A stretch of 64,000 nt of DNA from a virus, in IMG/VR virus record IMGVR_UViG_3300038465_000068, positions 3,053-67,052 of that record; one strand, given 5' to 3'. Shown here piece after piece: positions 1-64,000 of this stretch (positions are counted from its first letter, which is position 1; each line of letters opens with the position of its first letter). The notes below the pieces were generated by a model. The model had not been told where the DNA came from. It saw only the letters and a list, made by a program, of their open reading frames with translations, and did not search any database. A program made the translations under genes and the position numbers.

Positions 1-482
1 GGGAAAACGGCCTTGATGTAGAGGCGGCTTTCGGTCACTTCGCACGACACGACTTGCAGGTTTGTGTCGACAAAGGCCGCGAGCACCACCTGCGCGACGT
101 CGATATTGTCGATGCGCTGGTAGCGGTCGGACAGGAACGCGCGGGCGTCACCATCCAGCGTGCGGATCAGTCGGCGAACCGGCTTCACATGCAGCAGGGT
201 GTTGAAGTTTTGCACCAGAAGATTCGGCTGTTCGTCCTGCAATTTGCGGACGTATTTCAGCGGAATGTCGAGGTGCCCGGCGGTCTGGTCGATGGCGATG
301 GTGCGTAGGGGAAAAGACCCTACGCCTTCGGCTACGAGGGCAAGGCGGCTGCGCCCTTCCTCGACAACCCCTTCGACAACCTCGACCGATAGCTTGCTGG
401 TCGGGGCCGCAAAGTCACTCTTGCGAGTGGCTTGGCGATCCAGTTCGATCACCAAGTCTTGTAACGATCTGCCTGATTTCAT
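1..482 (-). CDS. DUF932-like phage protein, runs off left edge (not in ORF track)
   Basis: Manual translation MKSGRSLQDLVIELDRQ...RTLDGDARAFLSDRYQRIDN...CEVTESRLYIKAVF; AGGAGA RBS upstream; open to position 1. Confidence 0.75.
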   Translation of the reverse strand, partial: MKSGRSLQDLVIELDRQATRKSDFAAPTSKLSVEVVEGVVEEGRSRLALVAEGVGSFPLRTIAIDQTAGHLDIPLKYVRKLQDEQPNLLVQNFNTLLHVKPVRRLIRTLDGDARAFLSDRYQRIDNIDVAQVVLAAFVDTNLQVVSCEVTESRLYIKAVF

Positions 483-530
483 TGAGACATTCTCCTTTTT
501 GAGGCGGGCCAAAACGGCTCCGTCGCAAGA

Positions 531-559
531 GATATAGGCCATTCTGTCCTATGGAACAA
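531..559 (-). promoter_or_regulatory. sigma70-like promoter with palindromic operator (534-552) in the spacer
   Basis: TTGTTC-N17-TATATC on minus strand; ATAGGCC-ATTCT-GTCCTAT. Confidence 0.7.
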
Positions 560-1214
560 GGGCTCCATAGTCGATTTCGTCCGCCGCCGCGTCGACCTGA
601 CCGGCATAGCCGACCTCCCGGGCTGTGGCCGCCTCGTTCTGTTGGTTCACCAGCCACATGCTCAGGGCCTTTTCCTTGAGTGGTTCGCGGATAACCGATT
701 CCCGGCCGGGGATCGCCAGACTAGGCACGGGCTGGTTGTCTTTGATTTTCCAATACAGCCGCTCGGCGCGCGCCCTGTCCTGCATCAGCCGGTTGAGGTC
801 TATCGTCCCGGGCTGGAGGCCGGACAGAATTTGGCATTTCAGGGACCACGCCACACCCTTCTGGGCCGCGTCCTTGGCGATGGGCAGGTTGCGCACCCTC
901 TCCCAGTTTTTCCAGTTCTCGTTGGCTTTGCGGCCTTCTGTCGAGCCCTTGGTGATCCCTGCCGATGACATGCGCTCGTTTTTGTGCCGGGCCGCGAAGG
1001 TCACAAAAACGCCCGGCGATGGCCATGCCCGGCCTGTGTGGCTGTTGCGGGTCTGGGACCATGCGAACCGCAAGTCCTCGACCGAATAGCCGTCCAGCGC
1101 CTCGGCGTATTCCTTGAGGTTTTCCTTGACCAATTCCTCCGTGAACTGGCGCGGCGGCAGGTAAATCCCCTGCATCTTGGTCAGGATTTCGCGCTCGACG
1201 TCTTGCTGGCTCAT
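549..1214 (-). CDS. hypothetical protein, possible helicase loader/replication accessory
   Basis: Follows the replication initiator; EYAEALDGYS...WPSPG resembles phage loader-type N-termini. Confidence 0.5.
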   Translation of the reverse strand: MSQQDVEREILTKMQGIYLPPRQFTEELVKENLKEYAEALDGYSVEDLRFAWSQTRNSHTGRAWPSPGVFVTFAARHKNERMSSAGITKGSTEGRKANENWKNWERVRNLPIAKDAAQKGVAWSLKCQILSGLQPGTIDLNRLMQDRARAERLYWKIKDNQPVPSLAIPGRESVIREPLKEKALSMWLVNQQNEAATAREVGYAGQVDAAADEIDYGALVP

Positions 1215-2008
1215 TGGGATTGCTCACCTTCGGGGAAAAGTTTGACGATCTTGCCGGTCTCGAATAGCGAGCCGCCGTTCGGCCTCACAGGCTTCGGCGC
1301 TGCCAGCGCCCCCACCGCGCCGCCGCCACGGCCGCCGCGATCCTGTTCCTTGGACAGCCAGCCGTTGATGAACCGAAGGATGCCGTTTTTCGTCTTGCGC
1401 AGCTTCGGGTTCGTGATCGACCACACCCGCATGCCGACCATCTGTTGCGTGACGTCGACCGCCGGATAGGCTGCGGCAAACTCTGCGATCAGGTGGTCTG
1501 TGACGTTGAAAAAAGAACCGTCCACGAGAGGAATGGCCACGATGACGACAGGAGCGGGGGCCATAGGCGTGTCGGCAGAAAACAGTGAAGGAACTTCACT
1601 GTTTTGAGAGTCTGGTTCTGGTTCTAAAAGATGCTGTGGCAAAACGGTAGCATTTGCTACAGGCAGTTTGTTGCCTTTCAAAGCCTTAGCCTTACCTCCA
1701 GCACTTCCGGCGGCAGCACGAACCACAGATTTTTCGACAGCTTTTTGATACTCGGAAGTGAGTCGCTTCTGGGAAAGCTGGCCGTCCTTGGCCTCGAAAA
1801 GCGGCATGATGTCGGGTGCGATTTTACGCCAGCGCGCGACCGACAGGCGGGTGATGCGGGCCAGCTTGGCCTCGTCGTTCGGGAGCACCCCGCCCAGCCG
1901 CCACATGGTCAGCAGCATCAGCAGGTAGGCCCCGTGCTGTTCGGTGGTGAGGTGCTGGGTGTCGCCCAGATAGTCGGCCACATAAAGCTGCATGAATGGC
2001 TGGCTCAA
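1211..2008 (-). CDS. DUF1376/YdaU-family phage replication initiator
   Basis: PFMQLYVADYLGDTQHLTTEQHGAYLLMLLTMW; TTG start at 2008 preferred to 2122. Confidence 0.85.
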   Translation of the reverse strand: MSQPFMQLYVADYLGDTQHLTTEQHGAYLLMLLTMWRLGGVLPNDEAKLARITRLSVARWRKIAPDIMPLFEAKDGQLSQKRLTSEYQKAVEKSVVRAAAGSAGGKAKALKGNKLPVANATVLPQHLLEPEPDSQNSEVPSLFSADTPMAPAPVVIVAIPLVDGSFFNVTDHLIAEFAAAYPAVDVTQQMVGMRVWSITNPKLRKTKNGILRFINGWLSKEQDRGGRGGGAVGALAAPKPVRPNGGSLFETGKIVKLFPEGEQSQ

Positions 2009-2201
2009 GATGGTGCCCTGTCTGTTGGAGGAAATCGGCCGGGCCGAGGACAGGGCATGTGACCCGGTCCCGGCTCGATCCCTACGCATCAGCACCGTCG
2101 CGCTGACACCGTGACAGGACACGGAGTCCTAAAGCTGGACAAGCCGCTACAGCTTGTGGTCGTTTAATTTAGACCACAATCATCCCGGCAAGTTGTTGGA
2201 A

Positions 2202-2585
2202 TTATTGGCTGCGGTCGTGCGCGCGCCGGATATGGCGGCGGAAAATACGCTGGGCAATCGTGCCCATTTTCTCGACAAGCCTGTTGATCTTTCTGGCGAT
2301 GCGCTGGGCCTTGTTCTTTGCCCGGTTGATCCGGCGCTGGCGGCGCTCCAGCCGGAGGACGGACGGGCTGCGGCTGCGATTTCCCAACGTCGGCCGCACC
2401 ATGCGCTTGTAGGGCTCATTGGCCCATTCGGCGATCACGCAGGGGTGGACGCGGCTTCCGTCGGTATGTTGGTGGGTCGCCAGCACCACGCGCACCTGTT
2501 CGGCCGCCTTGCGCGCCGAGGCTTCGGTGCCGTCATAGATGCGATTGATGATCGGGGCGGCGATCCTGTTGGCTCTATTCGCCAT
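2202..2585 (-). CDS. basic hypothetical protein
   Basis: Co-oriented ORF, Arg-rich C-terminus. Confidence 0.5.
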   Translation of the reverse strand: MANRANRIAAPIINRIYDGTEASARKAAEQVRVVLATHQHTDGSRVHPCVIAEWANEPYKRMVRPTLGNRSRSPSVLRLERRQRRINRAKNKAQRIARKINRLVEKMGTIAQRIFRRHIRRAHDRSQ

Positions 2586-2745
2586 GTGCTTTCGGTCCTT
2601 TTTTCGCTTGTGGAAGGGTGATTTGGAGTTTGGTGGCGGCCTTGTAAACGAACCCGCGCCCGCAGCCGATCACGCCCGCGATCCGCACCCCGGTCCAGTC
2701 CGGGTGCGCGCGGTGGACGGTGGCGATGTCCTGCGCGGTAATCAT
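2575..2745 (-). CDS. small HTH-like protein (56 aa, not in ORF track)
   Basis: MITAQDIATVHRAHPDWTGVRIAGVIGCGRGFVYKAATKL; ATGA overlap with the methylase stop. Confidence 0.55.
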   Translation of the reverse strand: MITAQDIATVHRAHPDWTGVRIAGVIGCGRGFVYKAATKLQITLPQAKKGPKAHGE

Positions 2746-3824
2746 TCGTCTTTCCCAAAAAGCGGGCCGTGATCCTCGGGCTTGTCGGCGTTCTTTGCCT
2801 TAGCCGATTCCCTCTTGCGCTCGCCAGCGCCGGACGTCAGCAGGCGCACGCGGCGGTCGATGTCCTTGATGAATTTGGCCTCGCGCTCGATCAGGACCGA
2901 GTTGACGCCCTCGCGCCACGCGGCCTCGCCGGTCGTGCCGGTGCCCGCGAACGGGTCCAGCGTCGTCCCGCCCGGCGGCGTCACCAGCCGCACCAGATAT
3001 TGCATCAGGTCCACAGGCTTGACGGTCGGATGGCCGGAGCCGAGTCGGTCATCAGCGTCGGCCTTGGCGGTGTAGAAAAACCGGGCCGCATCAGGAAAGG
3101 CCGCCTGCACTTCCTCGCTGCCATCATGGATTATATCGGCAGGCCAGCGCCCTTCCGGTCTCACAACCTGCTGCGCACCGCCGACAACGGTGGACATGCC
3201 CCACCCATCACCACCTTCGCGCCGGGACCGCTGCATCGTCCGCACCTGCGATGCGTCGGCAGACTCATCAATCGGGACGCGGCACCCCTCTATGTTGATC
3301 GCGCCCGTCCCGTGCTCGGCCAAGTTTTCCGCCACCGTGCCGATCAGAGGTTTGCGCGCCATACAGATTGGCTCCCATGCGGGCTTGAGCGCGGTGCCCC
3401 AGCCTTTCCAGTCGCCCTTTTGATTGTGAGATTTCGGGAAGCCGCTGCCGAAAGCCCACCCGATCTGGTCGCGGATTTCAAAGCCAGCGTCGTCAATCGC
3501 TATGGCCATGCGGTGATAGGTGCGCGTGCCGCTAAACGCCAGCAGGAACGCGCCGGGCTTGAGCACGCGGTACACCTGCACCCAGAACAGTGGATCGAAG
3601 GCGGTGTCGCCATTGTCCCACTTTTCCCCCATGAAGCCGCGCGACAGGCGGGAGTATTGATGATTTTTTGGTTTCTCTTTCGCAGCGTCGGTGTTGCCGA
3701 ACCGCTTGAGCGTGCTGACCAGCGCGTAGGGCGGATCGGTGACGCAGGAGTCCAGCGAATTTTCGGCGATGGTCTTGAGCGCGTCTCGGCTGTCGGCGTG
3801 GATGACTTTGATGTCGGCGGTCAC
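2742..3824 (-). CDS. N6-adenine/N4-cytosine DNA methyltransferase (orphan)
   Basis: DPPY near N-terminus; HPTVKP and LDPFAGTGTTG near C-terminus. Confidence 0.92.
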   Translation of the reverse strand: MTADIKVIHADSRDALKTIAENSLDSCVTDPPYALVSTLKRFGNTDAAKEKPKNHQYSRLSRGFMGEKWDNGDTAFDPLFWVQVYRVLKPGAFLLAFSGTRTYHRMAIAIDDAGFEIRDQIGWAFGSGFPKSHNQKGDWKGWGTALKPAWEPICMARKPLIGTVAENLAEHGTGAINIEGCRVPIDESADASQVRTMQRSRREGGDGWGMSTVVGGAQQVVRPEGRWPADIIHDGSEEVQAAFPDAARFFYTAKADADDRLGSGHPTVKPVDLMQYLVRLVTPPGGTTLDPFAGTGTTGEAAWREGVNSVLIEREAKFIKDIDRRVRLLTSGAGERKRESAKAKNADKPEDHGPLFGKDE

Positions 3825-4417
3825 GCGGCTTTCTTTCTGGCGCGGCGGCGCGGCTTGGTGGCAAACAGCAACGGCTGCACCACGGCCAGCAGCAGCTTCC
3901 CAAGTTGGTAGGCACCGGCCAGCATGGCGTCACCAGCATGGTCATCGCAGACATACCAGTGGCGCGAGGTGCAGGCCAACATAACGCTGTCTTTCAAGGC
4001 TTTCCTGCGCTTTTCCTTGTCCTTGATCTTGCGGTCCACCTTGATGCCGAACTCGGCACGCACCGTCGGCTCATAGACCTCATAGACCGGGATATTGGCC
4101 GCGTGCGCCACCGCCATGGCCATACCGAACAGGCCGAACAGTAGCTTGATCGGATTGATGTCGGGTGTGACGCGGCCGAGCCCCGTCTTTGTCTTGAAGG
4201 CGAACGTGCCGATGAAAGGCGTGCAGAGCACGATGCCAGTCGGCTTGTGTTCCTCGATCAGGTCTTTGAGAAAATGGCCGAGGTGGTGGCAGGTCAGGCC
4301 CAACTCCTCGACGCTACCGGGTAATTGCTTCGACCCGGTGATGGGTGCCTTCCCACGCTCCACGACGGAAAAACCTGTAGTAAATCCGAGGTCTAACGTG
4401 AGAAGGCGCTCGTCCAT
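3821..4417 (-). CDS. RuvC-like Holliday junction resolvase
   Basis: LTLDLGFTTGFS N-terminus and DHAGDA C-terminal acidic motif. Confidence 0.7.
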   Translation of the reverse strand: MDERLLTLDLGFTTGFSVVERGKAPITGSKQLPGSVEELGLTCHHLGHFLKDLIEEHKPTGIVLCTPFIGTFAFKTKTGLGRVTPDINPIKLLFGLFGMAMAVAHAANIPVYEVYEPTVRAEFGIKVDRKIKDKEKRRKALKDSVMLACTSRHWYVCDDHAGDAMLAGAYQLGKLLLAVVQPLLFATKPRRRARKKAA

Positions 4418-5019
4418 CAGTGCGTGGTCTTGTTTTCGCCGCCGTCAGCAGCGATAGCATCGGCCGCCGCCTGCGCAACGGTTTTAATCGGAACGACCTT
4501 GTTGTCGGTGACGATCTCGGCGGTGGGCGCATCCTCCTCGACGGTGATGTCGCCCTGCGCGATGCACCACGCGCCGAACGGGGTGTCGGAGCCGAACGAT
4601 TGGCCAGCCGCGATCAGCCGGTCCATGTCGTCCTTTTCCTTTTTCTCGAACTCGGCCATCTGATCGGCCAGAGATTCCTGCGACTTGGCGATGCCGTAGA
4701 ACATGCGGCTGATCTTGCGCGAGACGCCGAACTTGGCCGCCATTTCGCCATAGATGCCCTTGATGTCGGACATGAAAGCGGCGTTCTTTTCCGCCTTCTC
4801 CTCGTGCAGCTTGTCCAGCCTGACCATGAAGCCGGACAGGTCTTTCTTGCTGGGGATTTTCGTGTTGTGGCCGATGCCGACATTGTCGCCCGTGACCTCG
4901 CCGCCCTTGGCCTCGGCCGCCACCTTGCCCTTCGCCGCCTTGGCGTCTTTCTTGAGCGGCTTTTTCTTTTTGCCCGCCGCTGCCACGGCCTTCTCGGCCC
5001 CCGTTTTCTTCGCTGCCAT
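4417..5019 (-). CDS. GapR/DUF2312-like DNA-binding protein with Lys/Ala-rich N-tail
   Basis: LSGFMVRLDKLHEEKAE...SDIKGIYGEMAAKFG resembles the DUF2312 core; GAGGA RBS before ATG 5019. Confidence 0.65.
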   Translation of the reverse strand: MAAKKTGAEKAVAAAGKKKKPLKKDAKAAKGKVAAEAKGGEVTGDNVGIGHNTKIPSKKDLSGFMVRLDKLHEEKAEKNAAFMSDIKGIYGEMAAKFGVSRKISRMFYGIAKSQESLADQMAEFEKKEKDDMDRLIAAGQSFGSDTPFGAWCIAQGDITVEEDAPTAEIVTDNKVVPIKTVAQAAADAIAADGGENKTTH

Positions 5020-5090
5020 GTGATCCTCTGAATATAGGTTGAGTCCCGAAAGCGGACATGCTGTCCTATCCCAGATAAGAGGATTTTCAA

Positions 5091-6401
5091 ATGGCCCCGG
5101 CCCACCTTTTGCTGATCGACTCGTCGGGCTTCGCTTATCGCGCATATCACGGCGGGTCGAAATTTCCCCGCTACCGGCAGTCGGACGGTGCCCCCACCGG
5201 CACCGTGATCGCCTTCCTCGAAATGATCCACAGGCTTATGAACGACGCGGCCAAAGACCCGGTCAGCCATGTCGCCGCCGTTTTCGACAATCGGGAAGCG
5301 CCCACCTTCCGGCACAAGATTTACCCGGCATACAAGGGCAACCGGACCCAGCGCGATCCCGAACTGTCGGTCCAGCTTCCGGTGATGCGTGACGCGGCGC
5401 GGGCGCTGGGCATCACCCCGGTCGAGGCTGTCGGCTATGAGGCTGACGACGTCATGGCCACGCTGGCCCGCTGGGGTGTCGAGGCTGGGCTGCGGGTGAC
5501 AATCGTGAGTTCGGACAAGGATATGGGCCAGCTTGTCGAGGACGACCGGATCGAGATTGTGGACGACCGCAAGGGCATCCGGGTGCTGGCCGCCGACGTC
5601 GAGGCCAAGTTCGGCGTGCCGCCCCATCTGGTCGCCGACGTGCAGGCACTCTCCGGCGACATGGTCGACAATATCCCGGGCGTGCCGGGCGTGGGCTCTG
5701 GCATGGCGGGCAAGCTGATTCGCAAGCTGGGCGACTTGGACGCGGTGCTGCGCGAGGCGGCGAAATCCACCGGCTACCGCATGACGGCAGGCGCAAAGCT
5801 GTCCATCAACAACCACCGGAAAGAGATCAAGATTTACAGGAAGTTGACCGGGCTGGCTGATGACGTGGCCTTGGGCGTCACGCTGGACGGCCTCGCTGCC
5901 GTGCCCATGAACCCGGTGCACCTCAAGGAATTGCTGCTGGCGCTGGAGGCCCCGGACGCGCTGCGCCGGATCATGTCGGGCGGCAAGATCGGCGGCACCT
6001 ATGAGGCGGTGGCCCGGATCGACGTCGAGGACAGGCTGGAGTGGCACACAAAGGCGCTGGCCGAGTATCAGGCCAAGCTGGCCCGGCCATCCCACAAGAT
6101 CACCCTGCCCGCCCCGGCCGAGCCCCAGTGCGGCTGGTACAAGCGCAAGCTGGTGCAGGACGGGCCGTGGGTGCCAGCCCGCATCTGGCGGGAGGGCTTC
6201 GGCGACAAGGATGCGCTGCTGTGCTCGGTCGGTGACACCCCGCGCAATCCGGCCGACCAGTGGGGCCGCCTGCTGTCATACCCCATCAGCGAAGTGGACT
6301 ATGAGACCATGATGGCCCGGCGGGCGGCGGTGGCGAACATGCCGCTGGAGCCTGAGGCCAACCCGGGCGAGCCGATAAATTATCGGACCATCCCAGTTTA
6401 A
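5091..6401 (+). CDS. 5'-3' exonuclease (Pol I N-terminal/FEN family) with extra C-terminal domain
   Basis: LLLIDSSG, FRHKIYPAYKGNR, GYEADDV, SSDKD, GDMVDNIPGVPGVG. Confidence 0.92.
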   Translation: MAPAHLLLIDSSGFAYRAYHGGSKFPRYRQSDGAPTGTVIAFLEMIHRLMNDAAKDPVSHVAAVFDNREAPTFRHKIYPAYKGNRTQRDPELSVQLPVMRDAARALGITPVEAVGYEADDVMATLARWGVEAGLRVTIVSSDKDMGQLVEDDRIEIVDDRKGIRVLAADVEAKFGVPPHLVADVQALSGDMVDNIPGVPGVGSGMAGKLIRKLGDLDAVLREAAKSTGYRMTAGAKLSINNHRKEIKIYRKLTGLADDVALGVTLDGLAAVPMNPVHLKELLLALEAPDALRRIMSGGKIGGTYEAVARIDVEDRLEWHTKALAEYQAKLARPSHKITLPAPAEPQCGWYKRKLVQDGPWVPARIWREGFGDKDALLCSVGDTPRNPADQWGRLLSYPISEVDYETMMARRAAVANMPLEPEANPGEPINYRTIPV

Positions 6402-6470
6402 TTCTTGCATCTGGTGCAGTACTGTCCATATTCACCCTATAGGACAATTCGTCCTCAAGGATAGGCCAGC

Positions 6471-7382
6471 ATGTCAGACCCCTCCCCACCCATCGGGCAC
6501 AATAGCGGCGATCCCGACGCCCTCCCGATCCTGCGTCAAGCGCCGGACCTTGAGACGCATCTGGCCGCCGTCTATGCGCCGATGCTCAAGCGCACCAAGG
6601 AATTGCTGGATAAGGGCCCGGCCAAGGCCAAGGTCTTTGATGACGAGGCGGACGGCAACGCCACCGAATTTCTGCTGGCGATCCGCGCCGAAATGGATGC
6701 GGTCAAGGTCGGCAAGAAAGACGAGAAGGCCCCATACGACACCCTAATCGAGATCATCGACGGGTTTTTCAACACGAATGTCTGGGAGCCGTTGAAGGCG
6801 CTGGGTCTCAAGGTCAACGAGGCCAGCACCGATTACAAGGTCGGCGTGATGCGCGCCGCCCAGATCACCACCGACATCAACGTCCGCGCCGCCCAGAAAA
6901 TCAAGGATGAAGCCGCCAAAAAGGCCCGCGAGGACAAAGAGGAGGCCGACCGCCTCGCACTCGCCGCCGCGCGCGCGCGCAAGCCGGAGAATGTCGAGCG
7001 CCTGACCGCCGCCGCCGAGGAAGCGCGCAACACCGCCAACGTCGCGCAAGCCGGGGCGATTGCCGTGGCCGTCGATCATGCCGAGGCCGTGAGCGAGGCG
7101 TCCACGTCGGCCGCCGACCTGACCCGGACGCATGGCAAGCGCGTCGGCGTTTCGTCCCTGCGCACCGCCGTCAAGGTGCTGGACCTGATCGACCGCAAGG
7201 CGCTGACCGGCGGTTACAATCTGCTGGGGCCCTACTTCACCGACGCCGCCATCCTCGCGGCCGCGCGCAAGTACGAGTCGGCCAACAAGGCCACGGTCGG
7301 CGAACACCTCGACAAAGGCACGCAGCCCATCGCCGGGCTGACCTTCGCAGAGGACTATTCCAACGTCGCCCGCAAGACATAA
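6471..7382 (+). CDS. coiled-coil phage protein associated with RecT
   Basis: Ala-rich helical ORF directly upstream of recT; IGHNS motif. Confidence 0.6.
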   Translation: MSDPSPPIGHNSGDPDALPILRQAPDLETHLAAVYAPMLKRTKELLDKGPAKAKVFDDEADGNATEFLLAIRAEMDAVKVGKKDEKAPYDTLIEIIDGFFNTNVWEPLKALGLKVNEASTDYKVGVMRAAQITTDINVRAAQKIKDEAAKKAREDKEEADRLALAAARARKPENVERLTAAAEEARNTANVAQAGAIAVAVDHAEAVSEASTSAADLTRTHGKRVGVSSLRTAVKVLDLIDRKALTGGYNLLGPYFTDAAILAAARKYESANKATVGEHLDKGTQPIAGLTFAEDYSNVARKT

Positions 7383-7390
7383 GGATTCCC

Positions 7391-8584
7391 ATGACCACCG
7401 AAACCACCGTCGACGACCGCCCGCAGGCTCCGCTGGAGGGTGAGGCCCAGACCGGCACCGCCGAGACACTGGCGCAGGAAGCCGCGCCCGCCCAGCCGCC
7501 AGTTTCCGCCGCGAAGGTGGCCAAGGAAAAATGGGACGCTTTTGAGGGTGAAATCCAGAGCCGGGCCGACAACCTCGCTTCGATGCTGCCGTCCACCGTC
7601 ACCCGCGACAGGTTCATCAATTCCACCATCGCGGCGGTGAAGCAGAACCCCGATCTTCTGTTCCTCAATCCGCGCACACTTTTCACCGCCATCGTCAAGA
7701 GCGCGCAGGATGGTCTCGTCCCCGATGGCAAGGAAGGCTACATCGGCGTCTATAACACCAAGGTATCGAAGCGCGGAGAGCCTGACCGCTACGAGGACAT
7801 CGCCCAGTGGAATCCGATGGTGCACGGTATCCGCAAGCGCGCGCGCGAGTGCGGCGGCATCCTGATCGACGCGCAGGTCGTCTACATGCAGGACCAATTT
7901 TTGTGGGAGCAAGGGGATAATCCCCGGATCGAGCATGCGCCAGCCAAGCTGGGAACGCCGCGCGGCACACCAATCGGTGCTTATGCCATTTTCAAGCTGG
8001 AGGACGGCACCATTTTGGGCCGCGAAGTGATGGACGCCGAAGCGATCAACGACGTCAAATCACAGTCGCGGGCGCAGCATAGCCTCATGTGGACGAAGTT
8101 CTGGACCGAGGGCTGGCGCAAATCGGTGATCCGGCGCGGTATCAAGGCGGTGCCAAGCATCGACCCCAAGCTGGCGCAGGTCATCATGCGCGAGGACGAC
8201 AATTTCGATTTCGGCGAACCGGCCCCGGCCCGCTTCATCGAGCACCAGCCGCCGGAATCCCGCCAGCAGCCCCAGACGCGGGGCAAGGCTTTCGAGCGCC
8301 GCCCGTCCGCCGCCGCCAAGTCAGAGCCCAAACCCGCCTCCAGCCTGCCACAGGACGTCCAGCAGACCGGTTCCGCCGCCCCGGCGGTACAGGACGCCGA
8401 ATTTGAGGTCGAGCCGCCCATGGAGCGCGGCAAGCGCCTGCTGGTTGCCTGTTCCAATGTGAACGACGTGGCCGACCTGCGGCAGAGTATCGCCGAGGAA
8501 CTGGCCAAGGACGAGGTCATGCTGGGGGCGTGGAGCGCCGCCTGCGACTTCCGGTCCCGGGAACTGACCGGGAGCGGCAAATGA
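7391..8584 (+). CDS. recT: RecT-family ssDNA annealing protein
   Basis: KSAQDGLVPDGKEGY, IGAYAI, W...WRKSVIRR. Confidence 0.85.
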   Translation: MTTETTVDDRPQAPLEGEAQTGTAETLAQEAAPAQPPVSAAKVAKEKWDAFEGEIQSRADNLASMLPSTVTRDRFINSTIAAVKQNPDLLFLNPRTLFTAIVKSAQDGLVPDGKEGYIGVYNTKVSKRGEPDRYEDIAQWNPMVHGIRKRARECGGILIDAQVVYMQDQFLWEQGDNPRIEHAPAKLGTPRGTPIGAYAIFKLEDGTILGREVMDAEAINDVKSQSRAQHSLMWTKFWTEGWRKSVIRRGIKAVPSIDPKLAQVIMREDDNFDFGEPAPARFIEHQPPESRQQPQTRGKAFERRPSAAAKSEPKPASSLPQDVQQTGSAAPAVQDAEFEVEPPMERGKRLLVACSNVNDVADLRQSIAEELAKDEVMLGAWSAACDFRSRELTGSGK

Positions 8585-8826
8585 GCCCTCCCATTGTCCG
8601 GGCCAGCCGCCCCGAGTCGGAACAGCGGTTTAACGAATGGGTCGGCGAGACGCTGAAAGCCCGGCGCGAGTCGTTGAAGCTGTCACGCGCCTTTGTCGGG
8701 AACGCTATCGCCATCGACGAGACCACCCTGCTGCGCAACGAGGAGGGCACCGTGCCACTGACCTGCGCGCGCGCCGCCATGCTTTGTCGCCTCTACAACA
8801 TGGACATGCGGGAGTTGTTTTCGTAA
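8581..8826 (+). CDS. XRE-family HTH protein
   Basis: VGETLKARRESLKLSRAFVGNAIAIDETTLLRNEEG. Confidence 0.75.
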   Translation: MSPPIVRASRPESEQRFNEWVGETLKARRESLKLSRAFVGNAIAIDETTLLRNEEGTVPLTCARAAMLCRLYNMDMRELFS

Positions 8827-9239
8827 TGACGTCACGAAACGAAAGGTTGCGGCCCAAACTCTACTACGCTTGGAGGGCTATGAAGGCCCGGTGCCATAGC
8901 CCCAACGCGACCGGCTATCATAATTATGGCGGGCGCGGCATTTCGGTTTTCCCGGAGTGGATAAAATCGTTTGAAGCATTTGCTCGTGATGTTGGGCCGC
9001 CGCCATCGAAGGCTCACTCCCTCGACCGCTTTCCTGATACAAATGGAAACTACCAGCCGGGAAACGTGCGCTGGGCGACCAAAAAAGAGCAGTTGAGAAA
9101 CCAGCGCAAAAACATATCTGTCACCGTTGACGGCAGAAAAATGTCACTCGCCGAAGCTGTTGAACTCAAGGGGCTTAAATACAACACGGTTCTGTATCGA
9201 ATCAGGCGTGGAAAAACACCGGCCGAGGCGCTGGCATGA
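8826..9239 (+). CDS. HNH homing-endonuclease-like protein
   Basis: WRAMKARC...YGGRGI...SLDR..DTNGNYQPGNVRWAT; visibly lower GC. Confidence 0.85.
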   Translation: MTSRNERLRPKLYYAWRAMKARCHSPNATGYHNYGGRGISVFPEWIKSFEAFARDVGPPPSKAHSLDRFPDTNGNYQPGNVRWATKKEQLRNQRKNISVTVDGRKMSLAEAVELKGLKYNTVLYRIRRGKTPAEALA

Positions 9240-9601
9240 GGCGGAAACGGTTTTCTGAATCTCAGGTGATAGAGACGCTGCACCATTGCGGCATCGACGT
9301 GCTTTGCTATCGCTGCAAACTCAAGCTGGAACCGGGACAAAAGATCGAGCGCGAGCACCTAACAGAGATCGCTATGGGTGGCGCTGACGAACCAAAAAAC
9401 TGTGCTTACTGCCACAAGGCTTGCCACGCCGTCGTCACTAACGGAACCAAGGCTACTAGCGCGGGAAGTTCAAAAAGCCGACTCGCCAAGATCGACCGCA
9501 TCACTGGCGTCACAAAGACCAAGGCTCCGGCAAAGATTGCTGGGCGCGGATTTCAGAAGGGCCACCGGCCAGTGGGAAATCGCCATGCCACTAAGCGGTG
9601 A
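9236..9601 (+). CDS. HNH endonuclease
   Basis: CYRC...EH...GGAD...N...CHKACH. Confidence 0.8.
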   Translation: MRRKRFSESQVIETLHHCGIDVLCYRCKLKLEPGQKIEREHLTEIAMGGADEPKNCAYCHKACHAVVTNGTKATSAGSSKSRLAKIDRITGVTKTKAPAKIAGRGFQKGHRPVGNRHATKR

Positions 9602-9803
9602 CGAGAAATATGTGATGGTGCAAGGCACGCTTAGAGGCCGCACGGCGCGCGGCGTCGAAATCGAGACGGTGTTCGGCACCGGCTGGGTCGGCCGCTCGTG
9701 CCTGCACTTCATCACAGATCAGGCCGTCGACAAGATGGACATTGGCGACGAGGGCGAGTTTCGGATCATGGAATGGGTCGCAACAAAGAACGGATTCATC
9801 TGA
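9585..9803 (+). CDS. hypothetical protein
   Basis: MPLSGDEKYV...; coupled to the next gene. Confidence 0.55.
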   Translation: MPLSGDEKYVMVQGTLRGRTARGVEIETVFGTGWVGRSCLHFITDQAVDKMDIGDEGEFRIMEWVATKNGFI

Positions 9804-10243
9804 TGGCCTTCGCAGAAAAAACTAAGGTCTCTGTCGACCAGAGCCGGGCCGAGGTCGAAAAGACCTTGCTGCGGTACGGCGCAAAGAGTTTCGCCTATTT
9901 CACCGAGACGCGCTCCGGCGCTGGCGATGCTGGCGAACTGGCCGTCATCATGTTTGAGGCTGGAGACCGCCGCATCCGTTTCGACCTGACCATGCCGATG
10001 CCGTCCGGCAGCAAGGACCGCGACGCGCAAGTCCGCCGCCAACGGTGGCGCGCGCTGCTGCTATGCATCAAGGCGAAGCTGGAAAGCGTCGCCAGCAAGA
10101 TCGAGACTTTCGAGGAGGCTTTTCTAGCGCATGTCGTCATGCCGGACGGATCGACCGTCGGCGCGCACACCAAGAACATCATCGCCCGGTCCTATGAGGA
10201 CGGCTCGATGCAGCCACTCCTGCCAGCGCCGAGCAAGCCATGA
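9803..10243 (+). CDS. conserved phage hypothetical protein
   Basis: MAFAEKTKVSVDQSRAE...WRALLLCIKAKLE...FEEAFLAH; TGATG coupling. Confidence 0.75.
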   Translation: MAFAEKTKVSVDQSRAEVEKTLLRYGAKSFAYFTETRSGAGDAGELAVIMFEAGDRRIRFDLTMPMPSGSKDRDAQVRRQRWRALLLCIKAKLESVASKIETFEEAFLAHVVMPDGSTVGAHTKNIIARSYEDGSMQPLLPAPSKP

Positions 10244-10410
10244 ACGCGCTGGCTGGGCTTGACTTCAAGAACCCGAACAATTCCTGCCAGTCACTCCGGC
10301 TGCTGGCAGAACTTGTGCGCCAGGGTGAGGTGGTGCTGATCGAGCCGCCGCTGATGCGCGACGGCGTGCGCCACGAATACCTCACCATCAACATGGAAAA
10401 GCGGAAATAG
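10240..10410 (+). CDS. small hypothetical protein
   Basis: ATGA overlap, 56 aa, fills the gap. Confidence 0.5.
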   Translation: MNALAGLDFKNPNNSCQSLRLLAELVRQGEVVLIEPPLMRDGVRHEYLTINMEKRK

Positions 10411-10413
10411 CCG

Positions 10414-10761
10414 ATGCCCATTCGGCCGGAGAACGCAAAGCGGTATCCGAAATCATGGCGCGACATGGTCAGTCAGGCGCGCGAGCGCAGCGGAAATCGG
10501 TGCGAGTGCAAGGGGCAGTGCGGCTTTCTGCACCCAGGCGTCAGGTGCAACGCGGAAAACGGCAAGCCGCATCCCATCACCGGATCAAAGGTCGTTCTGA
10601 CGCTGGCGCACGAGCATGGCGTCCCGCTGGAGGAAACAAGCATCGACCGCATGTTCCATGCCTGCCAGCGGTGCCATCTGGTCTATGACAAGCACATACA
10701 CCGCAAAAATCGCGAGGAGACCTTGCGCAAGCGAAAAGGCAATGGGGAATTATTCGAGTGA
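10414..10761 (+). CDS. HNH-like zinc-binding phage protein
   Basis: MPIRPENAKRYP, CEC..C, VVLTLAH, CQRCH..YD. Confidence 0.75.
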   Translation: MPIRPENAKRYPKSWRDMVSQARERSGNRCECKGQCGFLHPGVRCNAENGKPHPITGSKVVLTLAHEHGVPLEETSIDRMFHACQRCHLVYDKHIHRKNREETLRKRKGNGELFE

Positions 10762-10979
10762 AGCCGCGCGCGAACTGGACAGTCATTGGCCCTGGTGAGG
10801 CTTTCGCGATCCGCAGCGATGGCGTGCGCGCCGCCTATCTTTTCCCAGATCACCCGAAACCGTATGCCGTGAAGCGCAAGGACGGGTCGTGGCTGCGGCG
10901 CTGGGCTGTCAACCAGCCCCGCCTCTATAAGACGCTGGAACTGGCGATGATCGCCGCCGACGAGAATTGGCCCCTGTAA
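10758..10979 (+). CDS. hypothetical protein
   Basis: GTGA overlap with the previous gene. Confidence 0.55.
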   Translation: MKPRANWTVIGPGEAFAIRSDGVRAAYLFPDHPKPYAVKRKDGSWLRRWAVNQPRLYKTLELAMIAADENWPL

Positions 10980-10994
10980 TTTATTTTCAGGCCC

Positions 10995-11180
10995 GTGGTG
11001 AAGCGTGGATGGCTGGAGGTGGCGCAACCCAAGGCGCGTGAGCCGAAGGCAAAGCCGGACATCAAAGCCATCCGTCACCAGCGCGTGCTGGCGGCGATCA
11101 AGCGGTGGGAGACAAAGATGAAGCGGGCCGAGACCGCGCTGCGCAAACTGCGTCGTCAGAAGGCGCGCTATGAAAAGTGA
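10995..11180 (+). CDS. small basic hypothetical protein
   Basis: Last ORF before the terminator. Confidence 0.45.
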   Translation: MVKRGWLEVAQPKAREPKAKPDIKAIRHQRVLAAIKRWETKMKRAETALRKLRRQKARYEK

Positions 11181-11186
11181 GACCTG

Positions 11187-11219
11187 CCCCCGCCGGGAAA
11201 CTGGCGGGGGTTTTTCTTT
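11187..11219 (+). terminator. rho-independent terminator at the convergence of the rightward operon and the late operon
   Basis: CCCCCGCCG-GGAAAC-TGGCGGGGG-TTTTTCTTT. Confidence 0.85.
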
Positions 11220-11379
11220 ACCCGACCAGCACTAGGTCGACGGTGGCGATCAGCGCGATGCTGGTCAGCGCCACGGCGGCTGCGCGGCGGACCCAGAGCG
11301 GCAGCGGCAGAAGCCATACAACAGCCAGCGCCAGAGCGCAGATCACGGTGACTAGGATCACTTTGGCCAAGGTGTGCAT
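11218..11379 (-). CDS. small two-TM membrane protein (not in ORF track)
   Basis: MHTLAKVILVTVICALALAVVWLLPLPLWVRRAAAVALTSIALIATVDLVLVG. Confidence 0.55.
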   Translation of the reverse strand: MHTLAKVILVTVICALALAVVWLLPLPLWVRRAAAVALTSIALIATVDLVLVG

Positions 11380-11404
11380 GTTGGAATAATGGCCGTGCGC
11401 CGTG

Positions 11405-11812
11405 TTAGTTCCCGTCCGGGGATTTGTTGATCTGGCGGGACAGGGCCCGGATGCAGTCTTTTGCCTCGTCTAGTGATTCTTGCGCGATGTCAGAATGTGG
11501 GCTGCTTCTCACGTCGGCCGAGGCCGTCAACCGATCCTTCTGGCAGGCCCTAAGCTGGATTTGCAGAACAGTGACGCTTTCTGCGTTGAGTACGGTAAGC
11601 ATCGAATCGGCCCGCTTGTTGATGCGTTCATGGGCGGCATCATCATCGGCCTGCACCTTTTCGACTCGGCTGATGTTGGCGAGAGGCGGCGCATCGGACC
11701 CAGTCAGGGCGTAAACACCCGTTCCTGCGGCAAGAATTGCGCTGACAGCCAAACCATAAGCACCCCAACGCAGCAACGGATTGCGCGGAAGTTCGCTCGG
11801 AATATCCGACAT
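11405..11812 (-). CDS. single-TM protein, possible lysis regulator
   Basis: N-terminal TM then helical soluble domain with two Cys. Confidence 0.55.
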   Translation of the reverse strand: MSDIPSELPRNPLLRWGAYGLAVSAILAAGTGVYALTGSDAPPLANISRVEKVQADDDAAHERINKRADSMLTVLNAESVTVLQIQLRACQKDRLTASADVRSSPHSDIAQESLDEAKDCIRALSRQINKSPDGN

Positions 11813-11887
11813 CGCCGTCTCACAGCCCCATAACCCTGTCGCCAATCTGCCGAAAGCGGCCATCTGGCGCAAGAAGGCTGAACTGTC

Positions 11888-12178
11888 CTACTTCGGTACG
11901 GTGCCGCACCCGGTCAGCGCCGCCTCAACCACCGGGGTCCATCCGATATAGGCGAGAAGCTGTTCGGTGACGATCTTGACCTTGTCATCGAAGTTGATCG
12001 CAGCGGCGGTCGCGGCGGCGAGATCATCTTTGGTCATCAGCTTCGGGCGCGACGGCAGCTTCGGAGAGCACGGCGTTGCCACGGCTACATACGCCGTCTT
12101 GGTGACGATCTGTGGCTGGACATCACGGCTCGCGCAGGATGCCAGCAGCAGGCAGGTGGCGATGATGGCAATTCTCAT
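11888..12178 (-). CDS. o-spanin (Rz1-like lipoprotein)
   Basis: Lipobox LLASC, Pro-rich, overlaps the i-spanin end. Confidence 0.8.
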   Translation of the reverse strand: MRIAIIATCLLLASCASRDVQPQIVTKTAYVAVATPCSPKLPSRPKLMTKDDLAAATAAAINFDDKVKIVTEQLLAYIGWTPVVEAALTGCGTVPK

Positions 12179-12579
12179 TGGAAAGCCCTTTTGATGATGC
12201 TGTCGGCAACAGCGCATTTTTCATCGCCAGTTTTCATCTTGCTGACGGCGGCGATGTTGTCAGCGATGGACTTCTGCCCATTGGCGGCTTGATCGACAAG
12301 GCCCTGCGCCGCGCCGGTCAGCTTCTTTGTAGCATCGCCAAGCGCGTTGACCGAGGCGTTGCACTGGTTGAGGCCGCTGTTGAGGGACGCCACGCTGGAT
12401 CGCAGCGGAGCCATGTTGCGCTCGTCGGCGAGGTACAGCGGCTTGTAGCCGTCGATGGCATACCAGCCGAAGAAGGATACGCCGTTGATCCTCACAGTCT
12501 GGACACCGGCCGCGACGGCGAACAGCACCATCAGCACCGCGAAGGCGATGGCAAGAACCTTATCTGCAATCCCGAACAT
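12175..12579 (-). CDS. i-spanin (Rz-like)
   Basis: N-terminal TM plus coiled coil; lysis context. Confidence 0.75.
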   Translation of the reverse strand: MFGIADKVLAIAFAVLMVLFAVAAGVQTVRINGVSFFGWYAIDGYKPLYLADERNMAPLRSSVASLNSGLNQCNASVNALGDATKKLTGAAQGLVDQAANGQKSIADNIAAVSKMKTGDEKCAVADSIIKRAFQ

Positions 12580-12588
12580 GGTGTCCCC

Positions 12589-12834
12589 TTACGGCGCGTC
12601 CGCGCCCAGCTTGGATTTGATGCCGATGCCGCCAGCCACCGTTCCGATGATGGCGGCGGCCCCGGTGGCGAACCCGATATAGTCGAAAACGCCGTGGCTG
12701 ATGACGTGATAGGCGGACAGGCCGAGATAGCTGCCGAACCCACCAGCGCCGAATACGCGCACCGGACAATAGACCGAGTTGTTGGAATCCTCGGTCATCA
12801 GGTCACGCCAGAATTTCCCCAGCCCGGCAAGCAC
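12589..12834 (-). CDS. putative holin
   Basis: 81 aa, two hydrophobic segments, between endolysin and spanins. Confidence 0.6.
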   Translation of the reverse strand: MLAGLGKFWRDLMTEDSNNSVYCPVRVFGAGGFGSYLGLSAYHVISHGVFDYIGFATGAAAIIGTVAGGIGIKSKLGADAP

Positions 12835-12837
12835 AGC

Positions 12838-12972
12838 TTACAGAACCCACTTCACCACAGCGCCAGCGACGAACGACAGGCCGCAGGCGATAAAGGGGTG
12901 CAAGGCGACGAACGAGCGCACGATGCCCCATTCGGCCGTGATGCGGGTTTCGAGATTTGACAGCGATGCCAT
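12838..12972 (-). CDS. small single-TM protein
   Basis: MASLSNLETRITAEWGIVRSFVALHPFIACGLSFVAGAVVKWVL; GAGGAG RBS. Confidence 0.55.
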   Translation of the reverse strand: MASLSNLETRITAEWGIVRSFVALHPFIACGLSFVAGAVVKWVL

Positions 12973-12982
12973 GACTTTCTCC

Positions 12983-13627
12983 TCAGGTGAAAATGGTCGC
13001 GGCGCGCAGCCGCAGGGTTTTACGGTCGGCGAGCCCGTCCATTGCTGGCCCGTTGATCTTGCGAGTGACCCAAGCCACGTCATCGGCATCGGCCCCGTCG
13101 TTGCAGCCCAGCGAGTTCCAGAAGGCTATAGCGAGTCGCACCGCGCTGTCAGGTGCGGCGGCAAGGTCCGGGCGCGTGAAAATGTCCATCCCGGTAAGGG
13201 TGGCATAGTGGGTGTAATTCCACCGGCCGGTGATCTGGATAAGGCCGCGACCACGGTAAAGCCAGCCATTGCCGTTGCCTTCCGCGCCATTGCCGAGCGG
13301 ATCATGCGTCACCCCCGCCGTGTCGACATAGGAGGCATAAGCCGCGTTGGCCAGCGCCTCCGGGTTGTTGACGAGGCTGTCGGCCCGGCTGGCCAGACGT
13401 GGCCATGCCGCAGCGATGGCGCTGGCATGGCTGTAATTCAGGTTCTCGATCAGGCGGCGAAAGAAGCCGCTTTCGTAACAAATCTGCGCGAGGAAGTGCC
13501 AGCACCGCAGCGGCGTGTTGATGCTGCTGTTGAGGAGGAAGCTGTTGAGCGGGTTTGCAATTCCGGTCATCACCGTGCGGTCGCCTTCCAGCGCCAGCGC
13601 GGTCAGGCGGTCGTATGTGATCTGCAT
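12983..13627 (-). CDS. endolysin, glycoside hydrolase family 19
   Basis: HFLAQICYES, ENLNY, YRGRGLIQITGRWNY, TRKING. Confidence 0.92.
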   Translation of the reverse strand: MQITYDRLTALALEGDRTVMTGIANPLNSFLLNSSINTPLRCWHFLAQICYESGFFRRLIENLNYSHASAIAAAWPRLASRADSLVNNPEALANAAYASYVDTAGVTHDPLGNGAEGNGNGWLYRGRGLIQITGRWNYTHYATLTGMDIFTRPDLAAAPDSAVRLAIAFWNSLGCNDGADADDVAWVTRKINGPAMDGLADRKTLRLRAATIFT

Positions 13628-13631
13628 GCCC

Positions 13632-14039
13632 CTACCCCCAGACGATAGCGTCCAACCCCGCAGCATCAGAAGCAGAGTCCACGGCAGAGAGCAAGCCTGC
13701 ATACTTTGACAGGGTGAAGGCCCGAAATGCCATCCAGTCATCGACGGCCGTATCCACCATCGCGGCCTGCAATGTCGCCCGGCAGGCTTGCTCCAGCGCG
13801 CCACGCTTTTTCTCTTTGGCCGCCACAGGATCAAACGGCGTCGGCGGCTTGATTATCAGCCTTTTTGTGACGGGATGGATGGCGTGCCTTTCTGGATGCG
13901 GGGCTGGATGCTGGTCGGTGATGTCCACATAGTCGTGGTCCGGGAAAGCCTGATGCTGCCGATCCGCGTCGATCTCTCGGCACGTTACGATCTGGCGGAT
14001 AATGCCGGTGTCTTTGTGGAATACTGCAACCTTCATCAT
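13632..14039 (-). CDS. tail fibre assembly/chaperone-like protein
   Basis: Follows the tail tip gene; C-terminal LDAIVW typical of such chaperones. Confidence 0.5.
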   Translation of the reverse strand: MMKVAVFHKDTGIIRQIVTCREIDADRQHQAFPDHDYVDITDQHPAPHPERHAIHPVTKRLIIKPPTPFDPVAAKEKKRGALEQACRATLQAAMVDTAVDDWMAFRAFTLSKYAGLLSAVDSASDAAGLDAIVWG

Positions 14040-14043
14040 CCGA

Positions 14044-17000
14044 TCACCTCAACAGTTCCGTCACGCGCAAAGTGTTGGAGTTCGTAGTGACGGTAGCACC
14101 GATCATCTTGCCTTGTAGCGCATAGACATGACTGCCAGCGGACACGCCTGTATCAAGGCCGCCGCCAGACATATTGATCGCCAAAGGCACAGAACTTCCG
14201 CCGCCACCCTCCATCGGGAACAAGACGTTTCCGTCGCGCGTGACCTGATAGTTGACTTCCGGCCCGGTGCCGCTGCCGCTCCATGTCGCGAAACTGTAGA
14301 AGTCCACCATGACGTCGCCGCCGCTGGTCGTGACCGTGATAGTCGCGATGTTAGCGAACGAGGTGGTAAGCGTCGTCGTGCTGCCCTGCACCTCGTTAGG
14401 GACCGTGATGCTGTTGGCGACGATATGGCCGGTGACGATGATGTTGTTGACGATGATGTTTCCGGCATTGACCGCGCCAACAGCGATAGCACCGGCAATG
14501 ATGGCGTTGGCGGCGATCAGGCCAGAGGTCAGCGTAGCGGCGGCGATGTTCGTGCCGAGAATGGTCGCCGCTGCGATCTGTGTTGCGGTGATAGTCGCCG
14601 CTGCGATGTTTCCAGCAAGGATGGTGCCAGCGACGATATTGCCGCCAGTGATGGTCGCGGACGCGATCTGTGTGCCGGTGATGGTGGAGGAGGCGATATT
14701 TCCGGCAACGATGGTGCCCGCCGCGATGGCGGCAGAGTCAACCGCACCGGCCGACAGCAGCGGCGTGGTGATGCTGCTGTTGCTGATCTGTGTGGTGACG
14801 ATCTGCCCGGTAAGCTGGGCGGCCGTGATGGACGCGATCTGCGCAGCGGTTAGCTGTCCCGTGACCTTGGCTGCGGCGATGGCGGAAAGCTGGGCGTCGG
14901 TCAGTTGCCCAGTGATGGCGACAGCCGGGACTTCCAAAGACCATTGCGTGCCATCCCAGCGGTACAGAACGCCCGTGGTGGTGAGCACCACGACCTGCCC
15001 GACATAAGCGCCAGAACTGGGCAGGGACGAATACTGAAAGATCGGGGCGATGCCAGCCGCGAAGGCACCGTCATCCAGCGTACCGGGCGCGATGTCAGCG
15101 CCGGAAATATCGCCCGTCACGGTCGACTGTGCCGATGCAGCGGCGGCGGAATAGACGCCGCTGCTGTTGAGGGCTTTGACGAGGAAATAGAATGTCCCGG
15201 CCGGGACTTTGTTGGTGGTATAGGCACCAGCAAAGCCGCCGCTGCCATTGGGGATCGCCGCCGCCTGCCCAATCACCGTCGCGCCGCTCCAGCTATTGCT
15301 GGCGTTATAGCGGTACTCGTAACAGACAAGGTCGGTGTCGGTGATCGGCGAGCCTTGCAGGTTCACCGTCATGCCGTTCTCTGACACCGCGATGGAGGCG
15401 ATGTTGCTCGGGGCGTTGGTTTTGCCCAAGACCGTATAGCTGTCGACCTCGGCCTGCCACGGATGCACGCCGGTTATATCGGACACCGAGCCGATGGCGT
15501 TTCGCGAGCGAATGGCGACGTCATAGGAGCCGCCGATAGTGGCGTTTTCGATATATCCGATGGTCTGGTCGCCCGGCACTGTCGAGGCTGATTGCCAGTT
15601 ATTCGAGCCCGAGACCTGATAGGTGATTTCGATGAAGCCGCCATCCAGCACAAACTCGTCGACCGGCGACTCCCACGAGACCTCGATGCGCGAGACGAGC
15701 GTGCCATCCGGCTGCTGGACAATCAGCGATCCGCCAGACTGGAGAGTCAGGCTTGACGGCGGTGCGACCACGAACGGGTTAGGCAGGTTCGTGTTGCTCT
15801 GGCGCTTTGCGGCCGCTTCCTCGGCAGCGGTGTAGGCATAGACGGCTGGATCGGTCTGGCGCGCGGTGATGTCGACGTCGAGGGTCTGGTTTTCCTTCTG
15901 GTTGTTGATGCTGAATTGCCACGACTGGACCTCGAAGGATTCCCCAACCCAGCCCCACATGGCATTGTTGACGAGGATGGTGTCGGGCGAGCCGACCTGA
16001 AACGCCGTCAGCTTTAGCGCCATGGACAGCGTCAGTTCGCGCCGGATGCGCTCCAGTTCAATCTTGGCGAGGCGCTGCGCCATCGACGAGGAATTGGTGA
16101 ACGCCAGCGTGAGATCGCGCCAGACCACCTCAAACTGGTCTTGCTCGATGTAGGTCGTGTTTTGAAGCTGCGGATAGTCGGTCGGCTGGCCGCGATTGAA
16201 GGGATCAACAAACGTACCCTTCACCGAGTTGAAGGAGGCGTCGCCGCTTTGCAGCGCCACCACCTTGATCGGGCCGCGCAGGTCGCCCTCGTCCAGCGTG
16301 ACGGTGGGGGTGAGATACTGGGCCGGGTAGACATTGAGCAAGATGCCGGACGGCACCAGATAGCCGCCCATGCTGGTGAGCATTTTCTGGATGACGGACT
16401 GGCGCGATTCCGAGGTGTCGACCACGCCGTTGCAGGTGTAGCGAGGCTCGGCCTCAACGGCGACAAAGCTATTGCCGCTGCCATTATTGCTGAAGCCGAC
16501 CGCATTGTGTTCGCGCGCATTCTCCAGCGTGGTGGCGACTTTTATCACGGTGTCAGAAATAAAGATGGCGTAATAGCTGACACCGGCCGACAGCCCCAAA
16601 GGCAGCGCGCCGCCGCTGTTGGACAGCGTCACCTCGGTGCCCGTCGTGATGCGAAGGGCATTGTTGTAGACGTTAAGCTGGCTCGTGGTGAAGTCAGGCG
16701 TCAGCCCTTCCACGATGGTCATGGTCACGATGCCGGTTCCGGCGCTGCCGATAGTGATGCACGCGGGCGGCTGCTTGGCGGCGTCAACCGACGATAGCGA
16801 CAGGCCGCCGGTCGGGCCGCCACCGATCTGCGCCCAGAAGTACGGGAAATTTGCCGTCATGCCAGACGGCATCGTCCCCGTGGTGGTGAACATGACCTGA
16901 CAGAGGGCGGGCACCGCGCCCGCCGCCTGATTTTCGACATAAGTGATCTGGCTGTCGGCCGGGTTGACGGTGCAGGTGGTGCTGGGAATGACGCGCGGCG

Positions 17001-18057
17001 AGATTTCGTCGCAGAGGTTCGCGCCAGCTACCATCAGGCCGAGGTCGACCTCGGTGTCGAAAACCACGCCCATGCCGTGAACCGGCTCGACCAGATAGTC
17101 GTTCGCCACGAGGACTGAATTGTCCGACCACGTCATCTTGGTCACGGTGCCGCCGGAGCCGCCGACCGCCAGCGTCAGAATGTTGTGGCCGATGTCGTAA
17201 AGCTGGAACGTGTCCGTGCCGACGTTGGCGACCTCATATTCCTGCGCCACGGTGTTCTGCTGCGCCTGCGGCCAGAACGGCTGCGGCTTGGCAGGCTTCG
17301 CGCCAGAATGGTCCCTGATGAACACCATATCGCCAGCCACCAGAGGGTGAGGCGCATAGGTGGTGAACGTGCCGTCCGTCGTGCTGCCTGAGATCAGAAT
17401 GGCATTGTTGCGTGGATCGAGCACGCGGCGGCCGCTGACCACGCATGCGATGTTCGGCACGCCGGTCGATCCGAACAGATTATCGTTCCAGCCGAGTCGC
17501 ACATAGATTTTGGCGCGGCTGTATTGAAAGAAGTTCGGCCCCCACTTCGGGCTTTGCGCCTGCAATGCGGTGATAAGCCCAGCATCGCCAGCCACCGTGC
17601 CGAGGCCCATATAGGCTTGCAGATAGTTCGTGTAATTGGTCGGCGCGGTGCCGTCCGGCCAGTCGATAGGCTTTTCAGCCCAGCCCGCCGAGGTGAGCGG
17701 CACATAGGTGTCGTTGACATACAGCGCGTCGATGGACTCGACCGGGTGGCCCGCCAACGTGATGACGAGGAAAAGCGATTTGTTGTCCGACGTGGTGTCG
17801 ATGAACGTCACCGCGCCGCCGACCTTCATCTGACCATAGATCAGCTTGTGGGAGGCGATGGGGTCGCGCACCGAGAAGGTGCGCTTTTGCGCTGTAGCGA
17901 TCAGCCAGTCGCCCAGCGCCATGACGCCGGATGCCGCCAAGCTGCCAATGGCCGCCGCCGCCGGGAGGCCGATGAATGGCGTCAGCACGAGGGTGACGAC
18001 AATATCGACCGCCACCGCCGCGACGGTTACGCCAATTTGCTCGACCGCCTTACTCAT
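14044..18057 (-). CDS. tail tip/host-specificity protein (lambda J-like) with inserted domains and repeat stalk
   Basis: LIYGQMKVGG, RYTCNGVVD, NSVKGTF, DLTLAFTNS..MAQRLAKI; Fn3-like segments; 10-aa repeats. Confidence 0.85.
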   Translation of the reverse strand: MSKAVEQIGVTVAAVAVDIVVTLVLTPFIGLPAAAAIGSLAASGVMALGDWLIATAQKRTFSVRDPIASHKLIYGQMKVGGAVTFIDTTSDNKSLFLVITLAGHPVESIDALYVNDTYVPLTSAGWAEKPIDWPDGTAPTNYTNYLQAYMGLGTVAGDAGLITALQAQSPKWGPNFFQYSRAKIYVRLGWNDNLFGSTGVPNIACVVSGRRVLDPRNNAILISGSTTDGTFTTYAPHPLVAGDMVFIRDHSGAKPAKPQPFWPQAQQNTVAQEYEVANVGTDTFQLYDIGHNILTLAVGGSGGTVTKMTWSDNSVLVANDYLVEPVHGMGVVFDTEVDLGLMVAGANLCDEISPRVIPSTTCTVNPADSQITYVENQAAGAVPALCQVMFTTTGTMPSGMTANFPYFWAQIGGGPTGGLSLSSVDAAKQPPACITIGSAGTGIVTMTIVEGLTPDFTTSQLNVYNNALRITTGTEVTLSNSGGALPLGLSAGVSYYAIFISDTVIKVATTLENAREHNAVGFSNNGSGNSFVAVEAEPRYTCNGVVDTSESRQSVIQKMLTSMGGYLVPSGILLNVYPAQYLTPTVTLDEGDLRGPIKVVALQSGDASFNSVKGTFVDPFNRGQPTDYPQLQNTTYIEQDQFEVVWRDLTLAFTNSSSMAQRLAKIELERIRRELTLSMALKLTAFQVGSPDTILVNNAMWGWVGESFEVQSWQFSINNQKENQTLDVDITARQTDPAVYAYTAAEEAAAKRQSNTNLPNPFVVAPPSSLTLQSGGSLIVQQPDGTLVSRIEVSWESPVDEFVLDGGFIEITYQVSGSNNWQSASTVPGDQTIGYIENATIGGSYDVAIRSRNAIGSVSDITGVHPWQAEVDSYTVLGKTNAPSNIASIAVSENGMTVNLQGSPITDTDLVCYEYRYNASNSWSGATVIGQAAAIPNGSGGFAGAYTTNKVPAGTFYFLVKALNSSGVYSAAAASAQSTVTGDISGADIAPGTLDDGAFAAGIAPIFQYSSLPSSGAYVGQVVVLTTTGVLYRWDGTQWSLEVPAVAITGQLTDAQLSAIAAAKVTGQLTAAQIASITAAQLTGQIVTTQISNSSITTPLLSAGAVDSAAIAAGTIVAGNIASSTITGTQIASATITGGNIVAGTILAGNIAAATITATQIAAATILGTNIAAATLTSGLIAANAIIAGAIAVGAVNAGNIIVNNIIVTGHIVANSITVPNEVQGSTTTLTTSFANIATITVTTSGGDVMVDFYSFATWSGSGTGPEVNYQVTRDGNVLFPMEGGGGSSVPLAINMSGGGLDTGVSAGSHVYALQGKMIGATVTTNSNTLRVTELLR
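14440..14930 (-). repeat. coding 9-10 aa repeats (IAAATITATQ-like)
   Basis: IAAGTIVAGN IASSTITGTQ IASATITGGN IVAGTILAGN IAAATITATQ... Confidence 0.8.
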
Positions 18058-18537
18058 TTAGTCGCGCGCCGCCTTGATGCGCCAGCCGCAAAGGACGTTC
18101 GCGGGCAAGCCCGGCGTCTCGATGGTGCTAACCCCAATAAGCCCCTTGTCGCCGACGAACAGCGAGATTGTCCCGGCGCAGATGCCGACCGTGGCCTCCA
18201 GCCCGTGATCGCCACCCAGAACCGCCGGGCTACCGAGCACCACGTCACCGCGCTGGAGGCGCAGGACATTGTCGACCTTCTGCCAGCCGTGGGCTTCGGC
18301 GATCTTGTCCATGGTCGCGATCAGGCCAGCCCCGGCGTAATTGCGCAGCGCCAGCGCCGCCGTGGATGCGCTGTTGTACCGCTCGCGGAAGGCGGCCGCC
18401 GGATCGGTGCCCGTCATCGCCACCACGCAATCGGCTGCGAACATGCAGCAGTCGAAGCTGCCCCACGCAAACGGCTGGTGGCGGACGCTCTGGAGATAGG
18501 TGGCCATCAGGACTGGCCAATGTTCCTTTTTTTTCAT
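18058..18537 (-). CDS. NlpC/P60-like tail tip protein
   Basis: PFAWGSFDCCMFAADCV..MTG, RGDVV. Confidence 0.85.
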   Translation of the reverse strand: MKKKEHWPVLMATYLQSVRHQPFAWGSFDCCMFAADCVVAMTGTDPAAAFRERYNSASTAALALRNYAGAGLIATMDKIAEAHGWQKVDNVLRLQRGDVVLGSPAVLGGDHGLEATVGICAGTISLFVGDKGLIGVSTIETPGLPANVLCGWRIKAARD

Positions 18538-18541
18538 GCCC

Positions 18542-19099
18542 CTACCCGTGCCAGTTGATCGAGGCGTCTTGGATGGTGTCGACGAACGAGAAGCCGCCGT
18601 CACCGGGATGCTCAAGGCGCTGGTCGAGATCGGTATACCGGCGGGCGCGCGGGAAGCGCATGGCGACGAGGCGGCTTTCGGCCGTCACCGTGATGGTCGC
18701 GGTCTTTCCGGTTTGTGTGATGTCTGCGGTGTCGACGCGCCCGTTGAGGAACTGATACGGGGCGTTAATCAGGTTGAAGTTTTCGTCGATGGCACCGATC
18801 CACAGCCGCGCTGGCAGATACCGCTCCAAATCCTCCAGCGCCGCAGCGACGAGCGCGATGTCGACGCCGGACAGCGACAGCGCGCAGCCGGTGGCCATCA
18901 CCTTGTTCTGTTCGGTGACGGAGCCGATCTCGACGAGATTGCCGCCGCCGATCCAGACTTGGCCATTCCACGAGAAATTCCCGTAGCCATTCCACATATA
19001 GATATTGCCCGCTGCGGTGTCGATTTCGCAAAAAATGACCGGGCAGATCACGGCGGCCTGCGTCGCCGCCAGCATCCCTGATGTGAGGCTATGGGCCAT
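18542..19099 (-). CDS. minor tail protein (gpL-like position)
   Basis: RRYTDLDQRLEHPGDGGFSFV...INWH; synteny. Confidence 0.75.
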   Translation of the reverse strand: MAHSLTSGMLAATQAAVICPVIFCEIDTAAGNIYMWNGYGNFSWNGQVWIGGGNLVEIGSVTEQNKVMATGCALSLSGVDIALVAAALEDLERYLPARLWIGAIDENFNLINAPYQFLNGRVDTADITQTGKTATITVTAESRLVAMRFPRARRYTDLDQRLEHPGDGGFSFVDTIQDASINWHG

Positions 19100-19725
19100 T
19101 AGAGAAATTCCGTCACGCTGAACATGATCTCGTAGGCGCTCACCTCGTTGGCATCCCAGCCGAACGCCGCGTCGAGACGAAACTGCGACATCGCGCTGTT
19201 CACGGTGATCGGCGTACCGAGCGCGGGGGAATAGCGCAGCGTCGGCCAGAAGGTCAGCGTGGCATTTCCAGCGCCATCAGAGTTGGTATCAAACAGCAGC
19301 TTGTGCATGCGCGCCGTCGAGCCGCTGCCGATCTGGAAATAGTCGCCAGCCTTGAGGATGCCGTTGATGCCGATGGCCCAGCCGGTCGTGGCCAGCGTGT
19401 TGCCGGTCTGGCCTGCGCCGCTGACGATAGGCGTGCCGCGACCGTCGCCGCGCGGTTTCTTTGCGTCGGGATCGCCCAGCAAGAAAGACCCGGCGCGGCC
19501 GTTAAGCTGCGCCATTACCGCAAGCCAGACCTCGGCCTGCTGACGGTTCATCGTCGGCATCGTGACGACGCCTTTCCACCGCTGGCCTTGCCACTGGTAT
19601 GCCTGCTGTTCAAACGAGAATGGCGACTCCGAAATCGCCACGGCGTTGTCCATTGTCCACTTGACCTTTTTGACGCCGGGCACAGTCGGCAGGGACAGCG
19701 GATATGACGGAGTGAACACGCCCAT
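19099..19725 (-). CDS. distal tail protein-like
   Basis: SESPFSFEQQ, LNGRAGSF, LKAGDYFQIG; follows the tape measure gene. Confidence 0.75.
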   Translation of the reverse strand: MGVFTPSYPLSLPTVPGVKKVKWTMDNAVAISESPFSFEQQAYQWQGQRWKGVVTMPTMNRQQAEVWLAVMAQLNGRAGSFLLGDPDAKKPRGDGRGTPIVSGAGQTGNTLATTGWAIGINGILKAGDYFQIGSGSTARMHKLLFDTNSDGAGNATLTFWPTLRYSPALGTPITVNSAMSQFRLDAAFGWDANEVSAYEIMFSVTEFL

Positions 19726-19726
19726 T

Positions 19727-22003
19727 TTAGCCCATTCCCCCAAGCTGGAAGCCGCGCTTGACCGCGACGTTGAGCGCCTGCATCGCGCTGGACTGGATCG
19801 TCGGCATGGCCTTCACGATTTCGCCGCGCGCAATAGCCGACACGTCCGGGTGGACGCTAATCATCTGGGTGACGTGGGTTGGGCCGCTGGCCTGTCCGCC
19901 ACCCTTGACCTTGCTGCCCGCCGCCACAGAGCCATCGGCCGCGCTGCCGTCGCCGAACAGATCATCGAAAAAGCCCGCGATGCCGCCGCCACTGCCTTTC
20001 TTGCTGCCAGCCGCACCCTTGGGCGCGCTGCCGGACAGGATGCTAAATAGGTTCCCGGCGCTGGCGAAGGTCGGCAGCTTGTCCTTGGTGCCCGTGACGG
20101 AGCCGGTCAGCGCGTTTTCCAGCGGGTTGAGGATGGCCAGCTTCTCAAACATTTTCAGCAAGGACTGCTGGAGGTCGGGCAGCAGGGTCTTGAGACCCTT
20201 CGCGCCCTCGTTGGCGTGATCGAAAATCGAGCCGATCATGCCGGTGTATTCCTTGCCCACCGACAGTTCGCGCTGCTGTTCGTCGGTGATGTCGCGCTTA
20301 GACTTGGCGAGCGAGGCCGCCTGCGCAGCGTTGGCCATGCCCTGCTGATATTCTTTGTCGGTGGCGGTGAAGCCTTTTTCCTTCAATTCAAGTTCTTCGC
20401 GCATCAGGGCGACGCGGCGGTCACGGATGCTTTCGTCGGTGCGCAGCAGGGATACCTCCAGCGCCAGCACGGCGTTGGAATCGGAGGCTTTCAGGTTTTC
20501 CTTGATCTGCGCTTCGGTGCGCTCTGCCTCGGCGCTTTTCAGCAGCGCGTCGCGATAGGCGTTGATGTTGTTGATCGCGCCCTTGCGGTATTCGGCCTCG
20601 GCCTTGATCTGCGCGCCCATAGCCAGCCCGGCCGACGTGCTGGTGCGATAGGCTTCGGCGATCCTCTCCTGCCCCGCTGCCTCCTGCTGGACGACGGACA
20701 GGGCTTCCTTGCGGTCGGTGTTCTGCTTGGCCTGCGCCGCGCCGATGGTGGCGCTGCGGATTGCCCCGGCGCGCGGGGCCATGCCCGGCTCGTCGCTGTT
20801 GCTGTTGAGGGTGAACTGGCGGTTCGCCTCCAGCCGGGCCCGCAGCATTTCGCGGTCGCGCGGGCTGGCGCTGTTGACGCGCGCCTCGTCCCGGTACTTT
20901 TGCAGTTCCATGGCGGCGGGCGAGCGGGAGTCGGCCGACAGGTCATCTTTCTTTTTCGCTGCCTCGGCCGCCTGAGCCGCGCGCTGGCCAGCGCCGACCT
21001 GCCAGTGCAGATCGCCAGCCTTCTTTTCGGCCGCCTCGACCATGGCCGGGGTGACGCCCTTCGCATGCTGACCAAGGGCCCAGCGCATGCGCTGGGCTTC
21101 ATCGTTGGCCTGCGTGGCGCGCTGTTCCAGCGGCGCAGCACCGGAGATCGTCGAGCCGGTCTTGAACCACAGGTTTGAAATCCATGTGCCGAAGCCGTCG
21201 AAAGCCTTGGACAGCCACCACATGCTGTCCTCGACCTGCTTCCAGCGATCCGTCAGGGCCTTAAAGATGGCCATTTCCTGCGCGGCGCGATCCTTCATCT
21301 GCTTGATGTCGCGGACCTGCGCGTCCGTCAGCAGGTTGAAATTGTCGTGCAAATCCTGCGCGGCCTTGGCAGGATTTTTCATCATTTCCTCAAGGCCCTC
21401 GGCGGCCTTGTCGAGGCCGAGCCCGGACATCTTGGAATAGCCGTAGGTGGCCTTGACGCCCTCCTGCATGTCCTCGCCGGGGACGCGGCCGTGCGCCTGC
21501 AGCTTGGACTGCACGTCCATCGCGCCGCGCATCGAAATATCGGACCCGCCGCCAGCAAGGTTCTGGGCGATGCCATATGCCTGCCCCTTGGTCAGGCCAG
21601 CCGCGCTGCCGGTGGCGGCGATGGCCCGGCCGACGCGGTCGATGGCCATTTCCGCCTGATAGGCGCTGACGGCCATGGCGGCGAACGGGGCAAGCACCGC
21701 GCCGCCCATGAGGATGCCTTTGGACGTCAGGCCGGAGAGGTGGGTGCCGATCAGCAGCAGGGTGGACGGCAGGCGGGCAAGGTCGCCCGTCATCGCCTCG
21801 CGGCCGAAATACAGCAGTTCGCGCCGGTTGATCTCGATGCCGCGATGCAGTTCCTCGGCACCGGCCGCCGCGCGCTTGAAGTGGCTGGAGATATTGTCGC
21901 CAGCGGTCTTGGAAACGCCGTCAAGCTGCTTCGCCTTGGCCATGGCAGGGCCGAGGTCGTAATCGACCGTGTAATACAGGCGGTCCAGTTCCGTGCCAGC
22001 CAT
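19727..22003 (-). CDS. tail tape measure protein
   Basis: 758 aa, Ala-rich helical, after tail chaperones. Confidence 0.85.
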   Translation of the reverse strand: MAGTELDRLYYTVDYDLGPAMAKAKQLDGVSKTAGDNISSHFKRAAAGAEELHRGIEINRRELLYFGREAMTGDLARLPSTLLLIGTHLSGLTSKGILMGGAVLAPFAAMAVSAYQAEMAIDRVGRAIAATGSAAGLTKGQAYGIAQNLAGGGSDISMRGAMDVQSKLQAHGRVPGEDMQEGVKATYGYSKMSGLGLDKAAEGLEEMMKNPAKAAQDLHDNFNLLTDAQVRDIKQMKDRAAQEMAIFKALTDRWKQVEDSMWWLSKAFDGFGTWISNLWFKTGSTISGAAPLEQRATQANDEAQRMRWALGQHAKGVTPAMVEAAEKKAGDLHWQVGAGQRAAQAAEAAKKKDDLSADSRSPAAMELQKYRDEARVNSASPRDREMLRARLEANRQFTLNSNSDEPGMAPRAGAIRSATIGAAQAKQNTDRKEALSVVQQEAAGQERIAEAYRTSTSAGLAMGAQIKAEAEYRKGAINNINAYRDALLKSAEAERTEAQIKENLKASDSNAVLALEVSLLRTDESIRDRRVALMREELELKEKGFTATDKEYQQGMANAAQAASLAKSKRDITDEQQRELSVGKEYTGMIGSIFDHANEGAKGLKTLLPDLQQSLLKMFEKLAILNPLENALTGSVTGTKDKLPTFASAGNLFSILSGSAPKGAAGSKKGSGGGIAGFFDDLFGDGSAADGSVAAGSKVKGGGQASGPTHVTQMISVHPDVSAIARGEIVKAMPTIQSSAMQALNVAVKRGFQLGGMG

Positions 22004-22260
22004 CAGACGTCACCCGGCTTTGTGTCGGGAAAACGCTGCTTCATTTCTTCGATGGCCAGCACATCATCCTCCGACCACTGGTACTTGTCGTCCAGAGAGC
22101 CCTTGTCCCGCAGGTGCCCGATGTACCCGCACGACACTTCGTAGAAGGTCGATTTCCAGAAATCCTCCGGCGACCAATGCAACACACCGAGCGCGAAGGT
22201 TGCCCATTTCTCGACGTCTAGCTTGCTTGGGGCGGCGCGTCGGCCGCCACGGGAGGGGTC
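22003..22260 (-). CDS. tail assembly chaperone T segment (probably reached by -1 frameshift)
   Basis: LGVLHWSPEDFWKSTFYE motif in the -1 frame overlapping the end of G; no good own start. Confidence 0.65.
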   Translation of the reverse strand, partial: DPSRGGRRAAPSKLDVEKWATFALGVLHWSPEDFWKSTFYEVSCGYIGHLRDKGSLDDKYQWSEDDVLAIEEMKQRFPDTKPGDV

Positions 22261-22640
22261 GAGTCGGCGGTCGCGCCAGCCTCCTCGATCTCTTTCATGG
22301 CGGCGTTGACATGCTCGGTATTGCCTTTGATGGCGCGCGAGCACAGCAGGCCGAGGGGTTTCCAGAACGGGCCGCAGCCGTCGTTCATCAGAACCTCGCC
22401 GACCTTGGCCGGTGTCAGCTTGTCGCCCATGCTGGGCCGCAGCGCCCAATACAGGACGGTGCCGGTCTCAGAGAGAGACGCATAATTGCGGGGATCGTCG
22501 TCGAGAAATTTCCACGCCAGCGCGGCGCATGCCTGACCTGTGTTGGCCTCGATGGCGGAAATGACCTCGAAGGTCGGTCGGACGGAATACGACTTTCCGT
22601 CGAAGATGATGTCGATTTCTTGGCGGGCCGCATTAGCCAT
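22218..22640 (-). CDS. tail assembly chaperone G (GTA gp10-like)
   Basis: MANAARQEI...VRPTFEVISAIE; GGAGG RBS. Confidence 0.8.
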   Translation of the reverse strand: MANAARQEIDIIFDGKSYSVRPTFEVISAIEANTGQACAALAWKFLDDDPRNYASLSETGTVLYWALRPSMGDKLTPAKVGEVLMNDGCGPFWKPLGLLCSRAIKGNTEHVNAAMKEIEEAGATADSTPPVAADAPPQAS

Positions 22641-22670
22641 GCATGGCCTCCTCTATGGTGGTGGGTGGTT

Positions 22671-23093
22671 TTAACCCCCGGCGTTGAACACGATGGTGCC
22701 GGAGGATGCGAAGCTGAAATCGTAGGTTTCAGCGCCGTCATAGTTGCCGGTGCGCTTGAGGGTCACAACGACCCAGTTGCCGGTATAGGTGTCGCCATTG
22801 TCGAAAATCAGTTGGCCGCTGAACTGACTCTGCGGCGGGTTGGCGGCGAGGATCAGCGAGTCAAGCTGCGGGCCGTCGTCGAAAAGGCCCTGCGCGGTCA
22901 CGTCGTACTTGGTGACGCCCGCACCGGGCAGCATAGTCTGGAAGCCGCCGCTGTCCTTGTTGGTGACGTCGACCGGGCTCGCGCTGATCGTCATTTCGCA
23001 GTTTCGCAGGCCGCCCATGGCCGTATAGGATTCCGGGCTGGTCTGACTGCCGTACTTGAATAGGACCGTGCGGCCCTTGCGATACGTCGGCAT
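22671..23093 (-). CDS. major tail tube protein (TP901-1/GTA-like)
   Basis: GGLR, VDVTNKDSGG, TYDFSFASSG. Confidence 0.9.
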   Translation of the reverse strand: MPTYRKGRTVLFKYGSQTSPESYTAMGGLRNCEMTISASPVDVTNKDSGGFQTMLPGAGVTKYDVTAQGLFDDGPQLDSLILAANPPQSQFSGQLIFDNGDTYTGNWVVVTLKRTGNYDGAETYDFSFASSGTIVFNAGG

Positions 23094-23151
23094 GGAAAAC
23101 CCCCTTGGCCCAGTTCAGGCGCAAACTATTGCCCCACAAGGTCAGCCGCGT

Positions 23152-23766
23152 CTAGGCGGACAAGGCGTCCTCTGGTTTGCACATAGGCCAAACTGTCAGG
23201 GCTGAGTTCGGCGAGCCGTTGATGACGGTGACGCCCTTGGCCGCAAGGATCGGCGCAAGCGTGGAAAATGAGGCTTTCCAGCGTTCCATGGTCTCGGCTG
23301 GCGGCGGCGCGGTGTCATACCCGCTGTGGAAGTTGCGGTTCGCTTTGGTGCCGTCGTGCGTCAGGTCCACGCCCAGCAGGACGATGCGCTTCGCCCCCAG
23401 ATGGACGGCAAGGTGAGTCGCGGCATAGGCGCTATTCCAGCCGTGGCGCAAGTGTTCCGGGTGCTCGTCGAAGCCGTCCGGGCCGGTGAAAAGATACTGG
23501 GTCACTTCGGCCGGGAGTTCGTGCCGGTGATATTCGACGTTGCCCGTGGCCTTGAATGGCGCGGCGTGCGCCTGCAATGTCAGGCTGGCCCGCCGCCAGT
23601 AGCGCGCATCGGTCCACCACAGCACGTCGGCATCCGGCAGATATTCGTGGGCGCGGTTTATGGCGATGACGCGGCGGCCGCGCAGCAGGCCGAAATCGAA
23701 GCCCTTGAGGCTCGATCCACCGGCACAAATGATCGCCGTGTCGCCCTCGAAAATGCGCGGGATCAT
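23152..23766 (-). CDS. Rossmann-fold glycosyltransferase-like protein (CstII/Maf-like)
   Basis: IICAGGSSL, VIAINRA, NSAYAA..LA..LGAKRIVLLGVD; ATGA-coupled. Confidence 0.65.
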   Translation of the reverse strand: MIPRIFEGDTAIICAGGSSLKGFDFGLLRGRRVIAINRAHEYLPDADVLWWTDARYWRRASLTLQAHAAPFKATGNVEYHRHELPAEVTQYLFTGPDGFDEHPEHLRHGWNSAYAATHLAVHLGAKRIVLLGVDLTHDGTKANRNFHSGYDTAPPPAETMERWKASFSTLAPILAAKGVTVINGSPNSALTVWPMCKPEDALSA

Positions 23767-24167
23767 GCCGGGCTGCGCATCAGCTTGTAGTTTCTCGCTA
23801 GATTTGAACGGCGGTTCTCGTCCTGACCGAGCGACATCGGGGCCGACTGCTGGGCATAGCAATAGACATAATCGCCGCCGAACTGGATTTGCGCATTGCC
23901 CGCGTGCAGGAAGGCAAAAATTGCGGCCTCCTTTTCCTGCACCGCGTTGAAGTCGTTAGCCTGTCCCCGCACCCTGACCTGCACCTTGGGGTAGCCGACC
24001 GGGATAGCGGTCTCCGGCGGTGCGCCGCCCGCAAAATAGATGCAGATGGAGCGGTCTGGCGCTTCCTGCAAATAGCCGACGCGGATCATCCAGTCGGCGG
24101 ACTCCGTGGTGTCCTGCCCCAGTTCGGCCGTCACCAGCGCGGCGGCGATGTCATCCAGCACGCTCAT
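23763..24167 (-). CDS. tail terminator/minor capsid-3-like protein
   Basis: PKVQVRVRG, LGQDENRR; neck synteny. Confidence 0.75.
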   Translation of the reverse strand: MSVLDDIAAALVTAELGQDTTESADWMIRVGYLQEAPDRSICIYFAGGAPPETAIPVGYPKVQVRVRGQANDFNAVQEKEAAIFAFLHAGNAQIQFGGDYVYCYAQQSAPMSLGQDENRRSNLARNYKLMRSPA

Positions 24168-24616
24168 TCCACGTCTCCCGCGCCGCCGCTTTCGTCCTGC
24201 GTCGGCGCGCTGTCGGTTTTCATGCGCGCCGCGATCTTGGACCCGAAGTTCTGGGTGTGCTCGTCAAACGGAACTTCCAGATATTTGGCTTGGCCAACCT
24301 CGTGGTGCGCCTCAAGATTTTCATGGACCGCCAGCGCATAGGCCGTGGTCGGCTCCAGTGTCTTGGGATTGATCTTGGTGGCCACGCCGCCGTACCCGAC
24401 CTCGTCGATGACGTGATCGTCCTCCATCCACGGCTCGGCGACATAGCCCGACCCGCGCAGCGCGCCGGTATCCACCGGCACCAGCGGCAGGCTGTCCTTG
24501 AGCACGTCCTCCAATTCGGCGTAGGTGGCCTTCATCAGGCCGGGCGCGGCCACCCCGGTGATGTGATCCGAGAGTGTCGCCGTCATGGTCTTGCCGCTGG
24601 CGGTGCGCATGGCCAT
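24164..24616 (-). CDS. HK97 gp10-like neck protein
   Basis: VPVDTGALRGS, YALAVHE, GQAKYLE. Confidence 0.85.
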   Translation of the reverse strand: MAMRTASGKTMTATLSDHITGVAAPGLMKATYAELEDVLKDSLPLVPVDTGALRGSGYVAEPWMEDDHVIDEVGYGGVATKINPKTLEPTTAYALAVHENLEAHHEVGQAKYLEVPFDEHTQNFGSKIAARMKTDSAPTQDESGGAGDVE

Positions 24617-24948
24617 CAGCCGAAATCCACACGGGTAAATTGCTGCACGCCAGTCTCGTCCTCGGCACCGTTGACGGCAAGGATCGGCGGCGTGCTGCCG
24701 TCAGGCATCGTCACGCGCGAGGTTGGCGGGAACGGGGTCTGGCAGTTCAGCCATGCCGTGCCCTTTGTGGCGATCAGTTCGCCCTGCGGCCCGCGAATAT
24801 ACCCAGCCTTGTTGGAAACATGGCCCTTGTACGGCACGTCGGTGCCATAGGTGACGGCACCATATTTGTCGCTGTTGAGGCGCGGCGCGACCTTCACGAC
24901 GCTGGGCATCATGTCGGCAAAGTCAGCGATGAAGCTGTCGGCCATCAC
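24616..24948 (-). CDS. head closure protein
   Basis: DKYGAVTYG motif; synteny. Confidence 0.7.
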   Translation of the reverse strand: MMADSFIADFADMMPSVVKVAPRLNSDKYGAVTYGTDVPYKGHVSNKAGYIRGPQGELIATKGTAWLNCQTPFPPTSRVTMPDGSTPPILAVNGAEDETGVQQFTRVDFG

Positions 24949-25763
24949 GCGCTGTCCTCCGGCACATTGTTGTTCTGGAAGCCGCCATAGCTGCCGCCGC
25001 GATTGTCGAAAGCCTTGATGGTGGTGAACGCGCCGATGGCGTCGCGGTTGAAGCGCGGCGAATAGCTATGGCGATCCGACTTGCTGATGCCTGCGGTGTA
25101 CATGCCGCCGCCGTGCATGTCGGCCTGCGCCTGATAGTCGGCCGCCGCGTTGAAGAAGTTTTTGGAGATTTCGCCATAGTTGATCGACAGATCGCCGAGG
25201 CGCTTGGTCGCCTTCCCGGCATACTTCTGGCCAAGCATGCGGCAGACCTGCGCCGCGACGTACAGTGGGCCACCAAAATTTGCTGCCAGCCCGTCATAGA
25301 CCTGATCGGTATAGGTAGGGTTGTCCATGTCGGTATCGCCGACCAGCGCGCGGATCAGATCGCGGGTGCTGGTGCTGGGATCGCCGGAATATGTCGCCAT
25401 CGGCTTGGGCTTCACCGTCCACTGGCCATCGCCGACCGTGCTCGGATTGCCGGACTGATCGGTGATGACGGCCTTGTGATAATAGGCTTCTGTCAGCGCG
25501 GCCGTGTCGCCCGCAGTCACGCTGATGGCAAATATGCCGGTAGAGCCGTCACCGACAATGGTGATCTCAGACCGCGACAGCTTTTTGGTCAGAACGATGG
25601 GCGAGCCGGCGTCGAGATTGCGCTGTACCGTCCACACAATCTCGGTGACGTTGCCGCCGCCGATAGGCAGCGGGATGGTGCTGGCCTTATCGGAAAAGCA
25701 CTGGAACGAGACAAGGCCGCCGTCTCCGGCGTACATGGTGAAATCTTGGTTCGTCGTGCTCAT
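24945..25763 (-). CDS. head-tail adaptor fused to an N-terminal BppU-like beta-sandwich
   Basis: N-half NQDFTMYAGD...VTAGDTAAL; C-half TYSGDPSTSTRDLIRALVGDTD...LGDLSINY. Confidence 0.7.
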   Translation of the reverse strand: MSTTNQDFTMYAGDGGLVSFQCFSDKASTIPLPIGGGNVTEIVWTVQRNLDAGSPIVLTKKLSRSEITIVGDGSTGIFAISVTAGDTAALTEAYYHKAVITDQSGNPSTVGDGQWTVKPKPMATYSGDPSTSTRDLIRALVGDTDMDNPTYTDQVYDGLAANFGGPLYVAAQVCRMLGQKYAGKATKRLGDLSINYGEISKNFFNAAADYQAQADMHGGGMYTAGISKSDRHSYSPRFNRDAIGAFTTIKAFDNRGGSYGGFQNNNVPEDSA

Positions 25764-27616
25764 TTGATCTGCCCCACGAGAAGGATTTGCACCTTCGACC
25801 CCTCAAGATCGACCGCGACCTTGGACCCCTCAAGCTGTACCGCGACTTTGGACCCCTGCAAAGTGACCTGCGGAACCAGCGCATAACCGTAGAAAGCGAT
25901 GGGCTCGCCCTCGTCACGGTGGACGTCCATCGTGATTTCGATTCTGGCCGCCGTGGCGTCCAGCAGCAGCTTGGCCGCCCGCTCGGCAGGAACCGGCAGA
26001 TCAACCAGCAGCGCGCCGGTCCATTCCGCCGGGCCAGTGGCGTCGGCGTGCATAAGCTGTCCAACACGCTCAACAGCCACGGCCGCAGCAGCCGCCACGG
26101 CGGCCAGCACCTCGGCCGGTACTGAGCGGTCGACCGCCAGCGTGGCGCTGTAGGACGCTCCCAAGCCCGTCAGGCCGTAAACCGTACCGGCCGCCTCCAT
26201 TGGAACTGTCTGATCCTGCCTGATGGCCGCCAGCGCCTCGGCCAGAGCCGGGGTGCTTTGGGCCAGCCATGTGCGGAACTCGGTCGGAAACGCGCCGTCG
26301 ACCGCCATGGTTCCGCGCCACTCTGCCGGGCTCGGCTCGGTCGTGCTGACGCCGCCGCCAACCTCAACAGGCGCAAAGGACTGGCTTGGCGCGACCACGC
26401 CAGTCGTATCGCTCGGTGACTGGCTGTCGCGTTCCACCGTGGCCTTCTGGTCGCCATTGACTGGCATATCGGCAGCGAGCCCGCCAAGGCGCTCGGCCAC
26501 AGCCGACGCGGCCGCGCTGACGCCCAGCAGCCGCTCGACCGCTGCAAGGCTATCGACCAGCAGCAGGCCGGTCGCGCCAATGGGGAAGGTCGCGGTGTCG
26601 AATCGCAGATCGGTGGTGAACTGGATCGGCACAGCGAACATCGGCTTCACGTCAAATGTCTTTTCCAGTGGGACCGAGGCCAACGCCTTGACGTCCATGG
26701 TGATCTCGACCGGCGCGGCGGTCTGCACCGGCACGTCAACGGTATGCTCGGCGGCCAGCGGTGCGTCACGTTGCTCGGTGCCAATGTGCTCAAACGGCCC
26801 GGCGGCTGATTCTCCGATGCCGGAGCCGATGATCTCCATGGGAACCGAGGAATGGGCCCGGACCTCCATTGTCTCCTCGACCGGCTGCGCGCTGTCCCGG
26901 CCCTCGGCCGTCAGATGCTCGGCACCGGATTGACCGTCCTGCTGTAGCGTCGCCCGCCATTCGGTCAGGACGCCAAACAGGTTGATGACCTGCACAGCGA
27001 GGTCGATCAGCCATGCGGCGCTGTCGGCGTGAACGTCGTTGGTGATCTCGATTGGTGCGGTGGCGCTATCGACCCGCACCAGCGCAAAATCCTCAAACGG
27101 GATCATCCATGCGAAAGACGGCGCGGCTGACAAGATTTCCAGAGGCGAATATGTCAGAGGCTTTACGTCAACCGTGTGCTCCAGCGGCATGTCGTGGGAA
27201 TCGTCGACATAGATCGAGCCGCCAGTGTCAACGTTGGACTGGCTGTCTGCCAGTAGCCGACCCTTGAAGCCGAACGGGTCAATGGAAAGCACGAGGTCTG
27301 TTCCCAAGATTTCGGCCACGATTACCGGGCCGAAACTGACAGCGACACCGATCTCTGTCGGCGCAATAGTGTTTGACCGGACATCGTTCGTGATCTCGAC
27401 GTTGGAACTGCTGTCGCGCAGCACTGGCACAAAAAACTCAACCGGCTTCGGACTGTCTCGCAGTAGCAGGTTGATCCAGCCCGGCAACATCGGATTGTCG
27501 CCACCGACACCGCCGCCGACGATTAGCGGTGATGCGGAGTCACAAAAGATTGTCGAGCCACCAGCGCCCGGCAACTCGTTAAGTGCAGTTTCATTGAGCG
27601 CATCAAAGCCCAGCAT
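25760..27616 (-). CDS. virion fibre-like protein with ~14-aa repeats
   Basis: DSPKPVEFFVPVLR/DSSSNVEITNDVRS periodicity. Confidence 0.7.
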   Translation of the reverse strand: MLGFDALNETALNELPGAGGSTIFCDSASPLIVGGGVGGDNPMLPGWINLLLRDSPKPVEFFVPVLRDSSSNVEITNDVRSNTIAPTEIGVAVSFGPVIVAEILGTDLVLSIDPFGFKGRLLADSQSNVDTGGSIYVDDSHDMPLEHTVDVKPLTYSPLEILSAAPSFAWMIPFEDFALVRVDSATAPIEITNDVHADSAAWLIDLAVQVINLFGVLTEWRATLQQDGQSGAEHLTAEGRDSAQPVEETMEVRAHSSVPMEIIGSGIGESAAGPFEHIGTEQRDAPLAAEHTVDVPVQTAAPVEITMDVKALASVPLEKTFDVKPMFAVPIQFTTDLRFDTATFPIGATGLLLVDSLAAVERLLGVSAAASAVAERLGGLAADMPVNGDQKATVERDSQSPSDTTGVVAPSQSFAPVEVGGGVSTTEPSPAEWRGTMAVDGAFPTEFRTWLAQSTPALAEALAAIRQDQTVPMEAAGTVYGLTGLGASYSATLAVDRSVPAEVLAAVAAAAAVAVERVGQLMHADATGPAEWTGALLVDLPVPAERAAKLLLDATAARIEITMDVHRDEGEPIAFYGYALVPQVTLQGSKVAVQLEGSKVAVDLEGSKVQILLVGQIK

Positions 27617-27628
27617 GGCGAAACCTTT

Positions 27629-28369
27629 TTAAACCGGGACAAATACACCCGACCATGCGGTGCCAGCGTACATGGTGGTGGTGGTGGTGACGGCGGCGTT
27701 GATGCTGGCATCGTTGGCCTGTACCGTTTCGCTCGCCGCCAGCAAAATGGAATATGGCCTAAACATATTTATGTTGTTGATGGTGCTGTTCGGGGTAAGA
27801 CCACTTTCCAAATAAACAGTGCCCTGCACGCTTCCGTCCAGCGCGCATCTGATAAGATCCCAAGGCCCCGACGCATACATTTGGATGCCCAACATTCCCG
27901 AAAGAATACCGGCGCACGGTGCCTTAAATAAATTGGTGCTGAGATTGAAGTAGCCGCCGACGTTCTGTTGCGCCTGATTGAACGGTATAGCTTTCGTAGC
28001 GCCGGTGCCGTTGAAATTAGTTTGGTCGCCGGTCATGTTCACGAGGAACGCCGCCAACGGCACGCACTGGGCAGCTTGGGCGAGAAGGTCGCCCCACATC
28101 GTTATAGAGCCACTGAAATTGACCGCGCTGCCGCTGTTGCTGGAACCAAGAACTGTGGTTCTTGACAGCTTGTTGCCGCTGCTGACGTAAGTGCCGATCC
28201 CGACTTCCCAGTTACCGCTGGTGTCGTTGATGGTGTAGGACGGTGTGTCGCCGTTGGAGCAAACGGCGCTGAAAGCCTGAAACCCTGTGACCGCGCCGCC
28301 AAGCGTGATCTGCCCCGTGCCCGGTGCGGCGGCGGTCTCCTTTACGCGCGGTTTAAGAATGAACGCCAT
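27629..28369 (-). CDS. fibre/adhesin-like protein with C1q-like C-terminus
   Basis: RVKET...GTG..TL, WEVGIGT N-domain; IPFNQAQQNVGGYFN...FKAP. Confidence 0.7.
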   Translation of the reverse strand: MAFILKPRVKETAAAPGTGQITLGGAVTGFQAFSAVCSNGDTPSYTINDTSGNWEVGIGTYVSSGNKLSRTTVLGSSNSGSAVNFSGSITMWGDLLAQAAQCVPLAAFLVNMTGDQTNFNGTGATKAIPFNQAQQNVGGYFNLSTNLFKAPCAGILSGMLGIQMYASGPWDLIRCALDGSVQGTVYLESGLTPNSTINNINMFRPYSILLAASETVQANDASINAAVTTTTTMYAGTAWSGVFVPV

Positions 28370-28393
28370 CTGGTCCCCTTAGAGTAGCGGACC

Positions 28394-29671
28394 TTAGACG
28401 GTGGTGCCGTACTCGCGCAGCGTGAAACTGGTCTTGGCCGGAGCCAAGCCCGGCGTCAAGTGCAGATGCAGCCACACGCCCTGAGCGCCAGCCGCGTTCG
28501 GCGCAGCGCCGGACGGCAAGTTCTGCGGAGACGGCACGTTGATGGTCTGCGGCGCAGCACCATTGCTGATGTACTGGGTAACGGCCGTGCCATTGGTGTG
28601 CGTGGCGGCGGTCGAGCCGCACTGTCCACGCGCAACGGTCCAAGAGTTCGTGCCAGCGCCAGCCGTGACAAACAGTATTTCGCTGTCGATCTGGATGAAA
28701 AATCCGCCGTTCACGATGGTCTGCGGGAAGGCCGCGTTGGCCGTCATGGTCAGCGAGGTCGCGGTCGTGGTGGTGATCGCCGCGCCAAGTGTGTTGGCGG
28801 CAAGGCCGTTGAGCCCGGTGGTGGGGCCGGTCTGGCGCGCGGCGACGGTGCCGGTGTCGTTGAGCGCGGAGGTCAGCGCAAGGTCCAGCACGCCGGACGA
28901 CGGATCGACCTGCTTGCTGATCTGCACCGCCGTCAGGGCGATGGTGGTGTTGTTGTTGACCGCAAAGATTTTCTCGAAATAGTCCTTGTTCACGCCGCCA
29001 GCGATGTCGGCCGAGGCATTGTAGAACGGGCGGCGGACCTGCGTGACCTGATTGGGCGCGAGGTTGAACAGCATGCCCTGATTGACGTCATAGGTCGTCG
29101 AGGACGACGGCACGGTCGACCAGTCGGAGTCCACGGCGACATAATCGGTGCCATAGCCGGTGACGGCGATGATTTCCTTAAGAAGGTACTGCACGCCGCT
29201 CGGCGTGTTGTTGGTGATGCGGATAATGTCGCCGATGGCGCACGAGGCAGCATCGCCAGATTGAAGCTGGATCAGCGCCGGGGTGATGCCGGTCGAGTTG
29301 GCGGCCGCCTGCGCGGTGTGCGCGCTGATAAGGGCAGTATGGCTCAAGACGGCGATGACGCCGACGGCGGTGGTGCCACCCGCCACGGCCTTCAACAGGC
29401 GCTCGAAAGACTGCGAGCCCGTGACCTTGGTGGTGCCGTTGAGGGTCTTGGTCTCGGGCTGGATCGCGCCAGTGCTGTCGCGGCCGGTGGCGGTGATGGT
29501 GGTCGCGGTGTCCGACGAGGACGATGAGACATAGTCCACCGTGCCGGTCGGAGAGACGTCGACAAAGGTGATTTTCTTGGTCGTATCCAGCGCGCCGCCC
29601 GTGGTTGCGCCGTCGCCGTCCGGCATGTTGGCCGAACCATAGAAGCGAATGTCGCCCGGTTTCACGCTCAT
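28394..29671 (-). CDS. Thr/Ala-rich virion structural protein
   Basis: Beta-rich; IQIDSEILFVT...VARGQCGSTAATH module. Confidence 0.7.
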   Translation of the reverse strand: MSVKPGDIRFYGSANMPDGDGATTGGALDTTKKITFVDVSPTGTVDYVSSSSSDTATTITATGRDSTGAIQPETKTLNGTTKVTGSQSFERLLKAVAGGTTAVGVIAVLSHTALISAHTAQAAANSTGITPALIQLQSGDAASCAIGDIIRITNNTPSGVQYLLKEIIAVTGYGTDYVAVDSDWSTVPSSSTTYDVNQGMLFNLAPNQVTQVRRPFYNASADIAGGVNKDYFEKIFAVNNNTTIALTAVQISKQVDPSSGVLDLALTSALNDTGTVAARQTGPTTGLNGLAANTLGAAITTTTATSLTMTANAAFPQTIVNGGFFIQIDSEILFVTAGAGTNSWTVARGQCGSTAATHTNGTAVTQYISNGAAPQTINVPSPQNLPSGAAPNAAGAQGVWLHLHLTPGLAPAKTSFTLREYGTTV

Positions 29672-29683
29672 TTCAGACCCCCA

Positions 29684-30103
29684 TTAAGGCGCGCGCAGGC
29701 GCGCTCCCGCAGCATAGATACCAAGAGACGTGGCCCCCGCATAGGTGCCGACCGTCGTGTATTTCACGCGAAGCTGTCCGCCGATGATGCCGTCAACCGC
29801 CGTGTTGGCGGACAGCACGCCATCGCCCGGCGTCGCCTGCGATGTGATTGGGGTGGCGGACGACAGGTTGAACAGCTTTTTCAACGCCGACGTGGTGAAG
29901 TGGAAATTTGCAATGTCGATCCATGTGGCACCCTGATCCACTGTGGTCTGGACCCAAGCGTCGACCGACGTTCCGCTGGAGCCATAAGCAAACACGGCCT
30001 CCAGCAATAGATCGCGGTTGGGGCCCGGCTCAAGATCGAAAACGCTCCCGACGAGCGCCGTCATGGCAGTCGTGATCGGGTTTAGGGAGAGGATCAGCGG
30101 CAT
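29684..30103 (-). CDS. virion structural protein
   Basis: VQTTVDQGATWIDIANF; GGAGG RBS before ATG 30103. Confidence 0.65.
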   Translation of the reverse strand: MPLILSLNPITTAMTALVGSVFDLEPGPNRDLLLEAVFAYGSSGTSVDAWVQTTVDQGATWIDIANFHFTTSALKKLFNLSSATPITSQATPGDGVLSANTAVDGIIGGQLRVKYTTVGTYAGATSLGIYAAGARLRAP

Positions 30104-30120
30104 TGCGCTCGCGCCTCCCC

Positions 30121-31131
30121 TTAGCCGACTTCGACGGCGGTGATGTCCACGTTGGCGAGGCCGACATGCGAGGCGTTGGCAACCGACTTGGCGGCCAAGT
30201 CCAGCCACAGGGCCACGCCGAGAGTGACGGCCGAAGCGGGCACAAGGAACGTCATGCTGAATGGCACGTTGATGTCGGCCGCCGTGACGGTCGCCGGATT
30301 GGTGTATTCCTGCACCGCGCCGACCTGTGTGCCAGCCAGCGCAGCGGCATTGGCCGGAGCCGCGCCCGTGCCATAGCTGCCCTGCAACAGGATGCCATCG
30401 CCCGCCGTGGTGGACGAGCCGATCATGTTGCCGCGAACCGTGACGAGGGCGTTGCCGTACTTTTTCGGGGTGATCGCACCCGCGAGGCCCTGCATGAAAT
30501 AGGTCGAGGTATTGGCGGGGGCGGTCGGGTTGGACGGCTGCGATTCCGTCGCCGAGCCCAAGATGCCGCCGATGATGCCGCCATACCACTTGCCCGCGAC
30601 CGTCGAATAGAACAGGGCCGTCGCGCCATCAGGCAGATAAAAGGCGGTCGTGGTGAGGACATCGTTGATGGTGTCCGAGCCTGCGCCGTACAGGTCTGCG
30701 CCGTGCGCGCCGCCGTTGGTAACGACCACAAAGCCGCCAGCCGCAGAGGCGGGCAGCAACGCGCTGTCCAGTTCGGCGGCCACGGTCGAGAAGCGGTTGA
30801 CCTGCTTGGACAGCGCCAGCGCCGAGGTCTTGCCGCCGCCGGAGTGTGCCGTCAGCGCGTCGGCCGAGGAGAAGGTCACGGCACCGCCGGTCGACTCCAG
30901 CGTCGCCCAGACGGTCGCAGCCAGCGTGCCGGTGTTGATGTAGACCGCGCCGAGGACATGGTCGATGGCGATGGAGCCCGTACCGGCATAGCCGTTGCCG
31001 TCGCCGTTGGCAGGCTTGGTGTCGGTGTTCAGCAGCCAGACGTCATGCGCCGGGTCGATCAGCGCGTTCTTGAAGGCAGCGGCCCCCTGCGTGGTCTGGT
31101 TCGGCTGCGGCGAGTTGGCGGGAATGGTCAT
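30121..31131 (-). CDS. virion structural/head fibre-like protein
   Basis: Ala/Gly/Thr-rich ORF in the late operon. Confidence 0.65.
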   Translation of the reverse strand: MTIPANSPQPNQTTQGAAAFKNALIDPAHDVWLLNTDTKPANGDGNGYAGTGSIAIDHVLGAVYINTGTLAATVWATLESTGGAVTFSSADALTAHSGGGKTSALALSKQVNRFSTVAAELDSALLPASAAGGFVVVTNGGAHGADLYGAGSDTINDVLTTTAFYLPDGATALFYSTVAGKWYGGIIGGILGSATESQPSNPTAPANTSTYFMQGLAGAITPKKYGNALVTVRGNMIGSSTTAGDGILLQGSYGTGAAPANAAALAGTQVGAVQEYTNPATVTAADINVPFSMTFLVPASAVTLGVALWLDLAAKSVANASHVGLANVDITAVEVG

Positions 31132-31145
31132 CGGCTACTGCCCCT

Positions 31146-31454
31146 TTACTTGCGCTTTTTCGCGGCAGGCTTGCCGCCGAGCGCCACGTCCAGCTTGTCG
31201 TGAAGCGCGGCCATGTCTTTCGCATAGCCCTCGCGGAAGCGGTCGAAACTGCCGAGCATCTGGCCGATCAGTTCCTTGGTCGCGGCATCGACGCCAGCCG
31301 GAGCGCCCATGCCTTCGATTTCCATGATGCCATTCGACACCAAGGCGTCCAAGGTCTGCCGGGTGCAATGCCCCAGTTCATCGTCGTTGATGATGTCACC
31401 CGGCTTGCGATCCTTCCCGAGGAAGGGGCCCGCCACTTTCATCTTGCCCGCCAT
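31146..31454 (-). CDS. hypothetical protein after the capsid gene
   Basis: GAAGG RBS; basic C-terminus. Confidence 0.65.
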   Translation of the reverse strand: MAGKMKVAGPFLGKDRKPGDIINDDELGHCTRQTLDALVSNGIMEIEGMGAPAGVDAATKELIGQMLGSFDRFREGYAKDMAALHDKLDVALGGKPAAKKRK

Positions 31455-31508
31455 GCTTCACACCTTCATTGGGCACCTAGCCGGTCCCCGATGGCGACGC
31501 TACCCAGA

Positions 31509-32486
31509 TTAGTGGGTGGCGTCCTTGAACAGATAGCCGAGATCGGAGCCGGAAATCACCATGGCGAAGGCGAACTCGCCGCGCACCACGTCCTGCTTCT
31601 TTTTCTCGTCGTAATACTGGTCGATGCGGACGCCCGCGTCGTTCATGCCGGTCAGCTTCGACCAGCAGAAAATCGTCGCGGCGGTCGGCGACATCAGCGT
31701 CGGCGCACCTTCCTTGTAGGTCAGCAGCGCGTTGGCCGGGATCGCGAAAGCCTGCGTCTTGGTGACGGCACCTTCATTGGTGGACGAATAGGCCGCCTTG
31801 GAGACGTGGTACTCGTCCAGTTCAAAGAACTTGGCGATCAGCGCAGCGGTGATCGACTCCTGCGACGTGTACTTGATGCGGTCCTTGATGATCGGGTGAC
31901 GCTTGAGCGCCTGATGCACCGAATAGGCCACGGACAGCACGTTGCCCTCAAACCCGGTCGTCTTGACCATGTAGTTCTTGGCGTCGTCCATGTTCTTTTC
32001 CGGGTCCGATGCATAATCGTCCCACGAGGTAAAGTCGGAGCCGCCGCCAGCACTGCCGTTCTTGGTGGTCGCCCAGCCGGAGGTCGACAGCATGAAGTTG
32101 GTGGCGAACAGGCGCTCGCGACGGATCAACATGCGCTGCGTCACAAGCTGCGCGGCCGCCTTGTCCAGCGCCACACCCGGATCGGCGTTTGCCGTCACCA
32201 TCTGGGACAGCGGCACGGCGGTCCACCACGGGGTCGCGTTGTAGGACTGCTTGGAGAGCGTAAAGCCGGACTGCGGGGCTTCCTCGTTCTCGGCGCGAAC
32301 CTTCACCGCGTCATCGCGCATCCAGTCGTCCTTGTTGAACACGAAATACAGGTCGGACTTGTGCTCAACCGGGAAGGTCGGGATGGCGTTGCCGCCGATG
32401 AAACTCGCGTTGTCCTGAATGTAGGCCAGCGAGAAATCGGTCAGCGCCGCATCGGCGTGGACGTCGGAACTGGTAGGTTGCGCCAT
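31509..32486 (-). CDS. major capsid protein (lambda gpE-like)
   Basis: DVHADAALTDFSLAY, LKRHPIIKDRIKYT, DLGYLFKDA. Confidence 0.9.
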   Translation of the reverse strand: MAQPTSSDVHADAALTDFSLAYIQDNASFIGGNAIPTFPVEHKSDLYFVFNKDDWMRDDAVKVRAENEEAPQSGFTLSKQSYNATPWWTAVPLSQMVTANADPGVALDKAAAQLVTQRMLIRRERLFATNFMLSTSGWATTKNGSAGGGSDFTSWDDYASDPEKNMDDAKNYMVKTTGFEGNVLSVAYSVHQALKRHPIIKDRIKYTSQESITAALIAKFFELDEYHVSKAAYSSTNEGAVTKTQAFAIPANALLTYKEGAPTLMSPTAATIFCWSKLTGMNDAGVRIDQYYDEKKKQDVVRGEFAFAMVISGSDLGYLFKDATH

Positions 32487-32545
32487 GGCGATACTTCCCT
32501 TTCAAAAAGGGGCCCCCAGCCCCAGTAAAAAACTGTGCAGACCGA

Positions 32546-32989
32546 TTAAGCCTGCAAATAGAACGGCGACAACAGCAGCACCGTCAGCAGTTCGCCGACC
32601 GCGCCACCCTGCAAACATTCCGCAGCAACCCAGTGCGTCGCGTCACCGCCGCCTGACGTCACAACGCGAACCGCGCCTCGACCATTGGCGTCCGGGCCGA
32701 GCATCTGCCCGAAGGTCGTGGTCGCGGCCGCAACCAGCTTGGACACGCCAAGCTGACGGACTTCGACGCCGACGTTGGTGTAGCCGGTGGCCCACTTCGG
32801 ATTCGTCTGGATGACGCCGATGGGATTGTCGGTCAGGGCCGCGCACGGCTCGATTACCAATTCCGCCGTGTATTTGGCGAAAAGGAACTGGCCCGTCGAG
32901 TTATAGCCCTCGGTCGTTCCGGTCGTGCCCGACAGATCGACGTCGGTGGTAAGACCCGGAATGTCGAATAGCTGTTTTTCCCATGCCAT
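32546..32989 (-). CDS. capsid cement/decoration protein (DUF2190-like)
   Basis: IGVIQTNP, LGVSKLVA, DANGRG; immediately upstream of the capsid gene. Confidence 0.75.
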   Translation of the reverse strand: MAWEKQLFDIPGLTTDVDLSGTTGTTEGYNSTGQFLFAKYTAELVIEPCAALTDNPIGVIQTNPKWATGYTNVGVEVRQLGVSKLVAAATTTFGQMLGPDANGRGAVRVVTSGGGDATHWVAAECLQGGAVGELLTVLLLSPFYLQA

Positions 32990-33046
32990 GACGGCAACCC
33001 CCACTAAAAACGCCGGTTCGATACCCGGCAAAAAGCCCTGCCGCTG

Positions 33047-34543
33047 TTAGGCGGCCCTACGCGCCTCGCGCGCTTCGATTTCTTCCTGCTTCGCCAGTTC
33101 CGGGTTCTGGTCGCGTGCCATCACGCGAGCCTTTGCCAGAGTCAGCTTGGCGTCCTTCTGCATCAGAACATTGGCGGCGGCGTTGATGCCTTCGATGGCC
33201 TTGGAGAAGCCGCCGTTGCCGCCGTTGCCGCCGATTTCCTTCAACAGGACGTCGGACTTTCCGATCAGCGTGTTGGCGCTGACCAGCACCTTTTCGATAG
33301 CGTCGGCATCGGCCTTTGTGGCCTTACCGATGCTCACGCGATAGAGGATGGCGGCAGTCTCGTCGGCCTTGCCGATCAGCAGCTTGAGCGGCGAGACGCG
33401 CTTCTCGATCACGCCGATGGCGGTCTCGCGCTCGGCCTTCTGGATGGCGGCCTGCTGGGACTTCACGACGGAAAACATGCTGTCGCCGACCGACTTGCGC
33501 AGAACCTTGACGCCGTCGACCTTGATGCAATTCTTCTGCGCACCGTCGCTGTCGTCCTCGTCCTCGTCCTCGTCTTTCTCCTTGGCGGCCTTCTCGATGG
33601 GGTTCTTTTCCATGTGCTTGTCGCGCTGGTCGGCGGACATATCGGCAAAGGCTTCCTTGCCGCCTTCCGGCATCTTGGCCTTCTCGTTGGCCATGAACGC
33701 GGAGTGCTTGCCGGACATTTTCAGGATTGCATCGGCCCGCTTGGCCAGAACGGCCTGCGCGTCAAGAGCCTTCTGGACCTCGGCCTCGGTGGCCGTCTCG
33801 GCCAGACCCAGCGACTTTGCGATGACTTTCTGCATGTCAGCATCCCCATGTTCGGCACCGTGCGGCGCGAGCCCTACGATGTGATCTTTGTACTCGCTGA
33901 AAGTTTTGCGCAAGAGTGACGGCTTGTCCTCCCCGGACGTACTGTCCGCGATGCTCCATGCGGAGGAGATCAGCGCCGCCTTTGCGACACGCAGACCGTG
34001 CTGCTTTTGCTTGCGGATTTTGGGGTCCGCCAGCTTGGCAATCTCGTCCTCAATTTCCTCGGCTTTTGTGACGTTTTCCAGCAAGTCCGGCAGGGCGCGC
34101 GGGGCCACCCGCATGATCTCCATAACTAGGTCGCCGCCGATGCTTTTTCCAGCCTTCCATTCGGCAGGCAACAGGCTCGTCGCATCGAGCGAACGGGCCC
34201 GCGCGGTGATGTGAGATTTGGCCTTGGCCGGGTCTTTTGCGCGGCCATGTGCGCGAATCGCGTTCTCAAGATCGGTGCGGTCCTTGATCGGAAAGCTGCC
34301 GTCCGGCATCGCTGCACCTGACGCCGCGTCCTCTTTGCGCTGGTCAGCCGTGAACGTCCGCTTGAGATACGCCTCGACAGCGGCGGGCAGGTCAGTCGCC
34401 CCGGCCGCCTTGGCCAGATACAGGTCAAGGTCGCCCGTGCCAGCGTCGCGCTTGGCGATCAAGGCGAGCGCGCCCTTCTGGGCTGGCTTGTCCACACCGG
34501 AAATCTCGTTCATCTTGAAGCTGCGCATGATTTTCTTGGCCAT
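33047..34543 (-). CDS. capsid scaffolding protein carrying the protease C-terminal strand and an internal domain
   Basis: Starts NEISGVDKPAQKGA; AMPDGSFPI..DLENAI domain; many hxK-A/S motifs. Confidence 0.75.
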   Translation of the reverse strand: MAKKIMRSFKMNEISGVDKPAQKGALALIAKRDAGTGDLDLYLAKAAGATDLPAAVEAYLKRTFTADQRKEDAASGAAMPDGSFPIKDRTDLENAIRAHGRAKDPAKAKSHITARARSLDATSLLPAEWKAGKSIGGDLVMEIMRVAPRALPDLLENVTKAEEIEDEIAKLADPKIRKQKQHGLRVAKAALISSAWSIADSTSGEDKPSLLRKTFSEYKDHIVGLAPHGAEHGDADMQKVIAKSLGLAETATEAEVQKALDAQAVLAKRADAILKMSGKHSAFMANEKAKMPEGGKEAFADMSADQRDKHMEKNPIEKAAKEKDEDEDEDDSDGAQKNCIKVDGVKVLRKSVGDSMFSVVKSQQAAIQKAERETAIGVIEKRVSPLKLLIGKADETAAILYRVSIGKATKADADAIEKVLVSANTLIGKSDVLLKEIGGNGGNGGFSKAIEGINAAANVLMQKDAKLTLAKARVMARDQNPELAKQEEIEAREARRAA

Positions 34544-34545
34544 GG

Positions 34546-35226
34546 TTATGCGACCTCCTCGTCCTCACCGCGTTCCCCGCCGATGGAGAATCCGGTGTAT
34601 TCGCCAGAAACGAACTTTGCCAGCATGTCGGGCGGCGGGGCATAGCCCAGCAGAAGCCCGGTTTTCTCGGTCTTGATCCCGAGCGCCTTGGCGATCTCGG
34701 TGGTCAGCGGGAACATGAAAACATGCTGCCCGACGTCGGAACCGGAGTGCATGTCCTTGCCCGGTCGTGCGCCCTTGGCGAAGTCGGCCGCAGCCGAAAG
34801 CATTGATTCCTCGGGGATATGGTCGCCCTGCACGTCGAAATAGTCCTTGCCGTCCTCTTTGCAGACGATGCCGTAGCCGAACACGATGCCGTGGCTGATG
34901 CCCTCGACCTTGGCGAACTTGCGCGTTTCTGTCGTCACGACATCACCCCCGACCTTGGTTTTGGTCTTTTGCTGCCCGGCAGGAGCGCCGGGCTTTTTGC
35001 CTTCACCGTCCACGCCAAGCGTGGCATCGGCGACAATCTCGCTAAAATCCTGATGTGGCGTGGCATTTCCACCGCCGGTCGTGTGGACGTCCGCGCCGCC
35101 GAAGCGGTCGCCATCGTCGTTCTCGTCGCCGAACCCGACGGCCAGTTCGCCGATCTGACGTTGCGCGCCTGCGCCATTGGCCATTCTGGCCTTGGCGGCA
35201 GCGACGGCATCGGAATATGCGGTCAT
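34546..35226 (-). CDS. XkdF-like prohead serine protease
   Basis: IVFGYG, DVQGD, KDMH, GEYTGFSIGG. Confidence 0.8.
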   Translation of the reverse strand: MTAYSDAVAAAKARMANGAGAQRQIGELAVGFGDENDDGDRFGGADVHTTGGGNATPHQDFSEIVADATLGVDGEGKKPGAPAGQQKTKTKVGGDVVTTETRKFAKVEGISHGIVFGYGIVCKEDGKDYFDVQGDHIPEESMLSAAADFAKGARPGKDMHSGSDVGQHVFMFPLTTEIAKALGIKTEKTGLLLGYAPPPDMLAKFVSGEYTGFSIGGERGEDEEVA

Positions 35227-35273
35227 GGCGACTCCCCAGCTTTTGCCGTTGTACGGCCAAACGGGGGCGCGAC

Positions 35274-35480
35274 TCAAGGTTTGAACAGGTCTCCGGTATC
35301 CGGGCAGCGCGGCGGCAGCTTCTCGGCCGGGCCGTACAATTCCTCAAGGCAGTCGGCGCAGGGCTCGCAATCCTCGACGAGGCTATGGCAGGACGGCTCG
35401 CCCATGTCACCGCAGCGGCCGGTGCAGGCGGCTTTCAGCGCCTCGGTCCAGCCCCGCTTTTGGTTTGGACCGTGCACCAT
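35274..35480 (-). CDS. small Cys-rich protein
   Basis: CTGRC, CEPCADC; TGATG coupling. Confidence 0.5.
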   Translation of the reverse strand: MVHGPNQKRGWTEALKAACTGRCGDMGEPSCHSLVEDCEPCADCLEELYGPAEKLPPRCPDTGDLFKP

Positions 35481-36055
35481 CAATTCATTTCCTTCGGCAG
35501 GGCGGCTGGCGGGATAGCGATAGTCTGGTCGCCAAGGATGATCTTGGTGCCGCTGTCCCAGCCCGCCTTGAGCATGTTGGTGCCCCACCGCTCGGCCCAC
35601 CATTTGATGTAATCGGTATCAGGGTTGAGTTTGCCGTCGACGATGTCCTCGGCTGTTTTCAGCACGCGGTCGCGCGCCATGCCGTCACTGGCGGCGATGA
35701 ACTGGGCACCGAAATTTTTTGGCGTCAGATATTGCATGTTGCCGCTGATGATCTGCGGCTGGCGCGGCTTGTCGGGGGCGAGCGCCATCAGCCAAAGTTC
35801 ATGCGTCGCGGACTCCAGATAGAATTTTGTCTCCAGCGGCTTGCCGTCTCTGATGATCGGCCGCAGGTGCGTGCAGAATAGCCAATAGCTGTGCCAGATC
35901 GGATGGGCGTAAGGCGCTTCGACCAAGATGCTGGTGACGGTGCCGTCCTGATCGCGCTGGCCCCCGATATGGGCAATCGCCCTCTCGACGTCGACCTCCC
36001 AGAATTTCCCATGCGGGCCGGTGCCCGTCGGGTGAATGTCTATCTTGTCGATCAT
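35480..36055 (-). CDS. conserved phage hypothetical protein
   Basis: APYAHPIWHSY, ATHEL; typical codon use. Confidence 0.7.
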   Translation of the reverse strand: MIDKIDIHPTGTGPHGKFWEVDVERAIAHIGGQRDQDGTVTSILVEAPYAHPIWHSYWLFCTHLRPIIRDGKPLETKFYLESATHELWLMALAPDKPRQPQIISGNMQYLTPKNFGAQFIAASDGMARDRVLKTAEDIVDGKLNPDTDYIKWWAERWGTNMLKAGWDSGTKIILGDQTIAIPPAALPKEMN

Positions 36056-39000
36056 TTTGGGCCACTCCTTACAGGGATTTTAAGCCGCGCTCGCGCGCCA
36101 GCTTCACGGCCCGTTCCAGCGCAGCGCCGGTCAGTGGCTTCATGTTTAATTTTCGCGTGTCGATCTTGTGGATCGCGCGGCGCTTCTGCTTTGCGGGCTT
36201 GTGGGTTTTTCTGGGCATAACGCTCCTTATCGTGAAAGTGAAATGCGGCGCTTGTTGCCATTATCGCGTTCCCACGCATCCGTTCGCAACTCCTGCACCG
36301 CGTCGGTCATGGCCTTGAAATCTCCGATGGTCGTCACCCAGCCGCGCTCTGCCAGCAACTTGTCAGCGAAGGCGCGCATGTTTGCCGGGCGACTATCGGG
36401 ATCGGCAATCATCCGCTTGACATTCTGTAATTGTTCCTCGCGTCGTGTCAGCATTGCGGCTCCTTTACAGGCTCATTGTTTCTGGAAAGTTTTTGTATTC
36501 GACGCCATCTGTTGGTCGCGCTCCACTTCTTAGTCATAGCGTCCCCTAGAAGTCGAGTTGGCGACAGCGACGGGCGCTGGCGCGAAAGAAACCGGCATTG
36601 GTGTATGGCCCATCGCTTTCGGTGATCGACGCCAAATCCTCAAAACGATCAGCGGCCATACGAAGGCACTTGGCCTGTTTGTCCAGAGTGTCGGCGGCGT
36701 TGATAAGCAGCACTCGCAAATCCGGGTCGCCGTCGCGCCCATTGAAATGTTCGGCCCGCTCTCTCAGTAAATCGGCGTAGGTCTTATCCATTTCTGCGGC
36801 TCCTCAGGTTTCGTAAATTGCAATGATGTCATTAAGCAGCTTCATCCGGTACTCGACTGTCTCCATCTCAGCTTCAAGGGCCGCCTTCGCTTGTCGCACC
36901 ACCGTAATGAAGTCTGGTGCGGGCGCGCGGCGCGGCTTCTCGCGCGCATAGCATGGCGCGTTAGGGTCAAGAGCTATGCGCGGATACCGTTTCACCTACC
37001 GCTCCATTTAATCCAGTTGCTTTGTGGCGAAGCGGTACAACTCGGCGGCAACCGCTTCTCCGGTTGAAGGAATGTGAGCGGCGGCCTGTGGCCCTACGGT
37101 CGTGCCGTTCCTAATGGTGCTGGGGGCCTCGCGAGCCGTACCAGACCGCTCTGGGGTATTCTGTAAGAACCTGCCCGCATCGCGGTGGCAGGACATGCAC
37201 TGATAGGTTTCGTCATAGCCGTCACCCACCAGTGCCAGCGTGTGCTTGCCGCAGAACGGACAGTCGCGGGTATTTTCAGTATGGCGATAATTGTCCATTC
37301 AGGCGCTCGCTTTCAGTTAGTCGCTGCAATGGCAGCATCTAGTTTTTCAATGGCGGCTATCGCGCCGTCGCGGGCGGCTACCATGTCCTCGCGGTATGCG
37401 GCGGCTGGCGCAGCCGTGACCTCGCCCCAGCTTTCGGCGGCATAGGCTTTGGCTTCGTCCTTCGGCCAGAACCCGGCCTCCGCGATGTACGCGGTGTAGC
37501 CTTGGTTGTTTGGCCGATAGAACATGCCGCGCTTCCGCTTTACCCACGGGCCGGGCATGGCATCCCACTTGGCTTGCAGTTCGGCGTCTGTCCTTGGTGC
37601 CATCAGATGCTCCCCTCTTAGTCAGTTTCAGGTTGTAGAACATTCACCACTTCGGCAAGGCAATGAGACCAACAACAATCCAGATAATAAGCAGGATGCA
37701 GCCGACCTTGAAGCGGTGTATCGCCCATGCCGCTTCGCTGATATGTTCTGACCGCTTCTTCGTCATGACTTGAAATCTCCCTTTGTGCGGACCCAGCCCC
37801 ACTTGCCATCGCGGTTGACCCAGCAGGCTTGCCCCTTACGCTCTAAGACCTTGAGGATGCGGCTGGCCGCCGCGCCAGCGCCCTGCGCCTTCATCTGGTG
37901 ATCGGGCCAGATAAACCCGGCGATGTGCGAAGCCGGGTTCGGTGTCACGCGGGACAGCACAGCGAAGGCGCGACTTTCCGCCGTCGCCATGTCCAATCGG
38001 TGTCCGCGTTCCAGCTTCAAAACAGGCTCCTAAATATCTTCGCCGTGAACTGGGCAGTTTGCGGGACCGGGGCATTGGCCGGGCCAATCAGGATAACCGC
38101 ATAGGCAGGTATTGCGCCGACGCGCCTGCTTCGCTTCCCACGCCTCGCGGCGCTCATCGTCATCAGGCTCACGCCGTCCGTATTCATCGCGGTCACTCAT
38201 GCTCAGTCTCCTAAACGCCGCCGGGTTCTTCCAAGATTGCCGCTTCGTGTGCAGCCTTCTTAGAACCTTCGCCCCAGCGGCAAAGATAGTATGTTTCTCT
38301 GACGCTGAACCTATCGAGCAGGGACAAAAAATAGGTGTGCGCCCCTCCGTCGCTGGGAAACTCGCGTTCTTCCTCATGGTGAGCAACGCCGATGTATTGC
38401 CCGTTGGGCCTGTCGTAGGCGATGTCGAAATAGAATTGCATCAGGCGCTCGCTTATTTTTCTGGTTTCTGTTGGCAGGCTTCCGCGTAGCGCATCTTCCA
38501 TTCCGCTTTTGGGAATGACCGCGCGTAGAGGAACGGGACAATCTCGCCCAAGCTGAACCCGCCGCGACAACCGCGCCCGGCTAGATCGACCATTGCCGGT
38601 TGCGCGCTCCAAACGTGGGCATAGACCTCATAGGCGCGGCGCGTCACGGCGTCGGGCATGGGCGACAGTTTATCCGCGCCATGGGTCTGTACCGGGTGAA
38701 ACTCACCGCGCGGGATCAGGTCTTTGGGATCAGCGTCCATAGGGCTCCCCTATTGTTTAAGAACTTTGCGGATTGTTCCAGCACATTCGCCAGTGCAAAT
38801 TGTTCTCCGTCCATTCCAACACGTCGCGCATCCTCGCCACTTCGATACGCGCGTCGTCTCGTTCCTTCATCGCCTTGCGGCACTCAAACATCCAATCAAT
38901 CACCGGCTCATCTCCAGCGCCGTAGACACTTCATACAGCGGGACCGGCTCATAGGACATCAGAGCGTTGTCTCCAGAAGCGCGCCATTCATCCGCCTTGG

Positions 39001-39300
39001 GCTTTAGTCCTAAAGGTCAGTCCATTTATCGGCACGCCACGCGGCTGCTCTACCCAATAGCAAACAAGAGCAGCCGCACCCGCACGCTCGTCCTGCTGCC
39101 GGGACATTTCTGAAACGTCATCGCGTAATGTCATTGGTTTGTCTCTCCTAGCATCCACGCAAGTTCGCGTTTCCAAATGTTGCTGTGCTTTGCCTTATGC
39201 CTGACCCATTCGAGGTAGGTAACTCGGCCAAGTAAAAGCCTGATGGTGAACCACATTGAAATTCGCTCCAAAATTGGGGGCGGGGCTTTGACACCCCGCC
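36052..39300 (-). other. run of short lower-GC hypothetical ORFs (e.g. 36227-36454, 36546-36791, 36804-36995, 37008-37298, 37313-37603, 37763-38020, 38030-38200, 38453-38740)
   Basis: Tightly packed co-oriented small ORFs, several with RBS; individual boundaries uncertain. Confidence 0.55.
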
Positions 39301-39306
39301 ACCCGG

Positions 39307-39456
39307 TTACTTCTGCTGTCCGATTGTCTCGGACGACTTCACGGCGCACATGGCGTTCGCCACGTTGCACGCCGCCTGAGAGAACTTCATCGAATCGTCG
39401 GCCTTATCGGCTTTCGCTGCTTTGTCGTTCAGGGTTTTGACGTTCTCAGCACTCAT
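39307..39456 (-). CDS. 49-aa protein flanked by hairpins (not in ORF track)
   Basis: MSAENVKTLNDKAAKADKADDSMKFSQAACNVANAMCAVKSSETIGQQK; GGAG RBS. Confidence 0.65.
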   Translation of the reverse strand: MSAENVKTLNDKAAKADKADDSMKFSQAACNVANAMCAVKSSETIGQQK

Positions 39457-39510
39457 CGGGTTCTATCTCCGATTAAAAAGCCGGGAACCGCCCGGCGCGG
39501 TAAAACGCTC

Positions 39511-40515
39511 CTATTCCTGTTCGACCGGCTGACCGTCAGCGCCCAGCACATACCAAACTTCCGGCTTGATGCCGTTCTGCCCGACAATGCCAGCCCACAC
39601 ATGAATAATCGGGCCGTTCCAAACTTCGTGATAGATCAGGAACAGCGCGCAGCCTTCTTTGCCCATTGCGCGGCCCCTGTAGCCCGTCGCGCTGGCTGCG
39701 CCACTGGTGCCCGTCGCGCTGGCTGCGCCCCTGTAGCCCGTCGCGCTGGCTGCGCCACTGGTGCCCGTCGCGCTGGCTGCGCCACTGGTGCCCGTCGCGC
39801 TGGCTGCGCCACTGTCGCCCGTCGCGCTGGCTGCGCCACTGGTGCCCGTCGCGCTGGCTGCGCCCCTGTAGCCCGTCGCGCTGGCTGCGCCACTGTCGCC
39901 CGTCGCGCTGGCTGCGCCCCTGTAGCCCGTCGCGCTGGCTGCGCCACTGTCGCCCGTCGCGCTGGCTGCGCCACTGTAGCCCGTCGCGCTGGCTGCGCCA
40001 CTGGTGCCCGTCGCGCTGGCTGCGCCACTGTCGCTCGTCGCGCTGGCTGCGCCCCTGTAGCCCGTCGCGCTGGCTGCGCCACTGTAGCCCGTCGCGCTGG
40101 CTGCGCCACTGGTGCCAACGGCGTGTGAACTTGTGCCTTCCGGCTTTGCGCGATCAAAGACCCATTTGACCGCAGCGGCGATGATTTCCGGCAATTTGAT
40201 TTCAGCCTCAATGGTGATCTTGCCGGATGCGATCTTGGTATCGCCTTCGTGGCGAGACAGTTCACCAGACTGGACTACGCGCGCAAAGCGGCTTTCCGCT
40301 GGCGCATAGTAATTGAAAATATCCAGCGGGTGTTCGCAAGCATGGAAGCCGCTTTCGCAGGCGACAACCGGACCTTCGTGGGTGTAAGAGCCGCCAATCT
40401 CAAACTTGAAGCCGCGACAGGAAAAATCCTTGTCGAAGCCCTTGTAGCTGATGACCTGTTCGCTGGCGCTTTCCAGCAACTTTGCCTTCTGGCTGCGGTT
40501 CGGGTGGTTAATCAT
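39511..40515 (-). CDS. DUF7666-like phage protein with 9-aa repeats
   Basis: YKGFDKDFSCRGF, CESGFHACEHPLD; GAASATGxx repeats; GIKPEVWY. Confidence 0.85.
   Translation of the reverse strand: MINHPNRSQKAKLLESASEQVISYKGFDKDFSCRGFKFEIGGSYTHEGPVVACESGFHACEHPLDIFNYYAPAESRFARVVQSGELSRHEGDTKIASGKITIEAEIKLPEIIAAAVKWVFDRAKPEGTSSHAVGTSGAASATGYSGAASATGYRGAASATSDSGAASATGTSGAASATGYSGAASATGDSGAASATGYRGAASATGDSGAASATGYRGAASATGTSGAASATGDSGAASATGTSGAASATGTSGAASATGYRGAASATGTSGAASATGYRGRAMGKEGCALFLIYHEVWNGPIIHVWAGIVGQNGIKPEVWYVLGADGQPVEQE
39673..40116 (-). repeat. 27-bp coding tandem repeat, 16 full units plus a partial
   Basis: Invariant GGCGCAGCCAGCGCGACG core with variable TS/YS/YR/DS codons. Confidence 0.95.
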
Positions 40516-40643
40516 CGTCTTTACTCCTGCCCCAGAAAACCGCCGAGGCGCGCGGTGAGCAAACGCTCCTCACTTAAATAGTCTAGCTGCTAGAAAGCAG
40601 CCGATAGCACTTCCAAACAAAACACTTACAATCCAACTGAGCG

Positions 40644-42491
40644 TCATCTGTTGATCCTGCAAATGCTGTCCATGACGTTTTCGTGTTCAACTTTCAGTTC
40701 GTGAAAGGCCAGGGCGTGATCGAGCGTCACCACAAGTTCATCGCGCAATCTGGTAGGCGGCTGGTCTAACCCATGCTTCTCGAACAAGTTGACGATGCGA
40801 AGCCACAGGGGGTGTTCCGTCGCCGTCAGGGCGGTGTGCATCGTGGCAATGGGCTCTCGCATGGTCGCTCCAATCTATTTCGGTTTTGCTTTGAGACGGC
40901 GCAGTTCTTGCTCCACACACAGGTCGAAGGCAGGAACATCGCTCGACCCGCGCACCCGCAGTACCGTGTCGTATGCCTGTTCACGCAATGTCTTTTTCTT
41001 CTTAGGCATGGCGCTCCTATGATCCCAGCAGGGTGCAGAGACGGTAGTGGGGGTCCGACTTGTCGGCCTTCTCGATCACCGTCAGGCGCTGGGTGTCGGA
41101 AATAGTCAGCCGCATACCTTCCGGGCCGATCAGTTCGCGGGCAGCCGCCTCGATCTTGCGAAGGCGCACGATCTCATCGACCATGACATTGGCCTCGCCG
41201 CGAGACAGCACCAAGCATTCCCGCTTAGCGTCCCTGATGATGCGATCTATGCTGGGCTTCGTCATTGGGGCTCGCTATTTGTTGGGGGTTGAATTGATGG
41301 TGATAACTTTCGCATGGGCCGGGATACCGTCCATCGGGTGCATGGCTGTCAGGCCACTTCCATGACGGATGCGCTGTACCGGGCCGACTTCGGCCTCAAT
41401 CCCCGCCAGCTTGGCGAGGTAATTGTCCTTGGTGCAGCCTTCAATCTCTGTCGGCATACCGGGACACTGTTCCAAGATCGCCGCCTGCATCTGGGCCGAT
41501 AGCGCCTTGTCTGAAAAGTGGTGCGTCCAGATTGGATGCCCCATGAGATACTCAGCAGCTTCGTGCATCTTGCCGAACTCACAAAGCAGGACGCCTGTTG
41601 AGATAGAGGCGATGACGGCGGTGGGAAATACGCGGGTATCGGTGGTCATGTTCATGGGCTCCCCTACGCTGCATCTTGTTTTGATGCTTCGACAATTCCG
41701 ATAGCCGGATTTTGCCCAACAAAGTCCGCACCAGAAAACGCGCGGACAAGCTCTTTGAACTCTTCGCCTTTCCTCACGACAAAATCTCCACACTTGCCAA
41801 ACGGCAAGCCTCGCGTAGGCGTGACATAGAGCGTGCAGTAAACATGCGCACCCTCGATCTGAAATCTAATTCTGAATTGGCTCATGAAATTCGCTCCTTA
41901 GTTTCTAGGCCGTCCGCGACGGCCCCGCTTCAGTTCTGCTTCCACCAATGCGCGTTCTTCCACAATAGCCGCTATGGCCTTATCTAGCTGAGCAAGTTCT
42001 CTCCGCATCCTCGTAGCCCGATCCTGCAACCGTGTGAGAGCTACGCCGTAAGATTGAAATAGCGAGAATGCGGTCTGCTTTTTCACCAAAAGATTACGCT
42101 CCCCTACAATCTCGGTTTAATCTCAAGTTTCATATTCCCTGCTCCCGCAGCGTCCTTGCGTACTGTTCTGCAATGGTTTTGTTTCGGAAGTCCTCGACGC
42201 ACTTGCCGTCGCGCATGACTTTCCACCAGCCGTCGTCCCGCTCGTAGTATTGAACCGTGATTTTTGGTTTAGGCATAATCCGCTCCAATCCTATTCGTTG
42301 TCCGCAATGATGCGCTCTGCATCGTCGCGGCGTTGCTGGTATGGCGCGCTGGGCTTGCGCGCGAGATCATCACGCCCACTTTGAAAGCCATGCCGATACG
42401 CCTTCGATCTGTTGGCGTTAGGCTCCGGGTTGTTGGCGTCGCGCCCGTCTCTATAGCCCTCGACCATTTCATCATCGGCTCGATTCGTCAT
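40644..42491 (-). other. run of short hypothetical ORFs (40644-40862, 41017-41265, 41664-41885, 41898-42089, 42291-42491)
   Basis: Co-oriented small ORFs with GGAG-type RBS. Confidence 0.55.
41275..41655 (-). CDS. DUF7736-like phage protein
   Basis: SISTGVLLCEFGKMHEAAEYLMGHPIWTH. Confidence 0.6.
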   Translation of the reverse strand: MNMTTDTRVFPTAVIASISTGVLLCEFGKMHEAAEYLMGHPIWTHHFSDKALSAQMQAAILEQCPGMPTEIEGCTKDNYLAKLAGIEAEVGPVQRIRHGSGLTAMHPMDGIPAHAKVITINSTPNK

Positions 42492-42534
42492 TTCAATACC
42501 AATTGCCTGTCGGCGTGCCCGACGCTTTTGACAA

Positions 42535-44001
42535 TCATAGCCGATATTCCTTGTCGATAAAGCCGAGGTCGGGATCACCGCGAAAATGCCATTTGATCCA
42601 GACCTTGCGGTTTGTGTAATGCCGCCAGTGGCCGCGAACCGCGTGCAGGCGGCGGTGCCGGCGCTCGTCCTCGATGTCACCGGGCGCGACGGGCACGGGC
42701 GCGTACCGCTTGCGGTGGGCGAGGTCGACGACGTGATATTCATAGATCGGCAGCTTGCCATGGCGCTCTCTCTTGGAGTTCAGCTTGTGCGGCGCTGCGA
42801 CCACCGACGTCGTGGCAACCTCGGCCTCCAGCGAAATGCAGACCGCGCGCACCTGCTTCCAGCACAGGTCGGTGATGAGTCTCTGCGTAACTAGCTTGAC
42901 GTCATAAGGCGCGTTTTTCGCGTGGACAAGGTCGCCGTTCACAACCTCGTATCCGGCGAACATCACCCAGCCATCGGACTTGGTCTCGATGTAGACGATG
43001 CAGTTTGACTCGATAATGCCGTTCTCGCCGCGTGCGCCAATGGTCAGGATGACGCGATGGCCGGAGACGCGAAATTCAAAGACGGTATTCGGATACGGGG
43101 TGTGCCATTCGCCGCCCTCGAAGTCGGTGGCGTTTTTCATGGCCGCAGCCCAATCGTGCTGCACCACAAAGATGCCGGGGTCATGGCGGCCGAGCATCAC
43201 TTCGCGCACGGTGTCCAGAATTTCCGGGTTGATCGCGCCCGGCACCACAATGCTTTCATCGGCGAACGCCTCGACCAGCTTATGATAGCCGGTCTCGGTG
43301 AGACGCTGGAGGCGCGGGTCATCACCCATCGTTGCAATCTCCAGCGCAATGCGGTCGGCCTTCTGCTCCAGCTTTAGATATTCCTCCTCCTCGACAAGGC
43401 GACGGCGCTCGCCCTTGATTTCGCCACGGCGCTTGTCGATGCCGGTCAGCACCTCGCGCGCCATCTGGAGAAGTTCTGGCGGCGCGTGGCCGCTCTGGCT
43501 GTAGGCTTTGGCGAAACGCTGTTGCTGGTGCGGCTTCAATCCGCCGAGCACCTGTAGCCGGGTCGCCTCGCTGGCCTGCATTTCAGGCGGCAGTTCCTTC
43601 ATGTACGCATTGGCGGCATCCATGGTCAGCGCGCCGTGTGACATCGCGTTGACGAGACCGCGCTTGCTTTCTAGCGACAGGCCGTCCAGCGCCGCGTCCA
43701 TGCTCTTTGCAGCATCGGCCTCCATGCTGGACGGCCATCTTGCCGGGAGGGCACCGAAGTCGTTGGCGTCGAGCGCGGCGGCCGTCTGTTCGGCTACCTC
43801 GTGCGGTGGGGCTGCGGTTGCGCTATGCGGTAGCGCGGTGTCAGCCTTCTCGGCAAACGGATAGATGGCGTCGGTCTCTGCTTGCTTGGTCCCAAAGCTG
43901 GTAGCGAAGGGTGCGCCTTTCTTGGCGTGGACAGAATCGCGCGACGCCTTTGCGCCAGCTATCTCACCGCGCAACTTTCCAATGGCTTTGTCCTTTCCCA
44001 C
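42535..44001 (-). CDS. phage hypothetical protein with C-terminal HxVRGHWR motif
   Basis: RLHAVRGHWRHY...VWIKWHFRGDP; 488-aa ORF. Confidence 0.75.
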   Translation of the reverse strand: MGKDKAIGKLRGEIAGAKASRDSVHAKKGAPFATSFGTKQAETDAIYPFAEKADTALPHSATAAPPHEVAEQTAAALDANDFGALPARWPSSMEADAAKSMDAALDGLSLESKRGLVNAMSHGALTMDAANAYMKELPPEMQASEATRLQVLGGLKPHQQQRFAKAYSQSGHAPPELLQMAREVLTGIDKRRGEIKGERRRLVEEEEYLKLEQKADRIALEIATMGDDPRLQRLTETGYHKLVEAFADESIVVPGAINPEILDTVREVMLGRHDPGIFVVQHDWAAAMKNATDFEGGEWHTPYPNTVFEFRVSGHRVILTIGARGENGIIESNCIVYIETKSDGWVMFAGYEVVNGDLVHAKNAPYDVKLVTQRLITDLCWKQVRAVCISLEAEVATTSVVAAPHKLNSKRERHGKLPIYEYHVVDLAHRKRYAPVPVAPGDIEDERRHRRLHAVRGHWRHYTNRKVWIKWHFRGDPDLGFIDKEYRL

Positions 44002-44004
44002 CGA

Positions 44005-44547
44005 TCACCGCGCCAGCACGAGCCCAACGCCGAGCACAAAACCGCCGCTGGCATGGCCAGCGAAATTCGTTGACCTGTAGCCGCCGTCAGCGCGGATCGC
44101 CAGCGGGCCCCAGATCGACACCGATGATCCAAGTCCAGCGCCCCAGTCATTGCTGGAGCCGTGGAAAAGCAGGCTGGCTGGCTGCGGGAAATTGTTGACC
44201 GCGATGGCGCTGTAGGCCGAGCGGCCGCCGTCGATCTGGGCAAAGGTGTCGATGCCCGGGATCAGCGTGACGTGATAGGAGGCGGTGATGGCGTACCGGG
44301 TGTCGGACAGGCTGTTTCCGTTCTGGTTGGCCGAGGTGCTGGCGAACTGGCCGCCAAGCGCGACAGGGCCGAACTGCCAGCCGGTGTCCAGCGCGATGCC
44401 GGTCAGGTCGTGCGGCACCCGGTTTGCGGTCGCGGTGTCGAGGCTGACCGACTGAAACGCGCCGTCGACGCCAAGATAGGGCCCGGCGGCTGCGGGCGAT
44501 GCGATGGCCAATAGCCCGGCCGCCAAGGCGATTTTAAGACTTTTCAT
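44005..44547 (-). CDS. outer-membrane beta-barrel protein (OmpX/Ail/Lom-like)
   Basis: Signal peptide, GPYLGV start, alternating beta strands; own promoter. Confidence 0.75.
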   Translation of the reverse strand: MKSLKIALAAGLLAIASPAAAGPYLGVDGAFQSVSLDTATANRVPHDLTGIALDTGWQFGPVALGGQFASTSANQNGNSLSDTRYAITASYHVTLIPGIDTFAQIDGGRSAYSAIAVNNFPQPASLLFHGSSNDWGAGLGSSVSIWGPLAIRADGGYRSTNFAGHASGGFVLGVGLVLAR

Positions 44548-44574
44548 GGTGATTCCTTCCGTTGTTCATTGTGA

Positions 44575-44603
44575 GATATAGGACGGCCTGTCCTATTTGT
44601 CAT
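44575..44603 (-). promoter_or_regulatory. promoter with perfect operator 44578-44596
   Basis: ATGACA-N17-TATATC; ATAGGAC-GGCCT-GTCCTAT. Confidence 0.8.
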
Positions 44604-44642
44604 CAGGCGGGTCGGCCTCGGTGGTCAGGTTGAACTTGGCCA

Positions 44643-44855
44643 TCAGGCACCGCCTTTCAGCACGTCGTCCAGCGTCGAGGTCACATAGACCGTCTCGCTG
44701 GCGATGACGTGATAGTGCCGGTCGGGCTGGCCGTTCGCCACGGCGGCGGCGCGCAGGTCATCTGCCGCCGCCTTGGCTTGGGAAAAGTGCAAGTTTCTCG
44801 AAACATGCGGGATCGCGGTGCCGTCCGCTTGGATAACTGTGTGGGTCTTGTTCAT
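44643..44855 (-). CDS. hypothetical protein
   Basis: GAGGAGAG RBS; downstream of a promoter. Confidence 0.65.
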   Translation of the reverse strand: MNKTHTVIQADGTAIPHVSRNLHFSQAKAAADDLRAAAVANGQPDRHYHVIASETVYVTSTLDDVLKGGA

Positions 44856-44894
44856 TCGTCTCTCCTCGGTGGCGGCCCAACACGGGCCAAGGTG

Positions 44895-44923
44895 GATATA
44901 GGACAGAATGTCCTACGGTTCAA
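44895..44923 (-). promoter_or_regulatory. promoter with operator 44898-44916
   Basis: TTGAAC-N17-TATATC; ATAGGAC-AGAAT-GTCCTAC. Confidence 0.8.
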
Positions 44924-45165
44924 GCCATGCCCAGCAACTCGCGCAGGGCGTCATAGATCGGGTCTCCGGTCGTGTGGACCTTGGTGGCGGCGCATTGCCG
45001 GGCGTTTTCCTCGGCCCGGGCGAAGCTATCCTCGCCAACGCCGCACCCCGGGCAGACATGCGCGGCGTCGACGGTTTCGGCCGTGATGTCGCGCCCGTCA
45101 TGGCTCCAGATATGCCAGCACTCCGGGCAAACGTGGTGGTGGAAGCCATCGCGCAGGCTGCTCAT
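44920..45165 (-). CDS. small zinc-finger protein
   Basis: HVCPEC...HVCPGC. Confidence 0.65.
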   Translation of the reverse strand: MSSLRDGFHHHVCPECWHIWSHDGRDITAETVDAAHVCPGCGVGEDSFARAEENARQCAATKVHTTGDPIYDALRELLGMA

Positions 45166-45166
45166 A

Positions 45167-45343
45167 TCAGCACCCCGTCACGGAATCATACGTCACCTGA
45201 CGCTCGGTCTTGGCGCGCGCATAGGCGGCAACCTTTTCGGCCAGCGGCAGGTTTTTGGCGCGGGCGCGGGCGCGGGCATACCGTCTATCGGCGGCGCGCA
45301 GGATCGCGGCAGCATCAGGGTCGTTTGTCAGCCAGCCGATCAC
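45167..45343 (-). CDS. small basic protein
   Basis: GTGA-coupled start, GGAGG RBS. Confidence 0.5.
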   Translation of the reverse strand: MIGWLTNDPDAAAILRAADRRYARARARAKNLPLAEKVAAYARAKTERQVTYDSVTGC

Positions 45344-45435
45344 AGGTGGCCTCCAGCGATGATCCCCGCCACGATGAACGTGGCGGCGGCGGCGAAGTGA
45401 AGCGCCAGGATGGGGAAGGTGGCTGTTTTCGACAT
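45340..45435 (-). CDS. 31-aa hydrophobic peptide, first gene of the leftward operon (not in ORF track)
   Basis: MSKTATFPILALHFAAAATFIVAGIIAGGHL; GGAGAG RBS. Confidence 0.55.
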   Translation of the reverse strand: MSKTATFPILALHFAAAATFIVAGIIAGGHL

Positions 45436-45480
45436 TTTGTCTCTCCGGTTGAGCGGGCCAAAACGGCCCTTGACCCAACT

Positions 45481-45597
45481 GATATAGGACAGTCCGTCCT
45501 ATCCTTCAATGGCTATTTTTACGAAATGTTAGTGCCGTTTTTGGCGGAATACCGCCTTTTCTTGGCTCTTGAATAGGACGGCCTGTCCTACTATATT
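45481..45597. promoter_or_regulatory. divergent promoter pair, each with an operator (45484-45502, 45573-45591)
   Basis: Minus: TTGAAG-N17-TATATC; plus: TTGAAT-N17-TATATT; the coding strand switches here. Confidence 0.85.
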
Positions 45598-45643
45598 TGA
45601 CCTGTAAGAGGCCCGTTCTGGGCCGCCACTTTGGAGAGAGAAA

Positions 45644-46048
45644 ATGTCAGCCTTCCTAGTTTCCAACGAGACCATGCAGCGTGCCGTCGAGGCGATCTTT
45701 GTCGCCGAGGCCGGTTACGGTGACGTGGTCGAAGTCAATCCCAAGGCCGCCACCGAACTTGGCCAGCAGCTTTTCGAGATCAATCAGGCCGCGCTGGCGG
45801 CGCGCTACGGCGACAATGACGAGCCGCCGAAGTTTGTCGGCAAGGGCTTCACGGCCCGGATCAAGGCCGGTCCCGCGCAAGTCCTGAATGTCCAGCGACT
45901 CAAGTCGCTGCAATGCCTGACCTACCAGTGCGCCGAGGGCGACGTGCCCGAGACCGCGCTGTTCAAGCGGGCCGAGGCGGCCGAGGGCAAGCTGGCGCAA
46001 AAGATTGTCGCCCAGACCCCGGAATACGAGAAAGCGGCATGGAGTTGA
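45644..46048 (+). CDS. conserved phage hypothetical protein
   Basis: MSAFLVS...N..AL.ARYGD...CLTYQCAEG; GGAGAG RBS. Confidence 0.8.
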   Translation: MSAFLVSNETMQRAVEAIFVAEAGYGDVVEVNPKAATELGQQLFEINQAALAARYGDNDEPPKFVGKGFTARIKAGPAQVLNVQRLKSLQCLTYQCAEGDVPETALFKRAEAAEGKLAQKIVAQTPEYEKAAWS

Positions 46049-46050
46049 AC

Positions 46051-46230
46051 ATGACCCAGTTTCGCGTGCTGATCGGCGTGGGCAACGCCGCGTTTGATCC
46101 CGAGCCCGGCTATGAGATCGCCCGCATCCTGCGGGAGGTCGCAGACAAGATCGAGGGCGGCCAGACCGACGGCGGCGCGCTCGACATCAACGGCAACAGC
46201 GTCGGCAAGTTTGGATTCAGGAGCGAGTGA
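46051..46230 (+). CDS. small conserved phage protein
   Basis: NAAFD...EIARILREVADKI...DINGNSVG. Confidence 0.75.
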   Translation: MTQFRVLIGVGNAAFDPEPGYEIARILREVADKIEGGQTDGGALDINGNSVGKFGFRSE

Positions 46231-46231
46231 C

Positions 46232-46498
46232 ATGAAGATCGAGCATATTCAGGTTTACGGATCGGCTGGCGGCGTCGAGCGCAAAGGCGACATCACCGCG
46301 CACCTCGTACTGTCCCAGTGTGACACGGTCGAGGCCGTTCGCCAGCAGCTTGCGGCGTCCGATGATTTGGTCGAGGCGCTGCTGACCGCGCTACCGTTCG
46401 TCGAGGATGCCGGGGCTGATCCGGCGTACAAGCCGCGCTCGGTTTCCGAGGCTATCAGGAAAATCAGGGCGGCGCTGTCGAAGGCTGGGGCAATCTGA
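46232..46498 (+). CDS. hypothetical protein
   Basis: AGGAG RBS; LAASDDLVEAL motif. Confidence 0.65.
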   Translation: MKIEHIQVYGSAGGVERKGDITAHLVLSQCDTVEAVRQQLAASDDLVEALLTALPFVEDAGADPAYKPRSVSEAIRKIRAALSKAGAI

Positions 46499-46722
46499 TG
46501 CCTAAATCCTACCAGCAGATCATCGAGCAATTCCTGTACGCCACCCTGACGCCAGAACAGGCTGGGTGCGCGGCGCTGCTGGCCACGCTGGGGCCGACCG
46601 AGATATTCCAGTGGGGCGTGAACGCTGCGAAGCAACGCCTGCAAGACATCGCAACCGAAAACGGCAAAGATACCGGCGGCGTCCCGCCCGCCGCACCGCC
46701 AGCACCAGAGGAGTTAGCATGA
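46498..46722 (+). CDS. hypothetical protein
   Basis: TGATG coupling. Confidence 0.6.
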   Translation: MPKSYQQIIEQFLYATLTPEQAGCAALLATLGPTEIFQWGVNAAKQRLQDIATENGKDTGGVPPAAPPAPEELA

Positions 46723-46964
46723 TGGACAAGATGGAATTGAGACGGCCGCAGCAGGCCGCGCCGACCGAGCCCGGCTGGTATTATGGGCGCTTCCTGCTGG
46801 GCAATACCAGCAGATCAATCGAGCCGTACTGGGTCGGTGGACCGACGCTCGGCCCGGACCAATATCGCCTGTCCATCATGGTGGGCGACAGCGAGTATTT
46901 CCGTCCTGACTTCGACTGGTTCGGGCCAGTGCCGGAGTGCATCGAGGCGACGGTGCCAGCATGA
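46719..46964 (+). CDS. hypothetical protein
   Basis: PTEPGWYY...WFGPVPE; GAGGAG RBS. Confidence 0.65.
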   Translation: MMDKMELRRPQQAAPTEPGWYYGRFLLGNTSRSIEPYWVGGPTLGPDQYRLSIMVGDSEYFRPDFDWFGPVPECIEATVPA

Positions 46965-47332
46965 AAACCCGCGTCCTGCTGATCCCGCCGCTTGGCCAGC
47001 CCAGCATCACCGTGGTCGACCTGCCGGAGGAGCCGAACCACACCGCCATCGCCAAACTTGTCATCCCGCTGATCGGGGGCGGAAAGCACGTCTACATGGA
47101 GCGCGTTCGCGTGCTGGCCGACTTCGACGGCGGCACCAATTACCAGCCGACCGACATGATCGTCGACGAGGATTTCCTACGGAAGCGCCTGCCGCGCAAC
47201 GAATACGCCACCACCATTTATCGGCGGGCCACGATGCTCGGCCGGACAGGCGTGCCAGCGCCGAGCGATCCTGAAACTCTGCCTCCCATACTGGGCACGG
47301 CGGTGCTGTTTGATAGGAGGATTTGGTTTTGA
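46961..47332 (+). CDS. DUF3846-like protein
   Basis: MIVDED...LPRNEYAT...ILGTAVL. Confidence 0.6.
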   Translation: MKTRVLLIPPLGQPSITVVDLPEEPNHTAIAKLVIPLIGGGKHVYMERVRVLADFDGGTNYQPTDMIVDEDFLRKRLPRNEYATTIYRRATMLGRTGVPAPSDPETLPPILGTAVLFDRRIWF

Positions 47333-47493
47333 GCAACACAAAGAAAATACGGTCGAAGGCGCAAAAGAAGCGCCACGCCACGCGACAGGTCCGTCGTGGC
47401 AAGCAGAGCAAGGTCAAGATCGGCGGCAACAGACGGCCGCGCGTGAACCCGGAGTTCGACTATCTGGGCATCGGCGAAATTCTCGGCTTCTAG
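47329..47493 (+). CDS. 54-aa Arg/Lys-rich protein (not in ORF track)
   Basis: AGGAGG RBS, TTG start, MSNTKKIRSKAQKKRHATRQVRRGKQ... Confidence 0.55.
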   Translation: MSNTKKIRSKAQKKRHATRQVRRGKQSKVKIGGNRRPRVNPEFDYLGIGEILGF

Positions 47494-47576
47494 TGCCAGC
47501 CAGACATAGGACCACTAGACCTAGCGGACAGCCCGTCCCCCGTGCTATATGCGGACAAACGGGGAGTCCGAGCAAC

Positions 47577-47864
47577 ATGACCGACGACACACAGACCGAT
47601 TTTTACCGCACCGCCATCACCAAGCTGAATCTGTCCCAGAAGCGGGCGGCCGAGTTCTTGGGGTTCTCGCACCGGCAGTCCCGCCGCGTGGCTGGCTCGC
47701 ATGCCAAGCTGGACACTGGCGCGGAGAAGTTGCTGCGGGTGATGATGCACCTCGGGCTAACCGTTGCGGCGGTGGACAAGATTTGCGGCACTACGCCAGC
47801 CGCCAAGATGGCCGCAGCGCCAGCCGTGAAAGCATCGGCCGCCAAAAAGAAAAAGGCCGCCTGA
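47577..47864 (+). CDS. XRE-like HTH regulator with Ala/Lys tail
   Basis: YRTAITKLNLSQKRAAEFLGFSHRQSRR; GGGGAG RBS. Confidence 0.8.
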   Translation: MTDDTQTDFYRTAITKLNLSQKRAAEFLGFSHRQSRRVAGSHAKLDTGAEKLLRVMMHLGLTVAAVDKICGTTPAAKMAAAPAVKASAAKKKKAA

Positions 47865-47925
47865 CCTATCAATACGGCCAGCCAGTTCCCATATCAGAAC
47901 CGAGGAGGTTCTTCTGAGCCAGAAG

Positions 47926-48138
47926 TTGAGATACGCCTATTTGGACGAGGCCCCTGTCGTGTTCACGCTGAATGAGGCGTGGCATTTCGTCGGCGGGGAG
48001 TGGAAGTCGCTGCATCCGGCGGACGCGCACAGCAAGGCGCGGCTGCTATCGAGGGCAGAGTTTGATGCCTATGCGGCCGCAGCCGGTGCCGGGAAGTTGC
48101 CCACCGCCGCTTTCCAGCCCGCCGACAGCGAGTCGTAG
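47926..48138 (+). CDS. small protein overlapping the 3' end of the polyprotein, candidate immunity/antitoxin
   Basis: GAGGAGG RBS at 47902-47908 (in-frame CTG at 47914 or TTG at 47926); globular-looking 70 aa. Confidence 0.6.
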   Translation: MRYAYLDEAPVVFTLNEAWHFVGGEWKSLHPADAHSKARLLSRAEFDAYAAAAGAGKLPTAAFQPADSES

Positions 48139-51100
48139 GCCGGGCGATACACCGCCTGCTGGGCGGCGAACAATTCCGCAGCGCGCGGCGTCTTGGGATC
48201 AAGGCTTCGCCATTCCTTGTATAGATTATGCCCGCCGCCGCCCTTGGGGCTTTTCGCCTCGATCAGGGCAGGCGGTGCGATCAGCACCTCACCGATCTGG
48301 CCGTTCTTGAACTGGACGTTGACGGCGCGGTCGAAATATCCCTCGGCCTTCATCTTGTAGCCCTCGTCAGTTGCCGGGAATTTCTCGGCGAGCGCCTTGG
48401 CGACGGCATTGGCCTGTTCCAGCGTGTCGACGGCGAAGGTGCCGCGCACGATGTCGGTCACACCAGCAGGCGCGCGACCGGCCGCCATCTTGCGCAGCGT
48501 GGCGTGAAAATCTTTCACCAGAACGCGGGGCATTTCCTTGACGCCTGCCGCGCGCCATTGCGTGCCGGTCTCGTCGGCGATCTTGCTGGCGGTCTCGTCC
48601 AGCGTCGCCTTGTTGGCCTCGGCTCCTGCATAGACTTGCTCGATGCTGTGGAGCGGGCTGTTCTTGATCCATATGTCCTTGACGTTGCGCGAGTCGAGCG
48701 GGCCCACACCCTTGTTGCCGGGATTGTTGAGGTGGTCGGCCATGCGCTCATAGGCGTCATCCTCGTCAAGGCTTTCGAGATACGTCGGGCCTTGGTGCGC
48801 GCCATCACCCCACGATTCTGATGAACCGGCGTTGTTGCCACCGCCGGTCCAGCGGCCATCCTCGTCACGCGGCTCGGTCTCGCTGTACTTGGCGAACTGC
48901 TTGGCGAAGGCGCGCGCCAGCATCTTGCGCAGGCCCTTCTCCTCGGCCCAGCCGTCGTTGATCGGCGCGTGCACCTCCGGCCCGAACACCAGCGGGAAAG
49001 CTGGCGGCGTGGTCCCGGTCAGGTCTTTGCCGCCGCTGTCATAGGACAGGGTGACGTGGGTGAGATATTGCGGCCAGTCGTGCGATGCGCCCGCCGCCAT
49101 GGCTTCCTTGTGCCGGGCTTGCAGGTCATCGCTGTGGAAGTGCAGCACGACCGCACCCTTGTCGCCCAGCCCCATGATACCGCGCCGACCGCCGACCGCC
49201 GACACGGTGTCATCGTTCGGCTCCAGCGCCACCGGCTTGCGGCTATAGACCTGCGTGACGTGCATTTCGTGGGGCGGCACGAGATTTGGGATACCAGCGC
49301 GGGACGCCCATGCGTGCAGGCGCTCGGCATTGGCTAGTGGGCGATGGACGTACAGGCTGTCTGGCACGGCCAGCTTGCGCACCGCAGCCAGCGCGCCGTC
49401 GAAGGTGATCGACTTGGTCATGTCCGGGTCGGTGGAGGAAAAACGGCCATGCTCGTCATGGCTGGGGTTGAACTTCGCGACAGCGCCTAGCGCCTCGCCG
49501 AAGGTCAGCGCGCGCTTTTGCGCTTCAAGCTGGGAAGCCCACCGATCCCTAATCCCCCGCCATAGGTCTCCGGCGCTGCGTCCTTGATATTGGGATGGAT
49601 CGGATGCAATGGCCGCTTCGTAAGCGGCGCGTCCTCGTGCCCGCTGGTCGGCGTCGGTTCCTGTCCCTTCGTGGTCTCCGATGAACTCTGCATGACCGGC
49701 GGTCCTTGTGGCGTCGACATTGTGGGCAGCGGCAAAATCACCGACAGCGTGCCCAAGGGAGCCGTCAGTGTCCACCACCAGAACGCGGGTGCCGGAGGTG
49801 CTGGGAACTAAGGTGTGGAACCCGATGCCTGCTTTCAAGAGGGCGGCATGGGTTTCGGCAGGCTGGCCGGGCACCGTCAGGTCATACAGGGCGTGTGGCC
49901 CGTCCTGCGCCTTGTTGAACACAAGGACGGCCTTCTGGTTGGCGAGGTGGCCCTTCATCACCGTGGCCAGCCGCAAGGCTGCTGGGCTCGCTGTGTCGCT
50001 CTCCGTGAGGGTGGCGTTCTCTGCACCGTCCGACCATGCCCCGATCACCCCGGCCTGCTGGCTGACCAGCCCCAGCCGGTTGTCGATGTCCCGGGACATT
50101 GCCTCAAAAACCTTCTGGCGCGGCCCGGACAGGTCGTGCACCGCGCCGCCGAAATCCTTGTCGTGGATGCTGGCGCTGGCGAACGCCATGCCTGTCCACT
50201 TCCCGTCCTCGTCGCGGGGCTGATCCGGGTCGAATTTCTCGATGTGCCCGTCCACCGGGATCACGATGTAGAACGTAAGCGGCGGCCCGACCTTGCCGAA
50301 CAACAGCTTCTCGGCCTCCTTCGCTGACAGCGGCTTGATCCATTCCGGCTTAATCGGGCCAATGTGCCGCCACGCCGGATTTTCCCCAGTGAACGGATTG
50401 GGCTCAAACCTTTCGTCGGGTTTGACGTTGGGCGATTCCTCCGGCGGCAGGGTGACGCGCAGCAGCACAGGCTTCGTTCCGGTTTGCTCGGCCGCGTATT
50501 CGGCAAAGCGCGCTGCAACATCGGGGTACGGCGACATATAGACGGACATCTTGCGGTCGCCTGCCATCATGGTCTCGCGGGGCATGCCGCGCTCAATTCC
50601 CCACTTGTCAGCACCTTCGCCCTTGTGCGGGATCAAGCCCTCTTTCTTGATCGCCGCCAGCGCAGCCTTCGCGGTGCCGTGATAGAACGTGCCGCCGCCA
50701 GCCCAGCGCCCATGGTCATCCCGCTCCTCGTCGGGGTTGAACTTGCGCACGGCCGCCAGCGCAGTAGCGAAGTCCATGGCAGGCGTCGGGCTGGGCGGCG
50801 GCTTTGACAGCCAGTGCGGCAGCTTGTGCGCCATTTCCATTTCCAGCACGTCGATATTCAATTTGCCGCCGCTCTCCCACACGCCGCCATCAGCCTTGGT
50901 GATCGGCGAACTTTTGAAGTCCGGCGCGGCATCCTTCCATGCGTCCCACTTCTGCCAAGCCGTGCCCATCACCACAATCTCGCGCTCGCTCTGCACATTC
51001 TGGCCATAGACCGGGACGGACAGGATCGCGGTGCGCGGCACGCTGGCGCGCAGCACAACGCGGGTTTCATTGTCCGGGTGGAAGCCGACGCCACCCCAGC

Positions 51101-53282
51101 CGTTTGCCACGCTGCGGGTCGCTGTGGTGGACATCGCGCCGTTTCGCATGACGTTGATCTCGGGCAGCTTGGTGAAGCCATCGACCCGGACCTTCGGTGT
51201 CGCAGCAATGTCTTTGCCAGACAGCATGACGCCGCGATAGACCTGCACCACCGGCTTGTCGGCCTTGGCGAGGAGATACTGGGTGGTCTCCCACTTCGCG
51301 CGGACATAAGCCTTCACGCCGTCATAGCCGCCGACGTTGGCAAAGATGGAGTTGGCGTCGCTCTTGATCGAGTTGAGGTCATCGGTGTCGAAGTGCGCGA
51401 CGTTCAACCGGCCGCCCATTTCCTCGGCGGCGGCGACTTGCAGGATGCGGCCGTTGGTGCCGCTCGACGATTCCTTCCAGCCGCCCCAGACCTTTTCGTC
51501 GGTGTTTTTGATGTCCTGCATCGTCGGCTCGTCATCGCTGGCCGACCCTGACAGCGCGATCTTTTTGATCCCGCGCGCGCGCATCAGTTCCTTCGTCCGG
51601 CTCTGCGACAGCGCCTCGGCGAGGTCATGGGTGCGGCTGTAATCCTCGGAGTCGACGCTGCCGTCCTCGCTGTCACCGCTGGATGATGTCAGATATTCGT
51701 CGGACAGATTGTTCTGGGCGAACTTGTATTTATCGTCGTCGTCCGTGCTGTCCCAGCTTTCTTGAATCGAGGACTTGGCGGCATCGGCAAGATAGTCTGG
51801 CGGGTCCATGTTACCGGCGCGCTTGTCGCGCTCGATGGCGAAGGCGTCTCTGATCTTGGTGTCGAGACCTTCGCGCATTTCCTGCGTCAGGCGGTCCTGC
51901 GGCTTCTCCGGCTCGACGCCAACAAAGTTCGGATCGGGGTCAAAGCCTTCCGGGCTGTCGAGGGAACTGCCGCCGAACTCCACGCCACTATGCTTGTCGA
52001 GCCTGTCGCCACTGGTATTGAGCGTGATGGCGTCGTCCAGTTGCTCGACCGTGAACGGGATTTTCTTTTCGCCATCCTCCTCGCGGTCATCGAAGTGCTC
52101 TTGGATCGCATCGCGCAACCACTGGCGGCCCTTGTCGCCGCCGGTTTCGTTGTCGGCGATGTCGGTGGCCGCGTCCTCTGGCGCTTGGTTCTCGCGCCAC
52201 TGGTTTTCCTGATAGTCCACCTCCTGCTGGAGATTGTTTTCGAGGTACGCCTCCTCGGCCTTCGTCTGCGCATCACCTGTCAGGCCATCCCAGTCCGTCG
52301 CCTTGCCATCGCTATCGCCAACAGCGTCGCCGATGGGCTCGACGTGCTCCGGCATGTCGACGTGCAGCGTTTCCTTGCTGGGAAAGAACTCTGGAAATCG
52401 CTGGTCGACCTGCGCAAATTTCATGTCGTCAGAAAATGCGTCAAAGTGCACCCCAGCCTTCAACTCTGCCGCATCGGTGAAGTCTGGAACTTTCATGTTG
52501 AACACATTCTCGGCAGCGGCATGGTCAAAGGCGATTTTCGCCGCGCTCGCCAACGCAATGCGGTCATGCGGGTCCATGCCAGGATAGGCGTTAGGATCGA
52601 GTGTGATGTTGCCGGAAGTGTCGACCGATAGCGCGCTGCCGAGCGTTTTATAATCCGCCAGTTGTATATTGTTGCCGTTCGTAACAGTCAGCATATTCGC
52701 CCCGCCGCTGGACATGCCGGTGCCACCACCACGCGCAGCAGTCAGCGCGCGCATTTTCCAGTCATCAATCTGAAATTCTGCTCCCGGTACTACGCCTTGG
52801 AGCGTCTGCATCCTCGGGTTTTTCACGAGATCGGCGATAGCAACAGCCTTGCCTGGGCCGCGCTGCCAGTCGGCGTTCATTTGATATTGAAAGTCGGTTA
52901 TGTTGCGGGCGATGTAGTTAATGCGGACAGCCGCCTTTTGCGGCGCGGTCAAATCGCCAAAACCTTTCGGGTCTTTGCTGAAATCGGCGGGTGCGGTAAG
53001 CCGCGCGGTCAGCTTTTCGAGGTCAGGTTTCACGCCCTGAAACTGGCGCTCCATGCGGACAGCGGCGTTCTTGTTCCACTCGTCGCCGCCGACGTCGGTG
53101 ACGCGGGCATCCAGCGCAGGCTCGCCACCAAGGCCGGTGGCCGCCGCCACGGCAGCACCGCCTGCGCCGCCGCCGCTGGCAAATTCGCCGCCCTGCGACG
53201 TCCCAGCAGGCTCGTGGTTCGGGTTATACTTGTGGAGAAGGGACGCGGCGGCCATGGCCTCGTCGAATGTCATCGCCCCCAC
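48069..53282 (-). CDS. multi-effector polyprotein (two ART-like domains, unknown domain, Acb1-like 2H phosphoesterase, RelA/SpoT-like domain)
   Basis: YRG/MSTT/EREIVV; FYHGT..IKKEGL; HVTQVYS/HVTLSY; DIVRG/GYFD/GEVLI/HNLY; repeated linker motif. Confidence 0.85.
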   Translation of the reverse strand: MGAMTFDEAMAAASLLHKYNPNHEPAGTSQGGEFASGGGAGGAAVAAATGLGGEPALDARVTDVGGDEWNKNAAVRMERQFQGVKPDLEKLTARLTAPADFSKDPKGFGDLTAPQKAAVRINYIARNITDFQYQMNADWQRGPGKAVAIADLVKNPRMQTLQGVVPGAEFQIDDWKMRALTAARGGGTGMSSGGANMLTVTNGNNIQLADYKTLGSALSVDTSGNITLDPNAYPGMDPHDRIALASAAKIAFDHAAAENVFNMKVPDFTDAAELKAGVHFDAFSDDMKFAQVDQRFPEFFPSKETLHVDMPEHVEPIGDAVGDSDGKATDWDGLTGDAQTKAEEAYLENNLQQEVDYQENQWRENQAPEDAATDIADNETGGDKGRQWLRDAIQEHFDDREEDGEKKIPFTVEQLDDAITLNTSGDRLDKHSGVEFGGSSLDSPEGFDPDPNFVGVEPEKPQDRLTQEMREGLDTKIRDAFAIERDKRAGNMDPPDYLADAAKSSIQESWDSTDDDDKYKFAQNNLSDEYLTSSSGDSEDGSVDSEDYSRTHDLAEALSQSRTKELMRARGIKKIALSGSASDDEPTMQDIKNTDEKVWGGWKESSSGTNGRILQVAAAEEMGGRLNVAHFDTDDLNSIKSDANSIFANVGGYDGVKAYVRAKWETTQYLLAKADKPVVQVYRGVMLSGKDIAATPKVRVDGFTKLPEINVMRNGAMSTTATRSVANGWGGVGFHPDNETRVVLRASVPRTAILSVPVYGQNVQSEREIVVMGTAWQKWDAWKDAAPDFKSSPITKADGGVWESGGKLNIDVLEMEMAHKLPHWLSKPPPSPTPAMDFATALAAVRKFNPDEERDDHGRWAGGGTFYHGTAKAALAAIKKEGLIPHKGEGADKWGIERGMPRETMMAGDRKMSVYMSPYPDVAARFAEYAAEQTGTKPVLLRVTLPPEESPNVKPDERFEPNPFTGENPAWRHIGPIKPEWIKPLSAKEAEKLLFGKVGPPLTFYIVIPVDGHIEKFDPDQPRDEDGKWTGMAFASASIHDKDFGGAVHDLSGPRQKVFEAMSRDIDNRLGLVSQQAGVIGAWSDGAENATLTESDTASPAALRLATVMKGHLANQKAVLVFNKAQDGPHALYDLTVPGQPAETHAALLKAGIGFHTLVPSTSGTRVLVVDTDGSLGHAVGDFAAAHNVDATRTAGHAEFIGDHEGTGTDADQRARGRAAYEAAIASDPSQYQGRSAGDLWRGIRDRWASQLEAQKRALTFGEALGAVAKFNPSHDEHGRFSSTDPDMTKSITFDGALAAVRKLAVPDSLYVHRPLANAERLHAWASRAGIPNLVPPHEMHVTQVYSRKPVALEPNDDTVSAVGGRRGIMGLGDKGAVVLHFHSDDLQARHKEAMAAGASHDWPQYLTHVTLSYDSGGKDLTGTTPPAFPLVFGPEVHAPINDGWAEEKGLRKMLARAFAKQFAKYSETEPRDEDGRWTGGGNNAGSSESWGDGAHQGPTYLESLDEDDAYERMADHLNNPGNKGVGPLDSRNVKDIWIKNSPLHSIEQVYAGAEANKATLDETASKIADETGTQWRAAGVKEMPRVLVKDFHATLRKMAAGRAPAGVTDIVRGTFAVDTLEQANAVAKALAEKFPATDEGYKMKAEGYFDRAVNVQFKNGQIGEVLIAPPALIEAKSPKGGGGHNLYKEWRSLDPKTPRAAELFAAQQAVYRPAYDSLSAGWKAAVGNFPAPAAAA

Positions 53283-53388
53283 CGCTAGTCTCCCCCCATG
53301 GCCAACGATTCCCCGCTGGACAAGTTATGCGACGAGGACAGGGCGTTCGTCTATGCCATTGCCGGGATATGGCGGCGGATCGAGGCGC

Positions 53389-53745
53389 TCAAGCTGGTAT
53401 TTGCGGAAGGTCCGAAACGGGTTGCTCTTGAGGTTGCGCTGGAGAACCTGACAGCCATCGTCCGGTCAACGGTCGTCGTGCCGGGTCGCGAAGGTCAGCA
53501 GGATCATCGGGATAGTACGTCCAATGCGTCCAGCCAGTCCGCTCGCCCCGCTCCACATACCCCCCACCCTTGACGTGGACGCGGTCGCCGGGCTGGGCCC
53601 AGCGTATCCGGCGCTCGACAAAGGCCATCAGCACAACGTCGTTGCCCTTGAGCACCGGCCAGACGATGTCGCCGTCATAGCCGATGCTGGCCAAGAATTT
53701 GTCCATGGTCTCGTCCATGCGGCGCTTCACGTCGGCGTAATTCAC
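53389..53745 (-). CDS. hypothetical protein
   Basis: GTGA-coupled; competing + strand ORF at 53298-53573. Confidence 0.5.
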   Translation of the reverse strand: MNYADVKRRMDETMDKFLASIGYDGDIVWPVLKGNDVVLMAFVERRIRWAQPGDRVHVKGGGYVERGERTGWTHWTYYPDDPADLRDPARRPLTGRWLSGSPAQPQEQPVSDLPQIPA

Positions 53746-54032
53746 GTCTTTGGCTTCCTGATTTTGCGCGCGACCGCCAACTGCGCCGCCACCAGCTTGC
53801 CGCGCTCGGTCAGCGTGACGTGCACCTTGACCATGCCGCGCCCGGCCAGCGCGCGCAGGCTGATGTTGGGCGCTATGTCGGTGAAATCTGCCACCCGACC
53901 GCGCACCGCGCCGATCTTGGTCAGCGCATATCGCTGGGTCTCGCTAAGGCGCGGCTCGCCCCGGTGACTCATAAATCGGCCCGGATGCTTCCGGCGTGGA
54001 TCGTATAATCTTTTGGCGGCGGCTCGATCCAT
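53742..54032 (-). CDS. winged-helix-like protein
   Basis: LSETQRYAL...LRALAGRGMV...LTERGK. Confidence 0.55.
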   Translation of the reverse strand: MDRAAAKRLYDPRRKHPGRFMSHRGEPRLSETQRYALTKIGAVRGRVADFTDIAPNISLRALAGRGMVKVHVTLTERGKLVAAQLAVARKIRKPKT

Positions 54033-54331
54033 TCAACATAGGCTGAATTGTTGCGCATCGCGGCGGTGTGCTGCGGCTCGGCCTTCGCCACCGACATCAC
54101 GACAAAGCCGTCCTTGAGGCCCTGCGGGTTGTCCTCCGGCCGGGCGATATAGGTGATGGTGCGGCCGAGACTGTCGCCGGTCAGCGCGCCGGTCGCGTGG
54201 TCAAATTCCTGCAACAGCAGCAAGTCGCCGGGCTGGAAATCCCGGTCGGCCTTGCGCAGTTCGTGGACCTTGAGACCAGACCGCGCGGCGGCGAATTGAT
54301 CGGGCCAGATTTTCAGGCGGTGTGCGCGCAT
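53969..54331 (-). CDS. DUF3850/ASCH-domain protein
   Basis: HRLKIWPDQF...G.K.HELRKADRDFQPGDLLLLQEF. Confidence 0.85.
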   Translation of the reverse strand: MRAHRLKIWPDQFAAARSGLKVHELRKADRDFQPGDLLLLQEFDHATGALTGDSLGRTITYIARPEDNPQGLKDGFVVMSVAKAEPQHTAAMRNNSAYVEWIEPPPKDYTIHAGSIRADL

Positions 54332-54861
54332 CAGGTTCCTACCTTGTGGATTTCTTGGCCATCGTTTTCCAACCAGATGAAATCACCATCCTCACCAATC
54401 GGGAAGTGCTTGCAGCAGGTGGAACAGAATGTGCCTTGGTAAAAGAACGGATCGCGGGCGATTGTCTCGCACAGCGCACGGCTCATGGTGGTGACAGCAC
54501 CGCACTTGCCATGCCTGTAGGCGCTGCGCACAGGCCGCACAAAACCCTTGGCGCGCTCCTCGGCCGACAGCACGACATAATCCTGCTGCTGGCCATTGGG
54601 CTTGAGTTCTTTGTGCTTGGGGTCGTTGGGATCGCCGCCGCCGATCAGTTCGCGCGCGTTGCGGTCGACTGGGATGCTGGCGTTCTGCTTCATGCGCCAC
54701 GCCTCGATGGCGCTTGTGGCACGGGTCACGCGCCTCACGGCTGAATCGTACAGGTCTTTGGCCTTCGTCAGTTCGCGCGACGCGGCGGCGACATTCTCCT
54801 GCGCATCAGACCATTCGTTGTGAAGGTCGTACTCCTCGTCCGAAACGGAATCCTCTGGCAT
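54331..54861 (-). CDS. conserved phage zinc-binding protein
   Basis: YVVLSAEERAKGFVRPVR..Y.H..CG...TFC..C. Confidence 0.75.
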   Translation of the reverse strand: MPEDSVSDEEYDLHNEWSDAQENVAAASRELTKAKDLYDSAVRRVTRATSAIEAWRMKQNASIPVDRNARELIGGGDPNDPKHKELKPNGQQQDYVVLSAEERAKGFVRPVRSAYRHGKCGAVTTMSRALCETIARDPFFYQGTFCSTCCKHFPIGEDGDFIWLENDGQEIHKVGT

Positions 54862-55031
54862 CAGCGTTTGGCCTTTTTCTTTTTCGACCCGGCGCTGGCG
54901 GCCTTGGCCGTGATCTCGGTGATGTTGAGCGGGCCCATGCAGCGGTGATTCCATTCTGCCGTGCCGCAATGTCGGCACTTCGGCGCGGCGCACGCCTTGG
55001 TCCGCTTTTCTTGTGGTTCGGGCTTGCCCAT
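54861..55031 (-). CDS. small Cys/His protein
   Basis: PKCRHCG...HRC; TGATG coupling. Confidence 0.5.
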   Translation of the reverse strand: MGKPEPQEKRTKACAAPKCRHCGTAEWNHRCMGPLNITEITAKAASAGSKKKKAKR

Positions 55032-55206
55032 CAGCCTATTGGTCCTTCGTATTGCGCCAGCCGCGCCTCTGCGGCCAGCGCCCGTTTGAGATAGTAGCAC
55101 GCGAGGCCGCGCCAGAAGTCATTGACCTTGGCAAAAGCCTTGGCCGCCATTTCCTCCCGCGTCGGGGCATAAGCGTAGTTTTTCCGACCCTTCGGCGTCA
55201 CGCGAG

Positions 55207-55518
55207 TTAGCCCTGCGTGATGGTGGCAGGCTCAAGGCTGGCCAGCAGCGCGGCAAAGTCCTTGGCCTGCTGTTCCAGCGTGGCGGGCTGCACGCGCTTG
55301 TCGAAATCGAATATGCCCTTGATTTGGCGGCCGACGAACGAACCGAGGCTGGGCGCTTCCAACATCGCGGCCCATACCTCTGGCGGCACGTTGAGATAGG
55401 CATAGAGGCAAGGCGACGAGGCGTATTTGAAAACGACGCGCAATTCCCGGCTCTCGGGGAAATAGACCGCGCTGGAAAGCTGGCTGCTGGCCTCGATGCG
55501 CTTGGCGAAGGTGTCCAT
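55207..55518 (-). CDS. KTSC-domain protein
   Basis: SSQLSSAVY...LRVVF...YAYLNVPPEVW..MLEAPSLGSF...IKG. Confidence 0.85.
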   Translation of the reverse strand: MDTFAKRIEASSQLSSAVYFPESRELRVVFKYASSPCLYAYLNVPPEVWAAMLEAPSLGSFVGRQIKGIFDFDKRVQPATLEQQAKDFAALLASLEPATITQG

Positions 55519-55544
55519 GGTATTGTCCTGTTCGGGTTGGCCGA

Positions 55545-55576
55545 TTGCATATAGGCCAATCCGTCCTATATGACAA
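55545..55576. promoter_or_regulatory. overlapping bidirectional promoter centred on operator 55551-55569
   Basis: Minus TTGTCA-N17-TATATG; plus TTGCAT-N16-TATATG. Confidence 0.7.
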
Positions 55577-55597
55577 GGAACCGCAGAGGAGAAAACG

Positions 55598-55762
55598 ATG
55601 ACCGACTTCGAGAAAATCCGCCAGCGCCGCGAAATTATCAAGCAGCAAATACAGGCCCTCAAGGCCGAGGATCACGACCTCGGATGCGCCGAGGAGACCC
55701 TGAGACGACTCAGCCATACCGAGGTGGCCGTGCGCGCGCCGCTGGCCGTCGCCAAGGGATAG
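55598..55762 (+). CDS. 54-aa coiled-coil protein (not in ORF track)
   Basis: GAGGAG RBS; MTDFEKIRQRREIIKQQIQALKAEDHDL. Confidence 0.6.
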   Translation: MTDFEKIRQRREIIKQQIQALKAEDHDLGCAEETLRRLSHTEVAVRAPLAVAKG

Positions 55763-55830
55763 AATCAGCTTATAGGTGGAAACGGCACCCGGTCCCCTGA
55801 TTGGTCGTGCCTCGCCAACGGCGATAACTT

Positions 55831-55857
55831 GGCCCGGAGCGATCCGGGCCTTTTTTC
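55831..55857 (+). terminator. rho-independent terminator
   Basis: GGCCCGGA-GCGA-TCCGGGCC-TTTTTT. Confidence 0.85.
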
Positions 55858-56034
55858 TTAGCCCGGGCCGCCGCTGAGATAGACAAGCCCGACGGCACAG
55901 CCGATTGCGATAGCGGTCGCGCCAGCAAAGCCAAAGATGGCCGACAGCACCAAGCCAGCGCCCAGCATGTGCAGCGTGAACATAATAGCCAGCCAGATGG
56001 CCGCCCAGATCGCGACAGCTATCGCCTCGATCAT
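55858..56034 (-). CDS. small two-TM membrane protein (not in ORF track)
   Basis: MIEAIAVAIWAAIWLAIMFTLHMLGAGLVLSAIFGFAG...; ATGA coupling. Confidence 0.55.
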   Translation of the reverse strand: MIEAIAVAIWAAIWLAIMFTLHMLGAGLVLSAIFGFAGATAIAIGCAVGLVYLSGGPG

Positions 56035-56471
56035 GCCGTTTTCTCGGCAGCTTTATTTTTCTCGGCAACGCCTTCAAGCCGCGCCGCCTCGTGCCCGGCG
56101 CTGATGCGCGCCTGCTTCTCCAGTGCGAGACGGCTGGCCTCACTCTCGTCATGGAGTAGCTGCGCCTTCTCGACCAGCTTTTCCACATGCGGGCCTTGCG
56201 CGGCATGGCGTTCGTCAAGCTGACGCTCGGCCCACGCTTGCAGGCAATCGAAGTCGCAAAAGTGGTGCTGGAGGATCACGTCATGCCGGTCATGGTGCGT
56301 AATGTCGATGTTGCCCAGCGTCGGGTGGGCGAGCACGTCCACGACCTCGGTGCCAGCCTTCACCGGGATGCGGACACCCTGCGCCATCAGGTGAAAGCTA
56401 CGGCCTTCACCCTCGCTGATGTTCTTGCCGCAGTTCGGCGCGTCGCAGGTGATGACTTGTTCGCGTGCCAT
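56031..56471 (-). CDS. zinc-finger protein
   Basis: ITCDAPNCG...HFCDFDCL; true start at 56471 (upstream is RNA genes). Confidence 0.7.
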   Translation of the reverse strand: MAREQVITCDAPNCGKNISEGEGRSFHLMAQGVRIPVKAGTEVVDVLAHPTLGNIDITHHDRHDVILQHHFCDFDCLQAWAERQLDERHAAQGPHVEKLVEKAQLLHDESEASRLALEKQARISAGHEAARLEGVAEKNKAAEKTA

Positions 56472-56531
56472 TGGTGTCCCGCTCTGGAAAGTGATGCGGA
56501 CAATCTGGCCTGATTTGGCTGGCCGAGCAAG

Positions 56532-56604
56532 TGGTGGACGGGCCGAGGAGTCGAACCTCGTTTCCCCGCGCCGATGGCGTGGGGCGCGTCCCGCCGCGCC
56601 CGCC
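56532..56604 (-). ncRNA. 73-nt tRNA-like RNA with aberrant D and anticodon arms
   Basis: Acceptor GGCGGGC/GCCCGTC, T arm CGAGG-TTCGACT-CCTCG, 3' ACCA. Confidence 0.7.
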
Positions 56605-56613
56605 TTGAATTTC

Positions 56614-56696
56614 TGGTGCGGCGAACTTCGCCATTTCCACCCTGCGCGCGCTTCCGGCCGGATCATGCGCAAAGGCCCGCCTTGCGGCTGGCACCA
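56614..56696 (-). ncRNA. unidentified structured RNA (multi-way junction, ends CCA)
   Basis: TGGTGC/GCACCA closing stem with three internal hairpins. Confidence 0.5.
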
Positions 56697-56701
56697 CCTC
56701 G

Positions 56702-56790
56702 TTGGTGGGCGCTCGACCATCTGCGCCTCCTCCGGTTTCCCGGCACCTGTTTGCCGCCTTCACGCAGCGGGTCTAAATCGGCGACACCAA
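56702..56790 (-). ncRNA. unidentified structured RNA
   Basis: TTGGTG/CACCAA closing stem; CCGG-GAAA-CCGG hairpin. Confidence 0.5.
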
Positions 56791-56801
56791 ACTGAAATAG
56801 T

Positions 56802-57102
56802 TGGCGGCTTTCTGTTGCCCGGAGGCCGCCTGCACCGCGCATCAACGCCGTTAGGCGGCGATGCGGACTTCTTCGTTGTCGTTGACCTTTACGGTCCTGC
56901 TCGCCTTGGCTTGCGCCGTTTCGATCCGTATCCAGCCGTCGATCCTGTTTCGCCCCCGTGCGCCGCGCATAGGCATCGAACCTATCTCCCTGCCCAGCAT
57001 GGCGGGGCCGCCTCACCTTGAGGCTTGTTCGCGGCTTGGTGGAGGCGGCGGGCATCGCATCCCGCGTCCGGTCAAGTCGTAATCGAAAACATCAGCTTGC
57101 AG
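56802..57102 (-). ncRNA. ssrA: two-piece (circularly permuted) tmRNA
   Basis: Acceptor piece ends GGACGCGGG..CCCGCCGCCTCCACCA (57037); coding piece starts GGGGGCGAAACAGGATCGAC (56957); G3-U Ala pair; tag VNDNEEVRIAA* at 56886-56851. Confidence 0.92.
56961..57035 (-). ncRNA. tRNA-like element inside the tmRNA intervening segment
   Basis: GCCGCG/CGCGGC acceptor, D arm GCCT-CAAGGTG-AGGC, T arm ATAGG-TTCGATG-CCTAT. Confidence 0.7.
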
Positions 57103-57109
57103 TTCGTGA

Positions 57110-57138
57110 GATATAGGACCGGATGGCCTATGCGTCAA
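57110..57138 (-). promoter_or_regulatory. promoter of the RNA operon with operator 57113-57131
   Basis: TTGACG-N17-TATATC; ATAGGAC-CGGAT-GGCCTAT. Confidence 0.8.
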
Positions 57139-57422
57139 TACCGAGGCTGGCGCGTTATACGCGGGTACCTCGCTCGCCGGGCCGTTGTCATAAGCCCCCC
57201 AGCCCCTCGATGGCGGTGGACGAGCGAGGTTCATATCACCACAAATTCAAAGCCTTGGGATGACATGCACAAATCGGCATACGAAATATGCGCCGGATTA
57301 TGCGTCAGGCCGCTTTTGCCGACGGGTGCTGAATACCAGTAGCGCGACGATGATCCAGAACGTGTGCATGACATTTCGCCCACCCAGAGGCCGTATAACG
57401 CGGGCCGGGCAGTTATCGGCAC

Positions 57423-57454
57423 AAAGAAAAAGCCCGGCAGTTTCCCGCCGGGCC
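57423..57454 (-). terminator. rho-independent terminator ending the terminase-portal-MuF operon
   Basis: GGCCCGGCG-GGAAAC-TGCCGGGCT-TTTTCTTT on the minus strand. Confidence 0.85.
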
Positions 57455-57482
57455 TTCTCTCCGATGTCCCACCCGCAAAAAC

Positions 57483-57881
57483 TTAGACGACGGTGATGGT
57501 GCCGGTCGTGTCCTCTGGATCGACGACAGCGCCAGCGAAATTGACGACGTCGGCGTCGGTGTCGGGATAGGTGGTAGTCGCGGTCAGCGTGAAATCGCCG
57601 TCGGTCGTGCCAGCCACAAAAGCGCAGGTCATGCCGTCAGCGGCAGGCGACAGTGTCAAGGCGGCAGGCGGCGTGACCGACCAGACCGGCACAACGCCAG
57701 CAGGCAGCGGGCGCGAGACGCCATTAGCGTCGGCAAGAGCGAGGGTCGCCACATGGCTAGAGCCCTGAACGTAGTTATTCGTCATGGTTATCATTCCCTG
57801 CCCGACGAAAATGAACCCAAAGCGGCGCGCGGGCGTCTCGCGACAAAGGGCTTTCAAAATCCTGCATAGGAAGCAGCGCAT
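57483..57881 (-). CDS. Ig-like domain protein (start may be 57794)
   Basis: PVWSV..P...LSPAADG..C...TLTAT beta-sandwich pattern. Confidence 0.65.
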   Translation of the reverse strand: MRCFLCRILKALCRETPARRFGFIFVGQGMITMTNNYVQGSSHVATLALADANGVSRPLPAGVVPVWSVTPPAALTLSPAADGMTCAFVAGTTDGDFTLTATTTYPDTDADVVNFAGAVVDPEDTTGTITVV

Positions 57882-57921
57882 GGCGCGAACCTATGCCGAA
57901 AACCGGATGGGACGCAATGTC

Positions 57922-58146
57922 CTATTCACCGCCTTCGCTGCCGTGGTTCTTGCAGCATGGCCCGCGCCACATGCCGCCAGTGATCCGGGCCCAGCCGCCC
58001 TTGGTGGCGTTGCTGCGCAGCACGATATAATCCGCGCCCTCGAATGTCTCCGTCACATGCCCACCGCACAGGTCGCAGGTCAGCACCATGCGAAGGTTCA
58101 TCAGCGGCCCATCGGGATTGTAAATTGGACGGATGCTCTGGCCCAT
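57922..58146 (-). CDS. small zinc-ribbon protein
   Basis: LTCDLCG...GW...GPCC. Confidence 0.5.
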   Translation of the reverse strand: MGQSIRPIYNPDGPLMNLRMVLTCDLCGGHVTETFEGADYIVLRSNATKGGWARITGGMWRGPCCKNHGSEGGE

Positions 58147-58195
58147 CAGGCGGTCTCCGGCGATAGGACAGCCCGTCCGGTTTTGCCCGGTCCCT

Positions 58196-59338
58196 TTATG
58201 ACTGCTTTTGCTTCTCCCGCGCAATAGCGGCCTCGCGGTCGGTGATCTCCTCGTGCTGAATATCGTCGTCGTCGCCGATGTCATCCTCCTCCTCTTGGTC
58301 GATATAGGTGATGCAGCGGCAGTTCGGGTGCAGCGGCGGCGCGAGGATGGGGCCAAAAGGCGTTTGGAAATAGCCGTCTAGCATGACGCCATCCGGGTTC
58401 ATGTCGGGCACTTGCTCGCAGTATTCGCACAGCCTGTCGTCCGGCGTCACCAGCCAGTAGCGCCGCGTGTCCTGCCCAGCCAGCAGGCCGTTATCCACAG
58501 CCTGTCGCCACGCAAGCTGCATCGCCGTGTTGGAGGCACGCATGGTCTCGGTGCGGGAGATTGTCTCGGCTCGATCCCTAATGGTGTTGTTGCGGTAGCG
58601 GTTGACCATGGTGGTGATCTGTTCGTCGGTCAGTTCGCGGTCGGCGTTGGGGCCAAGCGCGCGGTTGAGCGTCGGATCATGGCGGCGGTCGCGCCGAGCC
58701 CGGGTCAGCGCCGTGCGGTCCTTGTTCCGCAGCATGCGCTCGAAATTGTCCACAGCCGCAGCTTGGTTCTCGGTCAGGCCGAGGCTTTCGCGGATTTTGC
58801 GCGCTTGCTCATAGGGATGGCCGCCCATCTTGAAGGCGTCCTCGATCACCCGGCGGATACCGTCGCGGGTGTCCTGCGAAACCTGTTGGATCAGGCCAAA
58901 GTCGTAATTGCGCAAGAATGTTGCGGCGTGGGGGTTTGTCAGGTTGAAGGACATACCAGCGCGCACGCCCAGAGTCCGTGCCGTGGTCTTGCGCCCGGCT
59001 TGGATAAACACGTCCTCCAGCGGCGTGGTCAGGCCCGGCTTGAGCGCATCGGTCAGTTCGGCCTCGACGCCCAGCGCGCGCATCGCGCCAGCCACGTCGC
59101 CGCGCTCGATGGCGTCGCGCAGCATTTCCTCTTTGATGGTGTTGCGCACGCGGCGCAGCGCCTCAAGGAAGGCAGCGGCAACGGTCGGCCCGGCCTTGTC
59201 GGCGATGGCCAGCAGCCAGTCTGGGTCCGGCGGCGGGGGTGGACCGTCCGCCTTGCTGATCGGCCGGTTCCAAGTTTGCCGGAGCGGCGCTGTCCCCAGC
59301 AGGCGTTGCCGGTGCTTACAGGCGCTAGGGACGATCAC
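58196..59338 (-). CDS. MuF/SPP1 gp7-family minor head protein
   Basis: RAETISRTE, W...DDRLC..C, PPLHPNCRC. Confidence 0.92.
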   Translation of the reverse strand: MIVPSACKHRQRLLGTAPLRQTWNRPISKADGPPPPPDPDWLLAIADKAGPTVAAAFLEALRRVRNTIKEEMLRDAIERGDVAGAMRALGVEAELTDALKPGLTTPLEDVFIQAGRKTTARTLGVRAGMSFNLTNPHAATFLRNYDFGLIQQVSQDTRDGIRRVIEDAFKMGGHPYEQARKIRESLGLTENQAAAVDNFERMLRNKDRTALTRARRDRRHDPTLNRALGPNADRELTDEQITTMVNRYRNNTIRDRAETISRTETMRASNTAMQLAWRQAVDNGLLAGQDTRRYWLVTPDDRLCEYCEQVPDMNPDGVMLDGYFQTPFGPILAPPLHPNCRCITYIDQEEEDDIGDDDDIQHEEITDREAAIAREKQKQS

Positions 59339-60819
59339 AGAGGCTTGCGCCTCCGGCGCTTGCCGACCGTGCCGCCCGCCGTGGAACCGCCGCCACCGCC
59401 TGCGGCTGTGCCACCAGAGGCCGGTTTCGCCCCGGGCATGCCGGGAGGCAGCTTTTCCTTGGCCTTGATCTCGGCCTCTTGGTTCTGCTGGTCCTGTTCC
59501 TGCCCGTCTGACACAGCGGTCGGATTGTCGGCGGCTGGCAGGCCAGCCTCCTCGCGCAGGTGGGCCTCCAGCGTATCGTCGGGAACCAGCGCGCCAGCGG
59601 TGGCGATGTCGGTGATGTACTGGCCAAGCTGCATCAGGTCCGACTTGGCGATGTCGCCGTGCGTGACCGTGACCTGCCCCTTCATGGCGTTGAGGCGCAG
59701 CAGTTCCGTCGCGCCGCGCTGGACCTCGCTGCTGATGATGTCGAGGTAGCCGATCACCGCGTTGTTGAACATTTCGGTCTTGTTCTGGGATTGCGCGCCG
59801 TGCCCGCCCATCCCGCCGCCACCGCCGTGCTGCTGACCCAGTGTGATGAAGTCGGCCATCATGCAGGCCGTCATGCCGTGGTCATAGCGTCCGATAATCT
59901 CGGTGGTGGCGAACTGGCGGCGGCCGCCGGTCGCCAGCAACTCGACCTTGAAAATGAGGTTCTTGTTGGCGTCATAGATCGCCGGGACGATCATGCCGCT
60001 TTGCTCGTTGTTGTTGACGAGATTGACCATTTCCTTGACGTAGGCCAGCGCGGCCTTGTCGTCCTCGCTGGCGTCTTTCTTGAACCACGCGGACGGCACC
60101 GTCACCACCGGCATGCCGCAGAGGTCGCGGCTCACGCCGATGGCCTCGATCTGCTGCACGCGCTTTTTCAGATAATAATACTCGTACATCGACCGCAGGA
60201 TGCTTCGGCCTTCCGGGTTGTTCTTGTACGGCGTGGTGCGGAAATGCAGGCACTTCGACAGCGGCACGTTCAACAGCGGGCCGCCGGTCGGCAATAGCTG
60301 CACCATGGAGATCGGATCGCCGTTTGGCTGAAACGTCCAGTGCAGCAGCGTCTCTTGCGCGCGCCCGGCGAACTTGCGCCAGCCCAGCTTGCCATCGGTG
60401 TACTGGGATCGCTGCGACGGGTCATCACCATCCGGCCCGCGCCGATATTTGTAGACCACCTCGTAAACGCCAAAGCCGTATTGCAGGAACGACAGCGCGT
60501 CGGCCATGAAGTCGGCCCAGCTATGCTCCATGTCGGCAAAGCAGCTTTGAACGAAATCGGCGGCGTCCTCGTCCTCCTGCTTGCCATCGGTGACGGCCTT
60601 GACCCGGAACGGCACCGGGCGCAGCAGCATTTCGACAGCCATCAGGATCGCGGAAATGATCGGGTCGTTGTCCCGCATTTCGCGCAGCATGAGCATGCCG
60701 CGACGGCCGATAAGGCTGCGCAGCCACTCCTCGCGGACATAGCCCGAGAATTGGCGCAGGCCGGTCGCGCCGAACTCCAGCACCGCGTCGCCGACTCCAT
60801 ACGGTTTCTTGCTGGCCAT
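59335..60819 (-). CDS. portal protein (DUF935-like)
   Basis: EMRDNDPII, NPEGRSILR, IEAIGVSRDLCGMP; between TerL and MuF. Confidence 0.9.
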   Translation of the reverse strand: MASKKPYGVGDAVLEFGATGLRQFSGYVREEWLRSLIGRRGMLMLREMRDNDPIISAILMAVEMLLRPVPFRVKAVTDGKQEDEDAADFVQSCFADMEHSWADFMADALSFLQYGFGVYEVVYKYRRGPDGDDPSQRSQYTDGKLGWRKFAGRAQETLLHWTFQPNGDPISMVQLLPTGGPLLNVPLSKCLHFRTTPYKNNPEGRSILRSMYEYYYLKKRVQQIEAIGVSRDLCGMPVVTVPSAWFKKDASEDDKAALAYVKEMVNLVNNNEQSGMIVPAIYDANKNLIFKVELLATGGRRQFATTEIIGRYDHGMTACMMADFITLGQQHGGGGGMGGHGAQSQNKTEMFNNAVIGYLDIISSEVQRGATELLRLNAMKGQVTVTHGDIAKSDLMQLGQYITDIATAGALVPDDTLEAHLREEAGLPAADNPTAVSDGQEQDQQNQEAEIKAKEKLPPGMPGAKPASGGTAAGGGGGSTAGGTVGKRRRRKPL

Positions 60820-60848
60820 TTTACCCCTCGCCCCGATTCACCCGCACC

Positions 60849-62585
60849 CTACCGGATCACGAACGGATTGTCCTGTTGCAGGTCTTTGTTGGCCTTTCCG
60901 ATCTCAAGCCCGGTGCCGTGGTCGACCGGCTCCTCGATGAAAGTCAGGACAAAGGCGTCCGCGTCGTCCGGGCTGGCGATGTGGCGCACGGCAAGTTGTT
61001 TCTTGGTCTCGATCACAATTTTGCCCTTCTCGTTGCGGAACCACTTGGGGGTGGAAAGCTGCATGGCCAGCGTGGCGTCGTCGGGGATGACCAGCACCTC
61101 GTTCCACTTTTGCTCGATGCCGCCAGCCTGCTTTGTCAGCCATTGATAGTGCAGATACGACCGCTGGAAGGCGGCGCGCGCCAGCCACCAGATTTCGGCC
61201 TTGAGGTTGCCGAATTTGGCGTCGCTGGTGGTCTCGTCCGGCCAGACCCGGTCGCTCGGCGGGTTGCCGGTATTGATCGGCACCGCTCCGGTCAGGGTGG
61301 GATATTTGGCGCGGTCCAGATGGGTGAAGGCCGAAAGCACGCCAGCGCCGACGCCCGGCACGTCGAAATTCAGCAGGTGCGAGCCCGCCGTCACCATGCA
61401 GTCCAGCATCCAGATGGCGGTGTCGGTGGTATCGGCTTCCTGCCTGCGCTCTGGCTCCAGCACCAGCGGGCCGAAGCGGTGAACGATGACGCTGTTGGCC
61501 TTGCCCGCTCCCACGTCGCCGCCGCTGATGCCGCGCTTGGCCCTCGGGACCATCACGCCGAAGTCGCGGCCTAAGTCCACCGCCGCCTGAACCCATTTGG
61601 CTGGGATGGCGACGCCCTCTTGCGCGCCCGTATAACTGATCTCGTATTCGACGTCCCAAGTGGATGGGTCGGCCAAGGTGGCCTTTTTCTCGGTGGCCCA
61701 TGCGTCGTTCTTGCGTGGATCATCGCGCCAGTGCAGCCGGAACAGCGCGCCCGGGATTTTGGCGAACATCGCCCGCTTCTGCGCAAAAAAATTGGCCAGC
61801 CCGCCGTTTTCAGGGTTTGGGGTCGAGACCCAGCCGACGCAATCGGTGTTGCCGGATACCGCCGCCTCAACACGCTTGGCGTTGGCGATGTAAGCCGCCT
61901 CGTCGGCAACAAACCACGATGACCGTCCGCCACGGCCGGGATTTTCGCCTGTCACGCCGGTTATGACCGCCCCGTTTATCGGATTGGTCAGTTGCATAAC
62001 AAGGTCGTGTTTCCGCTCGACAACCCCCTCCGGCATCATCCATAGGGGCAGGCGGCGAACGATGATGCGCATTTTCTCGAAAATGCTGTCCGGGTTGCCC
62101 TTGCTATCGACGTTCTCGGCGTCGTTGGAGCAAAACGTGGTTTTGAAGCCGGGGCAGAACAGCCAGCGCCAGATGGCATAGCCCACCAGCAGGTAGGTCG
62201 CGCCTTGGTCGCGGGACTTCTCCAACAGGAACGGCTTGCCAGCCGAGACGCGCACATGCAGCGCCCGCAGAAATTCCTCCTGCTTCGGCCATGGGATAAA
62301 CCGGACATAGGGGGTTTTGTTTTCGGCAATCAGGCGCGGGTCGAAGGTCCACGCCCAGTTGCGGAACCAATGGATCAGCCCGTCAGCGCCGTTGGCGCAC
62401 TTGGCTATTTCCTTGGCGTGGCTGGCCTTGTCGCCATGCAGGATTTTGAAGTCGATCTCAGCTTTGGCGCGCTGGTGTTGGGCCTCGATCTGGTCGAGGT
62501 GGGTTTGCAGCAGCCGGTCGAGATAGTCAGCAGCCTTACGGGAATTGACCAGCCGCGATAGCTGCCTTGGCAAGTCGGATGGCAT
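60849..62585 (-). CDS. terL: terminase large subunit (start uncertain)
   Basis: EKSRDQGAT Walker A, FVADEAA Walker B, GGDVG and SPDDADA nuclease motifs. Confidence 0.93.
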   Translation of the reverse strand: MPSDLPRQLSRLVNSRKAADYLDRLLQTHLDQIEAQHQRAKAEIDFKILHGDKASHAKEIAKCANGADGLIHWFRNWAWTFDPRLIAENKTPYVRFIPWPKQEEFLRALHVRVSAGKPFLLEKSRDQGATYLLVGYAIWRWLFCPGFKTTFCSNDAENVDSKGNPDSIFEKMRIIVRRLPLWMMPEGVVERKHDLVMQLTNPINGAVITGVTGENPGRGGRSSWFVADEAAYIANAKRVEAAVSGNTDCVGWVSTPNPENGGLANFFAQKRAMFAKIPGALFRLHWRDDPRKNDAWATEKKATLADPSTWDVEYEISYTGAQEGVAIPAKWVQAAVDLGRDFGVMVPRAKRGISGGDVGAGKANSVIVHRFGPLVLEPERRQEADTTDTAIWMLDCMVTAGSHLLNFDVPGVGAGVLSAFTHLDRAKYPTLTGAVPINTGNPPSDRVWPDETTSDAKFGNLKAEIWWLARAAFQRSYLHYQWLTKQAGGIEQKWNEVLVIPDDATLAMQLSTPKWFRNEKGKIVIETKKQLAVRHIASPDDADAFVLTFIEEPVDHGTGLEIGKANKDLQQDNPFVIR

Positions 62586-62934
62586 CGGCACCGCCCTTGG
62601 CGATTGCCGCCGCGAGCCCTTCGAGGCCCGCCGTGTCGAGGCCGATTTCAATACGAGCCCCATACTTGTCCCTCATTTTGCGCTCGGCATACCAGCGCAC
62701 GGTCGCCATGTCCCCGGCCTTGAGCGCCTTGGCGATGGCCCCCTCGGCATGATCCTTCATGTCATCGTCGATTTCGGCCATGACGGCCTGCAACTGCGGT
62801 GAGCGGGCGATGCGCTCGTGCACGTTCTGCCGGGCCAGCCCCAGCGCCTCGGCGGCGCGCGGCACGATGCCGTCAGCAGCCCGCAGCGCAGCGGCAACCT
62901 TGGCGATTGTGTGATTGGTCTTACCCTTGGCCAC
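62536..62934 (-). CDS. terS: terminase small subunit
   Basis: N-terminal HTH (AAEALGLARQNV); directly upstream of TerL. Confidence 0.75.
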   Translation of the reverse strand: MAKGKTNHTIAKVAAALRAADGIVPRAAEALGLARQNVHERIARSPQLQAVMAEIDDDMKDHAEGAIAKALKAGDMATVRWYAERKMRDKYGARIEIGLDTAGLEGLAAAIAKGGADAIRLAKAAIAAGQFP

Positions 62935-63006
62935 GTCATTGCCCGTAATTACAACGGCTTGAAGCTATGACAGGACAGATCGGCCTACAAGATGGGACAA
63001 AGCGTC

Positions 63007-63714
63007 CTAATCTAGTGGCTCCATCATCAGCCGGACATACTCGACCGCAAGGTCGCGGTCCAGTTGTATCAAGGCGACGTCGTAGGTGGCGTCTTTAGGC
63101 CATTGGCGGACGCCGCGTTCCAGCACCATCCTTATCGCCGCGCGATTGGTGATGCCAAGTCTGTGAAGTTCCCACAGCATTAGGGTGTCGGCGCAGACCT
63201 CGGTGTCATACGAGCACCGGCCGCCTGACCCGGGACTTTCTCTGCCGAAGCCACCAAGTTTCCGAATGTTGCGCAGCCACGCCTTAAATGCAGGCGCGCG
63301 GCGCGGCTTGATCTCGCAAACGCGGATCATCGTTTTCTCAAATTCGCCGTCGAGTTCGCCATCGGTGACACCGAAGGCGCGGTCATCGCTGCTGGCAAGT
63401 TTGGGGGAATCCCGCCTAATGCTGTCCAGAACGTCAGCATCATCACCGCTGTCGAAATACTCGGCCGTGCTGACGCCGCTATTTAATATCTCGATACTAG
63501 CCCGTGGCGGGCTACCGCCGGAAGGCTCGTGGCAGATGTGCGCGACGCGACGCGCGGCGTCAGCGGTATCAAATTCGTATGCCTCCTCGCGTTGCGTCGA
63601 CCACCGTGTGAGATCATCGCTGTCAGCCAGATAGAGCACGGTGCCAGCATCCAGCCTGCGCGAATAGTCATGCTGCGAAAGGGTGCCTTTCGCTATGTAT
63701 TTGATTTCGCTCAT
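63007..63714 (-). CDS. hypothetical protein
   Basis: 235-aa ORF, GGAG RBS, ATGA coupling. Confidence 0.6.
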   Translation of the reverse strand: MSEIKYIAKGTLSQHDYSRRLDAGTVLYLADSDDLTRWSTQREEAYEFDTADAARRVAHICHEPSGGSPPRASIEILNSGVSTAEYFDSGDDADVLDSIRRDSPKLASSDDRAFGVTDGELDGEFEKTMIRVCEIKPRRAPAFKAWLRNIRKLGGFGRESPGSGGRCSYDTEVCADTLMLWELHRLGITNRAAIRMVLERGVRQWPKDATYDVALIQLDRDLAVEYVRLMMEPLD

Positions 63715-64000
63715 GCCGTCTCCGTTTTCGTGGTTTCGTCAGATTTTGGCGCGGCCGGTTGACGTTCCGCATCTTGCTTGACGTCCGGGGCCAAACGCTC
63801 TTTGGCGTCATGGTGCCATTGCCGGATGGTGGCGTAATCGCCAGCCTCGGTCAGGATCGCCCACGCGCGGCGGCAATCCTCCAGCGAGCACTCGCCGCTA
63901 TGAAAGCTGGGCAGGCCCATCTTGTGCGCCAGATAGGCATAGACCCGGCCGCGCGCCGCCTGCTGGATCACCTTGCGGGCTGCATCGTCGAGCGGGCGGC
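63711..64000 (-). CDS. DUF3268-like protein, 5' part outside the window
   Basis: RGRVYAYLAHKMGL...HSGE. Confidence 0.55.
   Translation of the reverse strand, partial: RPLDDAARKVIQQAARGRVYAYLAHKMGLPSFHSGECSLEDCRRAWAILTEAGDYATIRQWHHDAKERLAPDVKQDAERQPAAPKSDETTKTETA

Follow-up and report, generated by a model that had tools for sequence, protein, structure and literature searches.

A tRNA-shaped module in the spacer of a two-piece phage tmRNA gene

Circularly permuted (two-piece) tmRNA genes of the alphaproteobacterial type were reportedly described by Keiler, Shapiro and Williams in 2000. The removal of the spacer from such genes is poorly described, and a spacer that is itself tRNA-shaped and begins one base past the CCA of the tmRNA raises the question of whether RNase P cuts on both sides of it. 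Such a spacer lies in the 64,000-nucleotide stretch of virus DNA analysed here (positions 3,053 to 67,052 of IMG/VR record IMGVR_UViG_3300038465_000068, hereafter the window, whose numbering is used throughout). The intervening segment (IVS) is absent from mature two-piece tmRNA (PMC11915505 and PMC6581868, in excerpt), and the question addressed in this study is what the IVS of this virus is: a tRNA gene, a processing signal, a second RNA, or cargo.

The window belongs to the 67-kb record of an uncultured virus, a virus contig estimated to be 70% complete, and the DNA runs that contain it derive from metagenomes of peat and permafrost. In four DNA runs, contigs match it with zero letter differences and zero indels. 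Directly upstream of the tmRNA gene, on the same strand, are the genes for terminase, portal, and head morphogenesis; the tmRNA gene is therefore phage-borne and not part of a host flank. A 299-nt contig of run X5 matches the generic tmRNA ends only, with the similarity stopping at 56958; the match was too short, and this contig was rejected as a relative.

The tmRNA gene is of the alpha (alphaproteobacterial) type and circularly permuted, and it is encoded on the minus strand as a 344-nt precursor (57142-56799). Two Rfam models align over their full length, RF01849 at 57142-56799 (74.7 bits, gathering score 50) and RF04321 at 57091-56851 (70 bits, gathering score 47). The permuted layout is also drawn by ARAGORN at -ps80, although the default setting misses this tmRNA. 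The acceptor piece precedes the coding piece, and the parts of the gene are as follows.

57110..57138, minus strand: promoter-like TTGACG (57138-57133), 17-nt spacer, and TATATC (57115-57110), just 5' of the acceptor piece (direct reading)
57037..57103, minus strand: tmRNA acceptor piece, 3' end ...CCUCC-A-CCA, 5' end approximate (RF01849 and RF04321 alignments, ARAGORN -ps80)
56958..57036, minus strand: intervening segment (IVS) of 79 nt, in which the tRNA-shaped module lies between linker A57036 and a CAC tail (56960-56958) (direct reading, folding)
56799..56957, minus strand: tmRNA coding piece, G+1 at 56957, starting GGGGGCGAAA (Rfam alignments, ARAGORN -ps80, direct reading)

The acceptor piece ends with discriminator A57040 and an encoded CCA (57039-57037). 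The acceptor stem is formed across both pieces by GGGGGCG and CGCCUCC, which gives the alanine identity pair G3.U70, and is followed by ACCA. The tag frame (56886-56851) reads VNDNEEVRIAA and a stop, thus ending in ..AA, and the resume codon, GUC, is unusual. The promoter-like stretch falls on positions 1-35 of the Rfam alpha_tmRNA model. A consensus-based promoter and terminator scan of the locus called nothing; it missed the TTGACG-17-TATATC layout because of the C that ends the -10 hexamer. Taken together, this is a real alpha-type two-piece tmRNA gene among phage head genes.

The original prediction had placed a 79-nt segment that folds as a cloverleaf between the acceptor CCA and the 5' end of the coding piece, and this description holds. 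Read on the minus strand, the coordinates are exact. The minimum free energy (MFE) structure is a four-way junction, both for the IVS alone (-37 kcal/mol) and inside the 344-nt precursor, where the cloverleaf persists as an independent domain. The named details are all present, namely GG in the D loop, the T loop UUCGAUG, and a GC-CAU-GC loop with C33 (hence no U33), and the module encodes no CCA, with GCAC at its 3' end instead. The parts of the fold are the following.

56962..57035, minus strand: cloverleaf (ARAGORN -ps80 drawing, MFE, pair probabilities)
57035-57029 and 56968-56962, minus strand: acceptor strands of the cloverleaf, six Watson-Crick pairs plus A7.G66 (ARAGORN -ps80 drawing)
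57025-57009, minus strand: D arm, loop UCAAGGUGA with GG (ARAGORN -ps80 drawing)
57008-56992, minus strand: anticodon-like arm, 7-nt loop GCCAUGC, CAU at 57001-56999 (ARAGORN -ps80 drawing)
56991-56986, minus strand: variable region of six bases (ARAGORN -ps80 drawing)
56969..56985, minus strand: canonical T arm AUAGG-UUCGAUG-CCUAU (direct reading, ARAGORN -ps80, shuffle test)

In the precursor fold, the acceptor stem pairs with probabilities of 0.94-0.98, the D arm with 0.65-0.99, the anticodon arm with 0.62-0.89, and the T arm with 0.90-0.98; the mean probability that an IVS base pairs outside the IVS is 0.005. The T arm, with a 5-bp stem, a 7-nt loop, and G53-C61, is followed directly by the 3' strand of the closing stem, GCGCGGC. 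The other arms depart from a tRNA to different degrees. For the D arm, the MFE structure favours a stem of 6 bp and a loop of 3 nt; three nucleotides rather than two precede the D stem, and no base occupies position 26. The anticodon-like arm carries C33 and a C31.U39 mismatch, and its loop can be closed to a CAU triloop by G32-C38 and C33-G37. The 3' end consists of a discriminator G followed by CAC, and the overall length is tRNA-like at 75-76 nt. The fold begins one nucleotide past the CCA of the tmRNA and stops 3-4 nt short of the RNase P site of the coding piece, a geometry to be expected if tRNA-end enzymes were to cut on both sides.

Despite this shape, the module is not accepted as a tRNA. 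ARAGORN at -ps80 calls a tRNA-Met(cat) at 57035-56960, but this setting operates at noise level: it makes 91 calls in the window, and Markov-1 random sequence yields 74.5 per 64 kb on average. At -ps90, four calls were made in the window against 3.6 in random sequence, the IVS not being among them, and at the default setting the IVS was not called. When the 56 unique viral IVSs of at least 60 nt (from the survey described below) were scanned at -ps80, two were called, those of the window and of locus L023, against 0.65 per shuffled set, which is not significant, and none of them was called at -ps100 or -ps90. The general tRNA model RF00005 gave no match at E <= 10 in the whole 67-kb record. 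The best Rfam match to the IVS alone is the tRNA-Sec model. The alignment is end to end (positions 1-91) but reaches only 15.9 bits, where the gathering score is 47; the E value is 0.42 over 4227 families, which arithmetically corresponds to a per-family E of ~1e-4. No curated Rfam family matches the IVS above threshold. Thus, of the claim that a tRNA-like gene is nested in the tmRNA, the fold and its placement are real, but 'gene' is an overstatement because no tRNA model accepts the segment: the module is not a tRNA gene and cannot decode. A 21-mer spanning the T arm and acceptor, used in a search for a source tRNA, had no viral matches. Three alphaproteobacterial matches to it were rejected as source tRNAs, as ARAGORN made no tRNA call there and the flanks read as protein-coding sequence.

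What other phages keep at this position was surveyed with a conserved 21-mer of the alpha-type coding-piece start, which retrieved 96 viral loci. The acceptor end lay within the fetched flank in 93 of them (L034, L092, and L095 were dropped), and these together with the window make 94 IVSs, of which 66 are unique. Their lengths run from 5 to 293 nt and their interiors are very diverse. A closing helix of at least six contiguous pairs is present in 59 of the 66, most often beginning one nucleotide after CCA and ending five before G+1 (41 IVSs) or directly after CCA and four before G+1 (14 IVSs), and its length peaks at 10 (16 IVSs), 11 (15), and 12 (9) pairs. The 3' linker is TTGAT in 32 of the 66, the base before G+1 is T (U) in 61, and the first base after CCA is T (U) in 37. 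Viral alpha-type spacers thus have a fixed frame and freely exchanged contents. With offsets of one and four nucleotides, the IVS of the window fits the common frame. With six contiguous closing pairs, it belongs to the shortest helix class among those surveyed, and it carries C at -1 of the coding piece and A as the first base after CCA; its GCAC tail occurs in the window only among the 66. T-arm-like hairpins were found in three of the unique IVSs, those of the window, L023, and L005. In L005 and in L098 (identical in sequence to L023), Rfam detects the hairpin alone and no full cloverleaf; RF01684 matches the hairpin at 12.5 bits in L098 and at 13.3 bits in L005. A look at the intervening segments of other phage two-piece tmRNAs had been suggested in the original prediction, and it shows the closing-stem frame to be common, while most of these phages use a plain clamp helix of 10-12 bp.

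Within the collections reached, L098 is the single independent relative, as L098, L099, L023, L079, L100, L101, L105, and L106 hold one identical sequence. Its source is a complete phage genome of 66.8 kb, whose head protein and terminase are 69% identical to those of the window, and the TTGACG-17-TATATC layout is present there as well. Head proteins 55-65% identical to that of the window are also encoded in Logan assemblies (P0003-P0011). Counted on the alignment, the mature tmRNA is identical in 64 of 67 columns from CUGCAAGC to CCA and in 100 of 107 columns from G+1 to the stop codon. In contrast, the IVS of L098 is 119 nt long against 79 nt in the window, and a forced global alignment, gapped, leaves 54 of 120 columns identical. 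Only a T-arm-like hairpin, GGGG-UUCGAUU-CCCC, is kept. The mature tmRNA is therefore strongly constrained, whereas the spacer has been replaced wholesale. Conservation of the fold, the lack of which the original prediction had named in advance as counting against it, is not seen: the spacer of L098 cannot be aligned, which argues against a required role of the cloverleaf.

Beyond L098, the tmRNA gene itself appears to be confined. An exact 25-mer from the acceptor piece is found in two metagenome contigs, both identical to L098, and in no bacterial genomes; searches with the head-protein and terminase sequences returned only the same two viral contigs, and 56500-57200 had no blastn match among cultured phages. 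A 30-protein alignment led to 80 more distant loci (L107-L186), in which the head protein is 24-48% identical. ARAGORN reported no tRNA or tmRNA in any of the 80, a weak result because its default setting also misses the tmRNA of the window. Furthermore, the alpha tmRNA start motif is absent from all 80 loci, and in the 19 of them scanned with Rfam nothing reached the gathering score. Since these distant head-protein relatives show no tmRNA, the gene would be an accessory gene of a small clade.

On these grounds, we hold, with about as much confidence as doubt, that the spacer is an exchangeable slot which here holds a degenerate tRNA-shaped module that does not decode and is either derived from a tRNA or a mimic of one. 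Because L098 and most other phages do without the cloverleaf, it most likely represents exchangeable cargo and not a novel route to tmRNA, and it is at most one of several interchangeable fillings of the slot; such cargo would be tolerated because the frame of the slot is preserved. Bacterial RNase P accepts minihelices and tRNA-like substrates, and 3' exonucleases trim CCA-containing precursors. The IVS is probably cut out by RNase P. The seven-position acceptor stem would stack on the 5-bp T stem to give a rod of 12 positions that replaces the usual 10-12-bp clamp helix. RNase P would then recognize the cloverleaf as well and cut 5' of G57035, leaving ...ACCA-A on the acceptor piece, from which 3' exonucleases would trim one base, and a second RNase P cut at G56957 would free a tRNA-shaped RNA of ~78 nt. 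Two features speak against a cut at G57035, namely the A at -1, where 37 of the 66 IVSs have U after CCA, and the tail, which is GCAC and not RCCA. The freed RNA, non-decoding and not required for maturation, would be a by-product or optional cargo.

The released RNA may also have a role of its own, but this idea is unsupported. The alternative that gives it one, in which the excised cloverleaf is stable, gains CCA, and acts for example as a decoy for host factors that bind or cleave tRNAs, perhaps together with a second cloverleaf, ranks first among the alternatives, albeit as an unlikely one. It draws on a feature found ~350 nt downstream of the IVS on the same strand.

56604-56536, minus strand: second cloverleaf, anticodon-less, encoding ACCA (ARAGORN at its default threshold)

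This strand therefore carries two cloverleaves, both with a perfect T arm, C33, and an anticodon arm that can be closed to a triloop, and the second of them is called by ARAGORN at default and has an encoded ACCA. Nested RNA modules are also known in phage ssrA genes, for example the glutamine riboswitch of phage Melnitz (PMC9004378, in excerpt). However, neither cloverleaf is conserved in L098: ARAGORN at default finds nothing there, and in the complete 66.8-kb genome RF00005 gives only a 13.7-bit partial match, located elsewhere. The two cloverleaves of the window are, moreover, identical in only 36 of 80 columns, a figure that gives no evidence of kinship. A 28-mer from the second cloverleaf had no viral matches.

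The alternative that ranks second, which we likewise consider doubtful, is that the cloverleaf has been selected to recruit RNase P or RNase Z for precise cuts at the acceptor 3' end and the coding 5' end, such that maturation of the tmRNA depends on it. This would account for the placement of the fold one nucleotide after CCA and 3-4 nt before G+1, and for the acceptor-plus-T stack of 12 positions, which has the usual length of a clamp. It also draws on the fact that the IVS of the window has lost the usual long clamp and the TTGAT tail, since something else must then define the cuts. But L098 matures a near-identical tmRNA with a different spacer, a plain helix frame serves in 41 + 14 of the 66 spacers, and spacers as short as 5 nt exist. 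In addition, the tRNA-like domain of tmRNA itself already presents the G+1 site to RNase P. The 5' end of tmRNA is made by this enzyme (PMC3985003, in excerpt). As the spacer of L098 differs and most phage IVSs use a plain 10-12-bp clamp, the cloverleaf is not needed for tmRNA maturation.

Third in rank, and in our judgement improbable, is a fold by chance, with no tRNA ancestry or handling: the closing stem is universal, a GC-rich interior of 62 nt often gives two or three hairpins, and the T arm would be a coincidence. Much of the fold is indeed unremarkable. The MFE of the IVS has a z-score of only -2.2 and was matched by 5 of 200 shuffles. In a control in which the closing stem was kept and the 62-nt interior shuffled (n = 2000), a three-branch MFE structure arose in 195 cases and an energy of -37 or better in 130; of the 44 natural viral IVSs that are 60-120 nt long, 7 have a three-branch fold. 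The cloverleaf shape itself does not exceed chance, and the noise-level ARAGORN call, the silence of RF00005, and the loss of the cloverleaf in L098 are consistent with this alternative. The T arm is different. A canonical one, with a 5-bp stem, UUCGA loop, and G53-C61, lying exactly against the closing stem was obtained in none of the 2000 interior shuffles, and from base composition we estimate its occurrence there at ~5e-6 per position. The T arm abutting the closing stem is the only feature clearly beyond chance. The GG in the D loop, the tRNA-like overall length, and the end-to-end alignment to a tRNA-family model at a per-family E of ~1e-4 also argue against a chance fold, as does the GGGG-UUCGAUU-CCCC hairpin in the otherwise unrelated IVS of L098. 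The module is thus tRNA-shaped, and it is probably either derived from a tRNA or moulded by the constraints that act on tRNAs.

A wider reading, which we regard as a speculative long shot ranking below the chance fold, would make the spacer of phage two-piece tmRNAs in general a release cassette that RNase P cuts on both sides, with the cloverleaf pair of the window serving as tRNA decoys. The clamp helix, with 10-12 bp and mostly U at -1 on both sides, would then mimic an acceptor-plus-T minihelix, and phages would make small RNAs alongside tmRNA by freeing the contents of the slot. The slots surveyed offer as candidates hairpins, tRNA-shaped RNAs that lack an anticodon loop, and perhaps transcripts encoding small peptides; in the window, the IVS cloverleaf and that at 56604-56536 would counter host factors that bind or cut tRNAs. 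Whatever the fate of this reading, a slot whose frame is fixed while its contents are freely exchanged could be a site at which phages carry small extra RNAs or peptide genes. The case of the window is weak in itself, as it is one sequence, sub-threshold as a tRNA and not conserved, and a similar case with a tRNA-Ala is already in print.

Finally, a working elongator tRNA lying inside the spacer, with CAU as its anticodon (for Met, or for Ile once modified), for which the CAU in the middle of the 7-nt loop GCCAUGC and the published intact tRNA-Ala in a tmRNA spacer (PMC11915505, in excerpt) could be cited, is very improbable, given C33 instead of the near-universal U33, the G32/C38 pair, the mismatches C31.U39 and A7.G66, three bases between acceptor and D stems, the missing base 26, the lack of any RF00005 match at E <= 10, and an ARAGORN call at a noise-level setting only.

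The preferred reading, a degenerate tRNA-shaped module held as cargo in an exchangeable slot, can be set against several known systems. Like the IVSs of alphaproteobacterial permuted tmRNAs (RF01849, RF04321), that of the window lies between CCA and G+1, with its stem starting one nucleotide after CCA. Compared with the other viral alpha-type IVSs, it holds a full cloverleaf closed by six contiguous pairs and ending in GCAC, whereas most of the others have 10-12 pairs and TTGAT. In the main texts of the openly accessible literature, we found no description of tRNA-like spacers in phage tmRNAs.

Outside bacteria, tRNA-like folds act as 3'-end processing signals in MALAT1 mascRNA and MEN-beta (Rfam RF01684) and in tRNA punctuation, systems which are eukaryotic or organellar and in which cleavage has been shown experimentally and the fold is conserved. 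As in these systems, a tRNA-shaped fold in the window comes directly after the 3' end of a functional RNA, and, as with mascRNA and MEN-beta, an RNase P cut there would create that 3' end and free a small tRNA-like RNA. In contrast to mascRNA and MEN-beta, cleavage in the window is putative and the fold is not conserved in the single relative, L098.

Among two-piece tmRNAs, the precursor in Orientia is cleaved in the connecting loop (PMC7335160, in excerpt), and in Hodgkinia few reads map to the tmRNA IVS (PMC6581868, in excerpt). The closest parallel in placement is the intact tRNA-Ala inside the permuted tmRNA IVS of GCA-2688965 sp002688965.2, called a 'unique feature' (PMC11915505, in excerpt). 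Both cases have a tRNA-shaped unit nested in the spacer of a permuted tmRNA; that tRNA-Ala, known to us by its published description, is intact, whereas the module of the window fails the tRNA models, is non-decoding, and is phage-borne. The two-piece ssrA gene of phage Melnitz carries its glutamine riboswitch, which belongs to a known class, in the 3' domain (PMC9004378, in excerpt), while the module of the window sits in the spacer and belongs to no curated family; the two are alike in being phage alpha-type two-piece tmRNA genes that carry an extra structured RNA.

The tmRNA of the window phage, an alpha-type two-piece gene, is best regarded as an accessory gene that was presumably acquired by a small clade, since no tmRNA was found in 80 more distant viral loci (L107-L186) by ARAGORN or the alpha start motif, or by Rfam in the 19 of the 80 to which it was applied. 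These loci were reached via the head-morphogenesis protein, which in them is 24-48% identical to that of the window. The tag frame of the tmRNA was read from tmRNA model alignments and ARAGORN:

56851-56886, minus strand, tmRNA tag frame, VNDNEEVRIAA

Its resume codon is GUC (Val), shared with the sole close relative L098, rather than the GCN (Ala) usual in alpha-type tmRNAs.

Just 3' of the tmRNA, side-by-side reading of the window and L098 revealed three short common blocks:

56787-56770, minus strand, first block
56752-56743, minus strand, second block
56731-56705, minus strand, last block, containing GGAGG...ATG

Between the blocks, the hairpins differ in sequence between the two phages, and two of them carry GNRA-type loops (CCGG-GAAA-CCGG versus CGGC-GCAA-GCCG). 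Rfam gave no match in the 56705-56787 region. From this sequence comparison, the region may represent either the leader of a small gene or an RNA element that has been conserved.

Further downstream, ~195 nt from the tmRNA 3' end, ARAGORN at default settings and folding placed another structure:

56532-56604, minus strand, second cloverleaf

This cloverleaf has a 7-bp acceptor stem, an encoded C-ACCA end and a perfect T arm (CGAGG-UUCGACU-CCUCG), with C33 and an AUC triloop closing the anticodon arm; its MFE is -40.4 kcal/mol (z = -2.3). ARAGORN called it tRNA-Asp(atc), and Rfam gave a tRNA-Sec match of 16.1 bits, with no match to RF00005; no counterpart was found in L098 or among the other viral contigs searched. 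One possibility is that the structure belongs to a tRNA-like RNA lacking an anticodon, or to a mini-tmRNA-like one. A Pfam domain match was obtained in a large ORF of the same strand:

48069-53282, minus strand, 1737-aa ORF

Residues 1309-1447 match the Acb1 anti-CBASS (2H phosphodiesterase) domain (PF23474, E = 1.7e-34) and are labelled 'RNA ligase' in PHROGs; the remainder of the protein has no family match.

Among the surveyed viral alpha-type tmRNAs, long spacers between the acceptor-piece CCA and the coding-piece first base, G+1, (132-293 nt) contain ORFs of 33-93 codons (L064, L007/L049, L039/L071, L058, L022/L057 and L035). The hydrophobic 38-codon frames of L039 and L071 have diverged as DNA and are still alike as protein, which suggests that the spacer slot houses real small-peptide genes.

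The spacers of L002-L097, the loci of this survey, have a fixed frame in common. T directly precedes G+1 in 61 of the 66 unique spacers and follows the CCA in 37, and 32 contain a TTGAT linker. The closing helix is mostly 10-12 bp, and this clamp is about as long as the acceptor-plus-T minihelix of a tRNA.
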